In this document: piece after piece, positions 1 to 64,000 of the stretch | Numbering within the stretch: position 1 is the first letter of the stretch | Layout of the letters: each line of letters begins with the position of its first letter | Assembly: GCA_026988525.1 (NCBI GenBank) | Contig: JALSLC010000006.1 | Coordinates: 123 to 64,122 of the forward strand | DNA length: 64,000 nucleotides | Direction: 5' to 3' | Source: Archaeoglobaceae archaeon | GTDB taxonomy: Archaea; Halobacteriota; Archaeoglobi; Archaeoglobales; Archaeoglobaceae | Program-made: the position numbers and the translations under genes | Notes under the pieces: generated by a model | What the model saw: the letters and a program-made list of their open reading frames with translations, nothing else | What the model was told of the DNA's origin: nothing | Database searches by the model: none

Positions 1-62
1 AAAGCCCCTCCAATAATGTTTAATATACCTAAAACTGTAACACCAGTTGGTCGCTCATTCAT
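1..62 (-). CDS. 5' end of a membrane-protein gene that runs off the left edge (partial)
   Basis: Reverse-strand ATG at 62..60 opens 'MNERPTGVTVLGILNIIGGA...' with no stop before position 1. Hydrophobic start. Too short to classify. Confidence 0.25.
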   Translation of the reverse strand, partial: MNERPTGVTVLGILNIIGGA

Positions 63-167
63 AAAACTAAAAATAGATTAGAATATTTAAAAATTTTTAT
101 TTAATGCTACTATTGATAATTTACTGAATTCGGAAATTTTAAAAATATTTTAAAAATGATTTAAATC

Positions 168-959
168 ATGGAAAATGAGAATATAAAAAATAGAGAGTAT
201 ATAGACAATATAGTTAGAGAAGTTGAAAAATACATTGGTGGTGACAAGATTTTCAGTCCATTATGGATGGTTCTGCAACTAATTCTTTCGTTAATACTAT
301 CGGCAGTTGCAGTTCTTTTAGATATAGGCAAAATTGCCAGTTTATACTATAGCAAGATGTACTATGCCCAATCAATCAGAAGTATTGAATATAACTTCCA
401 GTATATGAAAGTAATTACAATAATTTTACTGATAATTACAGATATTTTGGTGATATATATACTAATTGTACTGATATCAAGAAGGAATACACATTTTGAA
501 AGGACTAAAAAGTTGTACAAGAGCATCTCTAAGCTTTTGGAAAACATTGGTCTAAAAGAAGAGGCTTGGAAAATAGAAGAGTATGTAAATAGATGTGAAA
601 TAGAAACGGGAAAGAGAAGTGTAGCGGGATGGGTCATTTTGGCTGTATTACCCATAGTAAATTCAATAGCAATACCATACATATACCACTTCTTAACTAG
701 AGACTACTTCAAGCATGAGAGATATGAATTCCTAATTTATAATGTTATTTCGAAGAGCATAAAAGTAGATCTGGAGCCAAATGGTTTTCCAGATAGAGAT
801 ACTGTAATGTACTTCTTACTTAGCATTGTAACTTTTGGTATAGCGGGAATATATTGGTACTATACTTTATTTGCAGATCCAAACAAGCATTTCAAAGAAC
901 ATTCAATATCTGAAGAAAAGATTTTAAAAACACTAATTACACAATTCCAGAACCCTTAA
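168..959 (+). CDS. hypothetical multi-pass membrane protein
   Basis: 263-aa ORF with several long hydrophobic segments (e.g. 'LWMVLQLILSLILSAVAVLL', 'ITIILLIITDILVIYILIVLI'). No recognisable catalytic motif. Confidence 0.5.
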   Translation: MENENIKNREYIDNIVREVEKYIGGDKIFSPLWMVLQLILSLILSAVAVLLDIGKIASLYYSKMYYAQSIRSIEYNFQYMKVITIILLIITDILVIYILIVLISRRNTHFERTKKLYKSISKLLENIGLKEEAWKIEEYVNRCEIETGKRSVAGWVILAVLPIVNSIAIPYIYHFLTRDYFKHERYEFLIYNVISKSIKVDLEPNGFPDRDTVMYFLLSIVTFGIAGIYWYYTLFADPNKHFKEHSISEEKILKTLITQFQNP

Positions 960-1941
960 TATATATTTCTCTACTTTTTTCATTTATTTTTACGCAATCT
1001 CCAAGAAATTCATTTATTACATATGCATTACTTATCTGATGTTTTGTAATTTTAGAAACGGTATAACGAGTTGTCCCTTTTGCTATAGCAGCAAAAATCA
1101 TTATTTGGTCACCAACCCACTCATCTAAAGCTGCTCCACTATTAACTTCTTCGATAAACTTTTTAGCCGCTTCTTCTCCAACCAATTCAGCTCTTTTACC
1201 CTTTTCACCCAACGAACTTGAACCTATCATCTTACTCCATATAGTAATACCACTCCCAGTGGAGATGCCGCTGCTAACTTCTACTTTGATTTCAGTTTTA
1301 AAATTCTTTAAAAATGTTTTAGCAGATTTTGCTTGTCTTTCAGCTACATGAGGTGGTAAATTCTGGCAATGGCTCACACCATAAACTTTTTCTATTTTCT
1401 TAGCTTTGAATTCCAAGCCCACAAGTTTTGAGGGTTCAAAAATAGCTTTAACTTTACCTCCTCCTTTTGGGTAATATCCTCTTCTAACAATCATCAAATT
1501 AGCCTTTCCTCCCATTCTACTTAAACCGTAAAAAGTTACATTTTTGAGATAATCTATAGGAGGAGACCATTTTACATCTGTACCCCCAATAACAGTAACA
1601 TCTACAACATCATCTGCAGTAATAGCAATTGGAGAGATTACTTGAAGAACGAGAGAGATACTACCCGCTGTACCCACATCAATTTTAAACATTTTACCTT
1701 TAACACTCTTTGGTTTGAAAATAACCTTAGTAGAACCTTTTTTCATACCTTCTACTTCAGCATTGCTAAGAACTTTTGCTGCTTCAATTCCTTTAAGGTG
1801 TTGCATTGCAAGTCCGGGATTGGGCCTATTAGCTCTTATATTGTAAATTTCTACAGCTTTCCCAGTTATACAGGATAGAGCTATCGCTGTTCTTAAAATT
1901 TGGCCTCCTCCTTCTCCAAAACTACCGTCTATCTTAATCAT
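937..1941 (-). CDS. rtcA: RNA 3'-terminal phosphate cyclase
   Basis: N-terminus 'IDGSFGEGGGQILRTAIALSCITGKAVEIYNIRANRPNPGL' is the RtcA signature. Length of 334 aa is typical. Confidence 0.9.
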   Translation of the reverse strand: MIKIDGSFGEGGGQILRTAIALSCITGKAVEIYNIRANRPNPGLAMQHLKGIEAAKVLSNAEVEGMKKGSTKVIFKPKSVKGKMFKIDVGTAGSISLVLQVISPIAITADDVVDVTVIGGTDVKWSPPIDYLKNVTFYGLSRMGGKANLMIVRRGYYPKGGGKVKAIFEPSKLVGLEFKAKKIEKVYGVSHCQNLPPHVAERQAKSAKTFLKNFKTEIKVEVSSGISTGSGITIWSKMIGSSSLGEKGKRAELVGEEAAKKFIEEVNSGAALDEWVGDQIMIFAAIAKGTTRYTVSKITKHQISNAYVINEFLGDCVKINEKSREIYIKGSGIV

Positions 1942-2603
1942 ATCAATCCCATTAGTTTTAAGGCTTGTTCAACACCTTTACCGTTTTCTCCGGGAACCAC
2001 AATATTTGCTATTCTTTTCAACTTTAAATCCGCATTAGCCACTGCAACACCAATCCCTGCAACTTCTAACATTTCTATATCGTTTTCAGAGTCACCAATA
2101 GCCAAGAAATTTTTTACATCTATACCTATTTTTTTCGCCATATACTTTAATGCAAAACCCTTACTTATCTTTTCATCCACAATGTGATAGGCATAACCAG
2201 AATCAAGAAGTTTAACACCCATACCATCTATTATTTTTCTCGCTTCTTCAGCAGGAAAAGTTCTTCTAATACATACTTCTGATTTTCTATATTCTTCATC
2301 TAAAAATTCAAGATCAAAATATTCAGATAACTTCTTTGCCGCTCTAACGCATTTCTTTTTATCTCCAAGTACTATATCCTCTCCATCATAGCTAAATCTA
2401 ACAACACCACCATTTTCACATATAACCATATCTGAAACACCTATTAATTTAGCTGCTGTTCTCGCAAAACAAGAAATATTTCCAGTAGATAAAATAACTG
2501 GAATTCTTAGTTTTCTTAAAGCTTTGACTGCTCTACAGCTTAAACTTCTATCCCTGTGCGTAATAGTTCCGTCAATATCTATTGCGAGTGCAAGAACTTT
2601 CAT
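1938..2603 (-). CDS. HAD-superfamily phosphatase, archaeal phosphoglycolate phosphatase / Cof type
   Basis: HAD motif I 'DIDGTIT', motif III/IV 'GDSENDIEML'. 221 aa. 4-nt overlap with rtcA. Confidence 0.7.
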   Translation of the reverse strand: MKVLALAIDIDGTITHRDRSLSCRAVKALRKLRIPVILSTGNISCFARTAAKLIGVSDMVICENGGVVRFSYDGEDIVLGDKKKCVRAAKKLSEYFDLEFLDEEYRKSEVCIRRTFPAEEARKIIDGMGVKLLDSGYAYHIVDEKISKGFALKYMAKKIGIDVKNFLAIGDSENDIEMLEVAGIGVAVANADLKLKRIANIVVPGENGKGVEQALKLMGLI

Positions 2604-3634
2604 TCAAGTCTTCCTTTTTCAAGTATATCCATTAGCTCACTCAAATCTATAGTCCCAAAACCAACTGCAGAATCGGAAGCTCCGTATGAGATTAATATAG
2701 TGTCATCAACCATTATAGCTCCACACGGAAATACTGTAAATGGTCTATCCCCATATATTTCATAACATTCTCTTGGTTCCATAATGTAACAAGGTGAAAC
2801 TGCTGTCACATTACTTTTTTCGTCCATTAACATAGCAAAAACTCTGTATGCTTTTGTTTCTGCATCAACAGCATGCAACAAAAGCAAATATTCACCATCC
2901 ACTTTTATAGGTGGTGTGTTCCATCCAAGCTTTTCTTCATATTTTGCTGGTTCTAAAACTGTTTGGGTATCATTTACGCTTATGTCTCCTATTTCTGTTC
3001 TTTCAAATATATTACAAGTTACAATACTTTTTACAAGATAGAAGTTCTCATCTTTCATGTGAAGCCTATGGAAAAGATAACATTTATCCATCTCAACAAG
3101 GAATGAATCTTTATCACTTATTACAAACCCTCTAAATTCTTCAGGCACTCTAAAAGCACACAATTTGACCCATTTGCCATTCATATATACAGCTGTTACT
3201 GGTAGCGTTCTTTCAACTCTAACAGACGGATCAAAATAATGCACAGTCCTACCACAGTACGTCATAACTTTTTTACCGTCAATTCTATAGACTCTTGGGT
3301 CTTCAACACCCCAAAGGTCGTATTTATTGTTCGGGTAGAGACAAATGTTTGCAGTATAGTGTCCAGCTTCAAAACCGTTTAACACATCGTTGAGTGGTAT
3401 TCTAAATTCAGCAACTGCACTGGCATATGTAAAATATCCAAGTACAATTCTTCCATAAACTAAAAGTTCATCCCCTTCAACATCAATTGATGCATTGAAA
3501 ATTGTAACCGGCGTATCTATTGGAAATTTTTTTAGATGAATGTTTTTTGCAGTTATGACTCCTTTCCTTTCCACAATATCTCTTGTTACGTTTTCTCTTC
3601 TAACCTTTAATCCATCTTTGAGCTTGAACACCAT
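2600..3634 (-). CDS. glycosidase-related beta-propeller protein (GH130 / DUF377-like)
   Basis: 'WGVEDPRVYRIDGK' and 'ISYGASDSAVGF' resemble the archaeal PH1107-type / GH130 family. Assigned from memory only. Confidence 0.5.
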   Translation of the reverse strand: MVFKLKDGLKVRRENVTRDIVERKGVITAKNIHLKKFPIDTPVTIFNASIDVEGDELLVYGRIVLGYFTYASAVAEFRIPLNDVLNGFEAGHYTANICLYPNNKYDLWGVEDPRVYRIDGKKVMTYCGRTVHYFDPSVRVERTLPVTAVYMNGKWVKLCAFRVPEEFRGFVISDKDSFLVEMDKCYLFHRLHMKDENFYLVKSIVTCNIFERTEIGDISVNDTQTVLEPAKYEEKLGWNTPPIKVDGEYLLLLHAVDAETKAYRVFAMLMDEKSNVTAVSPCYIMEPRECYEIYGDRPFTVFPCGAIMVDDTILISYGASDSAVGFGTIDLSELMDILEKGRLE

Positions 3635-3667
3635 GTGAGTAAATAAAATTTGCAGATTATAAACTTT

Positions 3668-4255
3668 TTACCTTCTTATTACTTCATCAATTCTATCTCC
3701 AAGCTTAGAAATCCAATCTATTTTCCCCGGTGCATAATCCTTAGCATTACCTTTAAGGATAGACGTAACTATTTTTGCCACCTCTTCCACGCTTTTATCG
3801 GAAGTGTCTATTTCATAAACTTCTTTACAAGTTTCTAAGCATTCTATTAAAATTGTGTCTATTAACTCCGCCTCCACATTTTCCATCACTTTATTTATAT
3901 TCCATCCTCTCGAGAGGAGTCTCTCCTTTAAAATTAGAGGATTACATCTTAATACAATAGCTACATCTGCAATGTGATGTGAAAGATGTCCATCCACTAT
4001 CAAAAATCCTTCAGGATTGAATTTTCTTTTCAACTTTTCAATATCAACTACGTAACAATCATCTTCGTAATCAATTATACAACCCAGATTTTTTGCTATT
4101 TCGTTAAAACTTAAAACTTTGTAACCCTTCTTACTAAGTATTTTAGCCACACTCGTTTTTCCAACACCGGGTGTCCCAGTTAAAGCTACAACTTTCGCTT
4201 TGTCGTAAGAAACTGGTATTCTAACTCCTTGTAATTGCAAGATATCACCTCTCAA
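3668..4255 (-). CDS. Fap7/AK6-like adenylate kinase (nucleoside-triphosphatase)
   Basis: P-loop 'GTPGVGKTS', 'VDGHLSH' motif, about 190 aa. Confidence 0.7.
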   Translation of the reverse strand: MRGDILQLQGVRIPVSYDKAKVVALTGTPGVGKTSVAKILSKKGYKVLSFNEIAKNLGCIIDYEDDCYVVDIEKLKRKFNPEGFLIVDGHLSHHIADVAIVLRCNPLILKERLLSRGWNINKVMENVEAELIDTILIECLETCKEVYEIDTSDKSVEEVAKIVTSILKGNAKDYAPGKIDWISKLGDRIDEVIRR

Positions 4256-5342
4256 AAATACTTTCCAATGCCGAAATTAAAACGTCATTTTCTTCCTTTT
4301 TACCCACAGTAATTCTAACGTAGTTATAACCACATCCATAAAAACTTGAGCAATCTCTAATTATAATCCCTCTTTTCATAAGTTCTTCTGTAAAAGTCTT
4401 AGATTGTCCATCAACTCTAACAAACAGAAAGTTGGAGTTGCTCGGAAACACTTTTAACCATTTACTGAGTTTAACTTTTAATCTTTCTCTTTCTGACAAA
4501 TTATTTTTTAGAACAAAATTTAAATGATTTCTATCTCTCAAAGCAGTTGATGCTACAAGAGCAGAAATTGTAGATACTGGAAAGGGGGTTGTTGCTTTTA
4601 GATATTCTTTTTTTAGCTCTTCATTAAGTACAGCGTATCCAACCCTCAAGTTTGCAAGCCCAAAAGCCTTGGACATCGTTCTACCAATAATTACATTATC
4701 ATATTCAAAAAAATTTTTTAAACTAATTCCATCAAAATCAGCATACTCCCCATAAGCTTCATCTATAAAAACTAAGGTGTCACAACTTTCTACTATTGCT
4801 TTAACATCCTCTTTATTTTCAGCTGCCGCAGTTGGATTGTTTGGTGAGCAAATGAAAATTAGTTTTGGTTTTTCTTTTTCAGCAACTTCAATTATTTTTT
4901 CAGCATCAATTCTCCAATCTTCTTTCCTTTCTATGAATATGCCTTTTGCCCCAGAAATGTTAATCAATGTATGGTAATATTGATAAGTGGGAATTGGTAA
5001 AATTACTCTGTCACCTTTATCAATTAAAAGTCTAAATATAGTTTCCATTACTCCATCCATACCTGCTCCAACTACAACTCTTTCCGAAGGCCACTCTGTA
5101 TGTTCTTCTATAGCCTCAAGCAATTCAGAAGGGAAAGTTTCAGGATATCTACTTAATTCCTTAATATCTATTTTTTTAAAAACTTCTGATACCAGCGGAC
5201 TCGGCCCATATGGATTCTCATTTGATGCTAACTTAATAACTCGAGTTATACCATACTTTTTTTTCACATAATCTATGCTCTTGCCCGGTTCATATGGTTT
5301 CATATTTTTAATTTCATCTCTAACAAAGTTCCCAATTTCCAT
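4245..5342 (-). CDS. hisC: histidinol-phosphate aminotransferase
   Basis: 'KLASNENPYGPSP' and PLP-lysine region 'RTMSKAFGLANLRVGY'. I prefer the internal start 'MEIGNFV' (ATG 5342..5340) over the 31-aa Lys/Arg-rich extension in the ORF track. Confidence 0.85.
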   Translation of the reverse strand: MEIGNFVRDEIKNMKPYEPGKSIDYVKKKYGITRVIKLASNENPYGPSPLVSEVFKKIDIKELSRYPETFPSELLEAIEEHTEWPSERVVVGAGMDGVMETIFRLLIDKGDRVILPIPTYQYYHTLINISGAKGIFIERKEDWRIDAEKIIEVAEKEKPKLIFICSPNNPTAAAENKEDVKAIVESCDTLVFIDEAYGEYADFDGISLKNFFEYDNVIIGRTMSKAFGLANLRVGYAVLNEELKKEYLKATTPFPVSTISALVASTALRDRNHLNFVLKNNLSERERLKVKLSKWLKVFPSNSNFLFVRVDGQSKTFTEELMKRGIIIRDCSSFYGCGYNYVRITVGKKEENDVLISALESIFER

Positions 5343-5567
5343 ATTTTTACCTCGAAATTTTGATTTCAGCCTTTTCCCAATCTTCCACTCCTTTAAGCGT
5401 AGATATAAGAGCCGAGAGCACTTTAAAAAACACACTTCTAACGTACGAATTCATAGGTATTTTTTTCCCATCAACATAAAGTTCCACATCCATGTTTTAC
5501 TTGTCACCAATTCTGTTTTTACATTTTGTTATCGACAAATTTTTAACAATTAATACTTACATCGAGC

Positions 5568-6548
5568 ATGCATAGAATAACTGTAATCCCCGGAGATGGT
5601 ATTGGTAAAGAAGTAATGGATGCTACAATGATCGTTCTCGAAAAACTGAATTTACCATTCGAATATATATGGATGGAAGCGGGGGATGAAGCACTTAAGA
5701 AGTACGGAAAAGCTCTTCCAGATGAAACTCTCGAAGAATGTTTAAAAAGTGATGCTGTCCTGTTTGGTGCAGCAGGGGAGACCGCTGCAGACGTTATAGT
5801 AAAATTAAGATTTGAATTAAAAACTTTTGCAAACATCAGACCGGCAAAATCGTATAAAGGTGTAAAAAGTTTATATGAAAACGTAGATATTGTTATAGTT
5901 AGGGAAAATACAGAATGCTTATATAAAGGTCTTGAATTTGAAGTCTCAGAAGGGGTAACAGAAAGTATAAGAGTTATAACGAGAAAGGGCTGTGAAAGAA
6001 TTGTTAAATATGCTTTTGAGTTAGCAAAAAATGAAGGTAGAAGGAAGGTCACTGCACTCCACAAGGCTAATGTTATGAAAAAAACGTGTGGACTTTTTAG
6101 AGATGTTTTTAGAGAAATTGCAAAAAATTATCCTGAAATAGAGTCCAACGATTACTACATAGATGCTGCCTGCATGTACTTGGTAATGGATCCTCAAAGG
6201 TTTGATGTAATAGTAACAACGAACATGTTTGGAGATATTGTAAGTGATTTGGCTGCTGGATTGGTTGGTGGACTTGGATTGGCTCCTTCAGCAAATATTG
6301 GCGAAAAATACGCTATTTTTGAGCCGGTTCATGGGTCTGCTCCAGATATAGCAGGAAAAGGGATAGCAAACCCATCTGCAATGATATTAACAGCTTGTAT
6401 GATGTTAAAGCATTTTGGATACTTAGATGAGGCGAGAAAAGTTGAAAGTGCTTTGGAAGAAGTTATATCTGAAGGGAAAACAACACCTGACTTAGGTGGA
6501 AGTTTAAAAACAATGGAAATGGCAAAAGAAATAGCAAAAAGAATTTAA
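5568..6548 (+). CDS. leuB: 3-isopropylmalate dehydrogenase family (beta-decarboxylating dehydrogenase)
   Basis: 'ITVIPGDGIGKEV', 'NMFGDIVSDLAAGLVGGLGLAPSANIG', 'EPVHGSAPDIAGKGIANP'. 326 aa. Confidence 0.8.
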   Translation: MHRITVIPGDGIGKEVMDATMIVLEKLNLPFEYIWMEAGDEALKKYGKALPDETLEECLKSDAVLFGAAGETAADVIVKLRFELKTFANIRPAKSYKGVKSLYENVDIVIVRENTECLYKGLEFEVSEGVTESIRVITRKGCERIVKYAFELAKNEGRRKVTALHKANVMKKTCGLFRDVFREIAKNYPEIESNDYYIDAACMYLVMDPQRFDVIVTTNMFGDIVSDLAAGLVGGLGLAPSANIGEKYAIFEPVHGSAPDIAGKGIANPSAMILTACMMLKHFGYLDEARKVESALEEVISEGKTTPDLGGSLKTMEMAKEIAKRI

Positions 6549-6551
6549 AAA

Positions 6552-7097
6552 TTATTCAATCTTTATTTTCTTCTTATCTACTTTTCTCGGATACTTCTTC
6601 TTAAATACAACTTCAAGAACACCATTGTTATATCTGGCTTTTGCTGAATCTGGGATTACTTCACATGGTAGATCCACAACTTCATAGTACTTTCTGTTCT
6701 CTCCTTCAGCTTTAATCTCCACGGATTTTTCAGTAGCACTAACATCGATATCTTCCTTGTTGACACCGGGCATTTCTGCAATTATTTGCACTTCATCGTC
6801 AGTTTCCATTACATCTACAAGTGGTTTTCTCTCTTCAACACCCTGACTTGCCATTTCTTTTGTTCCAAACTCTCTTATCTCTGGTTTTCCATCAGGCCCA
6901 ATTCTTATAGAGAATCCTCTAACAATTGGTTTTACTTCTCCGCTCATGGACTTTCTGAATATTTCGTCTATGTCTCTAAACATTCTTTCAACTAAATCGT
7001 CAAATATGTCGAAATCTCTGAATCCAAATCCAAACCAGTCGTAATCATCCTCTCTATCTCTCTCCCTTCTCCTTCTCCACCACACCATACACATCAC
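6552..7097 (-). CDS. small heat-shock protein (Hsp20 / alpha-crystallin)
   Basis: Alpha-crystallin domain 'VDVMETDDEVQIIAEMPGVNKEDIDVS...ARYNNGVLEVVFKK'. Unusual Trp/Arg/Asp-rich N-terminus. Confidence 0.85.
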   Translation of the reverse strand: MMCMVWWRRRRERDREDDYDWFGFGFRDFDIFDDLVERMFRDIDEIFRKSMSGEVKPIVRGFSIRIGPDGKPEIREFGTKEMASQGVEERKPLVDVMETDDEVQIIAEMPGVNKEDIDVSATEKSVEIKAEGENRKYYEVVDLPCEVIPDSAKARYNNGVLEVVFKKKYPRKVDKKKIKIE

Positions 7098-7133
7098 CTC
7101 CTATATAAAAATTAAAATTTAAATTAAATTATT

Positions 7134-9359
<2,226 letters not shown>

Positions 9360-9420
9360 TTACATATTTATTTTATTTTTAATTTGTTATTTTAAATATT
9401 TAAATATAATTTTGATTATT

Positions 9421-10119
9421 TTAAATTTTTAAACTCCATATTTCTTTATCGTTTAACAATGCCTTAGTAACGATACCTCTTCTTTCCAAATTTTCGAGAG
9501 TTTTTCTAACGTCTTTATAAGATAGACCAAATTGCTCAGCTATTTCTTCAGCACTTTTTAACCCCTTGCTAATTCCAAGGATAACTACTCTTTCAACCTC
9601 ACTTCTAAATTCTTCATTAAGTTCCCTTGTTAATTTATCAAAAGCCTCGTTTATTCTTCTATTGATCATCCCCTGAATTTTAGAAATGTCTCTCTGAACT
9701 TTTTCGATTTCTTCTATGACGTTACTTAGCTGAATGAAGTTTGTCTTATCTAAGTTTATATCCATGATTTTTTTCACTTCATTAGCAATTTTATTTACGT
9801 TAGCACCGTTTATACCTGTAATTACGGAAGTTTCAAACATATGAGGAGCTATCGTTATTTCTATTCTCACGCTTTTGTTAATACAGTAGTATCTTCTTCT
9901 ACCCTCCTCAAAACTCCTGATTATCCCTGCTTTTTCAAGTTTTTCAAGGTGCTCTATTACAGCTTTTGGTGCCATTTTAAGTGAATATGAAATTTCACTG
10001 ACATAACATGGCTTCTTTGAGAGTAAAGCAAGTATTCTCCTTCTACTTTCATTTCCAAGTATTTCAAGTAAAGTCTCAGCCATCTCTGAACTCATGTCAA
10101 TCACCAACCTACCTGACAT
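9421..10119 (-). CDS. ArsR-family winged-helix transcriptional regulator with a second C-terminal wHTH
   Basis: 'LGNESRRRILALLSKKPCYVSEISYSLKMAPKAVIEHLEKLEKAGII' is an ArsR-type HTH. The C-terminal 'SAEEIAEQFGLSYKDVRKTLENLERRGIV' is a second HTH. Confidence 0.7.
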   Translation of the reverse strand: MSGRLVIDMSSEMAETLLEILGNESRRRILALLSKKPCYVSEISYSLKMAPKAVIEHLEKLEKAGIIRSFEEGRRRYYCINKSVRIEITIAPHMFETSVITGINGANVNKIANEVKKIMDINLDKTNFIQLSNVIEEIEKVQRDISKIQGMINRRINEAFDKLTRELNEEFRSEVERVVILGISKGLKSAEEIAEQFGLSYKDVRKTLENLERRGIVTKALLNDKEIWSLKI

Positions 10120-10204
10120 TTTTGTTACTAACCTTAAGTTAGTATAATAGTATATAAAGTTTTTGGTTCAGCAAATTTATATATTCTAAGAAAAAAAGTA
10201 TAAA

Positions 10205-10265
10205 AAGATGATGAGTGAATCCAATTCTGAGCCTTAGCGATGATGAGGTAGCCCGCATCTGATTT
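10205..10265 (+). ncRNA. C/D-box sRNA (2'-O-methylation guide)
   Basis: C box ATGATGA 10208-10214, 12-nt spacer, D' box CTGA 10227-10230, C' box ATGATGA 10240-10246, 12-nt spacer, D box CTGA 10259-10262. Flanking A-run and T-run can form the terminal stem. Lies in a 153-nt gap between two minus-strand genes. Confidence 0.75.
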
Positions 10266-10272
10266 TAAATTT

Positions 10273-11112
10273 TTAAAGTGGTAGATTTAGCATAGAAAAA
10301 ACACCAATCATCTTTAACGCCATATATACCATAACTGCAACAAATATCAATTTTAATTTCTTTGCTGGCAAATAATGAGCAACTCTAACTCCAATTTGTG
10401 CCATTAGTACACTCGTTATTGCTAAAGCCAACCATGACTCAGGATTGAAGTATCCTATTAAAGTGCCAATTGAGTAAGTTCCAAAGATTCCTGCATTTAA
10501 ACCATTGATTATATAACCAACAAGTCCACCAATAGATGTAAATATCATTACTGCTGTAGAAGTTCCAACTGCTCTATGCATTCCAAATCTAAGAATTACA
10601 GCCATAACTGGCACCATTAGTACTCCGCCACCAATTCCAATAATTCCAGTTACTATTCCAAGTAAAATACCCCAAATTGACAAAACTATTGGATTCTCGT
10701 TTGGTTTTTCTTCAACCTTTGGCGGTTTAGCTGTTAGCAATCTAATAGCTCCTAAAAGAATTCCCAAACCAAAAACAGTCTTTAAAATTTTAGCTGAGAG
10801 ATGTGCTGCTATCATCGACCCCAGTATAGCTCCAATTGCACCTGTAATACCCATAACTAATGCTGCCTTCCATAGAACTGCCCCTTTTTTCGTATGTCCT
10901 AAAGCACCGCTTATTGCTGTTGGAAAAACCACAGCTAAATTCGTTCCAAAAGCAGTCAAAATTGCGAGCTTTGGATTTATACCCATACTCGTATAAACCC
11001 AGTACTGCACAGGAATCATTATAAAACAACCACCAACACCAAGTAGTCCACTTGCAAATCCAACACCAATTCCCGTTATTGCAAGTATCAAAATACCCTC
11101 TATAAAATTCAT
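10273..11112 (-). CDS. TauE/SafE-family (DUF81) anion/sulfite exporter-like permease
   Basis: 279 aa, about 8 TM segments, Gly-rich internally duplicated helices ('GLLGVGGCFIMIP' / 'GIIGIGGGVLMVP') typical of the family. Confidence 0.75.
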   Translation of the reverse strand: MNFIEGILILAITGIGVGFASGLLGVGGCFIMIPVQYWVYTSMGINPKLAILTAFGTNLAVVFPTAISGALGHTKKGAVLWKAALVMGITGAIGAILGSMIAAHLSAKILKTVFGLGILLGAIRLLTAKPPKVEEKPNENPIVLSIWGILLGIVTGIIGIGGGVLMVPVMAVILRFGMHRAVGTSTAVMIFTSIGGLVGYIINGLNAGIFGTYSIGTLIGYFNPESWLALAITSVLMAQIGVRVAHYLPAKKLKLIFVAVMVYMALKMIGVFSMLNLPL

Positions 11113-11292
11113 TTCTCACACCTCTTCCTTTTGTTTATTTTTTAAACTATTTTTAACTTAAAAGTAGAGTATTCTAAAATTATATATAATTTTTGTTTAA
11201 AAAATAAACAAAAAAATAAGTAAGAATTTGAATTATTTTAAAAATAAATAGAATAAATTAATAAATGGTAATAAAAATAATTATATATAAAA

Positions 11293-12633
11293 TTACATTA
11301 ACATCTTATCCTCCCATTTCTTTAAATAGTTTGAGCTCTGATTTACATCAACAAATAGTTCGGCAGATCTTTTAACATCTTCAAGAGTTATTGTTCTTGA
11401 ATTTCTAAGTTTTGCAAATTCGTAAGCCGGAGCTAATAATTGAATCGCATATCTTAAGCTGTTTTTAACTCCAAGCTGTGTTAATAACTCAAGAGCATCT
11501 TTTTCAATAGTTACACCAGATTCACTTGCCCTTATCTCAAGTATTACCTTAATTTCTTCCTCTCTGTATGGTTCAGTCGTTATTATTAATAAGCGATCCA
11601 AAAGGTCTAAGGGAATTCCGTGTGGAGCTACAATATCGGTCCCCCTTATTTTTGCAAACCCTCTATTAGATGCAAGTATTATTATTGGAGCCATCTCTGA
11701 CTCCATAGCTTTGTTCATGAAAGCAAAGAGTTCTATATCCAATAGATAAGTTTCATCTATAAAAAGAACTCCCGGTACCAATTCGGCTCTTCCCTCTTCT
11801 ACTAATCTCTTAACCTTTTCGTCAACAGCATTTCTAATTTCGTTGTCAATTTCTTTACTTGGCATTAACATAAATAAGAAAGAACCGCTCCTCGCGTTAG
11901 CTTCATCAAGGTCATGTAATGTTACAACATATGTAAACTCCTTCTCCTTTTCAACACTACCTGAAGGAACGTCAACTATCTCATCAAAGCCAATATCATA
12001 TTTCTTTGCAGTTTTTTCAGTCTTACCCAACTTAGCCACTCTGCCAGTCTCTTTATCAATCATTATTACATCTCCTACTTCTATACCCTGATACATGAAA
12101 GTCATTGCAAGTCTGCCAGATATGGAGAAAGTTTTCTTATCGTCCTTAGTTGCCAAAGTCAACGTTGCTGATTCAGGTATTTTTTGAGTTGGATTGTATG
12201 GATTTGGAACCATATTGTAATCTAAACCTACAACTTCACCCTCTAAAACTTCTCTTCTTTCCTTTATTCTAACACCTATAGCCTTTCTTATTGCTTGAAT
12301 TAATGCTTCAGTTTTCTTCATTTCAGTACTGTAAAACTCGCTTGCAGAAACATGAACAAATGGTACATCTTTTCCAAGTTCTTTACTTATCGCAACAGCT
12401 ATTGCTGTTTTGCCAGTCCCCGGTGGACCAGCTATTAAAATTCCTCTTCCAGCCATTTTTCCTGCTTTAATTAATCTAACTACAACTCCAGCTGCCTCTC
12501 TTGCTTTAATTTGTCCAACAAGTCCATCTGCAACGGGTTTTGCTTTCAAATTCTCATCTAATCCTAAGCCCCTGATGTGAGAGTGTGCACCAATTCTCTC
12601 AAATCTTGTAATTTCTCTAATCTCAGATGACAA
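11293..12633 (-). CDS. TIP49 / RuvB-like AAA+ ATPase
   Basis: 'RIGAHSHIRGLGLD' hallmark, Walker A 'GPPGTGKTA', OB-like insertion domain, 446 aa. Confidence 0.85.
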   Translation of the reverse strand: MSSEIREITRFERIGAHSHIRGLGLDENLKAKPVADGLVGQIKAREAAGVVVRLIKAGKMAGRGILIAGPPGTGKTAIAVAISKELGKDVPFVHVSASEFYSTEMKKTEALIQAIRKAIGVRIKERREVLEGEVVGLDYNMVPNPYNPTQKIPESATLTLATKDDKKTFSISGRLAMTFMYQGIEVGDVIMIDKETGRVAKLGKTEKTAKKYDIGFDEIVDVPSGSVEKEKEFTYVVTLHDLDEANARSGSFLFMLMPSKEIDNEIRNAVDEKVKRLVEEGRAELVPGVLFIDETYLLDIELFAFMNKAMESEMAPIIILASNRGFAKIRGTDIVAPHGIPLDLLDRLLIITTEPYREEEIKVILEIRASESGVTIEKDALELLTQLGVKNSLRYAIQLLAPAYEFAKLRNSRTITLEDVKRSAELFVDVNQSSNYLKKWEDKMLM

Positions 12634-12742
12634 AATATCACCCCCAAATATCAGTAGATTTGTAGTTCAATATAAAAATTTCTGGATAGGCATTAAAAAC
12701 CTACAAGCAAGTTTTAAATATCATAAAAAGTTAAAAGATATC

Positions 12743-12916
12743 ATGCCAAAGAAGAGTGAAACTCCACCTTTAATGTCTTCGGCTGGAATAATGAGATATT
12801 TTGATGAAGAAAAAACCCAAATACAGATTAGTCCGAAGAGTATTTTGATTTTCGGTTTTGTAATAGGCTTTTTAGTTTTAGTATTGAACGCTTACTATGG
12901 GCTCTGGCCAAAATAA
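12743..12916 (+). CDS. secG: preprotein translocase subunit Sec61-beta (archaeal SecG); not in the supplied ORF track
   Basis: Hand translation gives 'MPKKSETPPLMSSAGIMRYFDEEKTQIQISPKSILIFGFVIGFLVLVLNAYYGLWPK'. It has the 'SSAGIMRYFDE' signature followed by a single C-terminal TM helix. 57 aa. Confidence 0.8.
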   Translation: MPKKSETPPLMSSAGIMRYFDEEKTQIQISPKSILIFGFVIGFLVLVLNAYYGLWPK

Positions 12917-13466
12917 TCTTTTAATTTTTGCTGGTAGATCTAACGTTGGTAAATCTACACTATTTTCCAAGCTTTTTAAAGTTAGTGTTAAAAAAGGTAA
13001 AAAACCGGGAACTACAATAAAACCAAACTTTTATAGAGCCGGTGATGTAACTGCAGTAGATTTGCCGGGATACGGATATATGAAGGGCATTAGTTATGAA
13101 TTCAGTGAAAAAGTTAAAGATTTCATAGTACACTACATAGAAAACAACGCAGAAAACATAATTTTGGCTGTGCAAGTAATAGATATACATTCATTTAGAG
13201 AAATAGTAAACAGATGGGAAAGTAGAGGTGAAATACCAATAGATATTGAAATGTGTGAGTTTCTCAAGGAAGTTTGCAGAAATGTAATAGTAGCTGCAAA
13301 TAAAATAGATAAAGTAAATAAAAAAACTGAAGAAATAGAGTTTGCAAAAAAGAAGTTAAAAGCCGAAATAATACCAATTTCTGCAAAAAAAGGAGATATT
13401 AGCTACCTAAAAAACAGAATTTCCGAAATTTGCAAAAAAGAGGGAGTTTCAATAAAATTCAAATAG
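12897..13466 (+). CDS. engB: GTP-binding protein EngB/YihA
   Basis: G1 'GRSNVGKST', G3 'DLPGYG', G4 'NKIDK'. 189 aa. Confidence 0.8.
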   Translation: MGSGQNNLLIFAGRSNVGKSTLFSKLFKVSVKKGKKPGTTIKPNFYRAGDVTAVDLPGYGYMKGISYEFSEKVKDFIVHYIENNAENIILAVQVIDIHSFREIVNRWESRGEIPIDIEMCEFLKEVCRNVIVAANKIDKVNKKTEEIEFAKKKLKAEIIPISAKKGDISYLKNRISEICKKEGVSIKFK

Positions 13467-15333
13467 ACATTTCTCTTAACTTTTTCAACAACACTTCCTT
13501 TTTATCTGTATCCACTAATGCATGTTCCAGTACTTCATCTATTCTTGAAACTGGTACTATCTCTATTTTTCCTTCATGTTCAACGTCAAGTACTACATCA
13601 TCAATGTTATCCTTTGGAATTATAACTTTCTTTAGTCCTGCCTGTATTGCAGCTTCTATTTTTTGAGTTACTCCCCCTACAGGCAATACATCACCTTTGA
13701 CAGATAAACTACCAGTCATAGCAACACTCTGATTAACAGGTATTCCTTCTATTGCAGATATAACTGCAGTAGCTATACTTATACTGGCAGAGTCGCCCTC
13801 AACACCTTCGTACGTACCTACAAACTGTATGTGTACATCCTTATTAGATATGTCTTTACCTGTAAATTTCTTTATTATGGCTGAAACGTTCATTACAGCT
13901 TCCATTGCAATTTCCTGCAATCTTCCTGTAGCTATAACTCTTCCCTCAGATTTACTTATTGCGGGGGTTATCTCAGCAATTATCGGTAAAACAATTCCAG
14001 CTGACTCACCTATTACTGCAAGACCATTAACTCTACCTATAATTTCTCCTTCAGTCATGAAAAGTCTGTAATCTTTTCTTCTTTCAATGTACTTATCAGC
14101 TATCTGCTCCTCAATTGTTTTTGAAACTTTCTTTGCTGCTATAACGTGTTTATAGGTTACAACATTAGCTCCTTCACTCCTAGCAATATCTCCCGCTGTT
14201 CTAACTAATCCGCCCAACTCTCTAAGCCTTAATGTTAACCTGTTTCTTCTTCCAGCTCTCCTTTTAGCTTCTTTAATTACTTCTGCAACGGCATACTTAT
14301 CGAAATGCGGTATTTTACCATCTCTAACAACTTCTTGAGCAACAAATCTAACAAGTTTTCTTCTATTTTCATCAGTATCTGGCATAGAATCGTTCATATA
14401 AACTTCGTAACCGTAACCTTCTATTCTACTCCTCAAAGCGGGATGCATACCCATCAGTGCATCAAGGTTTCCGGCTGCAACAAGAATAAAGTCACAGGGC
14501 ACAGGTTCAGTTCTAACCATAGCGCCACTTGATCTTTCACTCTGACCAGTAATAGGAAACTTCTTTTCTTGTAAAGCTGTCAAAAGCTTCTGCTGAGATT
14601 CTATTGTTAGAGTGTTGATTTCATCTATGTACAAAACACCCTTGTGAGCTCTGTGAATTGCACCAGCCTCTACTCTCTCGTGGGCTGGAGTCTCAAGTCC
14701 ACCACTCTGAAATGGATCATGCCTTACATCACCAAACAAAGCTCCAGCATGAGCGCCCGTAGCATCTTCAAACGGTGCAGTTTTTTTATCTGCATTGTTA
14801 ACAAGCAACTTGGGTACGTTTCTTTCCTCCTTGGGCATCATGTATCTCGCTACAAGGAATAACATAGCAGCAGCAATAATTCCCCAGATCATCTGTCCTT
14901 CCAAAGCAGAGTAGAGGATGATAAAAGAAAGAAGCATTATTAAAAAGAAGTTCCTTGCTTGTGCTCTTTTCATAGCTTCTTGTTTGTAAGCTTCAACTAT
15001 CTCCTTTCCTTTACCTGCAGGTACAGTTCTTATTTTTGGCTGATTTGGATCATCTGGGTTAGGATAAACTAATATATCTTCCAAGTCTTCCTTAGGCAAT
15101 AATTCAGCCATCGCTTTAGCTAACATAGATTTTCCTGTACCCGGAGAACCAATCAACATTACATGTCTCTTTTGAATTGCTGCCTTCTTTACGATCTCAA
15201 CAGCATGATCTTGTCCAATTACTTGATCTATAAGCTTCTCAGGTACGTCTATTTCCGCAGTAGTTTCAAATTTTAAACCACCCAACAGTTTATCTAAGTT
15301 TGTTACAACTTCATCCTCGGGCATGTCAATCAA
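13459..15333 (-). CDS. lonB: archaeal membrane-bound Lon protease (LonB)
   Basis: Walker A 'GSPGTGKSM', a two-helix TM insertion inside the AAA module ('FFLIMLLSFIILYSAL...IIAAAMLFLV'), and a protease domain with 'GVEGDSASIS'. Confidence 0.95.
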   Translation of the reverse strand: MIDMPEDEVVTNLDKLLGGLKFETTAEIDVPEKLIDQVIGQDHAVEIVKKAAIQKRHVMLIGSPGTGKSMLAKAMAELLPKEDLEDILVYPNPDDPNQPKIRTVPAGKGKEIVEAYKQEAMKRAQARNFFLIMLLSFIILYSALEGQMIWGIIAAAMLFLVARYMMPKEERNVPKLLVNNADKKTAPFEDATGAHAGALFGDVRHDPFQSGGLETPAHERVEAGAIHRAHKGVLYIDEINTLTIESQQKLLTALQEKKFPITGQSERSSGAMVRTEPVPCDFILVAAGNLDALMGMHPALRSRIEGYGYEVYMNDSMPDTDENRRKLVRFVAQEVVRDGKIPHFDKYAVAEVIKEAKRRAGRRNRLTLRLRELGGLVRTAGDIARSEGANVVTYKHVIAAKKVSKTIEEQIADKYIERRKDYRLFMTEGEIIGRVNGLAVIGESAGIVLPIIAEITPAISKSEGRVIATGRLQEIAMEAVMNVSAIIKKFTGKDISNKDVHIQFVGTYEGVEGDSASISIATAVISAIEGIPVNQSVAMTGSLSVKGDVLPVGGVTQKIEAAIQAGLKKVIIPKDNIDDVVLDVEHEGKIEIVPVSRIDEVLEHALVDTDKKEVLLKKLREMSI

Positions 15334-15390
15334 AACAGATTAATAGTGTATTAAATAAGTTTTTATGGAGTTTCAGGATTTCGTAACGAA

Positions 15391-16053
15391 ATGAAGGTGT
15401 GTGTGTTATATTCCGGAGGAAAGGATTCGAACTTAGCGTTAATGAAAGCGAAAAAATACTGTGAAATATCGTGTTTACTCTCAATCAAGCCAGAATCTGA
15501 TGAAAGTGAAATTTTTCACTATCCAAACGCCAAACTAACTGAACTGCAAGCTAAAGCATTAGAAATTCCTATAATAACTGTTAACAGTACTAACGATGAA
15601 AAAAGTAGTATTAATTCTCTAAAAGAGGGTTTGATCCAAGCAAAGGAAATGGGTATAGAGGGCGTTGTTACTGGGGCTATTAGATCAACCTACCAAGCTA
15701 CAAGATTTCAAAAGATTTGTAAAGAATTGGATCTATGGTGTTTTAATCCACTATGGCTCAGAGATGAAATATCTATACTTAAAGAAATTTTGGAAAATAA
15801 CTTTAAAGTCATGTTTGTTAGAGTTGCGGGACTAAGTGAAAAATTTCTTGGAAAAATAATAGATGAAAAAATAGTTAAAGAGATTGAAAAAATAAAATCA
15901 TACATCAACCCGGCTGGAGAAGGAGGAGAATACGAAACTTTTGTTTTATACATGCCCGAATTTAAAAAAGAAATAGAAATAAAAAAATTTGAAGTCGTTA
16001 GAAATAACGAATACGATTCCACCCTCATTATCAAGGAGGCGATACTACGATAG
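15391..16053 (+). CDS. diphthine-ammonia ligase-like ATP pyrophosphatase (MJ0570 / Dph6 family)
   Basis: PP-loop 'LYSGGKDS', 'AGEGGEYETFVL'. 220 aa. Confidence 0.8.
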   Translation: MKVCVLYSGGKDSNLALMKAKKYCEISCLLSIKPESDESEIFHYPNAKLTELQAKALEIPIITVNSTNDEKSSINSLKEGLIQAKEMGIEGVVTGAIRSTYQATRFQKICKELDLWCFNPLWLRDEISILKEILENNFKVMFVRVAGLSEKFLGKIIDEKIVKEIEKIKSYINPAGEGGEYETFVLYMPEFKKEIEIKKFEVVRNNEYDSTLIIKEAILR

Positions 16054-16187
16054 TTGTTTCATTATGCTCCCATAAACTCCACGAAGAAGAGTTCGTAAGA
16101 CCAATAGTTGAAATAGCAAAAAGATTTAGTGAAGTAGAAGTCGTTAAACTTGAAGAAATAGAAAATTGTAAGTTAAAAAATGTAATT

Positions 16188-16577
16188 GTGTGTGGTACTG
16201 CATTAAAAGATTACGAATATCTAAAAAAAGATTTTTCATGGATTAAAGATTGTAAATCTTACCTTGGAATTTGTGCGGGTTACCAAATGCTAGCAAAAGT
16301 TTTTTCACTAAAATTAGAAAAAATAGAAAAGATTGGTGTTTATGAAGTAGAGACTGTCAAAAAAAATCCCATAATTAGATCTAAAAAATTTAAAGCTTAT
16401 TTTCTACATACACTTGCAGTTTCAACGCCAAATGAAAAAATTGAAGTTTTATCCGTATGCGATGAAATAGCAGCTTTTAAAGTAGTTGAAAAAGATTTCT
16501 ATGGCTTATCATTTCATCCTGAAGTGTTAAACCCAGAAATAATAGAGAATTTTATCAAATTGGCAAAGAAGATATAG
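16188..16577 (+). CDS. class I glutamine amidotransferase (start uncertain, probably further upstream)
   Basis: Nucleophile elbow 'GICAGYQML' and 'SFHPEV' His region. The frame stays open and protein-like back to about 16008 with no ATG/GTG/TTG (see finding). Confidence 0.65.
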   Translation: MCGTALKDYEYLKKDFSWIKDCKSYLGICAGYQMLAKVFSLKLEKIEKIGVYEVETVKKNPIIRSKKFKAYFLHTLAVSTPNEKIEVLSVCDEIAAFKVVEKDFYGLSFHPEVLNPEIIENFIKLAKKI

Positions 16578-16597
16578 CAGTAAGTTGCAGTTAAATC

Positions 16598-17857
16598 ATG
16601 GATCTCACGGGTAAAAAAGTGAAAATTAAAGCTAAGGGTAAAATTTTTGAAGGAATAGTTATGCCATCTGTAACGGGGTCTCTTGTATTAAAACTGGATA
16701 ATGGATACAACGTTGGATTTTTTGACTATGAAATACTGGAAATTGAGGAAATTGAAAAAATAGAAAGCAAGACGTCGCTAACAAAAAATCCAGAGCTTCC
16801 AGATGTAAAAATAATTTCTACTGGTGGAACTATAGCGAGTAAAGTCGATTATAAAACTGGAGCTGTAACAAGCCAATTCACAGCAGAAGAAATAGTTGGA
16901 GACGTGCCCGAATTAGCAGAAATTTGTAATGTTGATGCTGAATTACTTTATAACATATTAAGTGAGAACATGAATGTTAAACACTGGATAGAGCTTGCAA
17001 GAAACGTTTATTCTGCATTAAAAAAATACGAAGGTGTTATTATTACACATGGGACTGATACTATGGCTTATACAGCTTCAGCATTAGCTTTTATGATATC
17101 CACACCAAAACCAATCGTTTTAGTTGGAGCTCAGAGAAGTAGTGATAGACCGAGTAGTGATGCTGCTATGAACTTAATTTGTTCTGCTCTAACAGCCACA
17201 TCAGATCTTGGAGAAGTAGTAGTGGTTATGCACGCAACTACAAGCGATGATTATTGCTATATACATAGAGGTGTGAAAGTTAGAAAGTGTCACACATCAA
17301 GAAGAGATGCTTTCAAATCAATAAATTTCATACCTCTCGGAAAAATAGATTACATGAAAAGGAAAATTGAATGGTTCGTTCAAGATAGATTTAAAAGAGG
17401 GGAAAGGGAGTTAGAACTAAAAGATAAAATGGAAGAAAAAGTAGTCTTAATAAAGTTCTACCCTGGACTTAAGCCAGATATTTTGGAATACTATTATGGT
17501 AAAGGCTATAAGGGATTTGTTTTAGAGGGTACTGGATTGGGGCACGTTTCTACAGAGTGGATAGATGTAATCAAAAAAATATCGGAAGATTGCTTAATAA
17601 TTATGACGTCACAATGTATATGGGGTAGAGTGTGCGATAGAGTTTATGATACTGGGAGATACTTGCTAAAAGCGGGAGTAATTGAAGGAGAAGACATGTT
17701 ACCAGAAGTTGCTCTTGTAAAACTAATGTGGTTACTTGGAAACTACGATTTAGAGGAGGCTAAAAAGTATGTAAAGGAGAATTTGGTTGGAGAAATTACT
17801 CAAAGCACTAAGTACTGGGAAAGTATGTTAAGTTTTTTTAACAGTAAAAACAAATAA
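16598..17857 (+). CDS. gatD: Glu-tRNA(Gln) amidotransferase subunit D
   Basis: Asparaginase-type motifs 'STGGTIAS' and 'HGTDTMAYTA', with an N-terminal GatD-specific domain. 419 aa. Confidence 0.9.
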   Translation: MDLTGKKVKIKAKGKIFEGIVMPSVTGSLVLKLDNGYNVGFFDYEILEIEEIEKIESKTSLTKNPELPDVKIISTGGTIASKVDYKTGAVTSQFTAEEIVGDVPELAEICNVDAELLYNILSENMNVKHWIELARNVYSALKKYEGVIITHGTDTMAYTASALAFMISTPKPIVLVGAQRSSDRPSSDAAMNLICSALTATSDLGEVVVVMHATTSDDYCYIHRGVKVRKCHTSRRDAFKSINFIPLGKIDYMKRKIEWFVQDRFKRGERELELKDKMEEKVVLIKFYPGLKPDILEYYYGKGYKGFVLEGTGLGHVSTEWIDVIKKISEDCLIIMTSQCIWGRVCDRVYDTGRYLLKAGVIEGEDMLPEVALVKLMWLLGNYDLEEAKKYVKENLVGEITQSTKYWESMLSFFNSKNK

Positions 17858-17874
17858 TTTTTGGAGGTGATAGC

Positions 17875-18501
17875 TTGAAAATACTTGCAATAGCGGATAT
17901 ACATAATAGAGAATTTGGTAAAGTGAATGAGGAAGTAGATGTTGTTATAGTGGCAGGAGATTTCACAAATGCTGATGGTGTGGATTTTGCTAAAAAATCT
18001 GTAAGTACTTTAAGAGATTACTTTCCAAATGCAAAAATCTTAGCTATTCCCGGTAATATGGATGTCAAAGAGGTTTTAGATTTTCTGGAAAATGAGGGAA
18101 TATCAATACACGGTAAAGTTGTTAGTGTAAACAACATAAAGATTGGTGGTGTTGGCGGAAGTAATCCTACACCGTTCAACACGCCCTTTGAATTGGAAGA
18201 AAATGAATTAAAGGAAATGTTAAAAGAGTTTGAATGTGATATAGCTGTAATACATACGCCACCCTACGGTTACTTTGATTGGATTGCTGGAAAATCTGTA
18301 GGAAGTACAGCTGTTAAAGATTGGATGATTGAAAGAAAACCCAAGATACTAATATGTGCTCACATACATGAATACGAAGGTGTTGCAAAAGCAGGAGATA
18401 CTTTGATTGTAAAACTTGGAACAATAATGAATGGTAGAGGAGCCATTATCGACTTAGATGAAAAATTTGAAAATGTAATTGTAAGATTTATAAAAATCTA
18501 A
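17875..18501 (+). CDS. calcineurin-like metallophosphoesterase
   Basis: 'ADIHN', 'AGDFTN', 'GNMD', 'HTPPYG', 'AHIHE' motif series. Confidence 0.75.
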   Translation: MKILAIADIHNREFGKVNEEVDVVIVAGDFTNADGVDFAKKSVSTLRDYFPNAKILAIPGNMDVKEVLDFLENEGISIHGKVVSVNNIKIGGVGGSNPTPFNTPFELEENELKEMLKEFECDIAVIHTPPYGYFDWIAGKSVGSTAVKDWMIERKPKILICAHIHEYEGVAKAGDTLIVKLGTIMNGRGAIIDLDEKFENVIVRFIKI

Positions 18502-18509
18502 ATATTTTT

Positions 18510-18950
18510 ATGAAAGTTTGCATAGTTAGTTCTTGCCTTCTTGGATTGGCGTGTAGATACGACGGTAAAGCCTTCGTAGATTTAAGTGAGAATTTAAAAA
18601 GTAAGTACCTTATAGTACCAGTTTGTCCAGAACAGCTCTCGGGATTGCCAACACCAAGAGAGAAATGTGAAATTGTAGGCGGTGATGGTTTTGATGTTCT
18701 ATCAAATAGAGCCAAGGTAATGACCGAAAGTGGTAGAGATGTCACTGATGTGTTCATTAAAGGGGCCAAGATGACATTAAAAATATGCAAAATTACAAAC
18801 GCAAAAATTGCATTTTTAAAAGATTTTAGCCCCTCCTGCGGAGTAAAAAGTATATACAACGGGAGTTTTAGTGGAAAAAAAGTAAGAGGTGTAGGAGTTA
18901 CAACCGCTCTTTTAACTAAAAATAAAATAAAAGTAGAGAAAATTATTTAG
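18510..18950 (+). CDS. DUF523-family protein (thiouracil desulfurase-like)
   Basis: 'VSSCLLGLACRYDG' N-terminus and 'SPSCG' are typical of DUF523. 146 aa. Confidence 0.6.
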   Translation: MKVCIVSSCLLGLACRYDGKAFVDLSENLKSKYLIVPVCPEQLSGLPTPREKCEIVGGDGFDVLSNRAKVMTESGRDVTDVFIKGAKMTLKICKITNAKIAFLKDFSPSCGVKSIYNGSFSGKKVRGVGVTTALLTKNKIKVEKII

Positions 18951-19572
18951 TAGGTATTGGAAACTGCGGCGGGAATGGCTTGTGGTAGTAGTGTATTAGT
19001 ATAAAGTCATGACCGTGGCAATCTTGACAATCTACACCTTTTGGAGAGTGAATGATAAAAACATTACCGTGGCTTGGAGAGACTGGATTTGGATAACCAT
19101 GGCAAGCTCCACAGTCTCTCATATTTTCCGTAGAAATTGATTTGTGACATAAGGAACATTTTCCTTCTTTAGCCCAAGTCGTATTGTGATGTAAAGCTGC
19201 TAAATACTGATCAATTTGTTTCTTAGTTTTGTGTTTTACATTTGGAACGTGGCAATAGATACAATACTTTGTAGCATTTAAATGTCCTGGAATTTTATCT
19301 ACCTGCGGTATATACTGTGTTTTTGGATTGTAGTGGCAATCAAGACATTCTCCACCTATGGGTTTAGTTACATTAGTTATAGCAGCCTTAATAGTTTTAC
19401 TTGAAGTTTTGTTTACTTTGTTGATTGTAACTGGAGTTGGTGTTTTAACGGGTGTTTTAACCACACTTTTGTTAGTTGTCAAATTTGGATTTACTTTTTC
19501 TGTTTGAACACACATGCTTAAAGCTACAGCTAAGGTTAAAGTAATAACAATTAAAAAAATAATAGATCTCAT
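18943..19572 (-). CDS. secreted pentaheme c-type cytochrome
   Basis: N-terminal signal/anchor 'IIFLIVITLTLAVALSMC'. Five CXXCH sites: CLDCH, CIYCH, CSLCH, CGACH, CQDCH. Confidence 0.85.
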   Translation of the reverse strand: MRSIIFLIVITLTLAVALSMCVQTEKVNPNLTTNKSVVKTPVKTPTPVTINKVNKTSSKTIKAAITNVTKPIGGECLDCHYNPKTQYIPQVDKIPGHLNATKYCIYCHVPNVKHKTKKQIDQYLAALHHNTTWAKEGKCSLCHKSISTENMRDCGACHGYPNPVSPSHGNVFIIHSPKGVDCQDCHGHDFILIHYYHKPFPPQFPIPTK

Positions 19573-19576
19573 AGGC

Positions 19577-20188
19577 TTAAATTTGTCCCAGTTTTCCAGT
19601 TACTGGCTCATAAACTGGAATTGGCGTAGTTTTATTTACATACTGATCCGCAGCGCTGTGCAGCTGAGCTATTGGCTGAGTGTGGCAAGCTGTACAGTAA
19701 ACCCCCTTAGGCAAGTGCACTTCTACGTAGTTTGTAACAGGCTTAACGGGGTTCTTTGGATTGTGACAGAGCATACACGGTGATCCACCATTCGGAGCTT
19801 TTGGTATATGAACGTGTGTTCCAGTACCATGGCAAACAGAACACTGCAAGTTTATAGTTCCCGGTCCACAGTGTATCTTGTGTGGATCACTTCCATGACA
19901 CTTAGTACATCCATTTGGATCTTTGTGAGCTTGATAATCTGCGGCTTTAGTGTGACATAGTAAACAGTTAACTTTTGCGTTAGAGCTGGAAGTTGCAGCT
20001 TTAACAGTTTCAGTAGCAGTTGGAGTGGGTGTTGGAGTTGAAGTAGGTGCAACAGTTGGAGTTGCAGTTGGCGTAGCAGTAGGTGTAGTTTCAGGAGTTG
20101 CCTTTTGTTGCTGAGCACATCCAGCAACGAATCCAGATACCAATACAACCAATATTAACAACACAAACAACTTACTTTTCATTGTCAC
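19577..20188 (-). CDS. pentaheme c-type cytochrome, lipobox plus Thr/Pro-rich linker
   Basis: Signal with lipobox-like 'VSGFVAGC', linker 'TPETTPTATPTATPTVAPTSTPTPTPTAT'. Five CXXCH sites: CLLCH, CTKCH, CSVCH, CMLCH, CTACH. Confidence 0.85.
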   Translation of the reverse strand: MTMKSKLFVLLILVVLVSGFVAGCAQQQKATPETTPTATPTATPTVAPTSTPTPTPTATETVKAATSSSNAKVNCLLCHTKAADYQAHKDPNGCTKCHGSDPHKIHCGPGTINLQCSVCHGTGTHVHIPKAPNGGSPCMLCHNPKNPVKPVTNYVEVHLPKGVYCTACHTQPIAQLHSAADQYVNKTTPIPVYEPVTGKLGQI

Positions 20189-20448
20189 CCCTCCATTCCG
20201 GGTATTAGGATTTTAAAATAATAGTATATTTTAGTCTTTCGATTTTTAGAAATAAAAAAAGGAAAATTCTAACTTCTCAAAAATTTAAATTAGGTTTTAC
20301 CAGTGTTTTGGACAAAAACCATTTTACTGTTAAATTACCAAAACAAAATTGTAGATTATAAAATTATTCTAAATTATTAAAATGAAAAATTGGTAATTAG
20401 AATAATATCGTTAAGTCTATTAATACCAATGAGTTGTGAATTTCATAA

Positions 20449-21000
20449 ATGTTTCCCGAAATTGAAATGATCAAAATAAAAAGAAAAAGACTTGGATTAA
20501 CTCAAAAAAAATTGGCTGAATTAGTTGGAGTTAGTCAACCACTGATAGCAAGAATAGAATCTGGAGATTTTGATCCAAAGTTATCATTAATAAGGAAAAT
20601 ATTTAACGTTCTTGAAGAAGTAGAAGGTAAAGCGATAAATGCTGAAAAAATTATGAATTATCCCGTAAAAATAATCAATGCTAAAGCAAAGCTTATAGAT
20701 GCAGTAGAAACGATGATGAAACATGATATTTCACAAATGCCGGTAGTAAAAAAGGATGAAATAGTTGGTAGTATTACTGAAAGTAGCGTTGTTAAAATAA
20801 TGCTTGAAAAGGGAACCAATGCTGGCAAAACAAGAGTTGAAGAATGTATGGAACCACCATTTCCTATAGTTCCAAAACATGAACGCCTTAATACAATATC
20901 AAAACTTCTTCTAAACAGCCCAGCAGTAATAGTATGTGAGGAAAAAGAGATTTTAGGAATAATCACCAAACACGATGTTATGAAAGTAATAAAGTTTTAG
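20449..21000 (+). CDS. XRE-type HTH regulator fused to a CBS-domain pair
   Basis: 'LGLTQKKLAELVGVSQPLIARIESG' HTH, followed by two CBS-like repeats. Confidence 0.75.
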   Translation: MFPEIEMIKIKRKRLGLTQKKLAELVGVSQPLIARIESGDFDPKLSLIRKIFNVLEEVEGKAINAEKIMNYPVKIINAKAKLIDAVETMMKHDISQMPVVKKDEIVGSITESSVVKIMLEKGTNAGKTRVEECMEPPFPIVPKHERLNTISKLLLNSPAVIVCEEKEILGIITKHDVMKVIKF

Positions 21001-21039
21001 CGATAAATTAAAAACCCCTTTAAAAACAGAATATTTTTG

Positions 21040-22353
21040 ATGATTAAATTTGCACACATGGCAGACATACATCTTGGATATAAGCAGTATGGTAGTGATG
21101 AGAGAGCTATAGATTTTGCACAGGCATTTATGAAAGCCATAAAAAAAGCAGTAGCTGAAAAAGTAGATTTTATAATAATTGCTGGAGACTTATTTCATAA
21201 AAAAAGCGAAATGGATCCTCTCACATTAACTCAGGCAATAAAAGTGCTTGAAGTTGCAAAAAAAGAAAAAATACCTGTTATAGCTGTAGAGGGCAATCAT
21301 GATTCCGCTTACTTTAAAGAGACTTTCTCCTGGCTCGATTACTTATCTCAACAAGGATTGATTGTAAATTTAAAACCAAGGTTTGAAGAGGATATAGTTG
21401 TTGAGGAATGGGATGGAAAAAGTGGAGCATATATAGACCTTGATATTGGTGTTAGGATATACGGAATGAAATACTACGGTTCTATGACTGAAAAAGTCTT
21501 AGATATGTATTCTAAGAAGATTAAAAGGCTAAAAAATGGTCTTACAATTTTTACGGCACATGCTGGAGTCGAAGGTTATGTAAAAATATATGGTTGCATA
21601 CCATCAACAAGATTTCATAAGATAAATGCAGATTACATAGCTCTTGGACATATTCACAAGAGTTTTGTAGAAGGGAAGATACACAACCCCGGTAGCCTTG
21701 AAGTTTGCGATATAACTGAATTAAAATTTAAAAGAGGATTTTTTATAGTTGAATGGGATAAAGAAGTAAAATCAAACTTAGTAGAAGTAAAAGGTAGAGA
21801 GTTTCTAATCTTAGACTCAGAATTGAAGAGTGAAGAAGATGTTGTGAATTTTAAAAGAAAACTTTCAGAAGTAAAAATTAAAAGACCAGTAGTTTATATA
21901 AATATAAAATGTAGTAGAGATATAAAAAAACTGCTCTGCGATGATGAAATAAAGAAAATACTATCAAACGTTTCACCCATAGCACTAAAAATTAAATGGG
22001 AAATTTTCAATGAATTTACACCAATAAAGTCCTTTAAGAAAGAAGATATAGAATCTTATGTAATATCTCAAATATTAGAGAATTATAAATATGGAGATAT
22101 TAGCGAGGAAATAATAACTTTAAAAAATGCGTTTTGCGGTAAATTTGATTTAAAAAGAGTAGATGAGTTTATTGAAAGTATTCTGTTTTCAGAACAAAGA
22201 AAAAAAGTATCTGAAAAAGAAGTAAAAGAAGAAGTTAAGTCAAAAACAGAAAAAGAAATAGAAAAGTTGGAGAAAGAAAAGGAGGAAACAGAAGAAGATG
22301 TTTGGGATTGGAGGAAGGCTTATGCTCTTAGAAATAAGACTCGTAAACATTAA
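21040..22353 (+). CDS. mre11: DNA double-strand break repair nuclease Mre11
   Basis: Phosphoesterase motifs 'ADIHLG', 'AGDLFH', 'GNHD', 'GHIH'. Lys/Glu-rich tail. ATG at 21040. Confidence 0.9.
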   Translation: MIKFAHMADIHLGYKQYGSDERAIDFAQAFMKAIKKAVAEKVDFIIIAGDLFHKKSEMDPLTLTQAIKVLEVAKKEKIPVIAVEGNHDSAYFKETFSWLDYLSQQGLIVNLKPRFEEDIVVEEWDGKSGAYIDLDIGVRIYGMKYYGSMTEKVLDMYSKKIKRLKNGLTIFTAHAGVEGYVKIYGCIPSTRFHKINADYIALGHIHKSFVEGKIHNPGSLEVCDITELKFKRGFFIVEWDKEVKSNLVEVKGREFLILDSELKSEEDVVNFKRKLSEVKIKRPVVYINIKCSRDIKKLLCDDEIKKILSNVSPIALKIKWEIFNEFTPIKSFKKEDIESYVISQILENYKYGDISEEIITLKNAFCGKFDLKRVDEFIESILFSEQRKKVSEKEVKEEVKSKTEKEIEKLEKEKEETEEDVWDWRKAYALRNKTRKH

Positions 22354-24982
22354 AAGCCATGTAGATACTAAAATAAGGTTTACTGAAGGAGTAAATGCTA
22401 TTTTAGGAGAAAATGGAGCTGGAAAAACAACAATTATAGAAGCAATAGGATTCGCTCTTTTTAATGTAAAACCATACAAGAGAATCGGTGAATTTTTAAG
22501 AAGAGGTGAAAAGAAAGGTGAAATAAGAATAACTCTAAAAGGAAAAGACGATAGAGTTTATAGAGTAGTAAGAAAAATAGAAGAGAATAGAACAGCCGAA
22601 TACTATGTGGAAGATGTTGAACTTGGAAGAGTTGCAGAAGGAGAAAATGAAGTTCTGAGTTGGATAAAAGAGAACTTTGAATTTGAGAGTGATCCAAAAA
22701 CTATGTTTGATAATGTAATTGGAGTTAAACAGGGAATGATGACTTCTCAATTTTTAAATCCTCCAAATGTTAGAGAAGCTACATTTTCCCCAGTAATTGG
22801 AGTGGAAAGCTACAGAAAAGCTTACGAAAAAAGCAAAGATTATGAAAACTGGATAAAAGAAGAAATAGATAGAACTGCAATTGAGGAGGTAGAACTGAGA
22901 AACAAAGTTGAAAATTTAAGAAACAAAAAAATTGAACTTGAAAGATTAAGAAAACTGCAAGAGGAAATAGAAGAAGAAATGAACAAGATTTCAAATCAAA
23001 TAAAAATGTACGAAGTAAAATATAAAAAATTAGAAGAATTTAAAGAAAAAATTAGTAATTATAAGTTAAATTTTGAACTAACAAAAGATAAGATTGAATC
23101 GATTGAAAGTAAATTAAAAGAGTTAAAAGAAAGATTTGAAAGAGCGAAAGAAGCTGAGAAAAAATTAAATGAATTGAAGCCTATAGCAATCGAAGGAGAA
23201 AAAATAGAAGAAAGACTAGACAAACTTATTAAATTAAAGGACACACTGATTTCCGAGCTACATAATTTAAACATAAAAAAAGAAAAATTAGAGGAATATA
23301 AGAAAAGATTATCTGATTTAGAAGAAAAAGTTTCAGATATAAATGAAATAAAAGCTGAAGTTGAAAAATTGAGAGAGCTTGCAAAAATTGAAAGAGAGCT
23401 TGATGAACAATTAAAAAAACTGAGGGTTGCCGAAGAAAGAATTAAAGGATTATTAAATCAAAAATCTATTTTGAAAAAAGAAATTGATAGAAAAATAGAG
23501 AAAATTAAAAATAAAGATATAATTAAAAATGAAATTAAAAATTTGGAAGAAAAACTCGATAAGTTAAAAGATTTGGAAGATAAAAAAGAGAAAACTGTAA
23601 AAGCATACTATGCATTAGAAACGAAACTAAAACTTGATAAAGAGCAATTAAAAGAGATGTTAAAAGGTATATGCCCAATACTTGGAGAGGAATGTAAAAG
23701 AATTGCTGAGGCAGGTAGAAAAAAGAAGAAAGAATTGGAAAAAGAAGTGGAAAAAATAAAAGTTTTAAAAGCGAATATAGCTAAATTGGAAAAAGTTTTA
23801 TCAGCTAAAAAGGCTTTGGAAAATAAACTGTCTAATTTGAAATTGGAATTGTCATATATAGAAGAATTTGAAAAGGATGTTGAAGAGAAAAAGGAAAAGT
23901 TAAAAGAAATTACAAAGGAGTTAGAGATTTTAGAACGAAAAGTATCTAAAATTAACAAAGTCAAAGAAGAGTTTGATAAAGTTAGGGGATCTAGTAACAG
24001 ATTTGCAGAACTATCTGAAAGATTAAAACAAAAAGAAGAAATGTTGGAAGAAGTTGGAAACTTAAAATCGAAAATTGTAAGTTTAAGAGAAGAAATAAAA
24101 AAACTTCCAGAAGTAAATGAAAAACTAAAGGCTATAGAGCAAAACATAGTTGAGAACAAAGAAAAATTAAAGGAACTAAAACCTATACTGAATGAGTACG
24201 TTTCTCTAAAAACTATTGCAAATGAAAGAGATGAAATTGAAAGTAAGTTAAAAGAAAAAATAGAGGAGAAAAAAGCCTTAGAGGAGAAATATATAAAAAT
24301 AAAAAAAGAAATTGATGATATAAATAAAAAGTTTTCAGATGAAAAATATGAAAGAATTAAAAAGAAACTTGAGGATCTTAGAAGATCTTACTTCCAGTTA
24401 AAAGGTAGGTTGGATGAAATAAAAAACAGAATAGAATCTCTAACAAAAGATGTTCTTGAGCTTGAGAAAGAAGAGAAGAGGCTTGAAGAAGTTTTAAACA
24501 AAAAAAGGTTAGCGGAAAAGAAATATTTATTTATTAAAGATTTGCGAGAGATATTTAAGAAGGCAATTCCAGAGATAACTCGTGCATATACAGATGCTGT
24601 TTCAATTGAGGCTAATAGAATTTTTTGCGAACTAATGAACGACTATTCATGGGAAATAAGATGGACTAATGACTACTCAATAAAAGCAATTTATAGAGGC
24701 AGAGAAATTGATTTCTCTCAAATGAGTGGTGGAGAGCAAATGTGTGCAGCAATAGCAGTAAGATTGGCATTACTAAAAGTTCTATCCTCTACGAACATTG
24801 CGTTTTTTGATGAGCCCACCCAAAACATGGACGAAGTTAGAAGGAGGAATTTAGCCAACCAAATATCAAGAGTTGAAGGATTTAACCAAATATTTGTAAT
24901 AAGTCACGATGACAGTTTTGAGGATGTTGTAGAGAATGCTATTAAGTTAAAAAAAGAGGACGGTATCACCATAGTCGAGTGA
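22322..24982 (+). CDS. rad50: DNA double-strand break repair ATPase Rad50
   Basis: Walker A 'GENGAGKTT', about 600 aa of coiled coil, signature 'SGGEQ', Walker B 'IAFFDEPT'. Likely start 'MLLEIRLVNIKSH' overlaps the mre11 end. Confidence 0.9.
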   Translation: MLLEIRLVNIKSHVDTKIRFTEGVNAILGENGAGKTTIIEAIGFALFNVKPYKRIGEFLRRGEKKGEIRITLKGKDDRVYRVVRKIEENRTAEYYVEDVELGRVAEGENEVLSWIKENFEFESDPKTMFDNVIGVKQGMMTSQFLNPPNVREATFSPVIGVESYRKAYEKSKDYENWIKEEIDRTAIEEVELRNKVENLRNKKIELERLRKLQEEIEEEMNKISNQIKMYEVKYKKLEEFKEKISNYKLNFELTKDKIESIESKLKELKERFERAKEAEKKLNELKPIAIEGEKIEERLDKLIKLKDTLISELHNLNIKKEKLEEYKKRLSDLEEKVSDINEIKAEVEKLRELAKIERELDEQLKKLRVAEERIKGLLNQKSILKKEIDRKIEKIKNKDIIKNEIKNLEEKLDKLKDLEDKKEKTVKAYYALETKLKLDKEQLKEMLKGICPILGEECKRIAEAGRKKKKELEKEVEKIKVLKANIAKLEKVLSAKKALENKLSNLKLELSYIEEFEKDVEEKKEKLKEITKELEILERKVSKINKVKEEFDKVRGSSNRFAELSERLKQKEEMLEEVGNLKSKIVSLREEIKKLPEVNEKLKAIEQNIVENKEKLKELKPILNEYVSLKTIANERDEIESKLKEKIEEKKALEEKYIKIKKEIDDINKKFSDEKYERIKKKLEDLRRSYFQLKGRLDEIKNRIESLTKDVLELEKEEKRLEEVLNKKRLAEKKYLFIKDLREIFKKAIPEITRAYTDAVSIEANRIFCELMNDYSWEIRWTNDYSIKAIYRGREIDFSQMSGGEQMCAAIAVRLALLKVLSSTNIAFFDEPTQNMDEVRRRNLANQISRVEGFNQIFVISHDDSFEDVVENAIKLKKEDGITIVE

Positions 24983-24994
24983 AGCCCTATAAAT

Positions 24995-25975
24995 TTATTG
25001 TTCATGAATTGCAGATATTACTTTTTTACCAAACAACCTAATTGCCTTAACCTTGTCAACGCCTATGGGACTACCTGCAACTAAATGTGTAACTCCAACT
25101 TTTCTAAGTTCCTCTATCCTATCAAGAACTTCACTTGGCGTACCGCTTATGGAGAAAGCTTCAACCATTTCATCGTCAACAGCTTTTTTTACATCAGTCC
25201 AATCTCCTCCAGAAAAAGCTTTCTTAAGAGCATTTCTAACTTTTTCAGCTTTTTCTTTTAGACCATGTCTTTCTAAAACAATATCTGGAGAACCCGAAAC
25301 TATAAATGCCACAACTATCTTTGCTTCTTCCTTAGCAATACTGCTATCATTATCGATACTTAGAGATGTATAGGCTACCACGTCAAATCCATCTTTTAAT
25401 TCTTCAAAACACTTAAAAGCCTCTTTAAAATCAATAGGGTGAGATGCATTAATTAAAACGCCATCACCTATTTTTGAGGCAAGATTCAACATCTTAGGGC
25501 CTTGGGCCCCTATATATATTGGGTAGGGATTTACATCATAATCTAATCCAGCGTTTTTTATTTCAAAAATTTCTCCAGAGTAACTCACTCTCTTTCCAGA
25601 TGTTAAACCCCTTATTATTTCTACAGCCTCTTTAACTCTTTTGAGGGGTTTATGCCAATCAATACCGAGTCTTTGAAGTGTCATTTTATCTCCTGCAGCT
25701 ATCCCAAGTATCGCTCTTCCATAGCTTATCTCATTAATTGTAGCTACTGCAGAAGCTATAACTGCCGGATGAATTGTAAAGGGATTTGCCACACCAATGC
25801 CAAGATTGACTTTTTTTGTTCTCAATGCAAGTAAACTAAGAATTGCATAAACGTTTCTGTTGTTGTAGTGGTCAGTTATCCATACACTGTTAAAACCAGT
25901 ATCTTCAGCTACATTAGATAAAAATTCTATTTCGTAAGGTTTTATATTAGGTACGAATTCCACACCGAACTTCAT
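24995..25975 (-). CDS. mer: F420-dependent 5,10-methylenetetrahydromethanopterin reductase
   Basis: 'MKFGVEFVPN...VWITDHYNNRNVY' luciferase-like fold typical of Mer. 326 aa. Confidence 0.8.
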   Translation of the reverse strand: MKFGVEFVPNIKPYEIEFLSNVAEDTGFNSVWITDHYNNRNVYAILSLLALRTKKVNLGIGVANPFTIHPAVIASAVATINEISYGRAILGIAAGDKMTLQRLGIDWHKPLKRVKEAVEIIRGLTSGKRVSYSGEIFEIKNAGLDYDVNPYPIYIGAQGPKMLNLASKIGDGVLINASHPIDFKEAFKCFEELKDGFDVVAYTSLSIDNDSSIAKEEAKIVVAFIVSGSPDIVLERHGLKEKAEKVRNALKKAFSGGDWTDVKKAVDDEMVEAFSISGTPSEVLDRIEELRKVGVTHLVAGSPIGVDKVKAIRLFGKKVISAIHEQ

Positions 25976-26065
25976 GTTTGTTCATTGGTAGCAAGCAATA
26001 AGATTTTTTCCATTTTTAATAATTTACATAAACTAAGATATAGTGATAAGTTCAAAAACAAAATT

Positions 26066-26482
26066 ATGAGATACAGATTTATCGAACACACAGCAGATAT
26101 AGCTATGGAAATTTACGGAAAAACTGTGGAAGAGCTACTAAGAAATGCTACCTTAGCTTTTAGAGATGCATTCATATTTCCCGAAAAGTTGGAAGAAAAA
26201 GAAACAAGGAAAATTGAATTAAAAATGGAAGAGGATAGTGTAAAGGCTGTAGAATATTTACTTTACGATTGGATGAATGAACTACTATACTTATTTGATG
26301 CTGAACACTTTGGAGTAGTTGATGCAGAAGTAAAAATAAATGGAAAAAATGTAATAGGAAAACTTACAGGTGGTAAATTGAAAGATGAAGCTGTAAAAGT
26401 AGAGCCAAAAGCTATAACACTACATAAATTTAAAGTTGATAAAAATGACTACTACAAAGCTTTTTTGATAATAGATATTTAA
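26066..26482 (+). CDS. archease
   Basis: 'MRYRFIEHTADIAMEIYG' is the archease N-terminus. The 27-aa upstream extension in the ORF track is unlikely to be real. Confidence 0.85.
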   Translation: MRYRFIEHTADIAMEIYGKTVEELLRNATLAFRDAFIFPEKLEEKETRKIELKMEEDSVKAVEYLLYDWMNELLYLFDAEHFGVVDAEVKINGKNVIGKLTGGKLKDEAVKVEPKAITLHKFKVDKNDYYKAFLIIDI

Positions 26483-26486
26483 AAAA

Positions 26487-27392
26487 TTAATCACCAAACG
26501 TTATAACTGGAGAAGTGGCTATCCTTCTTGCACCAAGCTCTCTTAACTTTGGTTTAAGGAATTTTACTTTTGCTCTATCAAGTATTATATGCATGGCTAC
26601 TCCACCACCCGCCAATGTAGAAATTGTAGGATTGAAACCCTCCTTTACCAAAAATTCCTTTATTGCAGGTATATCTTTTTCGTCAGGTACATTGAATAAT
26701 AAGCTAACAAGATTTCTGGATGAAAGTACCTCTCTTACATCTGTTATTAAATTATCCATTAAAGCTTTCTTTTCTGGATTTTCATACGATTTTTTGTTAG
26801 CAATAAAAACTGAATAAACAGGATCCTTAAAAACATCTATAATTCTGCATCCGTTCTCTCTTAAAGTTGTTCCAAATTCTGTTACTTCAAGTATTAGATC
26901 TGCCTCTGGTTCTGGGGGTAACAATGCCGCTTCAGTTTTACCAATTGGGTCAAAGACAACAGCATTTAACCCCACACTTTCAGCATACTTCTTAGCTAAT
27001 TCTGGAAATTCAGAAGCAAACATAACTGTCTTATTTCCAACCACTTGTTTAAAATCCTCAATACTTTTAACATCAGGATAAACTTCTTCACATACAGCTA
27101 TTACGAGTTTTGTCGGCCTTAAAGGTAGTTTTTCAACGACAATTACATTGTCCAAATTGTATCTAAGTTTTGAGTTTTCAAGTATATCCTCACCCGTAAA
27201 TCCAGCATCTCCTTTACCCATCATTACATAGAAAGGCATTATTTGCGGTCTAACTTGCTTAAATACAATCTCAGGGTGATCTACACTGATCATGTAACCT
27301 CTCTTACTTTTGTGTAACTTGTACCCTGCTTCAACGAGTGAATCCCAAACTGGTTTTTCCAAATGTCCATCTGGAAAGTAAACTTTTATCAT
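26487..27392 (-). CDS. hisG: ATP phosphoribosyltransferase (long form)
   Basis: 'DLILEVTEFGTTLRENG' (HisG signature region) and a C-terminal regulatory domain. 301 aa. Confidence 0.8.
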   Translation of the reverse strand: MIKVYFPDGHLEKPVWDSLVEAGYKLHKSKRGYMISVDHPEIVFKQVRPQIMPFYVMMGKGDAGFTGEDILENSKLRYNLDNVIVVEKLPLRPTKLVIAVCEEVYPDVKSIEDFKQVVGNKTVMFASEFPELAKKYAESVGLNAVVFDPIGKTEAALLPPEPEADLILEVTEFGTTLRENGCRIIDVFKDPVYSVFIANKKSYENPEKKALMDNLITDVREVLSSRNLVSLLFNVPDEKDIPAIKEFLVKEGFNPTISTLAGGGVAMHIILDRAKVKFLKPKLRELGARRIATSPVITFGD

Positions 27393-27475
27393 CCTGCTAA
27401 AAGAGTACGAATAGAGTATTTAAATTTCTCTGATATAAAGTTACACAAACTTATTACCAGTTTTTAAAAAAATTT

Positions 27476-29068
27476 TTAAGATATTAAACCAATCTCCTTA
27501 GCAAAAGCTGCTACATTTTCTGCAGGACTCATAGATCTTTCCTTCACTGGAACTTTTCTGAATAAAGTTTTATGCATTTCAACGATATCCTTAGGTGGTT
27601 TGGTCAAAAGACTTACAACGATTATTACTCCAAGTGTTATAAAGAAGTTGACGAAGAAAACTGGTACTCCAGTTAACTTTGCACCTATTGCTCCAAATAT
27701 ACCGGGCGCCTTAGGATTGAATGCCCAACCGTATATCTTAGATTCGAGAATGACTTCAGATATTAAACCGTAGGCCATTCCAACAATCCCTGCTTCTTTT
27801 GTAACTCTGCTCCACCAAAGACTTAGCAACAATATTGGACCAAAACCTACTGCCAAACCACCCCAAGCAGTAGCTACAATATCATATACTATTTTTCCAC
27901 CTTTAATAGCCAAATATACTGCTAAAATTGTTAAAGTGACCACTACAACTCTTCCCAAGTTTACCATTATTCCTTCTTCAAGCTCTATTCCAAATACCAT
28001 ATGGAGTACATCTCTTGCTACTGCAGATGAGGCAACAAGTAGTTGAGAGTCTGCAGTTGACATTATAGCAGCAAGTATTCCCGCAATAACAAATCCAGCT
28101 AACCAACTTGGCATTAAAGCTATAGCCATAGCGGGGATTATTCTCTCAGGGTCAGTTACATTAACAATACCTGCTTTAAACAATGCATATCCAATAAATC
28201 CTGAGAAGAAAGCTCCCCAAAGAACAATTATAGTCCATATTCCACTTATAAATATACCCGGTCTTCTCAATTTTCTTGGGTCATCAACACTCATGTACCT
28301 AGTAACAATATGCGGTTGTCCAAAATATCCTACAATCCAAGAAGCATAACCTATAGCAAAAACAATTGCAGCCAATCCAGTTTTTCCACCAAAGGGGTCA
28401 AGATGTGTTGGTGATGAAGATGCAATTACCATTGTAGCTTTATCAAACCCACCAAGAGCATTCAAAGCCAAGATAGGCATGATTACAAGCGTGGCAACCA
28501 TAAACATTGCTTGAACAACATCTGTCCAAACCACTGCAAAAAATCCACCCATAAGTACGTAGATCATAACTACGACTGCGGTCAGTATTATACCTTCATT
28601 TACGCTAATGTTAAATGCTTGAGCAAGGGCTTTACCTCCAGCAGTATACTGTGCGGAAACATAAACAGTCATGAATATAAGTATAATAAGAGCTCCCAGA
28701 ATTCTTATTAACTTTGTATTATCCATAAGTCTGGCTTCAAGATAATCTGGAACTGTTATAGCTCTAAACTTACCAGAATATATTCTTAATCTTGGTCCAA
28801 CAAAAACATAATCAGCAAGAGTTCCAAAAAGACATCCTATAGCAGCCCAAAAAGCACCAAGTCCTGATTTAAATGCTTGTCCCGGATACCCAAGCATTAA
28901 CCATCCACTAAAATCGCTTGCTTTATCACTCAAAGCAGCTGCAATTATTGATACTTTTCTGCCTCCCACAAAGTATTGATCCTCACTTGCAGTGTACTTG
29001 TTTGCCCATATTCCTATTGCCATTAAAATTATAAGGTAAACAATTATTCCCGCAAGAATTCCTTCCAA
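27476..29068 (-). CDS. sodium:solute symporter (SSS family)
   Basis: 530 aa, about 13 TM segments, SSS-type conserved core ('GGFFAVVWTDVVQ'). TTG start preceded by GGAGGGAG. Confidence 0.85.
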   Translation of the reverse strand: MEGILAGIIVYLIILMAIGIWANKYTASEDQYFVGGRKVSIIAAALSDKASDFSGWLMLGYPGQAFKSGLGAFWAAIGCLFGTLADYVFVGPRLRIYSGKFRAITVPDYLEARLMDNTKLIRILGALIILIFMTVYVSAQYTAGGKALAQAFNISVNEGIILTAVVVMIYVLMGGFFAVVWTDVVQAMFMVATLVIMPILALNALGGFDKATMVIASSSPTHLDPFGGKTGLAAIVFAIGYASWIVGYFGQPHIVTRYMSVDDPRKLRRPGIFISGIWTIIVLWGAFFSGFIGYALFKAGIVNVTDPERIIPAMAIALMPSWLAGFVIAGILAAIMSTADSQLLVASSAVARDVLHMVFGIELEEGIMVNLGRVVVVTLTILAVYLAIKGGKIVYDIVATAWGGLAVGFGPILLLSLWWSRVTKEAGIVGMAYGLISEVILESKIYGWAFNPKAPGIFGAIGAKLTGVPVFFVNFFITLGVIIVVSLLTKPPKDIVEMHKTLFRKVPVKERSMSPAENVAAFAKEIGLIS

Positions 29069-29086
29069 GTTACTCCCTCCTAATTC

Positions 29087-29242
29087 TTACTTTTCAAGCA
29101 TCCTCCTATCATATCCAAGTACATCCTCATCAACGTAGTACTCCATCCCAGTTATTTTATCCCAAAAACCATAGATCAACATAACGAGTATTGCAAGAAA
29201 AGTTGGCACTAGCAACAAAGCCCAACCCTCAGCACTAAACAA
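29087..29242 (-). CDS. 51-aa single-TM peptide upstream of the symporter (candidate small subunit); not in the ORF track
   Basis: AGGAGG, then 8 nt, then TTG. Translation '(M)FSAEGWALLLVPTFLAILVMLIYGFWDKITGMEYYVDEDVLGYDRRMLEK'. Its stop lies 18 nt before the symporter start. Confidence 0.5.
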   Translation of the reverse strand: MFSAEGWALLLVPTFLAILVMLIYGFWDKITGMEYYVDEDVLGYDRRMLEK

Positions 29243-29353
29243 TTCAAACACCTCCTATTTTTTATCACCTCTATCCTGAACTTCATTACCACTTTTACCG
29301 TAAAAATTGGTTGGGTTATATATTATTTTTTGATTTTTTGCAATGCACAGTAA

Positions 29354-30388
<1,035 letters not shown>

Positions 30389-30392
30389 TAAA

Positions 30393-31187
30393 ATGTACAA
30401 TAAATCGCCTTTCAAAATAACTTTATACATTTTTTCAGTATTGGCAGTAATTTCAATATCATTACCAACTTTGAACTTAATATTTACACAGTTATTGAGT
30501 TACAGGTCTTTGTGCAACTTTATTTCTACTATTTTAAACACAGAAGTTTGGAATGTAATTGCACTAACTTACTTAGCAGCTCTAACATCTACAACAATAT
30601 CTATTTTACTCGGTATTCCACTCGCATATTCCTTAGAGAGATACAATTTCCCAGTAAAAAAGTTCATAGAAAGTTTTGCAGATTTACCTACAGTAATTCC
30701 CCATACAGTAGCTGGTATAGCCTTACTTTCAATCTTAGGCAATAGTGGTCTAATCGGAAAATTTTCTCCAGTGAAATTCGTGGATTCATTTTCGGGAATT
30801 GTAGCCGCTATGTTTTTTGTTTCTTTTCCAATTTTTCTAAATAGTGTTAGAGAAGGTATTGCCAAAGTTGATAAAAGACTTGAGGACGTAGCCAGAACAC
30901 TTGGTGCAAATGACTTTAAAGCATTTACTACAATAACTTTACCGCTCTCTATGAGAAGTATAATAGCTGGAGCAATTGTAGCTTGGGCAAGAGCTGTGAG
31001 CGAGTTCGGTGCAATAGTAATTTTGGCTTACTACCCACTTGTAGCTTCAACATTGATATACGACAAATATTTAAGTGAAGGTCTAAATTCTGCTGAACCA
31101 ATCGCAGTTTTGCTGATAATTCTAACGTTGATAATATTTGGAGTTATAAGAATTGTTTTCTGGAGAGAATGTAACAGTAAAGGTTAA
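30393..31187 (+). CDS. wtpB: tungstate/molybdate ABC transporter permease
   Basis: Six TM segments and the EAA loop 'EDVARTLGANDFKAFTTITLP'. Confidence 0.8.
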   Translation: MYNKSPFKITLYIFSVLAVISISLPTLNLIFTQLLSYRSLCNFISTILNTEVWNVIALTYLAALTSTTISILLGIPLAYSLERYNFPVKKFIESFADLPTVIPHTVAGIALLSILGNSGLIGKFSPVKFVDSFSGIVAAMFFVSFPIFLNSVREGIAKVDKRLEDVARTLGANDFKAFTTITLPLSMRSIIAGAIVAWARAVSEFGAIVILAYYPLVASTLIYDKYLSEGLNSAEPIAVLLIILTLIIFGVIRIVFWRECNSKG

Positions 31188-31214
31188 ACGTTTTAACTTA
31201 AAAGATAATTTAGT

Positions 31215-31562
31215 ATGGAAATAAAATGTAGAATATGGATAGAAAAAGATGGAAAACATGTATTGGGAAAAGGTGGAGCCGAAATACTTAAGGCCTTAGA
31301 AAAGTACAAATCGCTTTCTAAAGCAGCCAAACATGTGGGAATGTCCTATAGGTTTGCTTGGATGTATATAAACAGAATAGAAGAAAATACTGGAGTTAAA
31401 ATAGTAGAAAGAGAGAGAGGCGGTAAAGGAGGAGGTAAAATGACTTTAACTGAAAACGGTAAAAAATTGCTCAAAATGTATGAGGATGCTGAAAAAGTCT
31501 GTGAAGATGCAATTAAAAATTTAAATTATAAGAAAGAATTTAATTTATATAAAGATCAATAA
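31215..31562 (+). CDS. ModE N-terminal-domain-like winged-helix regulator
   Basis: 'LKALEKYKSLSKAAKHVGMSYRFAWMYINRIE' matches the ModE/LysR-type HTH. No molbindin domain. 115 aa. Confidence 0.75.
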   Translation: MEIKCRIWIEKDGKHVLGKGGAEILKALEKYKSLSKAAKHVGMSYRFAWMYINRIEENTGVKIVERERGGKGGGKMTLTENGKKLLKMYEDAEKVCEDAIKNLNYKKEFNLYKDQ

Positions 31563-31595
31563 AGAATAGAGAGAATTAAAAAACAAAGTAGAAAA

Positions 31596-31880
31596 TTAAT
31601 CTTTCTTCGCAAGCACAATCTCTATTGTAGAAACATTAACAGTTCTACCTTCAGACATTAGCTCCTCAGTATCTATTTTTATATCTTTGACATCTACATT
31701 AGGCATAAATCTGTTTTTGACTATCTCTGCAACATCGACAGCCCTACTTATAGCTTTACCTCTCGCCTTTATAACAACTTCACTTGCTCCTTCATTGAAC
31801 TGTGTCAATACTGCAAGCACATAGTTCATTACAGGCTTGTTACCTACGTAAACTACACGTTCTTCTGCCATGTCTTTCAC
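31596..31880 (-). CDS. albA: chromatin protein Alba
   Basis: '[19 protein letters not shown]...[24 protein letters not shown]'. Confidence 0.95.
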
Positions 31881-31943
31881 CTCCTTTTAAGTGCAAAAGT
31901 TAATGGTTATTTAAATTTAGCTCTCAAAAATTTTTAAGGTTGT

Positions 31944-32555
31944 TCAAAGTGAGAACGTCCTAACATTAAATTTTGCTTTTTTAACCATATCTCCAAAATC
32001 AGGATGAATATTACACCCCTTAGTTATTGGATGTTTTGGAGAGTATTGACATTTTTCTTTAAATTTTATTGAAATATCGTAGGTACCAATTTTTTTAGCT
32101 ATATCTACTATTTCAACTTTATCCATTCCTACAAGTGGTCTAACTACAGGTATTTCCAAGAGTGACTCTTCAGATTTTAAATTCAGTATAGTTTGACTTG
32201 CAACCTGTCCTAAGCTATCACCAGTAACTATGGCTTTACATCCAAATTTCTTTGCGAGTTCTTCCGCAAACAACAGCATTCCAGATTTACAATAGACACA
32301 CACATCATCATTGGTAGAGTAAGAAAGAACTATCTCCATAAGCTCTTCATGATCTACAACAAACAGTTTAAAACCTGAACCGAGAACTTTAATTATTTCT
32401 TTTACATATTTTTCCGAGTTTTTTTGGTTAAAATGCAAAAAAATGGGATTGTGTTCTATTAATAGATAACTTGAAACGGGTGAATCTATACCAGCAGATA
32501 TTAAAGATACTATTATTATATCACCCCCAGTATTTTTAATGCCACTACATAACAT
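31944..32555 (-). CDS. stand-alone PP-loop ATP pyrophosphatase, ThiI C-terminal-domain-like
   Basis: PP-loop variant 'SAGIDSPV', 'TGDSLGQVASQT', 'RPLVGMDKVEI', as in ThiI. No THUMP domain. Confidence 0.6.
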   Translation of the reverse strand: MLCSGIKNTGGDIIIVSLISAGIDSPVSSYLLIEHNPIFLHFNQKNSEKYVKEIIKVLGSGFKLFVVDHEELMEIVLSYSTNDDVCVYCKSGMLLFAEELAKKFGCKAIVTGDSLGQVASQTILNLKSEESLLEIPVVRPLVGMDKVEIVDIAKKIGTYDISIKFKEKCQYSPKHPITKGCNIHPDFGDMVKKAKFNVRTFSL

Positions 32556-33721
32556 GCAGTACCGGCAATGTCCATGAAAGATGCTATTATTGGTATCCCT
32601 ACATTATCTGGATCAATACCTTTTCTAAAAGAAATTACTGAAAAGTAGTAAGCCATAGTATCTATTATAAACATGATTAATTGCCCAGCTACTAAACTTA
32701 CAAGAACCATTCTTGGCAAAGATATTGTTGGAATGTGAAGTAAAATGTTAATAGTGTATCCAAAAATACCAACCATCGTAAACATGAATGCTGCTACCAA
32801 ATGCATAACTGCAAAAGTATAAAATACATCCTTATCTGGTTTTGTTTTTGGCTCTAATAAACCCAAATGCAGTAATGACGAGAAACGAGCAGCCAATATA
32901 CCACCAATTGATCCCCCATCCTCTAAAAAGGCTGGGACTAACGTTAAAAGTCCGGCAGTTGCTATAAATTTATCAAGTTTATCTCCAAGTATAGTCCCAG
33001 CTCCAAAATCAAGAACAACACATATTGCGAGTATTGGTAAGCTTTCCAACACTATCCTTCTTCCAACATCCGATTTTACGTAGTTTAAAACTACAAACAC
33101 TGTTAGAAAAATAATAATCAAAGCAAAAGTTTTCTCTTCAAAACTAACTTTTACCACAAACAAAGTTGCTGCAAACAATACTGGTAAAGTTACCATATCT
33201 CCAAACAAAGTTACTATTGGTATAGTTGTATGGTCAGGATTCCAACCCCATCTATAACTGCCTATGGAAACCAAGATCGTTGCTGGAACTAAAATACTAA
33301 AGGAAATGAAAGCAGTAATCTCAGCTACAAGAATTAAATTAACAGTAGTTATTAAAAAATTTTTATTTATTTTAAGTAAAAATGCGATTATAGATGCTGC
33401 AAAGCCATCAATAAATCCAAAAAACATGAGTAAAAATAAAGCAGAAAGCACATTTTGATTAAGTAACTTGTTTGGTTTAAAAGATGGAATTAATCTACCA
33501 GTATGTAAGTAGGAACTTAACCTTGAACCAAGAGATGAGAATACATTACCTCTCAAACCAGCACTTGGAGGAATTAATATAATCAGCGCTGGAAGAAGTA
33601 AAAAAATTGAAGAATTGTGCCCCATGACGAGACCAGTAATCAAATCCCCAACAGTACACAAAAATAGAGCCAAAATACACTCCCAAACGTCTTTTTTCGT
33701 TGGTCTCGTCGATATTGGCAA
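32516..33721 (-). CDS. MgtE/SLC41-type divalent-cation transporter, duplicated membrane domain
   Basis: Two repeats of the MgtE membrane module ('RGNVFSSLGSRLSSYLHTG' / 'GGILAARFSSLLHLG'; 'DPDNVGIPIIASFMDIAGT'). Confidence 0.65.
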   Translation of the reverse strand: MPISTRPTKKDVWECILALFLCTVGDLITGLVMGHNSSIFLLLPALIILIPPSAGLRGNVFSSLGSRLSSYLHTGRLIPSFKPNKLLNQNVLSALFLLMFFGFIDGFAASIIAFLLKINKNFLITTVNLILVAEITAFISFSILVPATILVSIGSYRWGWNPDHTTIPIVTLFGDMVTLPVLFAATLFVVKVSFEEKTFALIIIFLTVFVVLNYVKSDVGRRIVLESLPILAICVVLDFGAGTILGDKLDKFIATAGLLTLVPAFLEDGGSIGGILAARFSSLLHLGLLEPKTKPDKDVFYTFAVMHLVAAFMFTMVGIFGYTINILLHIPTISLPRMVLVSLVAGQLIMFIIDTMAYYFSVISFRKGIDPDNVGIPIIASFMDIAGTACYVVALKILGVI

Positions 33722-33730
33722 CGAACCACC

Positions 33731-33844
33731 TCACTTAAGTTTTTTCTCTATATCCATAGCTTTTTTCAATGTAATCAAAAACATAAGGAAAACTAACACC
33801 ATTACAACCATTACAGCTTCAAATACAGCTACAAAATCACTCAT
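33731..33844 (-). CDS. 37-aa single-TM ORF overlapping the ccmC stop (CcmD-like?); not in the ORF track
   Basis: Its ATG sits inside ...GAGTATGAGTGA, which contains the ccmC stop. Translation 'MSDFVAVFEAVMVVMVLVFLMFLITLKKAMDIEKKLK'. Confidence 0.4.
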   Translation of the reverse strand: MSDFVAVFEAVMVVMVLVFLMFLITLKKAMDIEKKLK

Positions 33845-34490
33845 ACTCCACCTCCATTTCAAGTTTTGTTAATTTTACATCCAATATCAAGAAAGATACG
33901 TACATCAACAAAAAGGACAGTATCATTGGTCCTAATGCCCTTCCTACATTAAAACCAATTTGTAGAGATTGTGTAGTTGGATGCAACGAAAAAAACATCT
34001 TAGCTGAAAGATAGCTTAATGGAATTGTTGTATAACATAATATAGCCAATATTGATGAAACTTTTGCTTTTTCTGCTGGATCTTCTATAGAGGATCTGAT
34101 TGCAAAGTAGGCTGCGTAAGCTGCCCATAATATAAGAACAGTTGTTTCTCTTGGGTCCCAATTCCAGTAAGCACCCCAAGCAGCTTTAGCCCATATGGAT
34201 CCACTTATCAACGCGGCAGTAATCATAAAAAATCCGGCTTTTGCAGATGAAACAGCTATAATGTCCCACTTTTCCTCTCTTTTTATTAAGTATAAAATAG
34301 CCATAACGAGAGTAACTGTAAAAGCTGTATAGGCTGTTATTGCTGAAGGTAAGTGGAAAAACAGTATTCTATAGTTGTTGTGCAGTATTGGTTCAACCGC
34401 TGGAGGTAATACGACCAATCCAATGTAAGATCCATAAGTAAAAAGTACAAAAGACAATACCATCAAAATCAAGGCTTTTTTCATGTCCAA
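33837..34490 (-). CDS. ccmC: cytochrome c maturation heme-handling protein CcmC
   Basis: Trp-rich signature 'WGAYWNWDPRETT' (WGxxWxWDxR), six TM segments, 217 aa. Confidence 0.85.
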   Translation of the reverse strand: MDMKKALILMVLSFVLFTYGSYIGLVVLPPAVEPILHNNYRILFFHLPSAITAYTAFTVTLVMAILYLIKREEKWDIIAVSSAKAGFFMITAALISGSIWAKAAWGAYWNWDPRETTVLILWAAYAAYFAIRSSIEDPAEKAKVSSILAILCYTTIPLSYLSAKMFFSLHPTTQSLQIGFNVGRALGPMILSFLLMYVSFLILDVKLTKLEMEVEYE

Positions 34491-34549
34491 TTTTCAAAAA
34501 GAAAAGGTATATAGTATTTTTGGATTAATAAAAAATTTAAAAGCTTAAG

Positions 34550-34738
34550 TTAACATTCGTCGTGAGAGATTGCTTCATTTGGGCAACTTTCAACACAAGA
34601 GCAACAAACAGAGCAATTTTCCATGTTAACTGGTACAGATTTTCCTTCTTCATTTAGTTCAAAAACATCTTCTGGACAAACAGAAATACACTCACCACAG
34701 CCATCGCACTTGTCATGATCTACAACTATGTTCACCAT
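34550..34738 (-). CDS. 2x[4Fe-4S] ferredoxin
   Basis: 'CDGCGECISVCP' and 'CSVCCSCVESCP'. The ATG at 34738 is preceded by GGAGGTGG. Confidence 0.85.
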   Translation of the reverse strand: MVNIVVDHDKCDGCGECISVCPEDVFELNEEGKSVPVNMENCSVCCSCVESCPNEAISHDEC

Positions 34739-34827
34739 ACCTATACCACCTCCAATTAAAATCAAAGCAAACTCAATTTAAACCTTTTGATTTATAAGTT
34801 CAAAAAACTTAAAAATTAAGAAAAAAG

Positions 34828-35067
34828 TTAACCTTCAGCTCTCCTCTTTTCATATTCTTCGATGTATCTTGGAGTTGCGTAATACGTTGTTGAACCAGAA
34901 GACCAGTAGGCCGCTTTGCCCTCCTCTATTAGATCCATAACTATTTTTTGTACAACTTTTTTGTTCATTCTAAGAACTTTTGCAAGGTCTTTTATTTTCC
35001 ATAGCTTCTGATCCAATTTTTCAAGCACTTTTTGTTTATCTTCTTCTGTATATGTTATTTCAACCAT
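34828..35067 (-). CDS. dsrD: dissimilatory sulfite reductase-associated protein DsrD
   Basis: 79-aa winged-helix protein with the 'YWSSGSTTYY' DsrD signature, directly downstream of dsrB. Confidence 0.85.
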   Translation of the reverse strand: MVEITYTEEDKQKVLEKLDQKLWKIKDLAKVLRMNKKVVQKIVMDLIEEGKAAYWSSGSTTYYATPRYIEEYEKRRAEG

Positions 35068-35110
35068 TTATATCACCATTGATACTGTAATTCTAATGTA
35101 ATAAATAGTT

Positions 35111-36223
35111 TTACCATCTGAACTGTGTTCCCACTCTGTATGATGCATACATGAATGGGGGTATTCTGAAGTCGTCAATTAAATGCCATGAGAACTCAAG
35201 TCCAGCAAGCTCGAAGAATCTTTCCCAGCCTATCCTCTCTATGAACTCAACCATTCTCTCATGCTTCTTAGCGTTGTTCGCCCAAGCCATAAATATCTGC
35301 TTAATCTTTTCTACGAGAGTTGGCCATCTCGGTGGTTCATTTGGTACCCATGGTACAACTACCTTAGATAACTCTGGCGGATGTCTTGCATCAGAAACTT
35401 TACCAGCACAGAGTATAGCAGCACCGTCATTCTCTGGATCGAATAGAGGCATACCCGGACACATTGTGTAACAGTTACCGCAGTACATGCACTTTTCTCC
35501 ATCAACTTCAAGTGTCTTCTCCTTTGCCTTAACTTTTATTGCAGCGGTTGGACAAGCTGCAGCAGTTGAAGGTAATTCACACATTCTTCTAACTGCATCA
35601 TCATCTACGAGTGGTGGTGTTCTGTGAATACCAACTATTGATATATCAGATGCGTGAACAGCTCCACACATGTTAGCACAGCAGGCAAGGCTTATTCTGC
35701 ACAATCCCGGCAATTTCATGTCAACGAAGTACTCATAGAGTTCATCCATAATGGCTTTAACAATACCGGAAGCATCAATAGCTGGAGTGTGGCAGTGTAT
35801 CCATCCCTGAGTGTGTATTATGTTAGTTAAACCATACTTACCTTTCGGAGTGTCCCAAGTACCACCACATGGAAATCCTACTTTTTCTTCTACTTCTTTT
35901 ATAAGGTCATCTATCTTGCTCTCATCAGTCAATATGAACTCAACATTGTGTCTGCTTGTCCATCTCAAGTAACCGTCACAGTACTTGTCTGCGATGTCAC
36001 AAAGCTCTCTGATGGTATAGATGCTTATAAGTCTTGGGGTACCAAATCTTACAACGTAAACTACATCTCCACTTTCAGCCACTCTCTTTATTACACCCGG
36101 TCTTATAACTTCATGGTAGGCCCACTTTCCATAGTTCTTCTTTAATACAGGGTGCATTAAATCTTTAAAGTATGGTGGCCCAAAATCAGTCTTCCACCAA
36201 GGAGGTTTCTCCTGCTGCTGCAT
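35111..36223 (-). CDS. dsrB: dissimilatory sulfite reductase beta subunit
   Basis: 'GWIHCHTP', '[20 protein letters not shown]', and ferredoxin insert 'CPTAAI...[12 protein letters not shown]'. Abuts dsrA with no gap. Confidence 0.95.
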
Positions 36224-37519
36224 TTAAATCTCCTCCCCCTCATATTCAAATGATCTCCACTTCATACCCCTCTCCTTAAGCTTCTTAACAACTTCCGATT
36301 CTACAAGTTCTTCTTCCTTGAAGAACATGAACGGGTTAGTTCTTGGATGCTTGATCATTCTTACATCAGCTTCCTGTCCTATAACATTCAAGAATTCTCC
36401 AATACCTCTTCTCCATATTAGTTCTCCTACTCTCTCTCTGAACTTGCCTATGTCGTCCCACCATTCCCAGATCTTTTCAGCTATTTCACAGAGTGTGTCA
36501 AATAGCTCATCAGCCGGTATGAATGGTACAGCAACCCATCCTATTATTGCACCTTCTACGAATGGAGCCTTAGCACCAATAAGAACTGTTGCTCCTCTCT
36601 CCTTACCCGGCTTGAGAGCCTTAGGCATTTTGTTTATACAGTGCATACATCTTACACAATTTGAGTTGTCAATCTTGATTTCCTTCTTTTCTGCATCGTA
36701 GCTTATAGCTCCAGTTGGACAAAGCTTAACTACTTCCTCTTCTATGTCCATCCACTCTGCATATTCTTTAACTGCATCCTGATCAATCTGTATTTCGCCC
36801 TTCCAAGTTCCAATAACTGCACAATCTGCTCTTGCCTTAGCAGCTACACAGTCGTTGGGGCAGCCAGAGAATTTAAACTTGAACTTGTATGGCCACATTG
36901 GTCTGTGCAATTCATTCTGGAACTCCATAGTTATGTCATGGCAAATTTGTAGAGTGTCATAACATGCAAATTCACAGAGAGCTGGACCCATGCATGCTGA
37001 AGGAGTTCTCAAGTCTGAACCAGAACCACCAATATCGAATGGTGGGTCCAATTTCATCATATCTTCGAAGCAAGGCTGTAAGTATTCACTCTTTGTACCA
37101 AGAAGAATTATATCTCCAGTTGATCCGTGGAAGTTCGTAATACCACTACCCCACTTCTCCCATACATCCATAAGCTGTCTGAGAGCTTTAGTAGAATAGA
37201 ACCATCCACTTGGCATGTTTACACGTATTGTGTGGAAGTGGTGTACCTCAGGCACAATATCTTCAAGATCAGAATATCTACCTATAACTCCACCACCATA
37301 ACCAACAACTGAAACTATACCACCATGTTTCCAGTGTGTTTTCTTATCTTTGTAACTAATCTCAATCTGTTTCAAAAGAGCTCTTGCAGAGCCGGGCATC
37401 TTTATATCCTTACCCTCAGCAACAGCCTTGTCCTGTAATTCAGCAGTCTTCTTAATTTCTTTTACAAAACTAGGCCAAGGCCCATCAGGAATTTGGTCAA
37501 GCAAAGGTGTTTCTGACAA
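36224..37519 (-). CDS. dsrA: dissimilatory sulfite reductase alpha subunit
   Basis: '[16 protein letters not shown]' N-terminus, siroheme/cluster cysteines '[11 protein letters not shown]' and '[10 protein letters not shown]', ferredoxin insert 'CPTGAI...[12 protein letters not shown]'. TTG start after GGAGGTGAG. Confidence 0.95.
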
Positions 37520-37555
37520 ATTCTCACCTCCATTTAATTTTTAGCAATATCTTAG

Positions 37556-37564
37556 AATATATAA
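37556..37564 (-). promoter_or_regulatory. candidate TATA box of the dsrA promoter
   Basis: Minus-strand 'TTATATATT' lies about 40 nt upstream of the dsrA TTG start. That spacing would leave a short SD-containing leader. Confidence 0.35.
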
Positions 37565-37675
37565 GCCTTTCGAAGTTTATCCATCCGTTATTTGACGTAA
37601 CATTTATTTAGATAGCCCTAAAAGTTAAATCGAAATGCATGAATTCATATACCCAATGTTAAATAAGGTACATGA

Positions 37676-38404
37676 ATGAAAGTAGGTAAAGTTTACATTG
37701 TTGGAGCGGGGCCAGGAGATCCAGAATTGCTAACGTTAAAAGCTGTAAAAGTAATTAAAAAAGCTGATGTAATATTGTACGACAAGCTTGTTGGGAGTAA
37801 AATAGTTGAATTTCTTAAAGAATTAGATAAAGAAATTGTGTACGTCGGAAAAAACAGTGGAGAAAAAGGTAGTAAGAGACAAGAAGAGATAAACAACATA
37901 ATGAAAAAGTATGCTAAAGAAGGGAAGATAGTTGTTAGACTTAAAGGGGGTGACCCTTTTGTTTTTGGAAGAGGTGGTATTGAGGTTGAATTCTTAGCCA
38001 AGGAAGGAATTCCATTTGAAGTCATTCCCGGAGTTAGTAGTATAAATTCAGTACCAACCTGTGCCGGAATACCGCTAACTCATCCGGGATACTCTTCATC
38101 TATACTCATAGTCGCGGGTAGAGATGATGTGGAGGAGTGGAAAAAAACACCACTTAAAGGCACAATTGTCATATTGATGGGTAGAGATACCTTAGATAGT
38201 ATTTGTAAAAACTTAATTTCTAGTGGTAGAGATGAAAAAACTCCTGTTGCTGTAGTGGAAAATGGGACCTTACCTGAACAAAAGGTAATTGTAGGCACGT
38301 TAAAAGACATAGCTACGAAGACAAAAAACGTAAAAGGTCCAGCAATAATAATTGTGGGAGATGTTGTAAAGGTTAGAGATAAGTTACCAAATTTTAATCA
38401 ATAA
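37676..38404 (+). CDS. cobA: uroporphyrinogen-III C-methyltransferase (SUMT, siroheme branch)
   Basis: 'VYIVGAGPGDPELLTLKA', 'VVRLKGGDPFVFGRGGIE', 'IPGVSS'. Confidence 0.9.
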   Translation: MKVGKVYIVGAGPGDPELLTLKAVKVIKKADVILYDKLVGSKIVEFLKELDKEIVYVGKNSGEKGSKRQEEINNIMKKYAKEGKIVVRLKGGDPFVFGRGGIEVEFLAKEGIPFEVIPGVSSINSVPTCAGIPLTHPGYSSSILIVAGRDDVEEWKKTPLKGTIVILMGRDTLDSICKNLISSGRDEKTPVAVVENGTLPEQKVIVGTLKDIATKTKNVKGPAIIIVGDVVKVRDKLPNFNQ

Positions 38405-38441
38405 GTATTTGGTTTAACAATACTAATATATTTAAATGCTT

Positions 38442-39428
38442 TTAAACGTCACTTGTCGTGGAGCTATCCCAGAGTTCTATCTCTTTTACTGGTTTCCCGT
38501 CTTTTGTTTCTGGAGCCAACCAATCTATAAAGTGTTCAAAATTTATTCCATAAACTTTAAAAGTTACAACAATTGGTGAAAGTACACTATTTTCTTCAGT
38601 AAAATTTATTTTTGAAACAGTAGCCGCCTGTTTGTTTATATATACTGTGGATTCATTACCTTTCCAACCTCTTTTTAATTCAGCTCTCGCTGTATCTAAT
38701 ATTCTTTGCATTCTTAGTAATTCCCTAAATTTATCAAGTTTATTCGTTTTACCTACTAAAACACTTTTACTTTCATCAAATTCTAAGTCTATATCTGGGA
38801 ACAAATTTTCCACAGCTTTCTTAACTTTTTCAATATCTTCTGTTGGATTCACCTTAACATAAACTTCTGCTTCGACACATTTAGTAAATACTTTTAAAAT
38901 ATTTTTTATTTTATCTTTAAAATCTTCAAGACTTCCTATGTTTTCGACTGTAAGATTTGCTACATTCATTGCATCAAGCATGCCCCAAGATATTTCTCTT
39001 TCATCTCTCCTTTTTAAATCTTCAATACTTTTTATACTCAAATCGTCTCCTCTACATCTTGTCAAGGCTCTTTTAAATCGCACTTCTATTGGACATTCTA
39101 TGGAGATTAGAATGAAATCTTCTCCAAATGCTTTTTTAAATCGTTCTACCTCAGCAATACCTCTTATACCATCTATTACAACCACATCAGTATTTAATTC
39201 TCTTATTTTAGGAATGCATCTCTTAGCTATAGCATCCATTCCTTCTTTCTCCCTCAACTCATTCGCTATTTTTCCAGCGTTTTCATCGTTAAATTCTAAA
39301 CCTCTTTTTTTTACTTCCTCTCTAACAATATCACCCATAACTATTACAGGTATGCCCATTTCTTTTGCTACAGATGATGCTGTACTTTTACCGCTAAGAG
39401 GTAGTCCTACAAAAGCTATTATCTTCAT
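38442..39428 (-). CDS. fusion of a P-loop nucleotide kinase (UPF0200-like) with a UPF0201/COG1931-like domain
   Basis: N-terminal 'GLPLSGKST' P-loop kinase fold of about 170 aa. The C-terminal 150 aa ('VNPTEDIEKVKKAVENLFPD...') resembles the small archaeal UPF0201 proteins. Confidence 0.5.
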   Translation of the reverse strand: MKIIAFVGLPLSGKSTASSVAKEMGIPVIVMGDIVREEVKKRGLEFNDENAGKIANELREKEGMDAIAKRCIPKIRELNTDVVVIDGIRGIAEVERFKKAFGEDFILISIECPIEVRFKRALTRCRGDDLSIKSIEDLKRRDEREISWGMLDAMNVANLTVENIGSLEDFKDKIKNILKVFTKCVEAEVYVKVNPTEDIEKVKKAVENLFPDIDLEFDESKSVLVGKTNKLDKFRELLRMQRILDTARAELKRGWKGNESTVYINKQAATVSKINFTEENSVLSPIVVTFKVYGINFEHFIDWLAPETKDGKPVKEIELWDSSTTSDV

Positions 39429-39481
39429 GTTTCTGATTTTGAACGATAGGAAATATTAAGTATTCGAGAAAAGTTGAAAAA

Positions 39482-40249
39482 TTACAAGTTTTTAAGAAAA
39501 CTCATACTTTGAACTATCTCCTCTAAGCTACCTCTCTTAATTTCAAGTACTATTCTATCTAACCTCCTTATATACTTTCTCAGCTCAGCATAGTTAATTA
39601 ATCCTCTAAATATTGGATTGTGCTCATCGTAGGGTATTGTCCAAATTCCAAAGTTATTGTGTGCATGCATATGCCTGATGCTTCCATTTAACTTCTTAAA
39701 GAATTCATTTACTTCAAAATTTTTAATTAGTAATGAAGATAGATATGCATGTCCAATATCTATGTTTACTGAGACTTTTTTACAGCTTTCAACTATTTGA
39801 AGCATCTCCGTAGGAGTCTCTCCAACTCTACATATTCCACTTTCATCTCTATACAAGTTCTCTACTAATATTTCAACATCTGTTCTTTTTTCCAGTTCCT
39901 TCAAATTTTTGATGACGTTGTTTAAACTATCTTCACAATTCCTAAATACATCACCACAATGAAAAACTACTGCTTCGGCATTCACTTTTTCAGCAAACTT
40001 TAGTACTTTTTCAGCAGTTTTAATTCCTATATTTCTCGCTAAATCAATTCTAGTAACTTCTACTGGGGAATTCTGATACGGTGCGTGTATAGTTAAATCG
40101 TATTCTTTAACTTTCTCAACTGCCTCATCCCACTTCTCCGGATGTAATTCGGCAAGAGATAGTTCCACGAAGTCCGGCTGAATTTCTTCAAGCCAAAATT
40201 TTCCACCGAATTCCCATAGTATAGATGAATTAATACCTACTCTGCTCAT
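39482..40249 (-). CDS. xylose-isomerase-like TIM-barrel protein (sugar-phosphate isomerase/epimerase or AP-endonuclease 2 family)
   Basis: 'HAPY', 'VVFHCG', 'ILVENL', 'DIGHAY' beta-strand-end motifs. Confidence 0.6.
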   Translation of the reverse strand: MSRVGINSSILWEFGGKFWLEEIQPDFVELSLAELHPEKWDEAVEKVKEYDLTIHAPYQNSPVEVTRIDLARNIGIKTAEKVLKFAEKVNAEAVVFHCGDVFRNCEDSLNNVIKNLKELEKRTDVEILVENLYRDESGICRVGETPTEMLQIVESCKKVSVNIDIGHAYLSSLLIKNFEVNEFFKKLNGSIRHMHAHNNFGIWTIPYDEHNPIFRGLINYAELRKYIRRLDRIVLEIKRGSLEEIVQSMSFLKNL

Positions 40250-40399
40250 ATCTTACACCCTTTTAAAAATTTTTTCTAATAATATATTAAAATTTCTATA
40301 TATATTTATAGGAGATACCAAAAATATATATTTATCTTTATTCTACAAAAAATATATACTGTATAGTGTTCACTAAAAGTGGTCTAAAATAATAAGATG

Positions 40400-41572
40400 T
40401 TAGAAAAAGAGGCTTTTTAAATCCCAAAGCAACTTTGGATTTTTCTTTATTAATTCTTTTACTATTCCAGTAATGCTCATTTCTTTTAAATTGCTATCTG
40501 ATAAACTTTTAATTAGTTTATCCATAGTTTTATCGTCCATTTTTAATAATTTTTTCTGTAAAATTTTGTTTCTCTCCAAAGTCTTTCCAAAATCTTCCTT
40601 CCATAACCTATCATACTTACTCAAAAACTTTGAAGAGAAGTCGTTATTTTTCACAGCTTCAGCTGCTACTTTTCCAGCAATAATCCCCCCCTTCATAGCG
40701 TTTATTATACCTCCTCCTGTTATTGGATCTGCATGTCTTGCAGCATCCCCAACAAGTAAGCACCTTTCAGTAGATGCCTTTTCCATTGGACTTACAGGTA
40801 CAGCTCCAGCAACAACTTCTACAACGTGTGAAGTATCAATACCAACTTCATTCAAAAATCTATCAAGATAAACTTTGGCTGGTTCTTTTGCCATAGAAGG
40901 CATAACACCTATACCAAAATTACCAGAACTATTCCCTTTCGGAAATAACCAAATATATCCTCCCGGTGACCTACTATGGCCAAGCCAAAAGTGGCAATAG
41001 TCCATTTCATATTTCAAATTAGTAATCAAATACTGGACACAACTCTCTACTTCATTTAACTTTAAAGTAGTATCCAGACCCATCCATTTTCCAACTCTGC
41101 TTTCAACCCCATCTGCACCTATTACCATCTTAGCTGATACTTCAAAAACTTCACCCATTCTTCTCAATTTAATAACTAAGTGTTCTCTTTTTTTATCTAT
41201 ACCTATAGCTGAGGTTTTTACCATTACCTCCGATCCAGCTTTTGCTGCTTGCTTAGCCAACCATCTATCAAAAATTTTTCTTTCCAATACATAACCAACT
41301 TCGTTTCCTGCTTGTTCTTCAGATAACACTATTACACTATTGTCTGGAGAGTATATTTTTGCACCTGAAACTTCGGCAGCTATCCAAGATTTTTTAACTT
41401 CAACGAGAGATTCCAGTTCAACTTTGCTCACCCCTTCAGCACATCTAACAGGTGATCCTATTTCCTGTCTTTTTTCAACCATCAAAACTTTTACTCCATT
41501 CTCCGCTAATGTTTTAGCAGCCATGCTACCTCCGGGCCCGGCACCAACTACTACAACATCATATTCTGTCAA
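40400..41572 (-). CDS. digeranylgeranylglycerophospholipid (geranylgeranyl) reductase
   Basis: FAD fold '[13 protein letters not shown]', 'RCAEG', '[18 protein letters not shown]'. 390 aa. Confidence 0.9.
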
Positions 41573-41575
41573 ATG

Positions 41576-41764
41576 TTACACCTCCTCAATGCTCAAAGCA
41601 TTCATAGGACATACTTTAACACACAATCCACAGCAATTACACTTGTTTTCATCAATTCTAAGAAAGGTCTCTACAAGCTCATTTGCGTTATTTTTACACA
41701 CTGAAATGCAAGCTCCACAGTAAGCACACTTAAATCTATTAATTATAAGTCTTTTAGATTGCAT
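41576..41764 (-). CDS. 2x[4Fe-4S] ferredoxin, partner of the geranylgeranyl reductase
   Basis: 'CAYCGACISVC' and 'CNCCGLCVKVCP'. Its stop is 4 nt from the reductase start. Confidence 0.8.
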   Translation of the reverse strand: MQSKRLIINRFKCAYCGACISVCKNNANELVETFLRIDENKCNCCGLCVKVCPMNALSIEEV

Positions 41765-41851
41765 AATATTTCTATTGTACTCTGTTTTTAAATTATTATC
41801 TTAAAATAGCGTTTGCGGAAAAGTTATTAACAACGTCGTGAATGCAAAATT

Positions 41852-43642
41852 ATGCTTAGTAAGGTCTACTTAAAAACAAGGGTGCTAACACTCACAGTTA
41901 TTTCCGTCTTGGTAGGCCTTGCAACAGGCATAATGGCATTTTTTCTTGCAGCATCAATAGAACTTTGCAGTAAATTTTTTCTATCTGGATTAGACAGCTA
42001 CACATCACCTCATTCGTTTGGAGAAGTAGAAATATTTCACTTCCATTTCCATCTCGGTATTTTACCGCTCTATATAATCCCAGCGATAGGCGGTTTACTC
42101 TGTGGGATTGTTGGCTACTTCTTAGCTCCAGAAACTCTTGGTGGTGGATCTGGACAAGCTGTAAAAGCATTTCATCACCTTAAAGAAAGAATTGCAGCAA
42201 AAGTTCCATTTTTAAAAGTTGTAGTAACTGGACTTACAATAGGTAGTGGTGGAAGTGGTGGAAGAGAAGGTCCAATAATGCAGATTGGTGCTGGAATGGG
42301 TTCAATCATAGGAGGAAGGCTAAAAATAAGCGAAAAAGACAAAAAAATTCTGATAGCGAGCGGAATTGGTGCGGGGATGAGTGCTGTTTTTATGGCACCA
42401 TTGGGTGGTGCTATATTCGGAATAGAAGTACTCTATAAAAAAGATTATGAAGTAGAGGCAATAATACCATCAGTCATAGCTTCAATAGTCTCATTTGCCG
42501 TTTTCACATCAATTTTAGATTACTTTGCAAATATGCCCTTTGGTGAGCTAAGGATATTTTCCACTCCCCCTGTATATATCAAATCTCCGTTAGAACTAAT
42601 AATCTATTTAATACTTGGAATTGCATGTGGTTTGCTTAGTTTATTCTACATATTTACTTACAAATCAGTTAAGAAGTTTTTCAAACGCTTACCAGTCCAT
42701 ACAGCAGTAAAACCAGCAATAGGCGGATTGATTGTAGGATTAATAGGATGGAAGTTCCCGTATATACTTGGGACTGGGTATGGTTATGCTGAAAAAGCAA
42801 TTCATGGAGCATATCCCATTGCTGCTTTATTAATTGCCATAGCTATAGTAAAAATATTCTCAACGACAATAACAGTTGGCAGTGGTGGTAGTGGTGGACT
42901 CTTTGCCCCGGCAGTTGTAATAGGATGTATGTTTGGAGGAGGAATAGGGTACATTGTTCACAATTTATTCCCTAATCTTACAAGCAGTCCAGTGGGATAC
43001 ATGCTCGTAGGAATGGCTGCTATGCTTGCTGGAGCTTTTAAAACACCTTTAGCAGGTATAATCATGGTATTAGAAATGACTGGTAGTTACAATTTGCTAC
43101 CAGCCTTAGCAGTAGCCTCTATAATCTCCTACGCAATAACTGGGAACTATACGCTGTGTGATGCTCAATATGATACAAGAGTCGAGAGTCCAGTGCACAG
43201 TAGAGAAATGTCCATAGATATTCTAAGGAGAATAAAAGTGAAGGATGCTATGATTCCAAAAGACCAGCTTATAATAGTGAGTCCAGAAACAACAATAACA
43301 GAAATCCTAAGATTAATTGAAAAATACGGGCACATAGGATTCCCAGTAATAGAGAAAGGAGAGCTCGTAGGTATTGTTACATTTGAAGATGCCGAAAGAG
43401 TGCCACAGGAGTTGAGAAGTATTACAAAAGTTAGAGATGTTATGTCCAAACACCTTATAGTAACTTATCCTGACGAAAGTTTAAGTGAAGCTCTAATAAA
43501 ATTAGCAACTTACGGTGTGGGTAGATTGCCAGTAGTCAAAAAAGATAATCCAAAAGTTTTACTTGGAATGATAAACAGACCCGCAATAATAAGGGCTTAC
43601 GCCAGATATACAATGAGCTTGGAAGAAAAACCTGAACTTTAA
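41852..43642 (+). CDS. ClC-family chloride channel/antiporter with C-terminal CBS pair
   Basis: 'GSGGREGP', 'GGLFAPA', and two CBS repeats at the C-terminus. 596 aa. Confidence 0.9.
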   Translation: MLSKVYLKTRVLTLTVISVLVGLATGIMAFFLAASIELCSKFFLSGLDSYTSPHSFGEVEIFHFHFHLGILPLYIIPAIGGLLCGIVGYFLAPETLGGGSGQAVKAFHHLKERIAAKVPFLKVVVTGLTIGSGGSGGREGPIMQIGAGMGSIIGGRLKISEKDKKILIASGIGAGMSAVFMAPLGGAIFGIEVLYKKDYEVEAIIPSVIASIVSFAVFTSILDYFANMPFGELRIFSTPPVYIKSPLELIIYLILGIACGLLSLFYIFTYKSVKKFFKRLPVHTAVKPAIGGLIVGLIGWKFPYILGTGYGYAEKAIHGAYPIAALLIAIAIVKIFSTTITVGSGGSGGLFAPAVVIGCMFGGGIGYIVHNLFPNLTSSPVGYMLVGMAAMLAGAFKTPLAGIIMVLEMTGSYNLLPALAVASIISYAITGNYTLCDAQYDTRVESPVHSREMSIDILRRIKVKDAMIPKDQLIIVSPETTITEILRLIEKYGHIGFPVIEKGELVGIVTFEDAERVPQELRSITKVRDVMSKHLIVTYPDESLSEALIKLATYGVGRLPVVKKDNPKVLLGMINRPAIIRAYARYTMSLEEKPEL

Positions 43643-43948
43643 TAACAGCTTAGTTTAATATAAATTAAAAATTGATATATTAATTTAATTTTTTATAAAT
43701 TAGTAAAATCAATTATTATTATTGAAGTTTATTGTTCAACTACAACCATACTACTGTGATACACATTATACAACAACAATTATAAACTCTAAATTTAAAT
43801 TTTAAAAATATATGATAGGAAACGTTGTGTTCTGCGAAAAAAGAAAAATGATGAAAGTTGTAGATTCTAAATGCTGGAATTGTAAATACAACGTAATTAA
43901 TGGAGGATTTTGTTATCCTTGGATTAAGACGAGAGCAAAAGCTGAAAT

Positions 43949-46336
43949 TTAAAAAAATGCATCCAACGTTTTCTGACCTTTATCTTTAAGTTCACTCTCT
44001 GAAAAACCAAAACGTTCAAGAATTCTCATAACTACTGGAACAACTTGTTTATCTATGTAATATTCTTTATCAAGCTTGTAAACGTTACCGTCTTTGTCCA
44101 CTATTTTTTCTCCATCAAAAGATTCTATTAGATCTACTGGAAAAGCTCTATCACTAACATTTCCCGCGCCTTTTATAACAATATAACCCACTTTGGAACC
44201 TACTGTATAAACTATGCCTTTTTTCGCAGCTTTCATTGCAGCTTTTACATGAGCTTGCATACTTTCATACTTACTGGGTTTTTTCGTCAAACTTTTGTAT
44301 ATAACATAATATTCTAAAGGATACTTTCCTGATTTTATTTCAGATATAGTTTTTCTTACAAATTCAACAGCTTTATCTGGTTTTCTTTCTTTCAATATTA
44401 TTTCTATAACTTTTTTTTGCACTTCTTTGGCTAATTCACACCAATCACCTCTTCTCACTTCAAGACCTTTAACAATTATCCTACCATCAGCAGTTAATCC
44501 AGCGTATCTCTTTTTTTCTACAAAAAATATTACTTTGTAGTATTCATCAATTTCAATTTGAATTGGCATACTCTTTCTTAAAATACCTGTTAGTTTCTTT
44601 ACAGCTATTTCTAAGTCTTTTAGGTCTAATTCATCTTTTTTTACGAATATACTGTCTGTATCTCCATATAGCACTTCAAATCCTTCATTTTTAGCTATAC
44701 TAACAGATGTTTTTATAAAATGCCTCCCCCACGCAGTTGTAGCCTCAGCACACTCTCTGCAATACCATCTCGCCAAACTCCACCCTGTATAACCGTAAAA
44801 GGAGTTTGTTAAAACTTTAAGTGTTGCCTGCTTTATATCCAACAGTTTATATTCTCTACTGTTCCTATCAAGTTTTTTCATTATCTTTTTTACTTTCTTT
44901 CTTTTTTCAATCAACATTTTAAGAATTCTGCGAAAGAATCCATCTGGCTTTTTCTTAAATGCATGTTTAACTTCAGGGGCTATAAAGCATTCTTCTTCAC
45001 TGCAATTTTTTGTTAGAGTGTCCGGACTTATGTTAAAAGCAACCATTATAGATGGATACATTGATGCAAAATCCAAACATATCACGTTTTCGTGCAAACC
45101 TCTTACGGGATTAAGAACAAATGCTCCTTCATAGCTTTCTTCAACCTCCTTTGGATTTGGAGCAATCTCCCCATATCTGAATGCCTCACTCATTAAAAGC
45201 CATTCTACCTGTTTACCTCTGCCAATTCTTGCAACATCGTCTGGGGGAATTCTGATCATCTTACTCAACTCATACTGCATTGGTAATAGCTCCTCAGCTA
45301 TATAGTATGTGTTCAAAACATCCTGTCTTGCATATTTGAGAACTGATTCTTTATCACCTGATATCCATTTTTTATATATATCTTTAGCCTCTATATCTGC
45401 TATTTCTACTTTTGTTCCAAGATATTCTGCAACACTTTCAAGTTTTTTTATCTTAACATCAATGCTTCTTAGAGCTATATCGTACAAATCAATGTTTAAT
45501 CTTCCAGCAATTTTAGGTCTTCTTGGATTTCCCGGTCTAAAAGTGAGATTTGATAAATCTCTACCAATTTCTAATTTTAAGTTATATTTTTCTGCTCTTT
45601 TTTTAATATATGGCCAGTCAAATGCGTCTTGATTGTAGCCTACTATCACGTCTGGATCCAACTCTCTTATCAAGTGTAGAAACCTTGCTATAACGTTCTT
45701 CTCGTTCATTCCATTTAAATGAATTATTTCCTCAAAATCACCACATTTAACAGAAATAACAATAATTGGATCCTTCTCTGGATCGGGCATTCCAATTTGA
45801 GTTAGCATTTCACAATCAAATGCTAAAACTTTGAGATTTGGGAAATCATCTATTTCTACTCTTTCAACTTTTTTAGCTTTAAATTCAGGTATTCTGCCTT
45901 TAACAATTGTCTTACATCCTTCAACACTAATACCATCCATACAAGCCAAATTTTTATCGATTAGATATCTGTAAGCAAAGGGAATGTCAGCTTCTCTAAC
46001 TTCCAGTCCAATTGAAGATAAAGCTTCTCTTAATTTTGGTACATGTTGGGGATGCTTAGCATATATTTTAAATAGTTCCACATCTTTCCCAAGATACTTT
46101 GCTTTAACGATTTCTACACTTTCTGGAGAGATTACTTCACCTTTTTTTTCAACTTTTAGTTCTAAAATATCTTTTTCATTAATTCCCTCTTCAACGAAAG
46201 CATAGAAGTATGGTCTAAAGGAGTTATCATAAACAACAAAAATACCATCCTCATTTTTACACCACAATCTAATTACTGCTCTATCATTTTTGGTTATATA
46301 ATCAACATCAATTAGCCATCCATCAATCTTCATCAC
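43949..46336 (-). CDS. polB: family-B DNA polymerase
   Basis: Exo I 'FDCEM', Pol motifs 'LDFASMYPSI', 'KVLTNSFYGY', 'YGDTDS'. 795 aa, uninterrupted (no intein). Confidence 0.95.
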   Translation of the reverse strand: MMKIDGWLIDVDYITKNDRAVIRLWCKNEDGIFVVYDNSFRPYFYAFVEEGINEKDILELKVEKKGEVISPESVEIVKAKYLGKDVELFKIYAKHPQHVPKLREALSSIGLEVREADIPFAYRYLIDKNLACMDGISVEGCKTIVKGRIPEFKAKKVERVEIDDFPNLKVLAFDCEMLTQIGMPDPEKDPIIVISVKCGDFEEIIHLNGMNEKNVIARFLHLIRELDPDVIVGYNQDAFDWPYIKKRAEKYNLKLEIGRDLSNLTFRPGNPRRPKIAGRLNIDLYDIALRSIDVKIKKLESVAEYLGTKVEIADIEAKDIYKKWISGDKESVLKYARQDVLNTYYIAEELLPMQYELSKMIRIPPDDVARIGRGKQVEWLLMSEAFRYGEIAPNPKEVEESYEGAFVLNPVRGLHENVICLDFASMYPSIMVAFNISPDTLTKNCSEEECFIAPEVKHAFKKKPDGFFRRILKMLIEKRKKVKKIMKKLDRNSREYKLLDIKQATLKVLTNSFYGYTGWSLARWYCRECAEATTAWGRHFIKTSVSIAKNEGFEVLYGDTDSIFVKKDELDLKDLEIAVKKLTGILRKSMPIQIEIDEYYKVIFFVEKKRYAGLTADGRIIVKGLEVRRGDWCELAKEVQKKVIEIILKERKPDKAVEFVRKTISEIKSGKYPLEYYVIYKSLTKKPSKYESMQAHVKAAMKAAKKGIVYTVGSKVGYIVIKGAGNVSDRAFPVDLIESFDGEKIVDKDGNVYKLDKEYYIDKQVVPVVMRILERFGFSESELKDKGQKTLDAFF

Positions 46337-46391
46337 TTCAAATGTTATACTTATATTCTTATTTATTTTGTTTTGTAGTTTTTAGTTTTGT

Positions 46392-47180
46392 TTATTTTTT
46401 GCTTGATTTATCTGAATAGATTGAATTAAGAACAACAGGAGTTGAATTACTTTTAATGTAATTAAACAAATCCATACCCCATCTTACACCCTCAGCTGTT
46501 TCACATATAAAATCTCTTTTATAATCAAACAAATTATTCTTGAAATAAAAAGATATTGAAAAATAGGAATCTGTTACAACAATACAAAACTTAAAATCTT
46601 TTTTGGAAACAAACAATTTAACATTTTTATAACTTATTCCCTCAATTAATTCCTTATAATAATAATCCGTTATATATCTAAAAATTCTTTTATTAACACA
46701 TAGTTCAATTTTTACACCTCTTCTTGCAAGCTCCAAAAACGTTTTTACATACTCAGGGAAAAAAATTGTAGAGTAACCGTAAATTTCATTTGCATTTAAA
46801 ATTGCATCCACAAATTCTTTATGTGGTTTAAAAGTATCTATCTTTCTTTCTGCTAACTTTATCTCACTTAACTCATAAAATCTTTTAACAAATTTCTCCG
46901 GAATATCTGAAATATTGTATTCGTTAATATACTCATCCACAACCGAAATAAATCGAAGATATCTACCAATAACATCTTCACACCTCAATACAATATCTCC
47001 CTTTGTTGTTACTTTTAGATCTTCAGAAATCAAGCCCATACTCACAAGTTTTGATAAAAATTGAACCAATAGGGAGTTTGATAAATTCAGTTTCTCTTTT
47101 ATTTCTCTCCTACTCATCCCTTTTTTTAACTCTTTTAGAACTTCAATCATCTTGCTGGAGTTTATAATTTTCAACAGCAA
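46392..47180 (-). CDS. winged-helix transcriptional regulator with DUF1724-like C-terminal domain
   Basis: N-terminal wHTH 'MSRREIKEKLNLSNSLLVQFLSKLVSMGLI'. The C-terminal domain architecture resembles methanogen FilR1-type regulators (from memory). Confidence 0.5.
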   Translation of the reverse strand: MLLKIINSSKMIEVLKELKKGMSRREIKEKLNLSNSLLVQFLSKLVSMGLISEDLKVTTKGDIVLRCEDVIGRYLRFISVVDEYINEYNISDIPEKFVKRFYELSEIKLAERKIDTFKPHKEFVDAILNANEIYGYSTIFFPEYVKTFLELARRGVKIELCVNKRIFRYITDYYYKELIEGISYKNVKLFVSKKDFKFCIVVTDSYFSISFYFKNNLFDYKRDFICETAEGVRWGMDLFNYIKSNSTPVVLNSIYSDKSSKK

Positions 47181-47184
47181 AAAA

Positions 47185-48024
47185 TCACCCCAGTTCTTTC
47201 AAAACTCCGTCAAAAACTCTCGTCGCTTTTCCAGTCATATAAGCTTTAAATTTTTCTTTAAATTCTATCTCTAATTCACCACCTCTGGTTATAACTTTAA
47301 CTTTACTTCCACAAATTCCAAGTTTGTAAAGTACAGCAGCTACAGCTACACTTCCAGTTCCACAACTGAGAGTTTCGTCCTCTACACCCCTCTCGTAAGT
47401 TCTCACTCTAATTACTCCAGAATCGTAACATGCAAAATTTACATTAGTACCTTCAGGAAAGATTTCGTTATATCTAATTTTTTTTGCTATATTAATTTTT
47501 ATATTGTCTAATTCGTTGCAATCAACCAACACTACTGCATGAGGTACTCCAGTATTAACAGCATAGACTTTAAAACCTTCAATTTCTGAAAACCACACAC
47601 CCTTTTCTTTTTTAGATTCTTTCGCGGGTATTTTATTTGAATCAAATTCAACAAATCCCATATCTACTCTTACTCTAAAATGTCTTCCCGGAAAAACTAC
47701 AAGCTCTTTTATTCCTGCAAGAGTTTCAGCTTTAAATACTTTATCTACATACCCTCTCTCATAAGAAAACCTAGCAAAGCACCTTATACCATTACCGCAC
47801 ATTTCAGCTTCACTGCCATCACTGTTAAAGTACCTAAATTTTAGGTCAGCTTTTTCAGATTTTTGAACAAAAATCGCCCCATCTCCCCCCACTCCAAATC
47901 TTCTATCACATACTTTTTTGACAAATTCTGGTTTTTCTTCTTCTGAAACAATAACTTTTTCAAATTCATCAAATACAACAAAATCGTTTCCATTTCCATG
48001 CATTTTTGAAAATTCAATTTCCAT
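47185..48024 (-). CDS. dapF: diaminopimelate epimerase
   Basis: 'MHGNGNDFVV', catalytic Cys motifs 'EMCGNGIRC' and 'LSCGTGSVA'. Confidence 0.9.
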   Translation of the reverse strand: MEIEFSKMHGNGNDFVVFDEFEKVIVSEEEKPEFVKKVCDRRFGVGGDGAIFVQKSEKADLKFRYFNSDGSEAEMCGNGIRCFARFSYERGYVDKVFKAETLAGIKELVVFPGRHFRVRVDMGFVEFDSNKIPAKESKKEKGVWFSEIEGFKVYAVNTGVPHAVVLVDCNELDNIKINIAKKIRYNEIFPEGTNVNFACYDSGVIRVRTYERGVEDETLSCGTGSVAVAAVLYKLGICGSKVKVITRGGELEIEFKEKFKAYMTGKATRVFDGVLKELG

Positions 48025-48652
48025 ACAATCCCTCCATCTCTTTAATAACTTCTTTTATATTTTTTAAAGCATCACCCTTTATAATTCTCCTGCCAACTAT
48101 AACGTAATCTGCCCCAGCTTTCAAAGCCTCTAAAGCCTTCCCCCCTTGAGCTCCAACTCCCGGAGAAATAATCTTTAAATTTCCCACTATTTTTCTTAAA
48201 GTCTTTATACGCTCAACTCTTGTAGCTGGAGCAACTATTCCACTACATCCTGTTTTAACGGCTAATTCTGCAAGTTTTTCTGATATCGGCATCATAAATT
48301 CTTTACCACCCTCGCTACTCAGTTCACACACAGCATAAACTTCTCCATCGTAATTCTTAGATAATCTAACAACAGAACTCAATGTATCAGAGCCAACAAA
48401 AGCATGAACTATTACTGCATTAGCCCCAGCGTTAAATGCGCATTCCGCAATTTGAGAGCTTATGTGAGGTACATCTGCTATTTTAAAATCCGCTATTACC
48501 TTAGATATATCTGACAATTCTTCTATAATGCTTAAGCCTTTTTTCAATACAAGCGGATAATTAACTTTAAAAGCGTAAACGTAGTCAGCTATCTTTTTCG
48601 CTATTTCCAAAGCATTTTCACAATCTAAAGCTACAATTAGCCTGCTCATCAA
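48014..48652 (-). CDS. pyrF: orotidine 5'-phosphate decarboxylase
   Basis: 'LIVALD', 'DFKIADVPH', 'ISPGVGAQGG'. 212 aa. Confidence 0.85.
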   Translation of the reverse strand: MMSRLIVALDCENALEIAKKIADYVYAFKVNYPLVLKKGLSIIEELSDISKVIADFKIADVPHISSQIAECAFNAGANAVIVHAFVGSDTLSSVVRLSKNYDGEVYAVCELSSEGGKEFMMPISEKLAELAVKTGCSGIVAPATRVERIKTLRKIVGNLKIISPGVGAQGGKALEALKAGADYVIVGRRIIKGDALKNIKEVIKEMEGLYGN

Positions 48653-48670
48653 ATAACTAAACTATGCAGT

Positions 48671-49564
48671 TTAAAAAAACTTTACGTAGTTTAATACTTC
48701 CTTAGGGTCTCTTTTAATATTGTAAGTTCTTTCAAAGTAATTCAGTATGTTTTTAACATCTCTTTCAAGCAATTCATTTGCAAGATTTTTTAGCTCTTTA
48801 AATGACAGAGAAGATAACTCCTCGCTTTCCTCCTCTAAAACTATAGCCTGAGGGAAATCAATTATCCATAGCCCTTCACTGCTTACAAGTATGTTATACT
48901 GGCTTAAATCTCCATGAACGACCTTTCTCTCACACATAATTCTCACTTCTTCTATTATCATGTCCAAAACTTCTTCCGGATTAGTTAGCCTAACCTTAAA
49001 TAATTCCTTTCCATCTATCAACTCCATCACAACAGCATTACCTTCCCACCCGTATGGCTTAGGCACACTAACAAAACCCACAAGCTTTTTTAAAACTCTG
49101 AATTCATTCCTTGCAGACCTAACAGTTAAAACAGTAAAGTGAAGAGACCCGTAATCTCTTTTTTCTTTCACTTTCTTAAAACTTGGATATCCAACTCTAT
49201 GAAATTTTATAATTACTTCACCATACTTATCAGATATCGCATTGTAAACCATACTTTCTTTTCCTTCGCCCATTTTATTACCAATCATCGAAATAACTCC
49301 CTTAGAAACTAATCTTTTTAGAGAAAATAGAGAAAGTCCAAAAAAAGTGAATGCTGCTCCAAAATAACTTAATTGTTTTGTAGTTAAAACACCTTCACCA
49401 GCCAACTTTCTAAGTATGCTTTCCACTTTTTCTTGAGGTAATCCAGACCTTTTAGCTATAAGCTCAGAAGGTACAAATTCGTACTCCCACATATAGTGGA
49501 AAATAGAAGAGAGAACCTTCCATCCATTTTTGCTAATTTTTTTATACATTTCAATTAATTCCAT
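48671..49564 (-). CDS. RIO-type serine protein kinase (Rio2-like, N-terminal wHTH)
   Basis: 'GEGKESMVY', 'VHGDLSQYNILV', 'IIDFPQ'. The N-terminal winged helix is characteristic of Rio2. Confidence 0.85.
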   Translation of the reverse strand: MELIEMYKKISKNGWKVLSSIFHYMWEYEFVPSELIAKRSGLPQEKVESILRKLAGEGVLTTKQLSYFGAAFTFFGLSLFSLKRLVSKGVISMIGNKMGEGKESMVYNAISDKYGEVIIKFHRVGYPSFKKVKEKRDYGSLHFTVLTVRSARNEFRVLKKLVGFVSVPKPYGWEGNAVVMELIDGKELFKVRLTNPEEVLDMIIEEVRIMCERKVVHGDLSQYNILVSSEGLWIIDFPQAIVLEEESEELSSLSFKELKNLANELLERDVKNILNYFERTYNIKRDPKEVLNYVKFF

Positions 49565-49578
49565 TTTATCACTTTTTT

Positions 49579-50733
49579 CTAATCATTGAGGCACAACATA
49601 TGTCCCATTTTTTCTTTTTTTGTTCTTAGATAGCTTATGTTTTCATTCGAAGGTTCAACTTCTATAGCTTCTCTCACAACTTCAAATCCGTATTTTTTTA
49701 ATTCCTCTATTTTAAGGGGGTTGTTTGTCATTAATCTTATAGATTTTACTCCAAGATCCAGCAGTATTTGTGCAGCAATTCCATAGCTTCTAAGATCAGG
49801 GGGGAAACCCAGCTCTATATTAGCTTCTACAGTATCTTTTCCTTCTTCCTGTAGTTTGTAAGCCATTAGTTTGTTTATAAGGCCTATTCCTCTTCCTTCA
49901 TGACCTCTCATATATATAAATACACCTTTTCCCTTCTTGTCTATGGTTTTTAAAGCTTTTTCAAGCTGTTCTCCACAATCACACCTAAGAGAGTGGAAAA
50001 CATCTCCTGTCAAACATTCAGAATGAATTCTAACGAAAACTTCTCCCTCATTTACATTTCCTTTAACTAATGCGATTATTTCGCCAAGAGGTGTTTCATA
50101 ACCAACAGCTTTAAACGTTCCGTAGAATTTTGTTGGCAAAGTTGCCTCTACCACTCTTTTTACAAGTTTTTCCTTTTTTAGCCTATATTCTATAAGTTCA
50201 TTTATACTAAATATTGGAAAGTTTCTCATTCTTCCAAAATCTCTTGCATAACGTTCCCCCGCCATTTCACCCTCATTAGTAGTAAGTATGGAGTAAACTG
50301 CAAAAGGTTTAAAACCGAGCATTTTTGTTATATCAACGCAAGCTTCACCGATACATGGTCTTTCTAAAACTCCTCCTTCTTTTACTTCATCTATAAATAT
50401 TCTACCAGGAAACACAATTTCATCGTGTTTGATCTCTCCTTTGACAAGACGTTTTATGAATTCAGCTTTGCTTGATGCTGAAGTACCGTTATCTTTTAAG
50501 TCTATGGAGATAGTCTGACCGCCACATATAAAGAATCTGTTTATTCCCAATTCAACAATTTTTTTCCATGGCATAGCAATTCTTATTTCATCGCAGTTTT
50601 TCATCATCAGGTTTATATGTTCCTTAGTAATTTTTTCTGCCGGAACACACAAAACTACTTTTTTTTCATCTACAACAATAAATGGTTTAACATCCTTCAT
50701 AAGCGAATTTATTTTGTTCTCAGTTTGAACCAT
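49579..50733 (-). CDS. GTP cyclohydrolase II with an N-terminal degenerate DHBP-synthase-like domain (RibBA-like)
   Basis: C-terminal 'VRIHSECLTGDVFHSLRCDCGEQL' and 'GHEGRGIGL'. The N-terminal half has the RibB fold length but lacks the acidic DRENEGD-type motif. Confidence 0.75.
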   Translation of the reverse strand: MVQTENKINSLMKDVKPFIVVDEKKVVLCVPAEKITKEHINLMMKNCDEIRIAMPWKKIVELGINRFFICGGQTISIDLKDNGTSASSKAEFIKRLVKGEIKHDEIVFPGRIFIDEVKEGGVLERPCIGEACVDITKMLGFKPFAVYSILTTNEGEMAGERYARDFGRMRNFPIFSINELIEYRLKKEKLVKRVVEATLPTKFYGTFKAVGYETPLGEIIALVKGNVNEGEVFVRIHSECLTGDVFHSLRCDCGEQLEKALKTIDKKGKGVFIYMRGHEGRGIGLINKLMAYKLQEEGKDTVEANIELGFPPDLRSYGIAAQILLDLGVKSIRLMTNNPLKIEELKKYGFEVVREAIEVEPSNENISYLRTKKEKMGHMLCLND

Positions 50734-50875
50734 AGATTAGCTAAGGTAGTTTGGTATTTTAAGCTTTTACCATTTTTGAGCAGTATATCATAAATGTTGC
50801 TCTAAGAGATTAGTTCAATTCTTGCTTATTTATGATTGTGTACTTACAAAAACTTACCAATATTTTTATTCTCAA

Positions 50876-50897
50876 TTTCCAGTGGAAATAAAGGGGT
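50876..50897. promoter_or_regulatory. origin recognition box (ORB) upstream of orc1/cdc6
   Basis: 'TTTCCAGTGGAAATAAAGGGGT' has the TCCA-N-TGGA dyad, an AAA tract and a G-string, as in archaeal ORB elements. It lies in a 291-nt AT-rich spacer 128 nt upstream of cdc6. Confidence 0.6.
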
Positions 50898-51024
50898 ATT
50901 ATAAGTTATTTCAATATCATTATAGATTAAAATTTAACTAAACGAATTTTATCGAGTTAAATAAATATTTTATCAACATGGTAAAGCTCATAAAGTAATA
51001 TGCATTCCCTACTACGGTGATAGT

Positions 51025-52260
51025 ATGGCAAATATTTTCGAGTCACTAATGTCATCCCCAAAGATATTTAAGAATAGAGACGCTTTAAGACATTCATACA
51101 CACCTGAAACGCTACCACATAGATTAGAACAAATAGAAGAACTTGCTACGATCCTTGTTCCAGCATTAAAAGGTGAAACACCCTCCAACATATTCATCTA
51201 TGGGAAAACCGGGACTGGTAAAACTGCTACAGTAAAGTACGTTGGCAGACAACTTGAAGAGATGAGTAAAAAGTTATCAGTTCATTGTTATGTGCATTAC
51301 TTAAACTGCGAGAGAATTGACACTCAGTACAGAGTTTTAGCAACTCTCGCTAAGGCACTCGGAAGAAACGTGCCAATGACGGGTTGGCCTACAGACCAAG
51401 TTTACGATGAAGTAAGAAGAGCAATAGATTCTAAGGATCAAACAATAATAATAGTTTTAGATGAAATAGACAAACTCGTTAGAAAGGGTGATGACGTCCT
51501 CTACAATCTTTCAAGAATAAATAGCGAATTGGAGAAAGCAAGAGTTAGCATAATTGGTATATCAAACGATCTTAAGTTTAAGAACTTTCTTGATCCAAGA
51601 GTTTTAAGCTCCCTTAGTGAAGAAGAAATGATATTTCCACCCTACAATGCGGAGCAACTAAAAGATATTTTAGCTCAAAGAGCTGAACTTGCTTTCTACG
51701 ATGGAGTTTTAGAGGATGATGTAATTCCATACTGTGCAGCTTTAGCAGCCCAAGAGCATGGAGATGCTAGAAAAGCTCTCGACTTACTAAGAGTTAGTGG
51801 AGAAATAGCCGAAAAAGAGGGGGCTGACAAGATCACAAGAGAACATGTAAAAATGGCCGTAAGAAAGATAGAAACAGATTACGTAGTTGAGGCTGTAAGA
51901 ATGTTGCCTACTCAAAGCAAAGTTATAGTTTATAGCATGATAATTTTAACTGAATCTGGACTAAGAAAGTTTACAACTGGTGAAGTTTATGCTGTATATA
52001 AAAACCTATGTAAGAAGGTAAGTATAGATTGTTTAACTCAAAGAAGAGTTAGTGACTTAATTTCAGAATTAGATATGTTAGGCATAATAAATTCAATAAT
52101 AATATCAAAAGGTAGGTATGGTAGAACAAGAGAAATAAAATTGGATGTACCAATTGAGCCGGTAAAGAAGGTTCTATTGGAGGATTATAGATTAAGCACA
52201 CTTTCAGGAATTGAAAAAAGTTTGAAAGGTATGTCTTCACTTGAAATTTTTGAAAAGTAA
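51025..52260 (+). CDS. cdc6: Orc1/Cdc6 replication initiator
   Basis: 'LPHRLEQIEEL', Walker A 'GKTGTGKTA', Walker B 'VLDEID', C-terminal winged helix. 411 aa. Confidence 0.95.
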   Translation: MANIFESLMSSPKIFKNRDALRHSYTPETLPHRLEQIEELATILVPALKGETPSNIFIYGKTGTGKTATVKYVGRQLEEMSKKLSVHCYVHYLNCERIDTQYRVLATLAKALGRNVPMTGWPTDQVYDEVRRAIDSKDQTIIIVLDEIDKLVRKGDDVLYNLSRINSELEKARVSIIGISNDLKFKNFLDPRVLSSLSEEEMIFPPYNAEQLKDILAQRAELAFYDGVLEDDVIPYCAALAAQEHGDARKALDLLRVSGEIAEKEGADKITREHVKMAVRKIETDYVVEAVRMLPTQSKVIVYSMIILTESGLRKFTTGEVYAVYKNLCKKVSIDCLTQRRVSDLISELDMLGIINSIIISKGRYGRTREIKLDVPIEPVKKVLLEDYRLSTLSGIEKSLKGMSSLEIFEK

Positions 52261-52272
52261 ATTGGTGAAATC

Positions 52273-52689
52273 ATGATATGGAAGTTTAGAGCTATCAACA
52301 ACAGAGTTGCCAAAAGAAGATATTTTACTTATTCTGTTTTACTTATACTACTTTTCACAATTGTAGCAGTATACAGGGTTACGAATGGATACAGCATAAA
52401 GAAGATGGCAATACTACTCTCAGTTAGTGCCGTTTTTATATTTTTATATACTATTATATCCTTGGGACGAGAGAGATATTACACTCTCGATGAAAAAGAG
52501 ATAGTCTATAAACCTTTAAAAACAAAAATAGAGGACATAGAAAACTTTACCGTTAATGAAAATGACAAACTAATAAAACTAAAATTAAAGAAATTTAAAC
52601 TATTTACTGTAAAAACACTTTATTTTGAGGATAAAAACGATCTAAAAGAAGCAGAATTGTTTCTGAAGAAATATCTTAGGAGGGTTTAG
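52273..52689 (+). CDS. hypothetical two-TM membrane protein
   Basis: 138 aa, two hydrophobic helices followed by a soluble beta-rich tail. No motif recognised. Confidence 0.4.
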   Translation: MIWKFRAINNRVAKRRYFTYSVLLILLFTIVAVYRVTNGYSIKKMAILLSVSAVFIFLYTIISLGRERYYTLDEKEIVYKPLKTKIEDIENFTVNENDKLIKLKLKKFKLFTVKTLYFEDKNDLKEAELFLKKYLRRV

Positions 52690-52690
52690 A

Positions 52691-53143
52691 TTGCAAATAA
52701 GTGTTATAGGGGCTGGACGCTGTGATAAAGAATTAGAAGAAATAGCTGAGAAAGTTGGTGAATTATTAGCTGAAAAAGGTTTTGTAATAATAAACGGTGG
52801 AAAAGACGGTGTAATGAAAGCAGTTTCTAAGGGTGCAAGAAGGAAAGGTGGAATCGTAGTTGGAATTCTGCCTGATTTATCAGATGGGAATGAGTTTCTA
52901 TCAATTAGAATAAAAACAAATATGGGTCACGCAAGAAATGCAATAATAGCCCAAACCGGAGACGTAATTATATCCCTAGGCGGTGGATATGGTACTATTT
53001 CCGAAATAGCATTAGCTTTGAAAAATGGAAAGAAAGTAATATCAATAAAACCACCAATTATCTTAGATGGAATGATTGTTGTAAATAGTGCTGAAGAAGC
53101 TGTAGAAAAAGTATTAGAGGTGATAAGTTGTTTAAAGAATTAG
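52691..53143 (+). CDS. TIGR00725 / LOG-like Rossmann-fold protein
   Basis: 'ISVIGAG', 'INGGKDGVMKA', 'LGGGYGTISEIALAL' (PGGxGTxxE-like motif). TTG start. Confidence 0.7.
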   Translation: MQISVIGAGRCDKELEEIAEKVGELLAEKGFVIINGGKDGVMKAVSKGARRKGGIVVGILPDLSDGNEFLSIRIKTNMGHARNAIIAQTGDVIISLGGGYGTISEIALALKNGKKVISIKPPIILDGMIVVNSAEEAVEKVLEVISCLKN

Positions 53144-53157
53144 AAGTTGAATTAGAT

Positions 53158-53532
53158 ATGAATGAAATGGCAGATATAACTCCTAAAGTTGAAGAATTTA
53201 TCAAAAACAGTGGTGTAAAGGATGGAGCTGTGTTAGTGTTTAATGTAGGTTCTACTGGAGCAATAACAACAATAGAATACGAACCTGGACTAAAAAAAGA
53301 TTTTCCGAGAATTATGGATAAAATTGCACCCTACGGTGATAAATACGAGCATCATAAAACTTGGGGTGATGATAACGGCTCAAGTCACATAAAAGCTTCC
53401 ATAATCGGGCCAAGTTTGGTTGTTCCATTCAAAGATGGAAAACTACTGCTTGGAACGTGGCAACAAATAGTTGTTGTAAATTTCGATACGAGAAGGAGAA
53501 AGAGAAGAGTAATATTACAAATACTTAAATAA
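53158..53532 (+). CDS. YjbQ/UPF0047-family protein (secondary thiamine-phosphate synthase-like)
   Basis: 'DITPKVEEF', 'HHKTWGDDNGSSHIKASIIGPS', 'GKLLLGTWQQI'. ATG 53158 preferred over TTG 53128. Confidence 0.75.
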   Translation: MNEMADITPKVEEFIKNSGVKDGAVLVFNVGSTGAITTIEYEPGLKKDFPRIMDKIAPYGDKYEHHKTWGDDNGSSHIKASIIGPSLVVPFKDGKLLLGTWQQIVVVNFDTRRRKRRVILQILK

Positions 53533-54376
53533 GAGCTCCAGCAATAAAACCAATAAGACCAAAACACATAGCAATAAGAGTATCTTTTCTAAGTTTTCTT
53601 ATGGTACTCTTTTGTTTACTTTTCAAAAGCTCTACAGAACTACGTATAAGTAATAAATCTGTTATAAGCACAGGTAAAATATATCCTAAGTTTGCAAAAT
53701 TCCTATAAATAATAGGTGGTATAAAACTCATTAAAACAGCTAAGATGAAAAAAATAACCGATATTTTTCTCGCTTCATCTACACCGTAAATTCTTGCAAT
53801 ACTTTTAACGTTTCTTATAGCATCTCCAGTTACATCTTCTATACCTTTCATTATCTCTCTACCCACCCCCGTAAGAAATGCTAGTAAAGAGAGAATAACA
53901 ATAGGTCCACAAATTGTGTCCTTAGCAACTATACTGCCAAACATAAAGGGTACAGCCATTGAAAAAGCTATGTATATGTTGCCAGCAAGCCCAAACTCTT
54001 TTAGTTTCAAATCATATATATAACCCATTAAAGATACAAAAAGTGCAAATAAAAATGCTTTCAAGCTTATAAGGTATGAAAAAAACAGACCCAAGGGAGC
54101 TAAAAATATGCTTAAAAATAAAGCCATTTTTCTTGAAATTTCTCCTCTAACTATTGGTCTATCAAATCTTTCATTCACCAAATCAACTTCATAGTCAATA
54201 TAATCGTTTAAAGCAAATCCAGAAGCTTGAAGAAAAATAGCAGTCAACATACCAAATATAACTTTATCAGAAAAAAGTAAACCAGAAGATATGACTACTC
54301 CCGCCAAAACACCTACAGCATACATAATTCCATGTTCAAGTCTAAGCAATTCCCAGATAGCTTTTACAGACGTCAT
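53525..54376 (-). CDS. digeranylgeranylglyceryl phosphate synthase (UbiA prenyltransferase)
   Basis: '[11 protein letters not shown]...RPIVRGE' Asp-rich motif, about 8 TM segments. 4-nt overlap with the GGGP synthase gene. Confidence 0.85.
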
Positions 54377-55095
54377 CTTTCAGGAATTGTTTCCAGAAAT
54401 TTTTCTATTCCTTCCTCATATATTACATTTCCAACAACAATTACATCAGCATATTCGAGCATTTTCATAGCCTTCTCTCTGCTATTTATACCTCCTCCAT
54501 ATATTAATGGAGATGAGTCAAGTTTATTTTTTACAGTTTTTACTAATTCAGGAGATCCAAAAGTCCCGCTGTACTCTATGTATATTGCATCCATACCAAA
54601 GATTCTTTCTCCAGCAATAGCATAACTTGCAGCCTGAATCGGTGTTAAATCACATATAGACTTTGTAACTCTTGCTACCGCGGAAGATGGATTTAATACA
54701 ATATAACCTTCAAAAATTATTTCATCTAACAGTTCAAAGAAATCGGGGTTTTCATAATTTAACTCTACCCACTTAGCGTGTTTTCCAGTTATCCACTCTC
54801 CGTCTTTTGCATTTAATACAGATGGCACAAAAAGGTAATCTACATCATAAAAAACAGATTCTGGAGAGGACGGTTCAAGAATTGTGGGTAAGTTATAATC
54901 TTTAATAAGTTTAAAGAGTTTTACTGCTTTTTCAAGTGTGACATTCTGAGTTCCAGAAATCATCACTGCATCTGTACCGCTTTCCGCAACAGCTTTGATT
55001 ATATACTCAGGATTTGGCCTATCTGGATCCAGTTTTGTTATATGTCTCCATTTTCTTAACTCTCTTAATCCTTTTTTCTGTTTACTTTTTTCCAT
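54373..55095 (-). CDS. geranylgeranylglyceryl phosphate synthase
   Basis: '[11 protein letters not shown]', 'IYGGGI', 'VVVGNVIYE'. 240 aa. Confidence 0.9.
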
Positions 55096-55135
55096 ATGGT
55101 CAAAACTAAAAAGAGTTATTTAAAATTATTTTTGG

Positions 55136-55675
55136 TTAAATTACAAATACTGCTGCCGCTACTACGGTTGTATATTTACCATCTTCAACTTTTGCTTTTG
55201 CAGTTATACTTTTTGTAGTTGTAGGATCGATTCCAAAAGCTGTTTTTAACATGTAGGCAGCCATTTCCTCAGCATGCTTTCCCGGATCAACTTTATTACA
55301 AACACCATGATACTCAGTTAAGTACCCATGAACATCCGGATCAGACGGAATAGCTACACCAATACTTGCAAAAATTTCTTCTCCTGACTTATTACTTGAA
55401 TGTTTAGCCATTACACAGAATACAATCTGTCCGGGAAATAACTCCTTTAAGCCATCCTCTCTACTAACAACTTCGCATCCTGGTGGGTATATACTGCTAA
55501 CCAATACTAAATTGAATCTTTCTATTCCTGCATCCCTTAAAGCTAATTCAAAACTAACAAGTTCATCCTCATGACTACCCACACCACAAGTAAAAAATAC
55601 TTTTTTTGGTACAAGTCTTAGCTGATCAACACTTGAAGATGCTTTATAACACTCCTGAATTCCTGTTTCTTCCAT
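55136..55675 (-). CDS. pdaD: pyruvoyl-dependent arginine decarboxylase
   Basis: 'VPKKVFFTCGVG...FELALRDAGIERFNLVLVSSIYPP', including the Ser-Ser self-cleavage site. Confidence 0.9.
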   Translation of the reverse strand: MEETGIQECYKASSSVDQLRLVPKKVFFTCGVGSHEDELVSFELALRDAGIERFNLVLVSSIYPPGCEVVSREDGLKELFPGQIVFCVMAKHSSNKSGEEIFASIGVAIPSDPDVHGYLTEYHGVCNKVDPGKHAEEMAAYMLKTAFGIDPTTTKSITAKAKVEDGKYTTVVAAAVFVI

Positions 55676-55740
55676 GGCTTATGCCTCCTTTGTTTTATGT
55701 GTTTTTACTTCGAAGAATTACAGTATTTAAGATTATCTCC

Positions 55741-56001
55741 TCACAATACATCATTGTTCAAAATTGATTTAACGTAATTAAATATTTTAGTTGCAAGCTC
55801 CTCGCTATCGCACTCAATCACTAAACCCAGATTTTCATTTATCTTAAACCTGAGAGAAGGTAAAATTTCTGAACTTACACTACCAGCAACATAGGACCAC
55901 CTTTTACCAATTATTTCAGCAAACCAAACACTAACTCCAAACTCTTTCCAAATTTTTTCGGCCAATTCTTCGAGTTTAGAAGTATATATCTCTCTCACCA
56001 T
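55741..56001 (-). CDS. 86-aa hypothetical protein overlapping the 3' end of hydG
   Basis: ORF overlaps the hydG stop by 26 nt, same strand. No recognisable motif ('MVREIYTSKLEELAEKIWKEFGVSVWFAEIIGKRW...'). Confidence 0.4.
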   Translation of the reverse strand: MVREIYTSKLEELAEKIWKEFGVSVWFAEIIGKRWSYVAGSVSSEILPSLRFKINENLGLVIECDSEELATKIFNYVKSILNNDVL

Positions 56002-57484
56002 CTTCTATCCTACTCAAGTACTCCATCAACTTTTCAAATGTTCTTTCAGGAACTAATTTTTTAACTTCTTCAATTTCTCTACTCAAAATTTTTGTACCTA
56101 TTTCTCTCGTTTCATCACTTGCAAAATCCTCCAAGTATTCTTTGTAAGTTAGAATTGCATTGAGCTTGCAAAATATCTTTTCTTTACCAGTTTTAAGTAA
56201 TTTCATTATTCTAATACCTGTTCTACCACATCTATACCCGGCTGTACAAAATGAAACTATATATCCCATTTCTGCTAACCATCTGACTCCTTCATCTAAC
56301 TCTCTTGTATCCCCAAGAATAAATTGCTGTTTTTCAGCTTCCTGTTCGTTGTAACTTTCTCTATATGACCCAATACCAATTTTTGAACCAAAATCAGTTT
56401 GGGTTACTCCTAAGTGAATTACTCTCCTTCTTATATGCTCTGGTTCTCTTGCAGTCAGTATCATACCTGTGTAAGGTATAGCTATTCTAACTGTAGCTAT
56501 AAATTTCATAAAATCCTCATCAGATACCTTATAAGCAGAATTTTGAACAAAAGGTGTGTTGGCTGCAGGCCTCAGCCTAGGAAAACTTACTGTATGTGGG
56601 CCTATTCCAAATTTTTCTTCTAACTCTAAAGCGTGAGATAACAACGCCAAAACTTCAAACCTCCAATCGAACAACCCAAGTAAAACACCTATACCTACAT
56701 CATCAACTCCCGCCTCTAAGGCCCTATGCATACAGTATAATCTCCAAAAGTAGTTACCTTTTATTGTATCAGGTGGATGAACTTCTGAATAAGTTTTCAT
56801 ATGGTATGTCTCTTGAAACACCTGAAATGTGCCAATACCAACATCTCTTAAAATTTCAAGTTCTTCCACAGTCATTGGAGCAGCATTAACGTTCACTCTC
56901 CTAATTTCCCCTCTACCACCTCTCTTTCCTTTAACTCTAACACTGTATATTGCTTTAAGAGTGTTGGCTATATAGTTGACATCGGAAAGTGGATGTTCCC
57001 CATACGATGTTATAAGTCTTTTATGCCCCATCTTTGCAAGTATCTCCGCTTCTTTCTTTACTTCATCCAAAGTTAGCCTTCTCCTAATTTCTACACTATT
57101 CTCCCTTCTAAAAGCACAATAAAGACAGTTATTAACACAGTAGTTAGAGCAATACAAGGGTGCAAAAGTAACTATTCTGTTGTCATATACTTGCTTTTTT
57201 ACAATACTTGCTGTATGAAAAATTTCCTTCCAAAGATCTTCATTTTTAACGTTCAATATTGCAGCACAATCCTCCAAGGATATGCAATCCTTGTTTTGTA
57301 AAACCTCATCCATTATACTTCTAATTTTACTTGGACTTGGATCTCTATTTTCTTTTAAACATTTCCATATTTTCTTTTCATCAATAAATGATTTTTTATT
57401 ATCCATGTATTTAGAAAAACCATCGTCTCCTTTTAACCGATCTTCCATCCACTTTTTAGCTACATTGATACTTTCAACCCACAT
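55976..57484 (-). CDS. hydG: HydG-like radical-SAM [FeFe]-hydrogenase maturase (tyrosine lyase family)
   Basis: Radical-SAM 'CVNNCLYC', 'FQVFQETYH', 'DDVGIGVLLGLFDWRFE', 'GPHTVSFPRLRPA', C-terminal cluster domain 'SFCTAGYRCGRTG...FCKLNAILT', terminal 'RDIYF'. 502 aa. Divergent from hydA. Confidence 0.85.
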   Translation of the reverse strand: MWVESINVAKKWMEDRLKGDDGFSKYMDNKKSFIDEKKIWKCLKENRDPSPSKIRSIMDEVLQNKDCISLEDCAAILNVKNEDLWKEIFHTASIVKKQVYDNRIVTFAPLYCSNYCVNNCLYCAFRRENSVEIRRRLTLDEVKKEAEILAKMGHKRLITSYGEHPLSDVNYIANTLKAIYSVRVKGKRGGRGEIRRVNVNAAPMTVEELEILRDVGIGTFQVFQETYHMKTYSEVHPPDTIKGNYFWRLYCMHRALEAGVDDVGIGVLLGLFDWRFEVLALLSHALELEEKFGIGPHTVSFPRLRPAANTPFVQNSAYKVSDEDFMKFIATVRIAIPYTGMILTAREPEHIRRRVIHLGVTQTDFGSKIGIGSYRESYNEQEAEKQQFILGDTRELDEGVRWLAEMGYIVSFCTAGYRCGRTGIRIMKLLKTGKEKIFCKLNAILTYKEYLEDFASDETREIGTKILSREIEEVKKLVPERTFEKLMEYLSRIEDGERDIYF

Positions 57485-57624
57485 CGTTGTAAATTGACGG
57501 TCACGTAATATTAAATTTACTCAAATTTTTAATACATTATAAAACAAATTTCGTAAAATAGATATACTTAAGATCGACTGTAGGTTAAAAAGTGAATAAA
57601 AAATATGTATATTGGGGGGTTAAA

Positions 57625-59520
57625 ATGGCACAAGTAACAATAGATGATAAAATTATTGAAGTGTCTGAAGATATTACCGTAGAGGAGTTAATGAAAAAAG
57701 AGGGCATTGAATTCTGGAGGCCTTTTGAAGTGCCTCAAATGGAGTTTATACATAACAAAGATTGTCCTCTTATAAACATTGTTGAAGTAGATGGGGCTAT
57801 AGCTACTCCGAAAAAAATCAGACAAATGAAAGTAAAAGATGGAATGGTTATCAAAACGAAATCAGAAAAAATAAAGAAAACCTTAGAAGAAAGACTAAAA
57901 AAACTTGAAGAAAGAAAGGAATGCCATTTAATTAGACTTCTTCAAGAGTTTACTGCAATTGAAGCCGAAAATGCAGGAATAGTATCTCTTGAAGAGAGAA
58001 AGAACTGGAAATTTGAAGGATGGAAATCAGAACCAGCAATAGTGTACGATCCCGAATTATGTATAAGATGTGGAAATTGCGTTGAAACTTGTAAAAGTGT
58101 TCAAAGTGTTGAAGCTATAAAAATGGATGAAGAAAAAGGAGTAATACTTGTAGATGAGGCAAGATGTACAAGGTGTGGACAGTGCATTCATGCTTGCCCA
58201 ATGGGTTTAGAAAATGAAAAAATAAAAATATTCAAAGAATTTAATGGTTGTAAGCTTTGCCCGTATTCAAGACCATACAGCGCTATAAGAGAGATAGACC
58301 ATACAAAGATTGTTTGGGAAGCGTTAAAAGATAAAGAAAAATTTGTAGTTGTACAGTTTGCTCCATCAATGAGAGTTAGTATTGGAGAAGAGTTTGGATT
58401 GAAACCAGGTGAGATAGTTGTTGGAAAAATTTATGCTGCTTTAAGAAGGCTGGGATTTGACAGAGTATGGGATACAAACTTTGCTGCCGATGAAACAATA
58501 ATGGAGGAAGGAACTGAACTAATATGCCGTTTTATAAAAGCTGGAATAATAAACAAAGATAATGTAAAGGGTATTAAAATTACAGATGAAATGTTAAAGA
58601 ATATCTCAGATAAATTACCTCAATTTACATCATGCAGCCCGGGATGGGTTAAGTTCTGCGAAACGTTTTATCCGGAATTAATAGACCATATATCTTCTGC
58701 AAAATCACCACAACAGATGTTTGGTGCTACTGCAAAAACCTATGCAGCGTTAAAACTTGGAATTGATCCAGAAAAAGTTTTTGTAGTATCAATAATGCCG
58801 TGTACAGCTAAAAAATTTGAAAGAGAAAGAGAAGAAATGTGTTCAGCTTGGAAATGGTTGAAGGAAAATGGATATATTTCTGAGTATACACCACCCTTCC
58901 CAGATGTAGATGTTGTATTAACTACAAGAGAGTTTGCTAAATTGTTGAAAATGGCAGGTATAGACTTAGCCAAAATGCCTGATGAAGAACCAGATTCATT
59001 ACTTGGGAAATATACTGGAGCAGCAGCGATATTTGGAAGGACGGGTGGTGTAATGGAAGCTGCTTTGAGAACTGCATACGAGTTGATAACTGGCAAAAAG
59101 TTAGAAAAATTAGAGTGGGAAGAATTGGAAACCTTAGACGGTATAAAATCTGCAACAATAAAACTTAATGGTAAGGAAATAAAAGTTGCTGTTGCTCATG
59201 GGCTAAATAATGCAAGAAAAGTTTGTGAATCTGTTAAAAACGGTGGAGAGATGGCAAATTACCACTTCATAGAGTTTATGGCGTGTCCCGGTGGATGCAT
59301 TGGAGGAGGTGGACAACCAGAACCAACCAACTTAGAAAGAATAAAAGCAAGAATCCATGCTTTAAACGTTCACGATAGAAATTTACCGCTCAGAAAATCT
59401 CACGAAAATCCAGAAATACTACAAATGTACGAAGACTTCTTTGAACATCCTATTAGCGAAAAATCTCATGAATTACTACACACAAAGTATGTAGATCGAT
59501 CTATACACCTAAAACAATAA
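57625..59520 (+). CDS. hydA: [FeFe]-hydrogenase catalytic subunit (HydA, CpI-like multidomain architecture)
   Basis: H-cluster motifs L1 'TSCSPGW' (variant), L2 'MPCTAKKFE', L3 '[16 protein letters not shown]'. Also '[11 protein letters not shown]', two ferredoxin motifs '[11 protein letters not shown]' and '[12 protein letters not shown]', and the C-terminal '[17 protein letters not shown]...HELLHTKY'. The ATG at 57625 is preceded by GGGGGG. Confidence 0.9.
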   Translation: [631 protein letters not shown]

Positions 59521-59550
59521 AAAAATTTAGATTTTTATTTTTAATAAAAA
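59521..59550. terminator. T/A-run spacer between convergent hydA and the substrate-binding-protein gene (candidate bidirectional oligo-T terminator)
   Basis: 'aaaaaatttagatttttatttttaataaaaa' gives oligo-T runs on both strands immediately after both stop codons. Confidence 0.3.
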
Positions 59551-60807
59551 TTATTTAATCCAATTAGGTTGCATATAACTGCCTGTAGCTACATTTTTTG
59601 GCCATATTATTACTATTTTGCCGTTCTGCCACTGACATATCCAATTCCTTATGTAGTTGTCTCCCCAAACAGGGTCGTGGTACTTTGTAAAAGCAAAGTT
59701 CCCTCTAACACATTTGAACGGATGTGATCTATTGATTTTTTCCAAATACTTAACGACGACATCTGAGTTAAACGGATCTTTATTTCCATCTTTGTATGCT
59801 TTTTCTACTGCCCACTTGTACATAAACAATGAATCATACATGTCGTAAGCTGTATTAGCCTCAGGTAAAGTGTGATATTTTTCTATCCAAGCTCTAAGAA
59901 ATTCCTTAGATCTATTGTTTATTGGAGTTGGAATTGCTCCTCCTGTCGCTATAAACACTTCTCCATTGATCTTTCCATTGCTATTATTCCAAGCGTAGGG
60001 AGATAAAGCAGATAGATCATGTCCAATTATCTGAGCGTTTATCTTCATATTACTCCATTGTTTAACTAAGGGTATTCCATCAACGTGAGCTAACAAAGTT
60101 ATAATTACATCTGCCTTATTTTGTTTAACTTTGTAAAGTATTGATGAAAAGTCGGAAGTTCCAGCCGAAACTTTTTCATCCATAACTATGGTATATCCGT
60201 TCTTCTCTAACATAGGTTTCAAAACTTTCATTACATCATCCGTCCATATAGCGTTATCTCTTATTATTGCTACTTTCCTCCAATTTTTATGCAATTCGCC
60301 ATTAAAATAGCTATTTAAGGCATCGAATATATCGTACGCAAATGTTGTACTGTTAAGAGTTCCTGCTCTGAAAAAGTACTTGTAAGTATTGTAATTTTCC
60401 TTAACTTTCTTTGTTAATTCTGTTGATGCACCATCAGCAAGCCAAACAGTTTTTGTTTGAGCCATAACTTGTTGCATGGATAAAGATACTCCACTCGCAA
60501 ATCCGCCAATTATAACTCTACAACCATCATTTACCAACTTTCTGAATGCAATAGTTGCAGTATCTGGATTCATTTTAGTATCTCCAACTTCGACAACCAC
60601 TTTTCTACCAAGAATCCCACCTTCTTTGTTTATTTGCTCGGCTGCTAAAAAAACAGCTTTCTTTTCAGCTTTTCCAAAGGGCATTTCCATTGGTCCAATT
60701 ACACCTACTTTTAGCTCTTTGTTTTCAACTTTGTTGTTTTTGACACATCCCGCAAATACAATTGTAAATGCAAGAATTAAAACTACAAACTCTTTTTTCA
60801 TAATCAA
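59551..60807 (-). CDS. branched-chain/hydrophobic amino-acid ABC transporter substrate-binding lipoprotein (LivJ-like)
   Basis: Lipobox 'VFAGC', type-I periplasmic binding fold ('VGVIGPM', 'VIIGGFASG'). 418 aa. Confidence 0.8.
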   Translation of the reverse strand: MIMKKEFVVLILAFTIVFAGCVKNNKVENKELKVGVIGPMEMPFGKAEKKAVFLAAEQINKEGGILGRKVVVEVGDTKMNPDTATIAFRKLVNDGCRVIIGGFASGVSLSMQQVMAQTKTVWLADGASTELTKKVKENYNTYKYFFRAGTLNSTTFAYDIFDALNSYFNGELHKNWRKVAIIRDNAIWTDDVMKVLKPMLEKNGYTIVMDEKVSAGTSDFSSILYKVKQNKADVIITLLAHVDGIPLVKQWSNMKINAQIIGHDLSALSPYAWNNSNGKINGEVFIATGGAIPTPINNRSKEFLRAWIEKYHTLPEANTAYDMYDSLFMYKWAVEKAYKDGNKDPFNSDVVVKYLEKINRSHPFKCVRGNFAFTKYHDPVWGDNYIRNWICQWQNGKIVIIWPKNVATGSYMQPNWIK

Positions 60808-62096
60808 TCACCCACTCTAATTAGCCTCTTAGCCTTACCCTTAGTTCTCTCAATACTCCCATGATTTAGTGCAACTAATTTTGGTTTGAAACCAAGAAAC
60901 TCTTTTATGTCTTTTAAAATTGGACCTATGAGATTTTCATCCCCCTCAAATTTTACTACAATTCCATTCCCAACTTCTATTTGATAGTGTTTAATTCCAT
61001 AACTTGCTAAAATAGATTCTACATCCGATGGATAGAATTTAACTCCCTTGTATATTACCATATCATCAGTTCTACCTTTTATCCTTTTTATTGTCATATG
61101 TTCTATTCCGCATTCACAAGCATCTCTACTAACAATAGAACTAATTTCTCCACTTCTATATCTGATTAAAGGCATAGCTTCTCTTGTCAATGAAGTATAA
61201 ACCAACTCACCTTCCTCCCCCTCATCCAAAACTTCACCAGTTTCTGGATCTACAACTTCAACTATGTAATTGTCTTCCCACACATGCAAACCATTTCTTT
61301 CTCTACACTCAAATCCTGTTGTTCCTACTCCCCCCATTTCTGTAAGCCCAGGAATATCATAAGCTTTTGCTCCAAAGGATTCTTCTATGTGCTTTCTCAT
61401 CTCCTCGGTCCATGGTTCTGCTCCAAGCAATAGCTTAGAGATAGGCAATTCTCTTAAGTTTACCCCCATTTCTTCCGCTACCTCAGCAATTCTAAGTGGA
61501 TAACTTGCAGTTGCACATAGAACAGTTGTACCAAAATCAATCATAAATTTAATTTGATTTCTTGTGTTTCCAGCACCCAAAGGTATTACAAAAGCATCTA
61601 TAGCATCAGCAGCAAAGTGAAAACCAAAACCACCATTCCAGAGACCAAAAGCAGGAGTTATTTGAATTACATCTTTGGAAGTTATTCCCGCAATGTAAAA
61701 AGCTCTAAGCATTAATTCTTTCCACTTTTCCACATCTCCCCTAGTGTATGGTATTATCACAGGTTTACCTGTAGTTCCACCACTCATTTGAACTCTAACT
61801 ATCTCATCCTTAGAAACACAGCACATTTTTAAAGGATAATTGTCTCTTAACTCTTGCTTAACTGTAAAAGGTAACTTAGATATATCCTCTACACTATTTA
61901 TTTTATCAACATCTATGTTGCATTCCCTGAATTTTCTACGATAAAAAGGGCTTCTCCAAAAAGCATACTTTACTATTGCTCTAAATCTTCGATTTTTTAT
62001 TTCATCTATCTCTTTTCTCGATAAGTACACACCCTTCTTTGCAATTTCCATCAAGTTTGTATTGGATATACTTGACTTGAGCATATTACCACCCAT
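60804..62096 (-). CDS. phenylacetate-CoA ligase / coenzyme F390 synthetase family adenylating enzyme
   Basis: 'SGGTTGKPV', 'GLTEMGG', 'YRSGEI', and the C-terminal small domain. 430 aa. Confidence 0.85.
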   Translation of the reverse strand: MGGNMLKSSISNTNLMEIAKKGVYLSRKEIDEIKNRRFRAIVKYAFWRSPFYRRKFRECNIDVDKINSVEDISKLPFTVKQELRDNYPLKMCCVSKDEIVRVQMSGGTTGKPVIIPYTRGDVEKWKELMLRAFYIAGITSKDVIQITPAFGLWNGGFGFHFAADAIDAFVIPLGAGNTRNQIKFMIDFGTTVLCATASYPLRIAEVAEEMGVNLRELPISKLLLGAEPWTEEMRKHIEESFGAKAYDIPGLTEMGGVGTTGFECRERNGLHVWEDNYIVEVVDPETGEVLDEGEEGELVYTSLTREAMPLIRYRSGEISSIVSRDACECGIEHMTIKRIKGRTDDMVIYKGVKFYPSDVESILASYGIKHYQIEVGNGIVVKFEGDENLIGPILKDIKEFLGFKPKLVALNHGSIERTKGKAKRLIRVGD

Positions 62097-62301
62097 GGAG
62101 CATAGTATATACAGTATATAATCTTTCCTAAATTAGATGAATATTCCTCTAAAAAAAGAATAATCAACAAATTTTCTAAATTTTCAAAATATATGGGAAT
62201 AACGATCAATGATACAAAAGAAATATATTTTTGAATACGATTGAAATCCAGAATATTTTTGAATAATATTTTAAAACTAAATCAAAATGCATTACTTCAT
62301 C

Positions 62302-63402
62302 TTAAAAATATCTAAGTATGTTGTATAGAGTATCTCTTTTAGCTGGTTTTCTACCACACCTTTTTATTAATTCAACCATTTCTTCAACAGTAAGTTTCTC
62401 ACCAGATATAGATCCTGCAGCCTTAGATATATGCTCTTCCATAAGTGTTCCGCCCATATCATTTGCTCCAGTAAATAGTGCAGCCTGAGATAACTTCAAT
62501 CCAAATTTAACCCACGAAGATTGAATATTTTCAATAGATCCATAGAGTAAAATCCTAGAAACCGAAATAACAATTAAATCTTCAAATCCAGAACATCCTT
62601 TAACCATCTTTCCAAGTTCGTTGTTTTTCCACAAAAAAGTAAGAGGTATAAATTCAGTAAATCCTCTTGTTTCGTTTTGAAGTTTCCTTATAAGCAAAAT
62701 ATGTTCTATTCTCTCTTTCCAGCCCTCAAGATGCCCGTACATCATCGTTGCTGTTGTTGGAATTTTTAGTTCGTGAGCTGTTTTTACAACTTCAAACCAC
62801 TCCATAGTGCTCAGTTTTTCAGGACATATTTTTTTTCTTATATTTTCATTAAATATTTCAGCTGCCGTTCCGGGCATTGAATTAAGACCAGCTTTTTTTA
62901 GCTCTTTTAAAACATCCTCAACTTCACATTGACTGTTTTTCGAAGCGTGAAGTATTTCCATAGGTGAGAAAGCATGAATATGTATTTTCTTAGATACTTT
63001 TTTTACAGCCTTTATAATTGAAGAATAATACTCCAAATCAGCATTTGGAATCAATCCACCCTGAATACAAACCTCACTACAACCAAAATCAATAGCTTCT
63101 TTAACTTTTTTTTCTATTTCATCAAGATTTAAAATAAATTTCCTATTATTTCTAAAAGAGCAAAATTTACAGTGATTTATACAGATGTCTGTAAAGTTTA
63201 TATTTCTATTTACTACGAAAGTTACAACATCACCACACACTTCTTTTCTAAGTTCATCTGCAATTTTCATCAAAGTATAAGGATCCTTAATAATTTTTAA
63301 AAAATTAATAACATATTTTTCAAGATTTTCACTATTAATCAAATTTTCAACAGAAATATCTAAACTATCAAATTCATCCAACAGTTTTTGTATTTTTTTC
63401 AT
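62302..63402 (-). CDS. cofH: FO (7,8-didemethyl-8-hydroxy-5-deazariboflavin) synthase subunit CofH
   Basis: Radical-SAM 'CINHCKFCSF', 'CIQGGL', 'GTAAEIF', 'TATMMYGH'. Overlaps the cofG-like gene by 4 nt. The MqnC/E alternative is not excluded. Confidence 0.7.
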   Translation of the reverse strand: MKKIQKLLDEFDSLDISVENLINSENLEKYVINFLKIIKDPYTLMKIADELRKEVCGDVVTFVVNRNINFTDICINHCKFCSFRNNRKFILNLDEIEKKVKEAIDFGCSEVCIQGGLIPNADLEYYSSIIKAVKKVSKKIHIHAFSPMEILHASKNSQCEVEDVLKELKKAGLNSMPGTAAEIFNENIRKKICPEKLSTMEWFEVVKTAHELKIPTTATMMYGHLEGWKERIEHILLIRKLQNETRGFTEFIPLTFLWKNNELGKMVKGCSGFEDLIVISVSRILLYGSIENIQSSWVKFGLKLSQAALFTGANDMGGTLMEEHISKAAGSISGEKLTVEEMVELIKRCGRKPAKRDTLYNILRYF

Positions 63403-64000
63403 TTCAATCCTCTCCGAAGTACTAATTTTTCTGTCATTTTTCCATAAACACCTCTACTAATGAATTCATCATAAACTGGAAGTCTTTCAACTAATTTTAC
63501 ACCATTTTCTGCTAAAAATAACTTAAGTTTAGAAATTGAAGGCCAAGGATTGTTGGGATTAACATAATCAGGAGTTATAGGGGATATACCTCCTAAATCA
63601 TTTGCCCCGGCTTTTATTAAAGCTAATACCTCTCCCAAGGAAAAAAGATTTGGTGGTATTTGTACGTGATTAAACATTTTGCTCGCAACTTTGACTATCT
63701 TTTTTATTTCTTCAAACTTAACCATTCTTCTCCCTCGTAAAACCAAAGGTTGTACTATAATTTCCTGTATATGGTTGTAATTATTATTTATATCAGCAAG
63801 AACTTCAAGAGAGTAAAGTCTATCATATTCACTTTCACCAATTCCAAGAAGTATCCCTGTCGTAAATGGTATTTCAAGTTTGCCTGCTCTCTCTATTGTT
63901 TTTATTCTTACTTTGGGATCTTTTCCAGGACTGTTGATGTGACATTCCAATTCTACAGCCTGCTCAAGCATTAGACCCATACTTCCATTAAGTGGCTTTA
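63399..64000 (-). CDS. cofG: FO synthase subunit CofG (C-terminal part; gene runs off the right edge)
   Basis: 'GILLGIGES', 'IIVQPL', 'GANDLGGISPITPDYVNPNNPWP'. The frame stays open upstream of the listed Met to position 64000. Confidence 0.7.
   Translation of the reverse strand, partial: KPLNGSMGLMLEQAVELECHINSPGKDPKVRIKTIERAGKLEIPFTTGILLGIGESEYDRLYSLEVLADINNNYNHIQEIIVQPLVLRGRRMVKFEEIKKIVKVASKMFNHVQIPPNLFSLGEVLALIKAGANDLGGISPITPDYVNPNNPWPSISKLKLFLAENGVKLVERLPVYDEFISRGVYGKMTEKLVLRRGLK

Follow-up and report, generated by a model that had tools for sequence, protein, structure and literature searches.

What would an archaeon with the gene complement of a sulfate reducer do with two small, haem-dense cytochromes that appear to be tethered at its surface? 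The question is raised by two neighbouring genes, here named cytA and cytB, in a 64,000-nt stretch of an Archaeoglobaceae genome (assembly GCA_026988525.1, contig JALSLC010000006.1, positions 123 to 64,122), hereafter the window. The host genome (1.43 Mb, 99.8% complete, 35% G+C) holds a full sulfate-reduction genotype, consisting of sat, aprA, dsrABD and dsrOPMKJ, with a trihaem DsrJ, and the intracellular-acceptor lifestyle that goes with this genotype would not need such a pair.

Two adjacent genes for pentahaem cytochromes

The earlier note on this DNA had described two minus-strand ORFs of 203 and 209 aa separated by a 4-nt gap, each with exactly five CXXCH sites and an N-terminal signal ending in Cys, and this description is borne out (Table 1). 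The gap spans 19573-19576, motif listing gives CLLCH, CTKCH, CSVCH, CMLCH and CTACH for CytA and CLDCH, CIYCH, CSLCH, CGACH and CQDCH for CytB, and the signals end in ...GFVAGC and ...ALSMC, respectively. The sequence block common to both proteins was correctly recognized (HLPKGVYCTACH in CytA, HSPKGVDCQDCH in CytB), as was the TPTATPT-type linker of the upstream protein, found at residues 29-60 of CytA. Paralogy of the two is confirmed by BLASTP (E 8e-11) and by HHalign profile-profile comparison (probability 99.4%, E 2e-21). A genome-wide CXXCH count, performed as a six-frame scan of the 1.43 Mb, returned just 10 ORFs with at least two such motifs, which argues against a chance origin of two adjacent ones.

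Table 1. Features of the cytA-cytB locus and of related genes, in window coordinates
Feature	Position	Strand	Description
cytA	19577..20188	-	Pentahaem c-type cytochrome precursor (predicted), 203 aa from GTG
cytA signal peptide	20117..20188	-	Ends in lipobox V-A-G-C (Cys24, GTG numbering); Gly-Cys invariant in 20 orthologues from at least eight genera
cytA linker	19973..20116	-	Thr/Pro/Ala-rich, flexible, ~50 residues from lipobox Cys to first haem motif
cytA haem domain	19580..19972	-	~130 aa, five CXXCH and five invariant extra His
Block directly upstream of cytA	20183..20250	-	Putative BRE/TATA promoter AAATCGAAAGACTAAAATATACT and Shine-Dalgarno-like GGAGGG
cytB	18943..19572	-	Paralogous pentahaem c-type cytochrome precursor (predicted), 209 aa
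cytB signal peptide	19510..19572	-	To invariant Cys21, A-L-S-M-C, non-canonical lipobox
cytB haem domain	18946..19356	-	Five CXXCH, four invariant extra His and C-terminal tail
XRE (HTH_3) + 2xCBS gene	20449-21000	+	Starts 260 nt from cytA
ccmC	33837..34490	-	PF01578, 120 bits; adjoins dsrD-fdx-dsrB-dsrA

The true start of cytA is probably the ATG at 20182 (MKSKLF..., 201 aa), since the Shine-Dalgarno-like GGAGGG abuts the GTG; the position of this GTG reads ATG in relatives. The block directly upstream hardly varies among five genomes of the genus, unlike the diverged remainder of the 260-nt spacer, and we infer that it acts as the promoter. Repeats in this spacer amount to weak AT-rich matches, and an Rfam scan of the window returned no RNA family. 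The two genes are probably co-transcribed and, given the 4-nt gap, possibly translationally coupled. Recent horizontal transfer of the pair finds no support in base composition, as GC3 is native (0.29 for cytA and 0.25 for cytB, against 0.22-0.36 in neighbouring genes).

By sequence inspection, both precursors carry an export signal, with a positively charged N-terminal region followed by a hydrophobic helix. CytA has the canonical lipobox [LVI][ASTVI][GAS]C, and an ...AGC N-terminus is common to ~14 other predicted exported proteins of the host genome; lipidation at archaeal lipoboxes has been experimentally established in Haloferax (PMC12462473). CytB does not conform to this motif, presenting L-S-M-C in place of the canonical G, A or S at position -1, a position occupied mostly by M or L (G in one case) among 20 orthologues in which Cys21 itself is invariant. 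The CytA linker measures 42-62 residues in all orthologues, its composition being conserved and its sequence not.

Can the host load these proteins with haem? The lack of a complete cytochrome c maturation system had been named beforehand as grounds for rejecting the cytochrome reading, and this objection fails, as CcmA, B, C, E and F were all found. CcmC is the haem-handling subunit of System I, needed for holo-CytA and holo-CytB; ccmE and ccmF lie on contig C35, and ccmA (the ABC ATPase) is adjacent to ccmB on contig C9. CcmE has CPSKY, of the archaeal CxxxY type, and CcmF carries WGGYWGWDPVEN. CcmH is absent from the maturation set of the host genome, which is usual in archaea (PMC4600277, PMC4429474). 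The pair is thus predicted to consist of c-type cytochromes that are System I substrates.

Distribution and genomic company of the pair

The two genes stand adjacent, A then B, in 35-36 of 92 Archaeoglobaceae genomes and in 9 of 18 genera, including Archaeoglobus veneficus, Ferroglobus placidus (Ferp_1813) and Geoglobus, and cytA orthologues from 35 genomes of the family share 45-92% identity. This order, with a gap of at most 40 nt, is kept in all genera inspected while the flanking genes vary by genus, so that cytA-cytB behaves as a self-contained module.

The pair is an uncharacterised member of a catalogued gene pair, whose orthologues were listed in genome papers of 2015. These are GACE_1360-1361 in G. 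acetivorans, GAH_01235-01236 in G. ahangari (the GACE and GAH locus tags being assigned from genome position only), and Ferp_1813 with its downstream neighbour in F. placidus. PMC4600277 (Table 6) gives these proteins as putative c-type cytochromes with masses of 21.5 and 22.3 kDa, and PMC4683180 cites Mardanov 2015 for the proposal that gace_1360-1361 belongs to a set of four cytochrome clusters for Fe(III) reduction. The iron-reducer orthologues resemble the window pair in their A-then-B order, their five CXXCH each, and their lipobox and linker, at 45-52% identity for A and 39-45% for B. Against them, the CytA of the window carries an extra C-terminal tail of ~20 residues and its CytB six N-glycosylation sequons, and the window host departs from the iron reducers in its sulfate-reducer genotype, 1.43-Mb genome and 35% G+C. 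The link drawn by the earlier note to iron-reducing Archaeoglobales is therefore substantiated by same-order orthologues in F. placidus, G. ahangari and other genera, and that to Methanoperedens by homology, through MPEBLZ_01329, which is highly transcribed (RPKM 1739; PMC4683180). Its statement that such cytochromes are not expected in a classical Archaeoglobus is fair insofar as the pair is absent from all 46 genomes of three large genera (g2, g3 and g18), one of which, g2, holds a complete 2.2-Mb genome and is taken to be of A. fulgidus type; the pair is also found in other dsr-bearing Archaeoglobaceae, A. veneficus among them.

In six genera, that of the host included, the pair has only housekeeping genes around it, and in three it is joined to further cytochrome and Fe-S genes. 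A gene for a 4Fe-4S protein with a Tat signal directly precedes it in A. veneficus (G028), in three further genomes (G026, G049 and G052) and at a metagenome locus (L035), and is itself preceded by a gene for a TM-anchored tetrahaem cytochrome, except in G026 where the contig ends before; in g5 and g13, the pair directly follows the 4Fe-4S gene in the same orientation, and the tetrahaem gene too where the contig extends far enough. In A. veneficus, G027 and G019, it adjoins genes for an ECN-like trihaem and a nine-haem protein. No redox partner is adjacent to the pair in the host genome, in which neither an NrfH-like tetrahaem nor a second NrfC-like gene was found.

The divergent XRE-CBS gene pointed out earlier does lie 260 nt upstream, but it is not functionally linked to the pair and belongs to the mre11-rad50 string. 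As a dedicated regulator it was rejected on three grounds: its stop lies 37 nt before mre11 (with a 4-nt overlap at locus L005), it also occurs in genomes devoid of the pair (G001 and G017), and in A. veneficus, F. placidus and G. ahangari 270-510 kb separate the two.

The company that the pair keeps at the scale of whole genomes is that of extracellular cytochrome nanowires. Homologues of AvECN, the nanowire subunit of A. veneficus (PDB 8e5g), and the pair occur together in 31 of the 92 genomes and are both lacking in 54; five have the pair only and two ECN only, all seven discordant genomes being MAGs of 76-95% estimated completeness. This co-occurrence is not phylogenetically independent, and a shared 'cytochrome-rich' lifestyle alone may account for it. 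Three other genes of the host genome match 8e5g, and the ECN-like gene that adjoins the pair in A. veneficus, G027 and G019 is an AvECN paralogue. AvECN itself is a polymerising subunit with four haems and no lipobox, and the searches revealed no resemblance between its sequence and either CytA or CytB; it shares genomes with the pair and is probably its partner on the downstream side.

Family resemblances and the readings they suggest

Both proteins pass the Pfam gathering cut-offs of Cytochrome_C7 (PF14522, 24.8 bits; 26.3 for CytA and 27.8 for CytB) and of Cytochrom_CIII (PF02085, 22.9 bits; 23.5 and 26.3), in each case marginally. The haem domains, with ~25 residues per haem, are of c7/c3 type, and share their haem density and, as far as CytA is concerned, a predicted bis-His ligation with c7, c3 and the GSU1996 c7-domain polymer (PDB 3ouq, 3ov0); they fit five haems into ~130 aa, against three (c7) or four (c3) per domain, and would be tethered, whereas c7 and c3 are soluble. 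This fold assignment is tentative, coming from weak sequence matches (E 1e-4 to 1e-2), and AlphaFold2 models reached mean pLDDT values of 42.5 for CytA and 47.0 for CytB (14- and 15-sequence family alignments), too low for use. The comparison with NrfB, OmcS-like and c7 families suggested earlier gave marginal scores for c7 and no match for the other two: the NrfB-like model PF22678 matched neither protein at E up to 1, and no PDB match to 8e5g, 8e5f or OmcS/E/Z was obtained. NrfB of the E. coli type is also a small pentahaem protein, one that shuttles electrons; no nrfA lies near cytA or cytB. An exhaustive phmmer search for homologues returned only 30 clusters; a full-length word search was swamped by the Thr/Pro linker, and a search with the haem domain only added one sequence. 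Pfam PF27998 is precomputed on some homologues of the pair.

The nearest solved sequences are electron-wire subunits, namely the GSU1996 c7 domains and ActA of Alternative Complex III. Against the PDB, the CytA profile matches ActA with E-values of 8.5e-5 (8k9e), 1.6e-4 (6btm), 3.4e-4 (6lod) and 6e-3 (6f0k), marginal matches over short stretches with two haem motifs each; those of the CytB profile are weak (E 0.62 at best). ActA shares with the pair a length of ~200 aa, five c-type haem sites and a membrane anchor, which in the pair is a predicted one, and it conducts electrons next to an Fe-S module of NrfC type. Could CytA and CytB be fixed, ActA-like haem-wire subunits of a quinol-oxidising complex with NrfC/DsrO-type and NrfD/DsrP-type subunits? 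The fact that the best PDB profile matches are to these pentahaem subunits and the arrangement in g5 and g13, behind a Tat 4Fe-4S protein and a membrane tetrahaem, speak for it. Yet besides the marginal quality of the matches, no NrfD-like gene adjoins the pair at any locus inspected, the pair stands alone in six genera, and a flexible linker of ~50 residues is more in keeping with a mobile domain on a tether than with a rigid subunit. ActA is anchored by a TM helix instead of a lipobox and linker, none of ActB to ActF flanks the pair in the window or at 15 related loci, and the NrfC-like Fe-S gene of g5 and g13 is the only such companion there. On present evidence, the pair does not appear to be a member of the ActA family, and we regard a fixed-subunit role as unlikely.

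The Pfam class III scores raise another possibility, a periplasmic hub similar to cytochrome c3. Like the type I c3 of Desulfovibrio, it would take electrons from an exported hydrogenase or formate dehydrogenase and deliver them to DsrMKJOP or to other complexes of sulfate reduction. The host genome, with its dsrABD, dsrOPMKJ, sat and aprA and with ccmC beside dsrABD, would accommodate it. Against this stand the orthologues of Geoglobus, a genus without some of the genes for dissimilatory sulfate reduction (PMC4600277), and the absence of the pair from g2, g3 and g18. The pair thus does not appear to track dsr-based respiration, and a c3-like hub seems quite improbable.

What sets the two proteins apart is the supply of second haem ligands. 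Among 20 orthologues of each protein, drawn from at least eight genera, CytA has five invariant extra His (H86, H101, H104, H156 and H175, numbered from the ATG at 20182), which fits five bis-His haems, and CytB has four (H97, H128, H175 and H194), together with an invariant P201; no fifth invariant His, and no invariant Met, was found in CytB. Its C-terminal tail PFPPQFPIP is kept in the genus of the host and in g17, whereas other genera have variants of it. The two haem domains change their net charge in step, both being basic in the host's genus and both ~ -12 to -14 in G049 (g13), which rules out electrostatic complementarity between A and B. With its non-canonical lipobox and one haem devoid of a conserved sixth ligand, CytB could have another role, for instance as a small haem enzyme or ligand sensor (for nitrite, sulfite, polysulfide or peroxide) with CytA as its electron donor. 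The four invariant extra His of CytB, next to five in CytA, speak for this. However, CytB has neither a CXXCK nor another known catalytic haem motif, no Pfam or NCBIfam enzyme model matches either protein, H129 offers an additional His in the host's own genus, and a non-conserved position or a partner protein may just as well supply the missing ligand, so that an enzymatic CytB is hardly to be expected. Finally, chance ORFs or decaying genes are effectively refuted by the invariance of all ten haem motifs and of the ligand His in at least eight genera, by intact reading frames, by the conserved promoter block and by native GC3.

A candidate membrane-proximal relay

We consider it reasonably probable that the pair forms a membrane-tethered electron relay within an accessory extracellular electron-transfer apparatus. 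CytA and CytB would be exported by Sec, receive their haems from the archaeal System I and stay attached to the outside of the cytoplasmic membrane. In CytA the anchor would be an archaeol in thioether linkage to the lipobox Cys, followed by the linker; in CytB it would be the invariant Cys, or else a signal anchor that is not cleaved, a comparable spacer following. They would then act as low-potential relays in the quasi-periplasmic space, taking electrons from membrane-bound or Tat-exported redox proteins and handing them to the larger outer cytochromes and AvECN-type filaments encoded by the same genomes. Donors may, in some genera, be the membrane-anchored tetrahaem and the NrfC/DsrO-like Fe-S protein of the same gene string; in the host genome, DsrMKJOP is a possible, speculative one. 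The lipid anchor, the redox partners and the way in which the electrons run are what we infer from sequence.

A bolder form of this relay can be envisaged, in which CytA and CytB together make up a lipid-tethered, ten-haem 'swinging' carrier running from the menaquinol/DsrMKJOP side to AvECN-type filaments in a sulfate reducer, and in which the ligand-deficient haem of CytB might be completed by a residue of its partner. It is a speculative and rather unlikely version. If true, an archaeon of this family with a small genome could draw on a single quasi-periplasmic haem pool both for sulfate reduction and for exchanging electrons with its surroundings, whether it takes them up from conductive minerals of chimneys or trades them directly with other species.

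The relay proposed here bears on how electrons travel in archaea across the space between membrane and S-layer to filaments or minerals, and the roles of AvECN and PcECN have been named an outstanding challenge (PMC12954529). No cytochrome unit that accompanies the nanowire genes in Archaeoglobaceae is smaller or more constantly conserved than this pair, which makes it a concrete candidate for the membrane-proximal step, and one that is easy to express. That it occurs alongside three nanowire-subunit homologues in a genome with the full gene set for sulfate reduction adds evidence for cytochrome-based exchange beyond the iron-reducing genera, and A. veneficus and strain SR50 point in the same direction (PMC13560653).

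Two tandem pentahaem cytochrome genes

The minus-strand genes cytA and cytB each encode a protein with exactly five CXXCH haem-attachment motifs and a charged N-terminus, followed by a hydrophobic signal whose last residue is Cys (CytA, GFVAGC; CytB, ALSMC). In CytA, a Thr/Pro/Ala-rich stretch of ~50 residues separates this Cys from the first haem motif, and the block H(L/S)PKGV.C..CH is common to both proteins. ORF coordinates, lengths, gap, motif numbers, signals, linker and common block are all exactly as described in the earlier note. The genome-wide CXXCH count proposed there, made by scanning all six frames of the genome (1,432,966 bp in 39 contigs, 34.8% G+C, 99.8% complete), found just ten ORFs with at least two motifs; the motif richness of cytA and cytB is therefore not fortuitous, and chance ORFs are excluded as an explanation. 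A conserved GGAGGG abuts the GTG of cytA, and relatives have ATGACAATG at the GTG position, so that the true start is most likely the ATG at 20182.

The two proteins share 27% identity by BLASTP (E 8e-11), and profile-profile comparison aligns them across the signal, the linker and each of the five haem sites (probability 99.4%, E 2e-21); they are genuine paralogues, as previously claimed. In the homology search suggested by the earlier note, the c7 and class III (c3) cytochromes are the only Pfam families whose cut-offs the two proteins exceed, and only slightly, a marginal match, and neither has an NrfB-like Pfam match; NCBIfam gave nothing meaningful. The closest sequences of solved structure, all weak and short matches, are ActA pentahaem subunits of Alternative Complex III (8k9e, 6btm, 6lod, 6f0k; E 8.5e-5 to 6e-3), with the GSU1996 c7-type domains (3ouq, 3ov0) also among them; CytB alone has no significant match to solved structures, and the AlphaFold2 models (pLDDT 42.5 and 47) are too poor to use. 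In alignments that span at least eight genera, with 20 orthologues for either protein, the linkers keep their length (42-62 residues in CytA, 26-56 in CytB) and composition, and their sequence is free. In the rest of the genome, an ...AGCAQQ lipobox with a Thr/Pro linker is found only in a 391-aa protein that, on inspection of its sequence alone, resembles a solute-binding protein; ~14 further ORFs have a lipobox without such a linker.

Location of the genes and loci discussed (C-numbers are contigs of the present genome, G000, unless another genome is named; L-numbers are extracted loci)
Feature	Location	Strand	Remarks
cytA	window 19577-20188	-	203 aa
cytB	window 18943-19572	-	209 aa; 4 nt downstream of cytA
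XRE(HTH_3)-2xCBS string	window 20449-24982	+
ccmC	window 33837-34490	-	immediately downstream of dsrA-dsrB-dsrD-ferredoxin (34550-37519), same strand
ccmE + ccmF	C35:22288-24554		CcmF 614 aa, with WGGYWGWDPVEN; CcmE with archaeal CPSKY (CxxxY) motif
ccmA + ccmB	C9:57161-58506		ccmA, ABC ATPase, adjoins ccmB
ECN homologue	C7:5328-6140	+	270-aa tetrahaem; matches 8e5g, E 2e-58
8e5g-like paralogue	C30:22000-22824	-	5 CXXCH; N-terminus MPQTASLFAGQHWWYNISG in common with tetrahaem
8e5g-like paralogue	C25:23501-24190	-	3 CXXCH; N-terminus MPQTASLFAGQHWWYNISG in common with tetrahaem
Nine-haem gene	C25:22188-23504		directly downstream of the trihaem paralogue
Lipobox-linker protein	C38:12151-13326	-	391 aa
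Four-gene string	L029 4723-7230		A. veneficus, G028:C1 ~622.2-624.7 kb
Four-gene string, other loci	L034 6136-8671; L042 4380-6911; L035 4618-7163
Additional pentahaem ORF	L037 2515-3066 (G019:C61)		183 aa

Neighbourhoods, promoter and maturation genes

In its own genus, the pair lies between an XRE/CBS-mre11-rad50 string and DUF523-phosphoesterase-gatD, and in F. placidus, G. ahangari and genera g14, g16 and g17 it is flanked by other, unrelated housekeeping genes; because these flanks differ between genera, cytA-cytB is a self-contained module. Informative neighbours are found in three genera. In A. veneficus, two other genomes (G049, G052) and a metagenome contig, genes for a TM-anchored tetrahaem cytochrome (147-158 aa) and a Tat-signal (RREFIK) 4Fe-4S protein of NrfC/DsrO type (~243 aa) precede cytA and cytB, and in G026 the Fe-S gene lies directly 5' of cytA at a cut contig end; the present genome has no orthologue of the tetrahaem or 4Fe-4S gene. 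This linkage agrees with CytA and CytB being fixed, ActA-like subunits of a membrane complex, but neither the four-gene string nor the pair at any other inspected locus has an NrfD-like membrane subunit gene beside it, and the long linker also speaks against such an arrangement, which is rather unlikely.

In A. veneficus and G027, the module is abutted by a divergent gene pair encoding a nine-haem protein and a trihaem protein resembling ECN, the extracellular cytochrome nanowire subunit of A. veneficus (8e5g). In G019, a 72%-complete MAG, fragments of both genes, possibly frameshifted, occur on the same strand as the module together with another pentahaem ORF; this ORF follows the fragments directly upstream of cytA, and BLAST shows it to be similar to neither cytA nor cytB. 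Distant cytA-like haem domains (in P0034, a 503-aa metagenome protein, and at L036 1-5666), encoded by single genes rather than tandem pairs, are fused to or adjoin very large NosD/beta-helix surface proteins, one being fused to a ~350-aa C-terminal extension and another lying beside a beta-helix protein of >2,400 aa.

A ~68-nt block 5' of cytA (20183-20250), holding a BRE/TATA-like AAATCGAAAGACTAAAATATACT and a Shine-Dalgarno-like sequence, is nearly unchanged among five genomes of the genus, the remaining spacer having diverged, and probably serves the pair as its own promoter. The divergent XRE-CBS gene was rejected as a dedicated regulator: mre11-rad50 follows it after 37 nt (with a 4-nt overlap in locus L005), its orthologues are also present in genomes without the pair, and in A. 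veneficus, F. placidus and G. ahangari a distance of 270-510 kb separates it from the pair. Its position as first gene ahead of mre11 and rad50, and its orthologues across the family, suggest a DNA-repair-linked regulator.

The System I cytochrome c maturation genes, whose absence was to count against the earlier note's reading, are all in the genome as ccmA, B, C, E and F, dispersed between the window and contigs C35 and C9. This set is the CcmH-less form of System I known from archaea (PMC4600277, PMC4429474).

Distribution and the accompanying cytochromes

The family is small: word-indexed searching among 5.8 billion proteins gave 14 clusters for CytA and 15 for CytB, and when the haem domain was compared by exhaustive phmmer with 1.84 billion representatives, 30 clusters reached E 1e-3 or better, one including Ferp_1813 of Ferroglobus placidus and another Methanosarcinales MAG proteins. 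Among 92 Archaeoglobaceae genomes in 18 genera, orthologues of cytA (E <1e-30) are present in 35 and of cytB (E <1e-20) in 36, the two genes occurring in nine genera, always adjacent and always A then B. Complete carrier genomes include those of F. placidus (G036, 2,196,266 bp), G. ahangari (G041, 1,770,093 bp) and A. veneficus (G028, which encodes the 8e5g chain, matching over the compared stretch). No orthologue was found in the 46 genomes of three large genera, one of which includes a complete 2.2-Mb genome and, judging by that size alone, may be the genus of A. fulgidus. A role as c3-like hub in sulfur or hydrogen metabolism is contradicted both by this absence and by the pair's presence in Geoglobus, and is quite unlikely.

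The G. ahangari pair, assigned by genome position to GAH_01235 and GAH_01236, has been listed as 'hypothetical' with 5 haems (21.5 and 22.3 kDa; PMC4600277, Table 6), 'gace_1360 to _1361' figures among four cytochrome clusters to which Fe(III) reduction has been ascribed as a proposal (Mardanov 2015, cited through PMC4683180), and the Methanoperedens homologue of Ferp_1813/GACE_1361, MPEBLZ_01329, is highly transcribed (RPKM 1739; PMC4683180). Homologues in F. placidus, Geoglobus and Methanoperedens thus uphold the proposed link to iron-reducing Archaeoglobales and Methanoperedens, and the window pair is a further member of a catalogued, still uncharacterised tethered pentahaem pair.

Besides the ECN homologue and its paralogues, the genome encodes two nine-haem proteins, one further pentahaem and DsrJ. 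Pair and ECN homologue are both present in 31 of the 92 genomes and both absent from 54, with the pair alone in 5 and the ECN homologue alone in 2; each of the seven discordant genomes is a MAG, with an estimated completeness of 76-95%. In the mixed-presence genera g4 and g12, seven genomes have both, two only the pair, none only the ECN homologue and nine neither. These counts, which ignore phylogeny, are suggestive of joint gain and loss. The genome also has a complete sulfate-reduction genotype (sat with aprA beside it, dsrABD, dsrOPMKJ), and the host is therefore another Archaeoglobaceae combining dsr genes with a multihaem apparatus, as A. veneficus and strain SR50 do (PMC13560653).

Haem ligands and a possible role

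In the 20 aligned orthologues, CytA has an invariant lipobox Gly-Cys, five CXXCH and exactly five extra histidines, which would be enough for five bis-His haems. In CytB, Cys21, five CXXCH, P201 and only four extra histidines are invariant, and one of its five haems is consequently without a conserved sixth ligand; that this haem is the centre of a small enzyme is very improbable, CytB having no catalytic motif. Its conserved C-terminal tail is rich in proline, reads PFPPQFPIP in both g17 and the own genus, and is possibly a docking peptide. N-x-S/T sequons in CytB number six in the own genus versus 0-3 elsewhere.

The favoured mechanism of a tethered electron carrier starts from the established gene pair, motifs, paralogy, maturation genes, linkage and co-occurrence. 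Both proteins would be exported by Sec and loaded with haem by CcmABCEF, and the CytA Cys would be lipidated by the archaeal lipoprotein pathway, established in Haloferax (PMC12462473). The haem domain (~130 aa, ~25 residues per haem) would then swing on its ~50-residue spacer, roughly 10-15 nm when fully extended judging by residue count, and pass electrons between redox proteins located at the face of the membrane and the larger cytochromes or filaments that lie beyond them. Taken together, the earlier note's observation is confirmed and its overall reading of the pair supported, and the value of cytA-cytB is that of a tractable candidate for the step nearest the membrane in extracellular electron transfer by archaea.

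Follow-up and report, generated by a model that had tools for sequence, protein, structure and literature searches.

A 64,000-nucleotide stretch of Archaeoglobaceae DNA (the window, by which we mean the whole stretch analysed) encodes, beside an [FeFe] hydrogenase, a HydG-like maturase with an auxiliary-cluster motif spaced C-X5-C-X19-C. The locus raises a double question: is this protein a genuine HydG, and does the displaced cysteine mark an artefact, a decayed site, a maturase specialised for a particular hydrogenase or a regular variant of the family? The features on which the answer depends are the following.

55976..57484, minus strand: hydG of the CX5CX19C subtype, 502 aa, ATG start; radical-SAM tyrosine lyase / [FeFe]-hydrogenase H-cluster maturase
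56168..56248, minus strand: motif C413-X5-C419-X19-C439 of the auxiliary cluster; Gly416 takes the canonical second-Cys site (from the translation and the 4WCX alignment)
56633..56635, minus strand: codon CAC of His284, aligned to chain His266 of 4WCX
57116..57139, minus strand: radical-SAM motif C116-X3-C120-X2-C123 (CVNNCLYC; from the translation)
57485..57591, no strand: AT-rich spacer of 107 bp that separates the divergent genes hydG and hydA

The gene at 55976-57484 is a genuine HydG, which confirms the HydG-like assignment of the sequence-only reading. Its product reaches 461.3 bits against the TIGR03955 rSAM_HydG model (cut-off 312.15), covering profile positions 8-470 of 470, and possesses the Pfam Radical_SAM and BATS domains. 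A place in some other radical-SAM clade, ThiH- or BioB-like, had been named as what might overturn this assignment. The ThiH model TIGR02351, however, yields 249.5 bits, below its cut-off of 380, and its match stops at residue 409, short of the C-terminal domain. The best solved relatives are the HydG structures 4WCX (E = 7e-136) and 4RTB (E = 3e-106), and residues ~410-502 align to the C-terminal domain of the former. In an alignment of 32 HydGs (A2), the radical-SAM Cys triad C116/C120/C123 and the H284 column are invariant across the two subtypes; H284 is also kept in nearly all full-length HydG representatives at 50% identity, whichever motif type they carry. In a neighbour-joining tree drawn without bootstrap, the CX5CX19C clade is monophyletic and nested among HydG representatives, with ThiH-length sequences falling outside. 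We take H284, the counterpart of His266 in 4WCX, to be the histidine binding the dangler Fe. In HydG, this Fe is held by a conserved histidine (review PMC10114646).

Within the hydG translation, the motif stretch reads SFCTAGYRCGRTGIRIMKLLKTGKEKIFCKLNA. The interval 56168-56248 runs exactly from its first to its last Cys (27 residues inclusive), with codons TGT for C413 (56246-56248), GGG for G416 (56237-56239), TGT for C419 (56228-56230) and TGC for C439 (56168-56170). The phmmer alignment of the hydG product with Thermoanaerobacter italicus (Ti) HydG (4WCX) is ungapped over the motif, and sets Ti SYCTACYRMGRTGDRFMSFAKSGQIHNFCLPNA against SFCTAGYRCGRTGIRIMKLLKTGKEKIFCKLNA of the window. In chain numbering, Ti C394, C397 and C420 face C413, G416 and C439, and Ti M400 faces C419. 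The sequence-only reading had claimed C-X5-C-X19-C instead of C-X2-C-X22-C within a preserved 27-residue span, and this is what the alignment displays: the first and last Cys are in register with 4WCX, and Gly416 occupies the second-Cys position. It had further asked whether a proper alignment might restore CX2C; it does not, as Gly416 stays in the second-Cys column. A second Cys three residues past the first, the hallmark of the canonical subtype, is therefore missing from the window HydG in this ungapped alignment. The GGG codon lies two base changes away from TGT or TGC, in agreement with the earlier estimate of at least two.

The spacing is not a peculiarity of this gene or of its module, as had been implied, since it is the fixed signature of a widespread and already reported HydG subfamily. 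When the same shift is looked for among relatives, the best 120 homologues in a collection of 5.8 billion proteins, at 59-100% identity, all display SFCTAGYRCGRTG...[FLMY]CK[LV]NA, with G at +3 and C at +6 in 120/120, well outside what chance or a sequencing error would produce. C413, C419 and C439 are invariant across the clade, even though archaeal and bacterial members share 59-65% overall identity. The window HydG bears the subtype signature [ST]FCTAGYRCGRTG...FCK[LVI]NA, with Gly at +3 and Cys at +6, and its core signature is common to the best 120 homologues, to AAM24772.1 from Caldanaerobacter and to AIS52284.1 from Thermoanaerobacter kivui. The best homologues cover at least eight bacterial phyla plus Archaeoglobaceae. 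Names given by the sources include Thermoanaerobacter uzonensis, Caldanaerobacter, Thermodesulfovibrio, Thermodesulfobacterium, Syntrophorhabdaceae, Syntrophales, Omnitrophota, Elusimicrobiota, Calditrichota and Latescibacterota. At 50% identity, the clade is represented by P0121, whose cluster of 789 members includes Butyricimonas, a gut genus of Bacteroidota. Both Cys are missing from P0122, a small sister cluster in which +3 is Gly and +6 is Glu.

Some genomes harbor both subtypes. The single 2,411,034-bp genome of T. kivui encodes a canonical HydG (AIS51777.1) and a CX5CX19C one (AIS52284.1), and both types are named for T. uzonensis. As the CX5CX19C type is the sole copy in some genomes and stands beside the canonical one in others, the two subtypes are paralogous lineages, either of which can stand in for the other or occur alongside it. 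The double sets of T. kivui and T. uzonensis leave room for functional divergence. The literature searched contains no relevant report of a second HydG, a HydG2 or a HydG-like protein.

The exchange of residues between the two subtypes is strict. At Ti position 397 (+3), Cys is found in 138/138 canonical HydGs and Gly in 120/120 of the CX5CX19C type, while at Ti position 400 (+6) Cys is found in 120/120 of the latter and in 0/138 of the former. An arbitrary metagenome sample was scanned with a pattern allowing either residue, F-C-T-A-[C/G]-Y-R-x-G-R-T-G. Its 120 matches comprise 107 C/x, 12 G/C, no C/C and one G/A with a Cys at +11, which puts the CX5CX19C share at ~10% of the HydG genes matched. 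In every sequence examined, Cys at +3 and Cys at +6 exclude each other, and this either/or pattern makes a three-residue displacement of the second cluster ligand, from +3 to +6, the most likely reading. Besides this swap, about 25 further positions are fixed differently between the two types. These include F407I, A411L and I416E in the C-terminal domain, G89D, and, in the stretch 361-371, which presumably faces the C-terminal domain, S342T, S345D and T350I (all substitutions in Ti chain numbering).

The HydG structures returned by a sequence search of the PDB are 4WCX and 4RTB only, both canonical, and none belongs to the CX5CX19C subtype. An AF2 model of the window HydG, built from a 32-sequence alignment, has a mean pLDDT of 90.7. 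Foldseek superimposes it on chain A of 4WCX with a target-normalised TM of 0.97 and an rmsd of 1.5 Å, C-terminal domain included. This domain (residues ~410-502) is modelled as helices with pLDDT values of 84-98. C413 follows a β-strand, residues 415-418 form one helical turn, C419 lies just past this turn, and C439 sits within a long helix.

Directly downstream of hydG lies a further feature of the locus.

55741..56001, minus strand: conserved small ORF of 86 aa that shares 26 nt with the 3' end of hydG; accompanies this HydG subtype as a lineage-specific partner

In every clade locus fetched (L001-L009 and L013-L022), hydG is immediately followed by a homologue of the small ORF, and a small ORF is called at the same position in L144 and L145. 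Its alignment (A1) displays 12 invariant columns. An HMM of the small ORF matches 24/32 loci of the G/C type (Gly at +3, Cys at +6) and 0/93 canonical loci with room downstream; among the metagenomic G/C loci, the ORF is absent in 8/12. It has no match in sequence searches of Pfam, NCBIfam and the PDB, and its single-sequence model (pLDDT 72) has no significant Foldseek match in the PDB (best E = 0.17). Together with the ~25 fixed substitutions, this subfamily-specific ORF argues for an auxiliary site that is remodelled, not merely shifted.

The neighbouring hydrogenase gene, adjacent to hydG and divergently transcribed, bears on the second part of the question.

57592..59520, plus strand: hydA, group-A-like [FeFe] hydrogenase, 642 aa (Pfam Fe_hyd_lg_C and Fe_hyd_SSU; TIGR02512, 460 bits)
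58627-58641, plus strand: HydA L1 motif FTSCSPGW, Ser codon AGC; L2 and L3 intact

The Ser of this motif faces the second Cys of TSCCP in 8A6T, and its AGC codon is one base from TGC. TSCSP is a clade feature too, being found in 95 of the best 120 hydA homologues; the only literature found on TSCSP is a paper on Melainabacteria. TSCSP HydAs lie near CX5CX19C HydGs in the window and L007, in L001/L002, in L004/L005, and in L008, L115 and L145. The sequence-only reading had called for a test of co-variation between the HydG variant and TSCSP HydA; the pairing is not obligate. In L144, the closest syntenic relative, HydG is 84% identical and carries the same motif, the locus is fully syntenic, and yet HydA reads FTSCCPGW. 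TSCCP hydrogenases also adjoin CX5CX19C HydGs in L001, L004, L008 and L047, and L051 harbors a canonical HydG beside a TSCSP HydA. Counted by lineage, TSCSP is found in 6/8 CX5CX19C against 1/6 canonical lineages, a difference that is not significant (Fisher two-sided p = 0.10). The HydG motif and the L1 Ser of HydA as a co-varying module are thus rejected.

Genes for hydE, hydF and TM1266-like or aspA-like proteins are found neither in the 64-kb window nor in L007, nor within 10 kb of hydG in L144. In Archaeoglobaceae, the genes seen together are hydA, hydG and the small ORF only. In Thermodesulfovibrio (L001/L002) and Thermodesulfobacterium (L008), the order is aspA-like gene, hydG, small ORF, hydF, hydE, and two hydrogenase loci adjoin; in Thermodesulfovibrio, a TM1266-like gene precedes aspA, and hydE of L001 scores 322 bits against TIGR03956. 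A 73%-identical relative (L004/L005) displays hydG, small ORF, hydF and SHMT; it also has another hydF and an aspA-like gene, and the neighbouring loci are hdrACB-flpD-hydA and hydAB-cytochrome b. On L145, an archaeal contig encoding MCM and Cdc6, the small ORF follows hydG and precedes hydC, hydB, hydA, hydE and hydF, in this order. The links to aspA and SHMT agree with published work on the dithiomethylamine ligand (PMC11736057).

The explanation that best accounts for these data, and in which we have good confidence, is that of a functional HydG from a distinct and widespread subfamily, in which C419 (+6) provides the second thiolate ligand. As in other HydGs, the radical-SAM barrel would cleave tyrosine, and the C-terminal helical domain would carry an auxiliary [4Fe-4S] cluster whose dangler Fe is the site of assembly of the Fe(CO)2(CN)(Cys) synthon. 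The second of the three protein thiolates would come from the Cys at +6 and not from +3, a position fixed as Gly. C419 is thus a putative ligand of the auxiliary cluster, a role assigned from conservation and alignment, and the synthon chemistry of CX5CX19C HydGs is expected to be unchanged.

This explanation has to be weighed against several others. An artefact of sequencing (already dismissed in the sequence-only reading), of assembly or of alignment has next to no chance of accounting for the motif, and is rejected: the change involves two codons, with two altered bases in one of them, the alignment to 4WCX is ungapped, G at +3 comes with C at +6 in all of the best 120 homologues, the same motif recurs across hundreds of independent assemblies, and the GC of the module is 0.35 against 0.342 for the host. 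A degenerate auxiliary site would leave a ThiH-like tyrosine lyase, producing dehydroglycine and CN- but no Fe(CO)2(CN) synthon. A Gly in a canonical ligand position and the sister cluster P0122, devoid of both Cys, could be read in this way. However, the clade keeps C413, C419, C439 and H284 without exception across the archaeal-bacterial divide (59-65% identity), which is not a pattern of decay, the entire C-terminal domain is present and modelled at high confidence, and the CX5CX19C type is found in hydGFE operons, all of which makes degeneration very unlikely.

A HydG paralogue that has diverged functionally, its remodelled site and small ORF serving a modified product or a particular hydrogenase class, e.g., the TSCSP HydAs, has more in its favour and is still rather unlikely. 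The two types coexist in T. kivui, in a single genome, and in T. uzonensis, and the small ORF is confined to G-type hydG. In Syntrophorhabdaceae, the subtype adjoins a TM1266-like gene and the small ORF, while a canonical HydG of the same family is accompanied by aspA, hydF and hydE; these canonical and G/C-type HydGs come from different assemblies. TSCSP HydA is enriched nearby (6/8 against 1/6 lineages), but this enrichment is not significant (p = 0.10), nor is it exclusive, given the TSCCP hydrogenases of L144, L001, L004, L008 and L047 and the canonical HydG with TSCSP of L051. Furthermore, complete hydGFE operons have a HydG of the CX5CX19C type, which is also that of the sole HydG homologue listed for Caldanaerobacter, and 8/12 metagenomic G/C loci lack the small ORF. 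A bolder version, to which we give little credence, is that H-cluster maturation has a separate branch, made up of CX5CX19C HydG and its translationally coupled small ORF, with an auxiliary site of different properties; these might concern the cluster potential, the mode of synthon hand-over or an independence from HydE and HydF. Were it true, the Archaeoglobaceae HydG would mature a hydrogenase in which a [4Fe-4S]H ligand position can be Ser. The functional HydG with a relocated ligand remains our preferred explanation, and the window gene is a regular archaeal representative of a HydG subtype that is known, common and apparently functional.

The genes appear to be at home in their host. The window carries genes for Orc1/Cdc6, GatD, Mre11, Mer, CofH, DsrAB and digeranylgeranylglycerophospholipid reductase, together with homologues of geranylgeranylglyceryl-phosphate and digeranylgeranylglyceryl-phosphate synthases. 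The GC of hydG and hydA (0.35) and their GC3 (0.24-0.26) are the same as those of the archaeal neighbours, which identifies them as resident genes and not as part of a chimera or a very recent insertion; a recent horizontal transfer and a chimeric contig are both rejected on this match. A scan of a genome collection with exact HydG peptide patterns, which detects close relatives only, returned one match, L007, an Archaeoglobaceae MAG. Thermophilic bacteria are the probable source of the archaeal hydG and hydA, acquired together and early enough for their base composition to have become that of the host.

The value of these observations is mostly corrective. The textbook CX2CX22C motif is not universal: about one in ten HydG genes in the arbitrary metagenome sample is of the CX5CX19C type, with rarer variants having Cys at +11 or Glu at +6. 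Motif-based HydG screens consequently miss real maturases, and they have been reported to struggle in acetogens (PMC9431212). Variability of the HydG C-terminal motif goes back to Duffus et al. 2012, in the form in which PMC9431212 cites that work. The CX5CX19C spacing is already in the literature, while reviews still give CX2CX22C alone. The geometry of a relocated thiolate at the cluster is a modest question. Of greater interest are the retention of both subtypes in some genomes, e.g., T. kivui, the conserved and unannotated small ORF that accompanies the CX5CX19C subtype, and an Archaeoglobaceae lineage with an [FeFe] hydrogenase and HydG.

Among known systems, ThiH (2-iminoacetate synthase, 7PD1) shares with the window HydG a homologous radical-SAM tyrosine-lyase barrel (E = 1.5e-44, residues 64-408), but lacks the ~90-residue C-terminal domain and its cluster. 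The canonical HydGs of T. italicus (4WCX) and Carboxydothermus hydrogenoformans (4RTB) are closer, with fold TM values of 0.97 and 0.86 and identities of 46% and 38%, respectively. [quoted passage not shown] They differ by a second ligand at +3 instead of +6 and by the ~25 positions fixed differently; the window HydG is also ~35 residues longer, with short insertions, and the canonical hydG genes examined have no small ORF downstream. In Clostridium autoethanogenum, HydG (CLAU_RS03260) was described with the motif C-x(5)-C-x(19)-C for its C-terminal Fe-S cluster (residues 386-412, a 27-residue span; PMC9431212). This likeness to the window HydG is by the published motif alone, so that the protein may belong to the same clade or represent an independent relocation.

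A view of the window HydG as an atypical maturase, perhaps non-canonical and evolving in step with its hydrogenase, is not supported. The motif published in PMC9431212 and the only HydG homologue listed for Caldanaerobacter identify instead a known and common subtype. AAM24772.1 from Caldanaerobacter subterraneus subsp. tengcongensis belongs to the same subfamily: 501 residues long, it is ~63% identical to the window HydG, and its TSFCTAGYRCGRTG...FCKLNA is identical. The Caldanaerobacter locus L006 possesses the same small ORF immediately 3' of hydG, but this bacterial gene is isolated and does not adjoin hydA. In Caldanaerobacter subterraneus, tte1568 is the one gene listed as "most like HydG" (Kelly et al., PMC4694547). 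Accession arithmetic and this single listing point to AAM24772.1 being tte1568 and presumably the biochemically studied "TteHydG". The T. tengcongensis HydG carries its auxiliary cluster in the C-terminal domain, and deletion of this domain abolishes CO formation (PMC10114646).

The host of the window is an Archaeoglobaceae-like archaeon encoding DsrAB, with an [FeFe] hydrogenase and a HydG maturase. In three assemblies (the window and the homologous loci L007 and L144) the synteny is conserved as hydA / hydG / small ORF / pdaD / GGGPS / UbiA-type prenyltransferase / ... / orc1, and neither hydE nor hydF is found within reach of hydG. Across all 64 kb (1-64000), ARAGORN detects no tRNA genes and no Rfam family reaches its gathering threshold. 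A survey from 2024 that covers archaeal [FeFe] hydrogenases (PMC11216029) uses neither "Archaeoglob" nor "Halobacteriota" in its main text.

The HydG of the window belongs to the CX5CX19C subtype, with Gly at +3 and Cys at +6 (G/C), and its gene is followed by an unannotated small ORF:

55741-56001, minus strand, small ORF of 86 aa, with a 26-nt overlap across the hydG stop

Each fetched locus of the CX5CX19C HydG clade, bacterial or archaeal, has a homologue of this ORF directly 3' of hydG; beside canonical (CX2CX22C) hydG the ORF is found in none of the 93 loci having room downstream. It is absent from 8 of 12 metagenomic G/C hydG loci. The alignment of the homologues (A1) displays 12 invariant columns, including W26, E29, G32, R34, S36, Y37, G40, and P48. 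The small ORF has no match in Pfam, NCBIfam, or the PDB. An AF2 model from the single sequence predicts an alpha-beta4-alpha fold (pLDDT 72), with which Foldseek returns nothing significant.

Further arrangements of the middle ligand are observed in HydG, all of them with Gly at +3. The HydG of locus L032 (12380, plus strand) reads CTAGYRAGRTGC, with a Cys at +11; the P0122 protein cluster reads CTAGYREGRTG, with Glu at +6 and a third Cys not found nearby. In loci L047, L062, and L140, G/C is joined to an otherwise canonical-looking tail, FM..A..G....C.PNA.

The hydA gene (57592-59520, plus strand), divergent from hydG, carries the L1 motif:

58627-58641, plus strand, HydA L1 motif TSCSP

Its Ser (AGC) occupies the position of the second Cys of TSCCP, which in CpI is Cys300, a ligand of [4Fe-4S]H. 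TSCSP is common to 95 of the 120 best homologues of this HydA. L144, the nearest syntenic relative, reads TSCCP (TGC TGT). Inside a single lineage, one base change therefore toggles the L1 residue.

TSCSP-type HydAs also occur in other gene contexts. In a 73%-identical relative (L004/L005, 1-9498), the TSCSP-type HydA (633 aa) lies within an hdrA-hdrC-hdrB-flpD-hydA cluster. Its neighbours are a HydAB of Desulfovibrio-like type, accompanied by a b-type cytochrome, and a radical-SAM gene that the end of the locus truncates. The arrangement suggests a heterodisulfide-reductase-linked [FeFe] hydrogenase. Another context is an operon in L145, an archaeal contig (MCM, Cdc6, AsnC-type regulators), whose HydA is NuoG-like:

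10001-17443, complete operon of hydG (CX5CX19C), small ORF, hydC, hydB, hydA, hydE, and hydF

A few kb upstream lie SHMT and a PALP-family enzyme. This operon looks like a full archaeal bifurcating [FeFe]-hydrogenase system plus maturases.

Both HydG types (proteins P0392 and P0565) are encoded in the single 2,411,034-bp genome of Thermoanaerobacter kivui:

AIS51777.1, canonical HydG, 466 aa, CX2CX22C
AIS52284.1, second HydG, 501 aa, CX5CX19C

Proteins of both types also carry the name of T. uzonensis. In T. kivui, the two HydG types may serve different hydrogenases, e.g., HydABC versus HDCR.

What the first reader, a model, noticed from the sequence alone, without database searches (positions are those of the whole stretch)
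58627..58647. HydA L1 motif reads TSCSPGW: the CpI Cys300-equivalent [4Fe-4S]H ligand position is Ser
The canonical group-A L1 motif is TSCCPxW. In CpI the first Cys (C299) is the proton relay and the second (C300) ligates the [4Fe-4S] subcluster. Here '[36 protein letters not shown]' aligns without gaps to CpI '[36 protein letters not shown]', so Ser occupies the ligand position. The codon is AGC, one transversion from TGC at 58636. Three readings are possible. The neighbouring Cys may take over ligation, leaving the proton relay lost as in sensory-type enzymes. A Ser-ligated cluster may exist. Or this may be a sequencing error or early pseudogenisation. L2, L3, K358- and M497-equivalents are all canonical, which argues against wholesale decay.
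Basis: partly seen in the sequence, partly recalled or inferred. Interest (0 to 1): 0.7.

Follow-up and report, generated by a model that had tools for sequence, protein, structure and literature searches.

The report
Serine-type L1 motif in archaeal HydA
This archaeal iron-iron hydrogenase really has a serine where textbook enzymes use a cysteine to hold the catalytic iron-sulfur cluster, but it is a conserved, already documented natural variant, not an error, and its chemistry has never been tested.

Summary
Window 58627-58647 encodes TSCSPGW, and AGC at 58636-58638 sits ungapped at the CpI Cys300 position. The gene is an intact 631-aa group-A [FeFe] hydrogenase beside hydG.

It is not an error or decay:
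- The same DNA occurs in independent assemblies.
- Five other Archaeoglobaceae genomes keep AGY-Ser although synonymous sites are saturated (pN 0.04-0.15).
- 95 of the 120 nearest homologues, from bacteria and archaea, carry TSCSP.

Ser and Cys have swapped about 20 times in a 354-sequence tree. In all 123 Ser-type sequences the relay Cys299, E279, E282, R286, S319, M353, K358, M497 and the other three ligand cysteines are invariant. No substitute ligand residue co-varies with Ser. This argues against the neighbouring Cys taking over. It favours Ser, or solvent held by it, as the fourth ligand.

The variant is already published: the L1 motif is written TSC(C/S)P, with Ser in roughly 20% of sequences. 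I found no biochemical or structural study of it.

More novel is the context. This is an Archaeoglobaceae HydA whose relatives sit in hdrACB-mvhD-hydA operons or are fused to MvhD.

The parts
57625..59520 (+). hydA: [FeFe] hydrogenase catalytic subunit, 631 aa from the ATG at 57625. The mechanical ORF starts at a GTG at 57592. The fold is CpI-like, but the FS2 and FS4C ligands are missing.
   Evidence: ORF. Pfam. TIGR02512 above cutoff. Identical to public protein P0126. AF2 model has pLDDT 90.4, and the best Foldseek hits are 8a6t and CpI.
58627..58647 (+). L1 motif TSCSPGW. C348 is the CpI C299 proton relay. S349 sits at the CpI C300 ligand position.
58636..58638 (+). AGC codon for Ser349, the residue in question.
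   Evidence: It is AGC or AGT in all seven related Archaeoglobaceae loci, with synonymous changes in the flanking codons.
58507..58530 (+). Proton-pathway residues E306, E309 and R313 (CpI E279, E282, R286).
   Evidence: Read. Invariant in all 123 Ser-type sequences.
58693..58695 (+). S368 (CpI S319), a proton-pathway serine.
58795..58821 (+). L2 motif MPCTAKKFE (M353, C355, K358 and E361 equivalents).
59272..59307 (+). L3 motif [12 protein letters not shown] (M497, C499 and C503 equivalents).
58060..58197 (+). Two CxxCxxCxxxC motifs (C157 to C167 and C192 to C202) for the two accessory [4Fe-4S] F-clusters.
58543..58611 (+). An insertion of about 23 aa (residues 318-340) just before L1. It is shared only with the Archaeoglobaceae, Thermodesulfatator, Desulfonauticus and MvhD-fused subclade.
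   Evidence: Alignment A1.
55976..57484 (-). hydG, the radical-SAM H-cluster maturase, transcribed divergently from hydA.
   Evidence: TIGR03955 scores 461 bits against a cutoff of 312.
55741..56001 (-). An 86-aa ORF overlapping the end of hydG. It is conserved downstream of hydG in archaeal and bacterial relatives and has no known family.

Best explanation
The gene encodes a functional, H-cluster-bearing [FeFe] hydrogenase of an Archaeoglobaceae archaeon. It belongs to a bacterial and archaeal clade of group-A enzymes that work with MvhD and HdrABC-type partners. The Ser at the CpI-Cys300 position is a selected, heritable and recurrent natural variant of the L1 motif, TSC(C/S)P.

The most likely arrangement is as follows. 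The first Cys (C348) keeps its role as the proton relay to the azadithiolate bridge. Three cysteines (C404, C565, C569) ligate the [4Fe-4S]H cubane. The fourth iron is held by the Ser349 side-chain oxygen, bound directly as serine or serinate. An oxygen donor would be expected to shift the cubane's redox potential and stability, and so the catalytic bias.

Shown here: the variant is real, conserved and recurrent, and the rest of the catalytic machinery is intact. Inferred: direct Fe-O(Ser) coordination and its tuning role. The confidence given (0.55) is for the full statement including direct Ser-O ligation; that the variant is genuine, selected and in a functional enzyme I rate at about 0.9.
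For: The variant is real and selected.
- The 21-nt L1 DNA is identical in the ENA and Logan assemblies, L006 and L007.
- All 36 full-length members of the six nearest 90% clusters have TSCSP[GA]W.
- Five other Archaeoglobaceae MAG loci have AGT or AGC, with synonymous changes around it.
- hydA pairs show pS 0.73-0.96 against pN 0.04-0.15.

The variant is widespread.
- 95 of the best 120 homologues carry TSCSP, down to 48% identity.
- 15 of about 133 diverse 50%-identity representatives carry it.
- 18 of 120 homologues of a group-A6 enzyme carry it.
- On a neighbour-joining tree of 354 H-domains there are at least about 21 Ser/Cys switches.

The catalytic machinery is intact. In 123 of 123 Ser-type sequences the equivalents of C299, E279, E282, R286, S319, M353, K358, M497, C355, C499 and C503 are conserved.

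Nothing replaces the ligand. No Cys, His, Asp or Glu is gained together with Ser in either subfamily. Gly at +2 (CpI G302) is found in 119 of 123 Ser-type sequences against 154 of 231 Cys-type ones, and changes G to A 6:0 in independent Ser/Cys pairs. This fits a shorter side chain needing the backbone closer to the cluster.

Maturases are linked to the gene.
- hydG is adjacent.
- hydF and hydG lie next to hydA in L004 and L005.
- A bacterial relative has its TSCSP hydA inside a hydE-hydF-...-hydG-aspartase cluster, next to a TSCCPAW hydrogenase.

Literature: Ser is proposed as an alternative ligand, present in about 20% of sequences (PMC5855289; PMC4284687).
Against: No structure, spectroscopy or activity exists for any Ser-type enzyme that I could find. 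No PDB chain whose L1 I could inspect has TSCSP.

The engineered equivalent, CrHydA1 C115S, largely lost the [4Fe-4S] cluster and had no activity (PMC5855289). Ser is therefore not a drop-in replacement.

The co-variation signals are weak once multiple testing is allowed for. I could not inspect model coordinates to measure geometry.

hydE and hydF are not in this window, and two sister MAG loci lack hydG beside hydA. Maturation in this lineage is therefore not established.
Confidence: 0.55

Rival explanations
1. Ser349 is not a ligand. The cubane is held by three cysteines, and the unique iron carries hydroxide or water (or is open), positioned by hydrogen bonding to the Ser hydroxyl. This would be a site-differentiated [4Fe-4S]H.
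For: The same sequence evidence as for the best explanation applies: no substitute ligand residue and intact catalytic residues. In CrHydA1, several Cys-to-Ala ligand variants still held a [4Fe-4S] cluster, and the authors invoke solvent coordination (PMC5855289). Ser is shorter than Cys, so direct bonding needs the backbone to move.
Against: Only Ser, never Ala or Gly, alternates with Cys at this position in 354 sequences. This suggests the hydroxyl itself is required. CrHydA1 variants with Ala at ligand positions did not insert the [2Fe] subcluster.
Confidence: 0.25
2. The neighbouring Cys348 shifts register and becomes the fourth ligand. The proton relay is lost, and the protein behaves like a slow, sensory-type hydrogenase.
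For: Kertess et al. suggest the adjacent Cys might substitute in the C115A variant (PMC5855289).
Against: E279, E282, R286 and S319 equivalents are invariant in 123 of 123 Ser-type sequences. This would be pointless without the relay Cys. P301 and W303 fix the register with no gaps. There is no PAS domain or C-terminal sensory domain. The relatives are wired to HdrABC/MvhD and sit in maturase clusters like catalytic enzymes. Ser and Cys forms interchange between close relatives that have the same partners.
Confidence: 0.05
3. The protein no longer binds an H-cluster and serves as an electron-transfer or scaffold protein. Alternatively, the gene is an early pseudogene or carries a sequencing error.
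For: hydE and hydF are absent from the window. hydG is absent next to hydA in L002 and L003. Most archaea with hydA lack the maturases (PMC11216029).
Against: The ORF is intact, with dN far below dS. The DNA is identical in independent assemblies. Every residue that contacts the [2Fe] subsite is invariant. hydG is adjacent and scores above its equivalog cutoff.
Confidence: 0.04

Closest known systems
Prototypical group-A [FeFe] hydrogenases with solved structures: CpI (1feh, 4xdc), T. kivui HydA1 (8a6t), D. desulfuricans HydAB
   Same: The H-domain fold is the same (Foldseek TM about 0.71-0.85 normalised to the target). So are L2 and L3, the proton pathway, K358, M353, M497 and the two F-clusters.
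   Different: L1 has Ser at the C300 ligand position. The N-terminal FS2 and FS4C cluster ligands are absent. Five family-specific conserved cysteines are present (C58, C111, C220, C223, C545). There are insertions of about 23 aa before L1 and about 19 aa after L2.
Natural Ser-type L1 variants already reported: environmental hydA from Great Salt Lake and Guerrero Negro (PMC4284687), Melainabacteria ACD20 (PMC3787301), Hydrogenedentota BfuA subtypes (PMC11406978), and the roughly 20% Ser noted via Winkler 2013 in PMC5855289
   Same: The substitution is identical (TSCSPGW, CpI position 300). The open question of whether Ser ligates the cubane is also the same.
   Different: Those reports concern bacterial, mostly HydABC/Bfu-type or fragmentary sequences. 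This one is an archaeal (Archaeoglobaceae) enzyme of an MvhD/Hdr-associated clade. The two Melainabacteria proteins also lack an L3 cysteine, whereas this one has all the other ligands.
Engineered CrHydA1 C115S (Kertess et al. 2017, PMC5855289)
   Same: Ser replaces the same ligand cysteine.
   Different: The engineered variant loses most of its [4Fe-4S] cluster and all activity. The natural enzymes are under strong purifying selection, so the surrounding scaffold presumably accommodates Ser, for example through the near-obligatory Gly at +2.
MvhADG-HdrABC, the electron-bifurcating [NiFe] hydrogenase / heterodisulfide reductase
   Same: Relatives of this HydA lie in hdrA-hdrC-hdrB-mvhD-hydA operons (L005). 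Others are fused to MvhD next to hdrACB-mvhDGA (L009). An H2-oxidising module therefore appears to be delivered to HdrA through MvhD.
   Different: The hydrogenase module is [FeFe] rather than [NiFe]. In this window no mvhD or hdr gene is adjacent.

Membership tests
[FeFe] hydrogenase, group A (HydA) | H-cluster domain (PF02906) plus a small-subunit-like C-terminus (PF02256), with the curated family model above its cutoff | tested here: met
   PF02906 1.2e-90 and PF02256 4e-22. TIGR02512 scores 460 bits against 406.
[FeFe] hydrogenase, group A (HydA) | L1 motif in its strict form, TSCCPxW | tested here: not met
   The window reads TSCSPGW. It does meet the broader published form, (FLI)TSC(C/S)P(GAS)W (PMC4284687).
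[FeFe] hydrogenase, group A (HydA) | L2 MPCxxKxxE and L3 ExMxCxxGCxxG | tested here: met
   MPCTAKKFE and [12 protein letters not shown].
[FeFe] hydrogenase, group A (HydA) | Catalytic proton-transfer pathway (CpI C299, E279, S319, E282, R286) | tested here: met
   C348, E306, S368, E309 and R313 are invariant in alignment A1 and in 123 of 123 Ser-type sequences.
[FeFe] hydrogenase, group A (HydA) | Dedicated maturases HydE, HydF and HydG in the genome | tested here: inconclusive
   hydG is adjacent. No hydE or hydF is found in the 64-kb window. hydF is present beside hydA in sister MAGs L004 and L005. The rest of the genome was not available.
[FeFe] hydrogenase, group A (HydA) | H2 oxidation or evolution activity and H-cluster spectroscopic signature | not testable with these tools
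   This needs expression, maturation, FTIR/EPR and activity assays.
NADH-dependent [FeFe] hydrogenase, group A6 (NF040763) | Score above the curated cutoff | tested here: not met
   595 bits against a cutoff of 765. No NuoE/F-like genes are nearby.
Sensory [FeFe] hydrogenases (groups C and D) | Loss of the relay Cys and pathway residues; PAS or C-terminal 4-Cys domain | tested here: not met
   The relay Cys and the pathway are intact. No such domains were found.
MvhD/HdrABC-coupled hydrogenase module | Genetic linkage or fusion to MvhD (PF02662) and hdrABC | tested here: inconclusive
   Not met in the window, where the neighbours are hydG and an ABC binding protein. Met in relatives: the L005 operon, the L009 fusion and L010.
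Iron-sulfur clusters with a natural serine ligand | A direct Fe-O(Ser) bond | not testable with these tools
A structure or EXAFS is needed.

The most novel reading that the evidence does not exclude
Archaeoglobaceae acquired, from Thermodesulfobacteria-like bacteria, an [FeFe] hydrogenase that replaces MvhAG as the H2-oxidising module of an electron-bifurcating MvhD-HdrABC complex. Its H-cluster cubane is naturally ligated by three cysteines and a serine oxygen, which tunes the potential for this role. The small conserved ORF downstream of hydG would be a previously unrecognised accessory in making it.
Probability: 0.3. Interest if true: 0.6.

Novelty: new member of a known kind. Interest (0 to 1): 0.33.

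Why it matters
Whether a serine oxygen can serve as a native ligand of the H-cluster cubane is still untested, and several papers have flagged the question. Answering it would show how the protein tunes the redox potential, bias and stability of the fastest known H2 catalyst.

This window does not open the question. It adds a well-behaved archaeal example. The comparison also supplies useful constraints: the proton relay is retained, no substitute ligand appears, and Gly is preferred at +2.

The genomic context may matter more than the motif. [FeFe] hydrogenases in a classical sulfate-reducing archaeal family are linked to heterodisulfide-reductase partners and carry bacterial-type maturases. 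This extends the recently recognised archaeal [FeFe] hydrogenase repertoire.

Tried and rejected
- **Sequencing error or pseudogene.** Rejected from identical independent assemblies, orthologue codons and dN/dS.
- **Cys356 (WVKFCE) as a compensating ligand.** Rejected. It is variable among Ser-type sequences, present in some Cys-type ones, and V/I in A6 Ser-types.
- **Cys545 as a compensating ligand.** Rejected. It is conserved in both the Ser and Cys members of this family and absent from A6 Ser-types.
- **Any co-gained Cys, His, Asp or Glu.** None found.
- **A solved structure with TSCSP.** None among the PDB alignments I could display. Only five alignments print per search, so A. woodii 7q4v and T. 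maritima 7p5h were not seen directly. The 7p5h paper says the coordination sphere matches CpI.
- **A biochemically characterised Ser-type enzyme.** The papers on S. aciditrophicus HydAB and on novel hydrogenase screening do not mention the motif.
- **Archaeoglobi in the archaeal [FeFe] hydrogenase survey (PMC11216029).** No mention in the main text, and the supplements are not held.
- **Papers not held.** Winkler 2013 and Calusinska 2010.
- **Geometry from the AF2 model.** Coordinates are not exposed.
- **Family assignment of the 86-aa ORF.** Nothing in Pfam or NCBIfam.
- **Hdr-linked [FeFe] hydrogenase papers.** The cap on papers was reached before I could read PMC7325909, PMC5947623 and PMC10667645.
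Full report
**Observation.** Window 58627-58647 on the plus strand reads ACA TCA TGC AGC CCG GGA TGG, which is TSCSPGW. AGC is at 58636-58638. The motif lies in an intact ORF, 57592-59520. Its true start is most likely the ATG at 57625, because the homologues and the public gene call begin at MAQVTIDD (631 aa).

The protein matches Pfam Fe_hyd_lg_C (1.2e-90) and Fe_hyd_SSU (4e-22), and has two ferredoxin-type clusters. It passes the NCBIfam cutoff for '[FeFe] hydrogenase, group A' (460 bits against 406). It falls short of the 'group A6 NADH-dependent' model (595 against 765).

phmmer alignments to solved structures run ungapped through L1. They put the Ser opposite the second Cys of TSCCP in T. 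kivui HydA1, HDCR HydA2 and D. desulfuricans HydA. The CpI chain printed confirms the numbering (C299, C300).

**Not an error and not decay.**
- The identical 631-aa protein and the identical 21-nt L1 DNA are present in an ENA assembly (57-kb contig) and a Logan assembly of run SRR7968110. A 66-kb NCBI/JGI contig carries them as well.
- A scan of one genome per species found five related loci, all from Archaeoglobaceae MAGs (75-87% identity). All encode Ser with AGT or AGC, while the neighbouring Ser, Pro and Gly codons differ synonymously.
- Between these hydA genes synonymous sites are saturated (pS 0.73-0.96), but pN is only 0.04-0.15. This is strong purifying selection.
- All 36 full-length members of the six nearest 90% clusters carry TSCSP[GA]W.

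**How widespread the variant is.**
- Of the 120 best homologues (89% down to 48% identity), 95 have TSCSP and 23 have TSCCP. They come from Thermodesulfatator, Desulfonauticus, Desulfovulcanus, Salidesulfovibrio, Planctomycetes, Actinobacteria and others. L2 and L3 are intact.
- Among 150 representatives of 50%-identity clusters, 15 of about 133 with a recognisable L1 have Ser. One is a 1192-aa protein from a eukaryotic transcriptome.
- Homologues of a CpI-like 'group A6' enzyme from Natronincola split 18 Ser to 102 Cys.
- On a neighbour-joining tree of 354 H-domains (123 Ser, 231 Cys), Fitch parsimony needs about 21 Ser/Cys changes. The count is rough, because tree error inflates it. Even so, the position clearly toggles repeatedly between close relatives.
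- In one bacterial locus, a TSCCPAW periplasmic-type hydrogenase and a TSCSPGW enzyme sit in the same hydE-hydF-...-hydG cluster.

**What the comparison says about mechanism.** In all 123 Ser-type sequences the following equivalents are 100% conserved:
- the proton relay Cys299;
- the pathway residues E279, E282, R286 and S319;
- the [2Fe]-pocket residues M353, K358 and M497;
- the other three ligands C355, C499 and C503.

If the first Cys had been recruited as a ligand and the relay lost, as in sensory enzymes, the pathway should be relaxed. It is not. The flanking Pro and Trp also fix the register without gaps.

I looked for a residue that could replace the missing thiolate. No Cys, His, Asp or Glu is gained together with Ser in either subfamily. 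The nearby Cys356, and a family-conserved Cys545, are not specific to Ser-type enzymes.

Only Ser alternates with Cys at this column, never Ala or Gly. This points to a requirement for the hydroxyl.

In 22 roughly independent nearest Ser/Cys pairs a few positions lean one way:
- CpI G302: Gly in 119 of 123 Ser-type against 154 of 231 Cys-type sequences, with G to A changes 6:0;
- CpI V233: Val to Ile 10:0.

These changes are toward smaller residues in the Ser form. That fits a shorter ligand pulling the loop toward the cubane. The signals are only suggestive after multiple testing, and one Archaeoglobaceae orthologue has TSCSPAW.

An AlphaFold2 model is confident (pLDDT 90.4, pTM 0.91) and matches T. 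kivui HydA1, CpI and D. desulfuricans HydAB.

**Best reading.** This is a catalytic H-cluster enzyme. Cys348 remains the relay, and Ser349 oxygen supplies the fourth ligand to [4Fe-4S]H, either directly or through bound solvent. I put about 0.9 on 'genuine, selected, functional variant'. For direct Ser-O ligation I put about 0.55, against about 0.25 for a three-Cys cubane with solvent held by Ser. The register-shift reading gets about 0.05, and error, pseudogene or non-catalytic readings get about 0.04 together.

**What is already known.**
- Boyd et al. 2014 write the L1 motif as (FLI)TSC(C/S)P(GAS)W. They report that the Cys300-to-Ser substitution is 'commonly observed' in environmental hydA, and they speculate that it stabilises an oxidised cluster (PMC4284687).
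- Kertess et al. 2017 state that Ser occupies this position in about 20% of putative hydrogenases. They call this surprising, because their engineered CrHydA1 C115S lost the cubane and all activity (PMC5855289).
- Di Rienzi et al. 2013 note TSCSPGW in Melainabacteria (PMC3787301).
- A 2024 study of Hydrogenedentota finds Ser common in four of five BfuA subtypes and says biochemical validation is lacking (PMC11406978).

The motif variant is therefore known. Its chemistry is an acknowledged open question. I found no structure or spectroscopy for any Ser-type enzyme.

**Context, which is the less ordinary part.** The window is archaeal. It carries:
- an Archaeoglobus-type GGGP synthase;
- Orc1 and PolB;
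- CofG/H;
- dsrAB;
- two multihaem cytochromes.

Its GC content is 34%.

hydA is transcribed divergently from a bona fide hydG (TIGR03955, 461 bits against 312). An 86-aa ORF follows hydG. No hydE or hydF is in the window.

Sister loci differ in informative ways:
- One Archaeoglobaceae MAG has hydF, the small ORF and hydG facing hdrA-hdrC-hdrB-mvhD-hydA (L005).
- Another has hydF, the small ORF and hydG beside an hdrB-like remnant and hydA (L004).
- Two have no hydG beside hydA.

Bacterial relatives show the same partners:
- Some are fused N-terminally to MvhD and sit directly after hdrACB-mvhDGA and before rnf (L009).
- The nearest TSCCP relative follows a ferredoxin-MvhD gene (L010).

This HydA family therefore appears to be an [FeFe] alternative to MvhAG for delivering H2 electrons to HdrA through MvhD. 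The Ser/Cys state does not track the partner.

The main text of the 2024 survey of archaeal [FeFe] hydrogenases does not mention Archaeoglobi, and its tables were not available.

**Verdict.** This is a new archaeal member of a known kind of L1 variant. Interest is modest for the motif itself. The Archaeoglobaceae and Hdr context, and the conserved unannotated ORF beside hydG, raise it somewhat.

Noticed in passing
window 55741-56001 (-); also L001 8172-8417, L004 7278-7535, L005 3627-3941, L008 11877-12122: An 81-104-aa ORF lies immediately downstream of hydG, overlapping its end. It is conserved in Archaeoglobaceae and in a Thermodesulfatator-type bacterium (38% identity over 50 aa, E 1e-9), with the motif FG..VWFAE.xGxR...xAG. 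It has no Pfam or NCBIfam family even at E<=5. It may be an unrecognised hydrogenase-maturation accessory.
   Followed up: partly
L005 5945-11423 (Archaeoglobaceae MAG JALVYA010000083): An hdrA-hdrC-hdrB-mvhD-hydA operon faces hydG, the small ORF and hydF. An [FeFe] hydrogenase sits where MvhAG would be expected in an Mvh-Hdr locus.
   Followed up: partly
L009 1-10322 and L010 7343-9797: Bacterial relatives are fused to an N-terminal MvhD (FlpD) domain, directly after hdrACB-mvhD-mvhG-mvhA and before hycI and rnf. The closest TSCCP relative is preceded by a ferredoxin-MvhD gene.
   Followed up: partly
window 57763-57765, 57922-57924, 58249-58260, 59224-59226 (HydA residues C58, C111, C220, C223, C545): Five cysteines are conserved in 113-120 of 121 family members, although the CpI FS2 and FS4C cluster ligands are missing. 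They may form an extra metal site linking the degenerate N-terminal domain to the H-domain.
   Followed up: partly
window 58543-58611 (HydA residues 318-340): An insertion of about 23 residues lies just upstream of L1. It is confined to the Archaeoglobaceae, Thermodesulfatator, Desulfonauticus and MvhD-fused subclade. Environmental surveys have also noted insertions at this spot. Its function is unknown.
   Followed up: no
window 57592-57624: The mechanical ORF starts at a GTG at 57592. Homologues and public gene calls start at the ATG at 57625, so the first 11 residues are probably not translated. Their AF2 pLDDT is below 50.
   Followed up: yes
window whole; L002, L003: hydG is present, but no hydE or hydF is in 64 kb. 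Two sister MAG loci have hydA directly beside the arginine decarboxylase gene with no hydG, yet hydA stays under purifying selection. How the H-cluster is matured in this lineage is unclear.
   Followed up: partly
L008 3037-13516: One bacterial cluster encodes hydE, hydF, a periplasmic-type HydAB with cytochrome b (TSCCPAW), the TSCSPGW HydA, a TM1266-like protein, hydG, the small ORF and an aspartate-ammonia-lyase-like gene. Cys-type and Ser-type enzymes therefore share one set of maturases.
   Followed up: partly
window 35111-37519 (-) and 18943-20188 (-): dsrA/dsrB-like sulfite reductase genes and two tandem multihaem c-type cytochrome genes. Together with 34% GC, this suggests an unusual, low-GC, sulfur- or metal-respiring Archaeoglobaceae lineage.
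   Followed up: no
protein P0159 (representatives search): A 4122-residue protein matches HydA in seven separate stretches (1578 bits). It is either a giant multi-H-domain protein or an assembly or gene-calling artefact.
   Followed up: no
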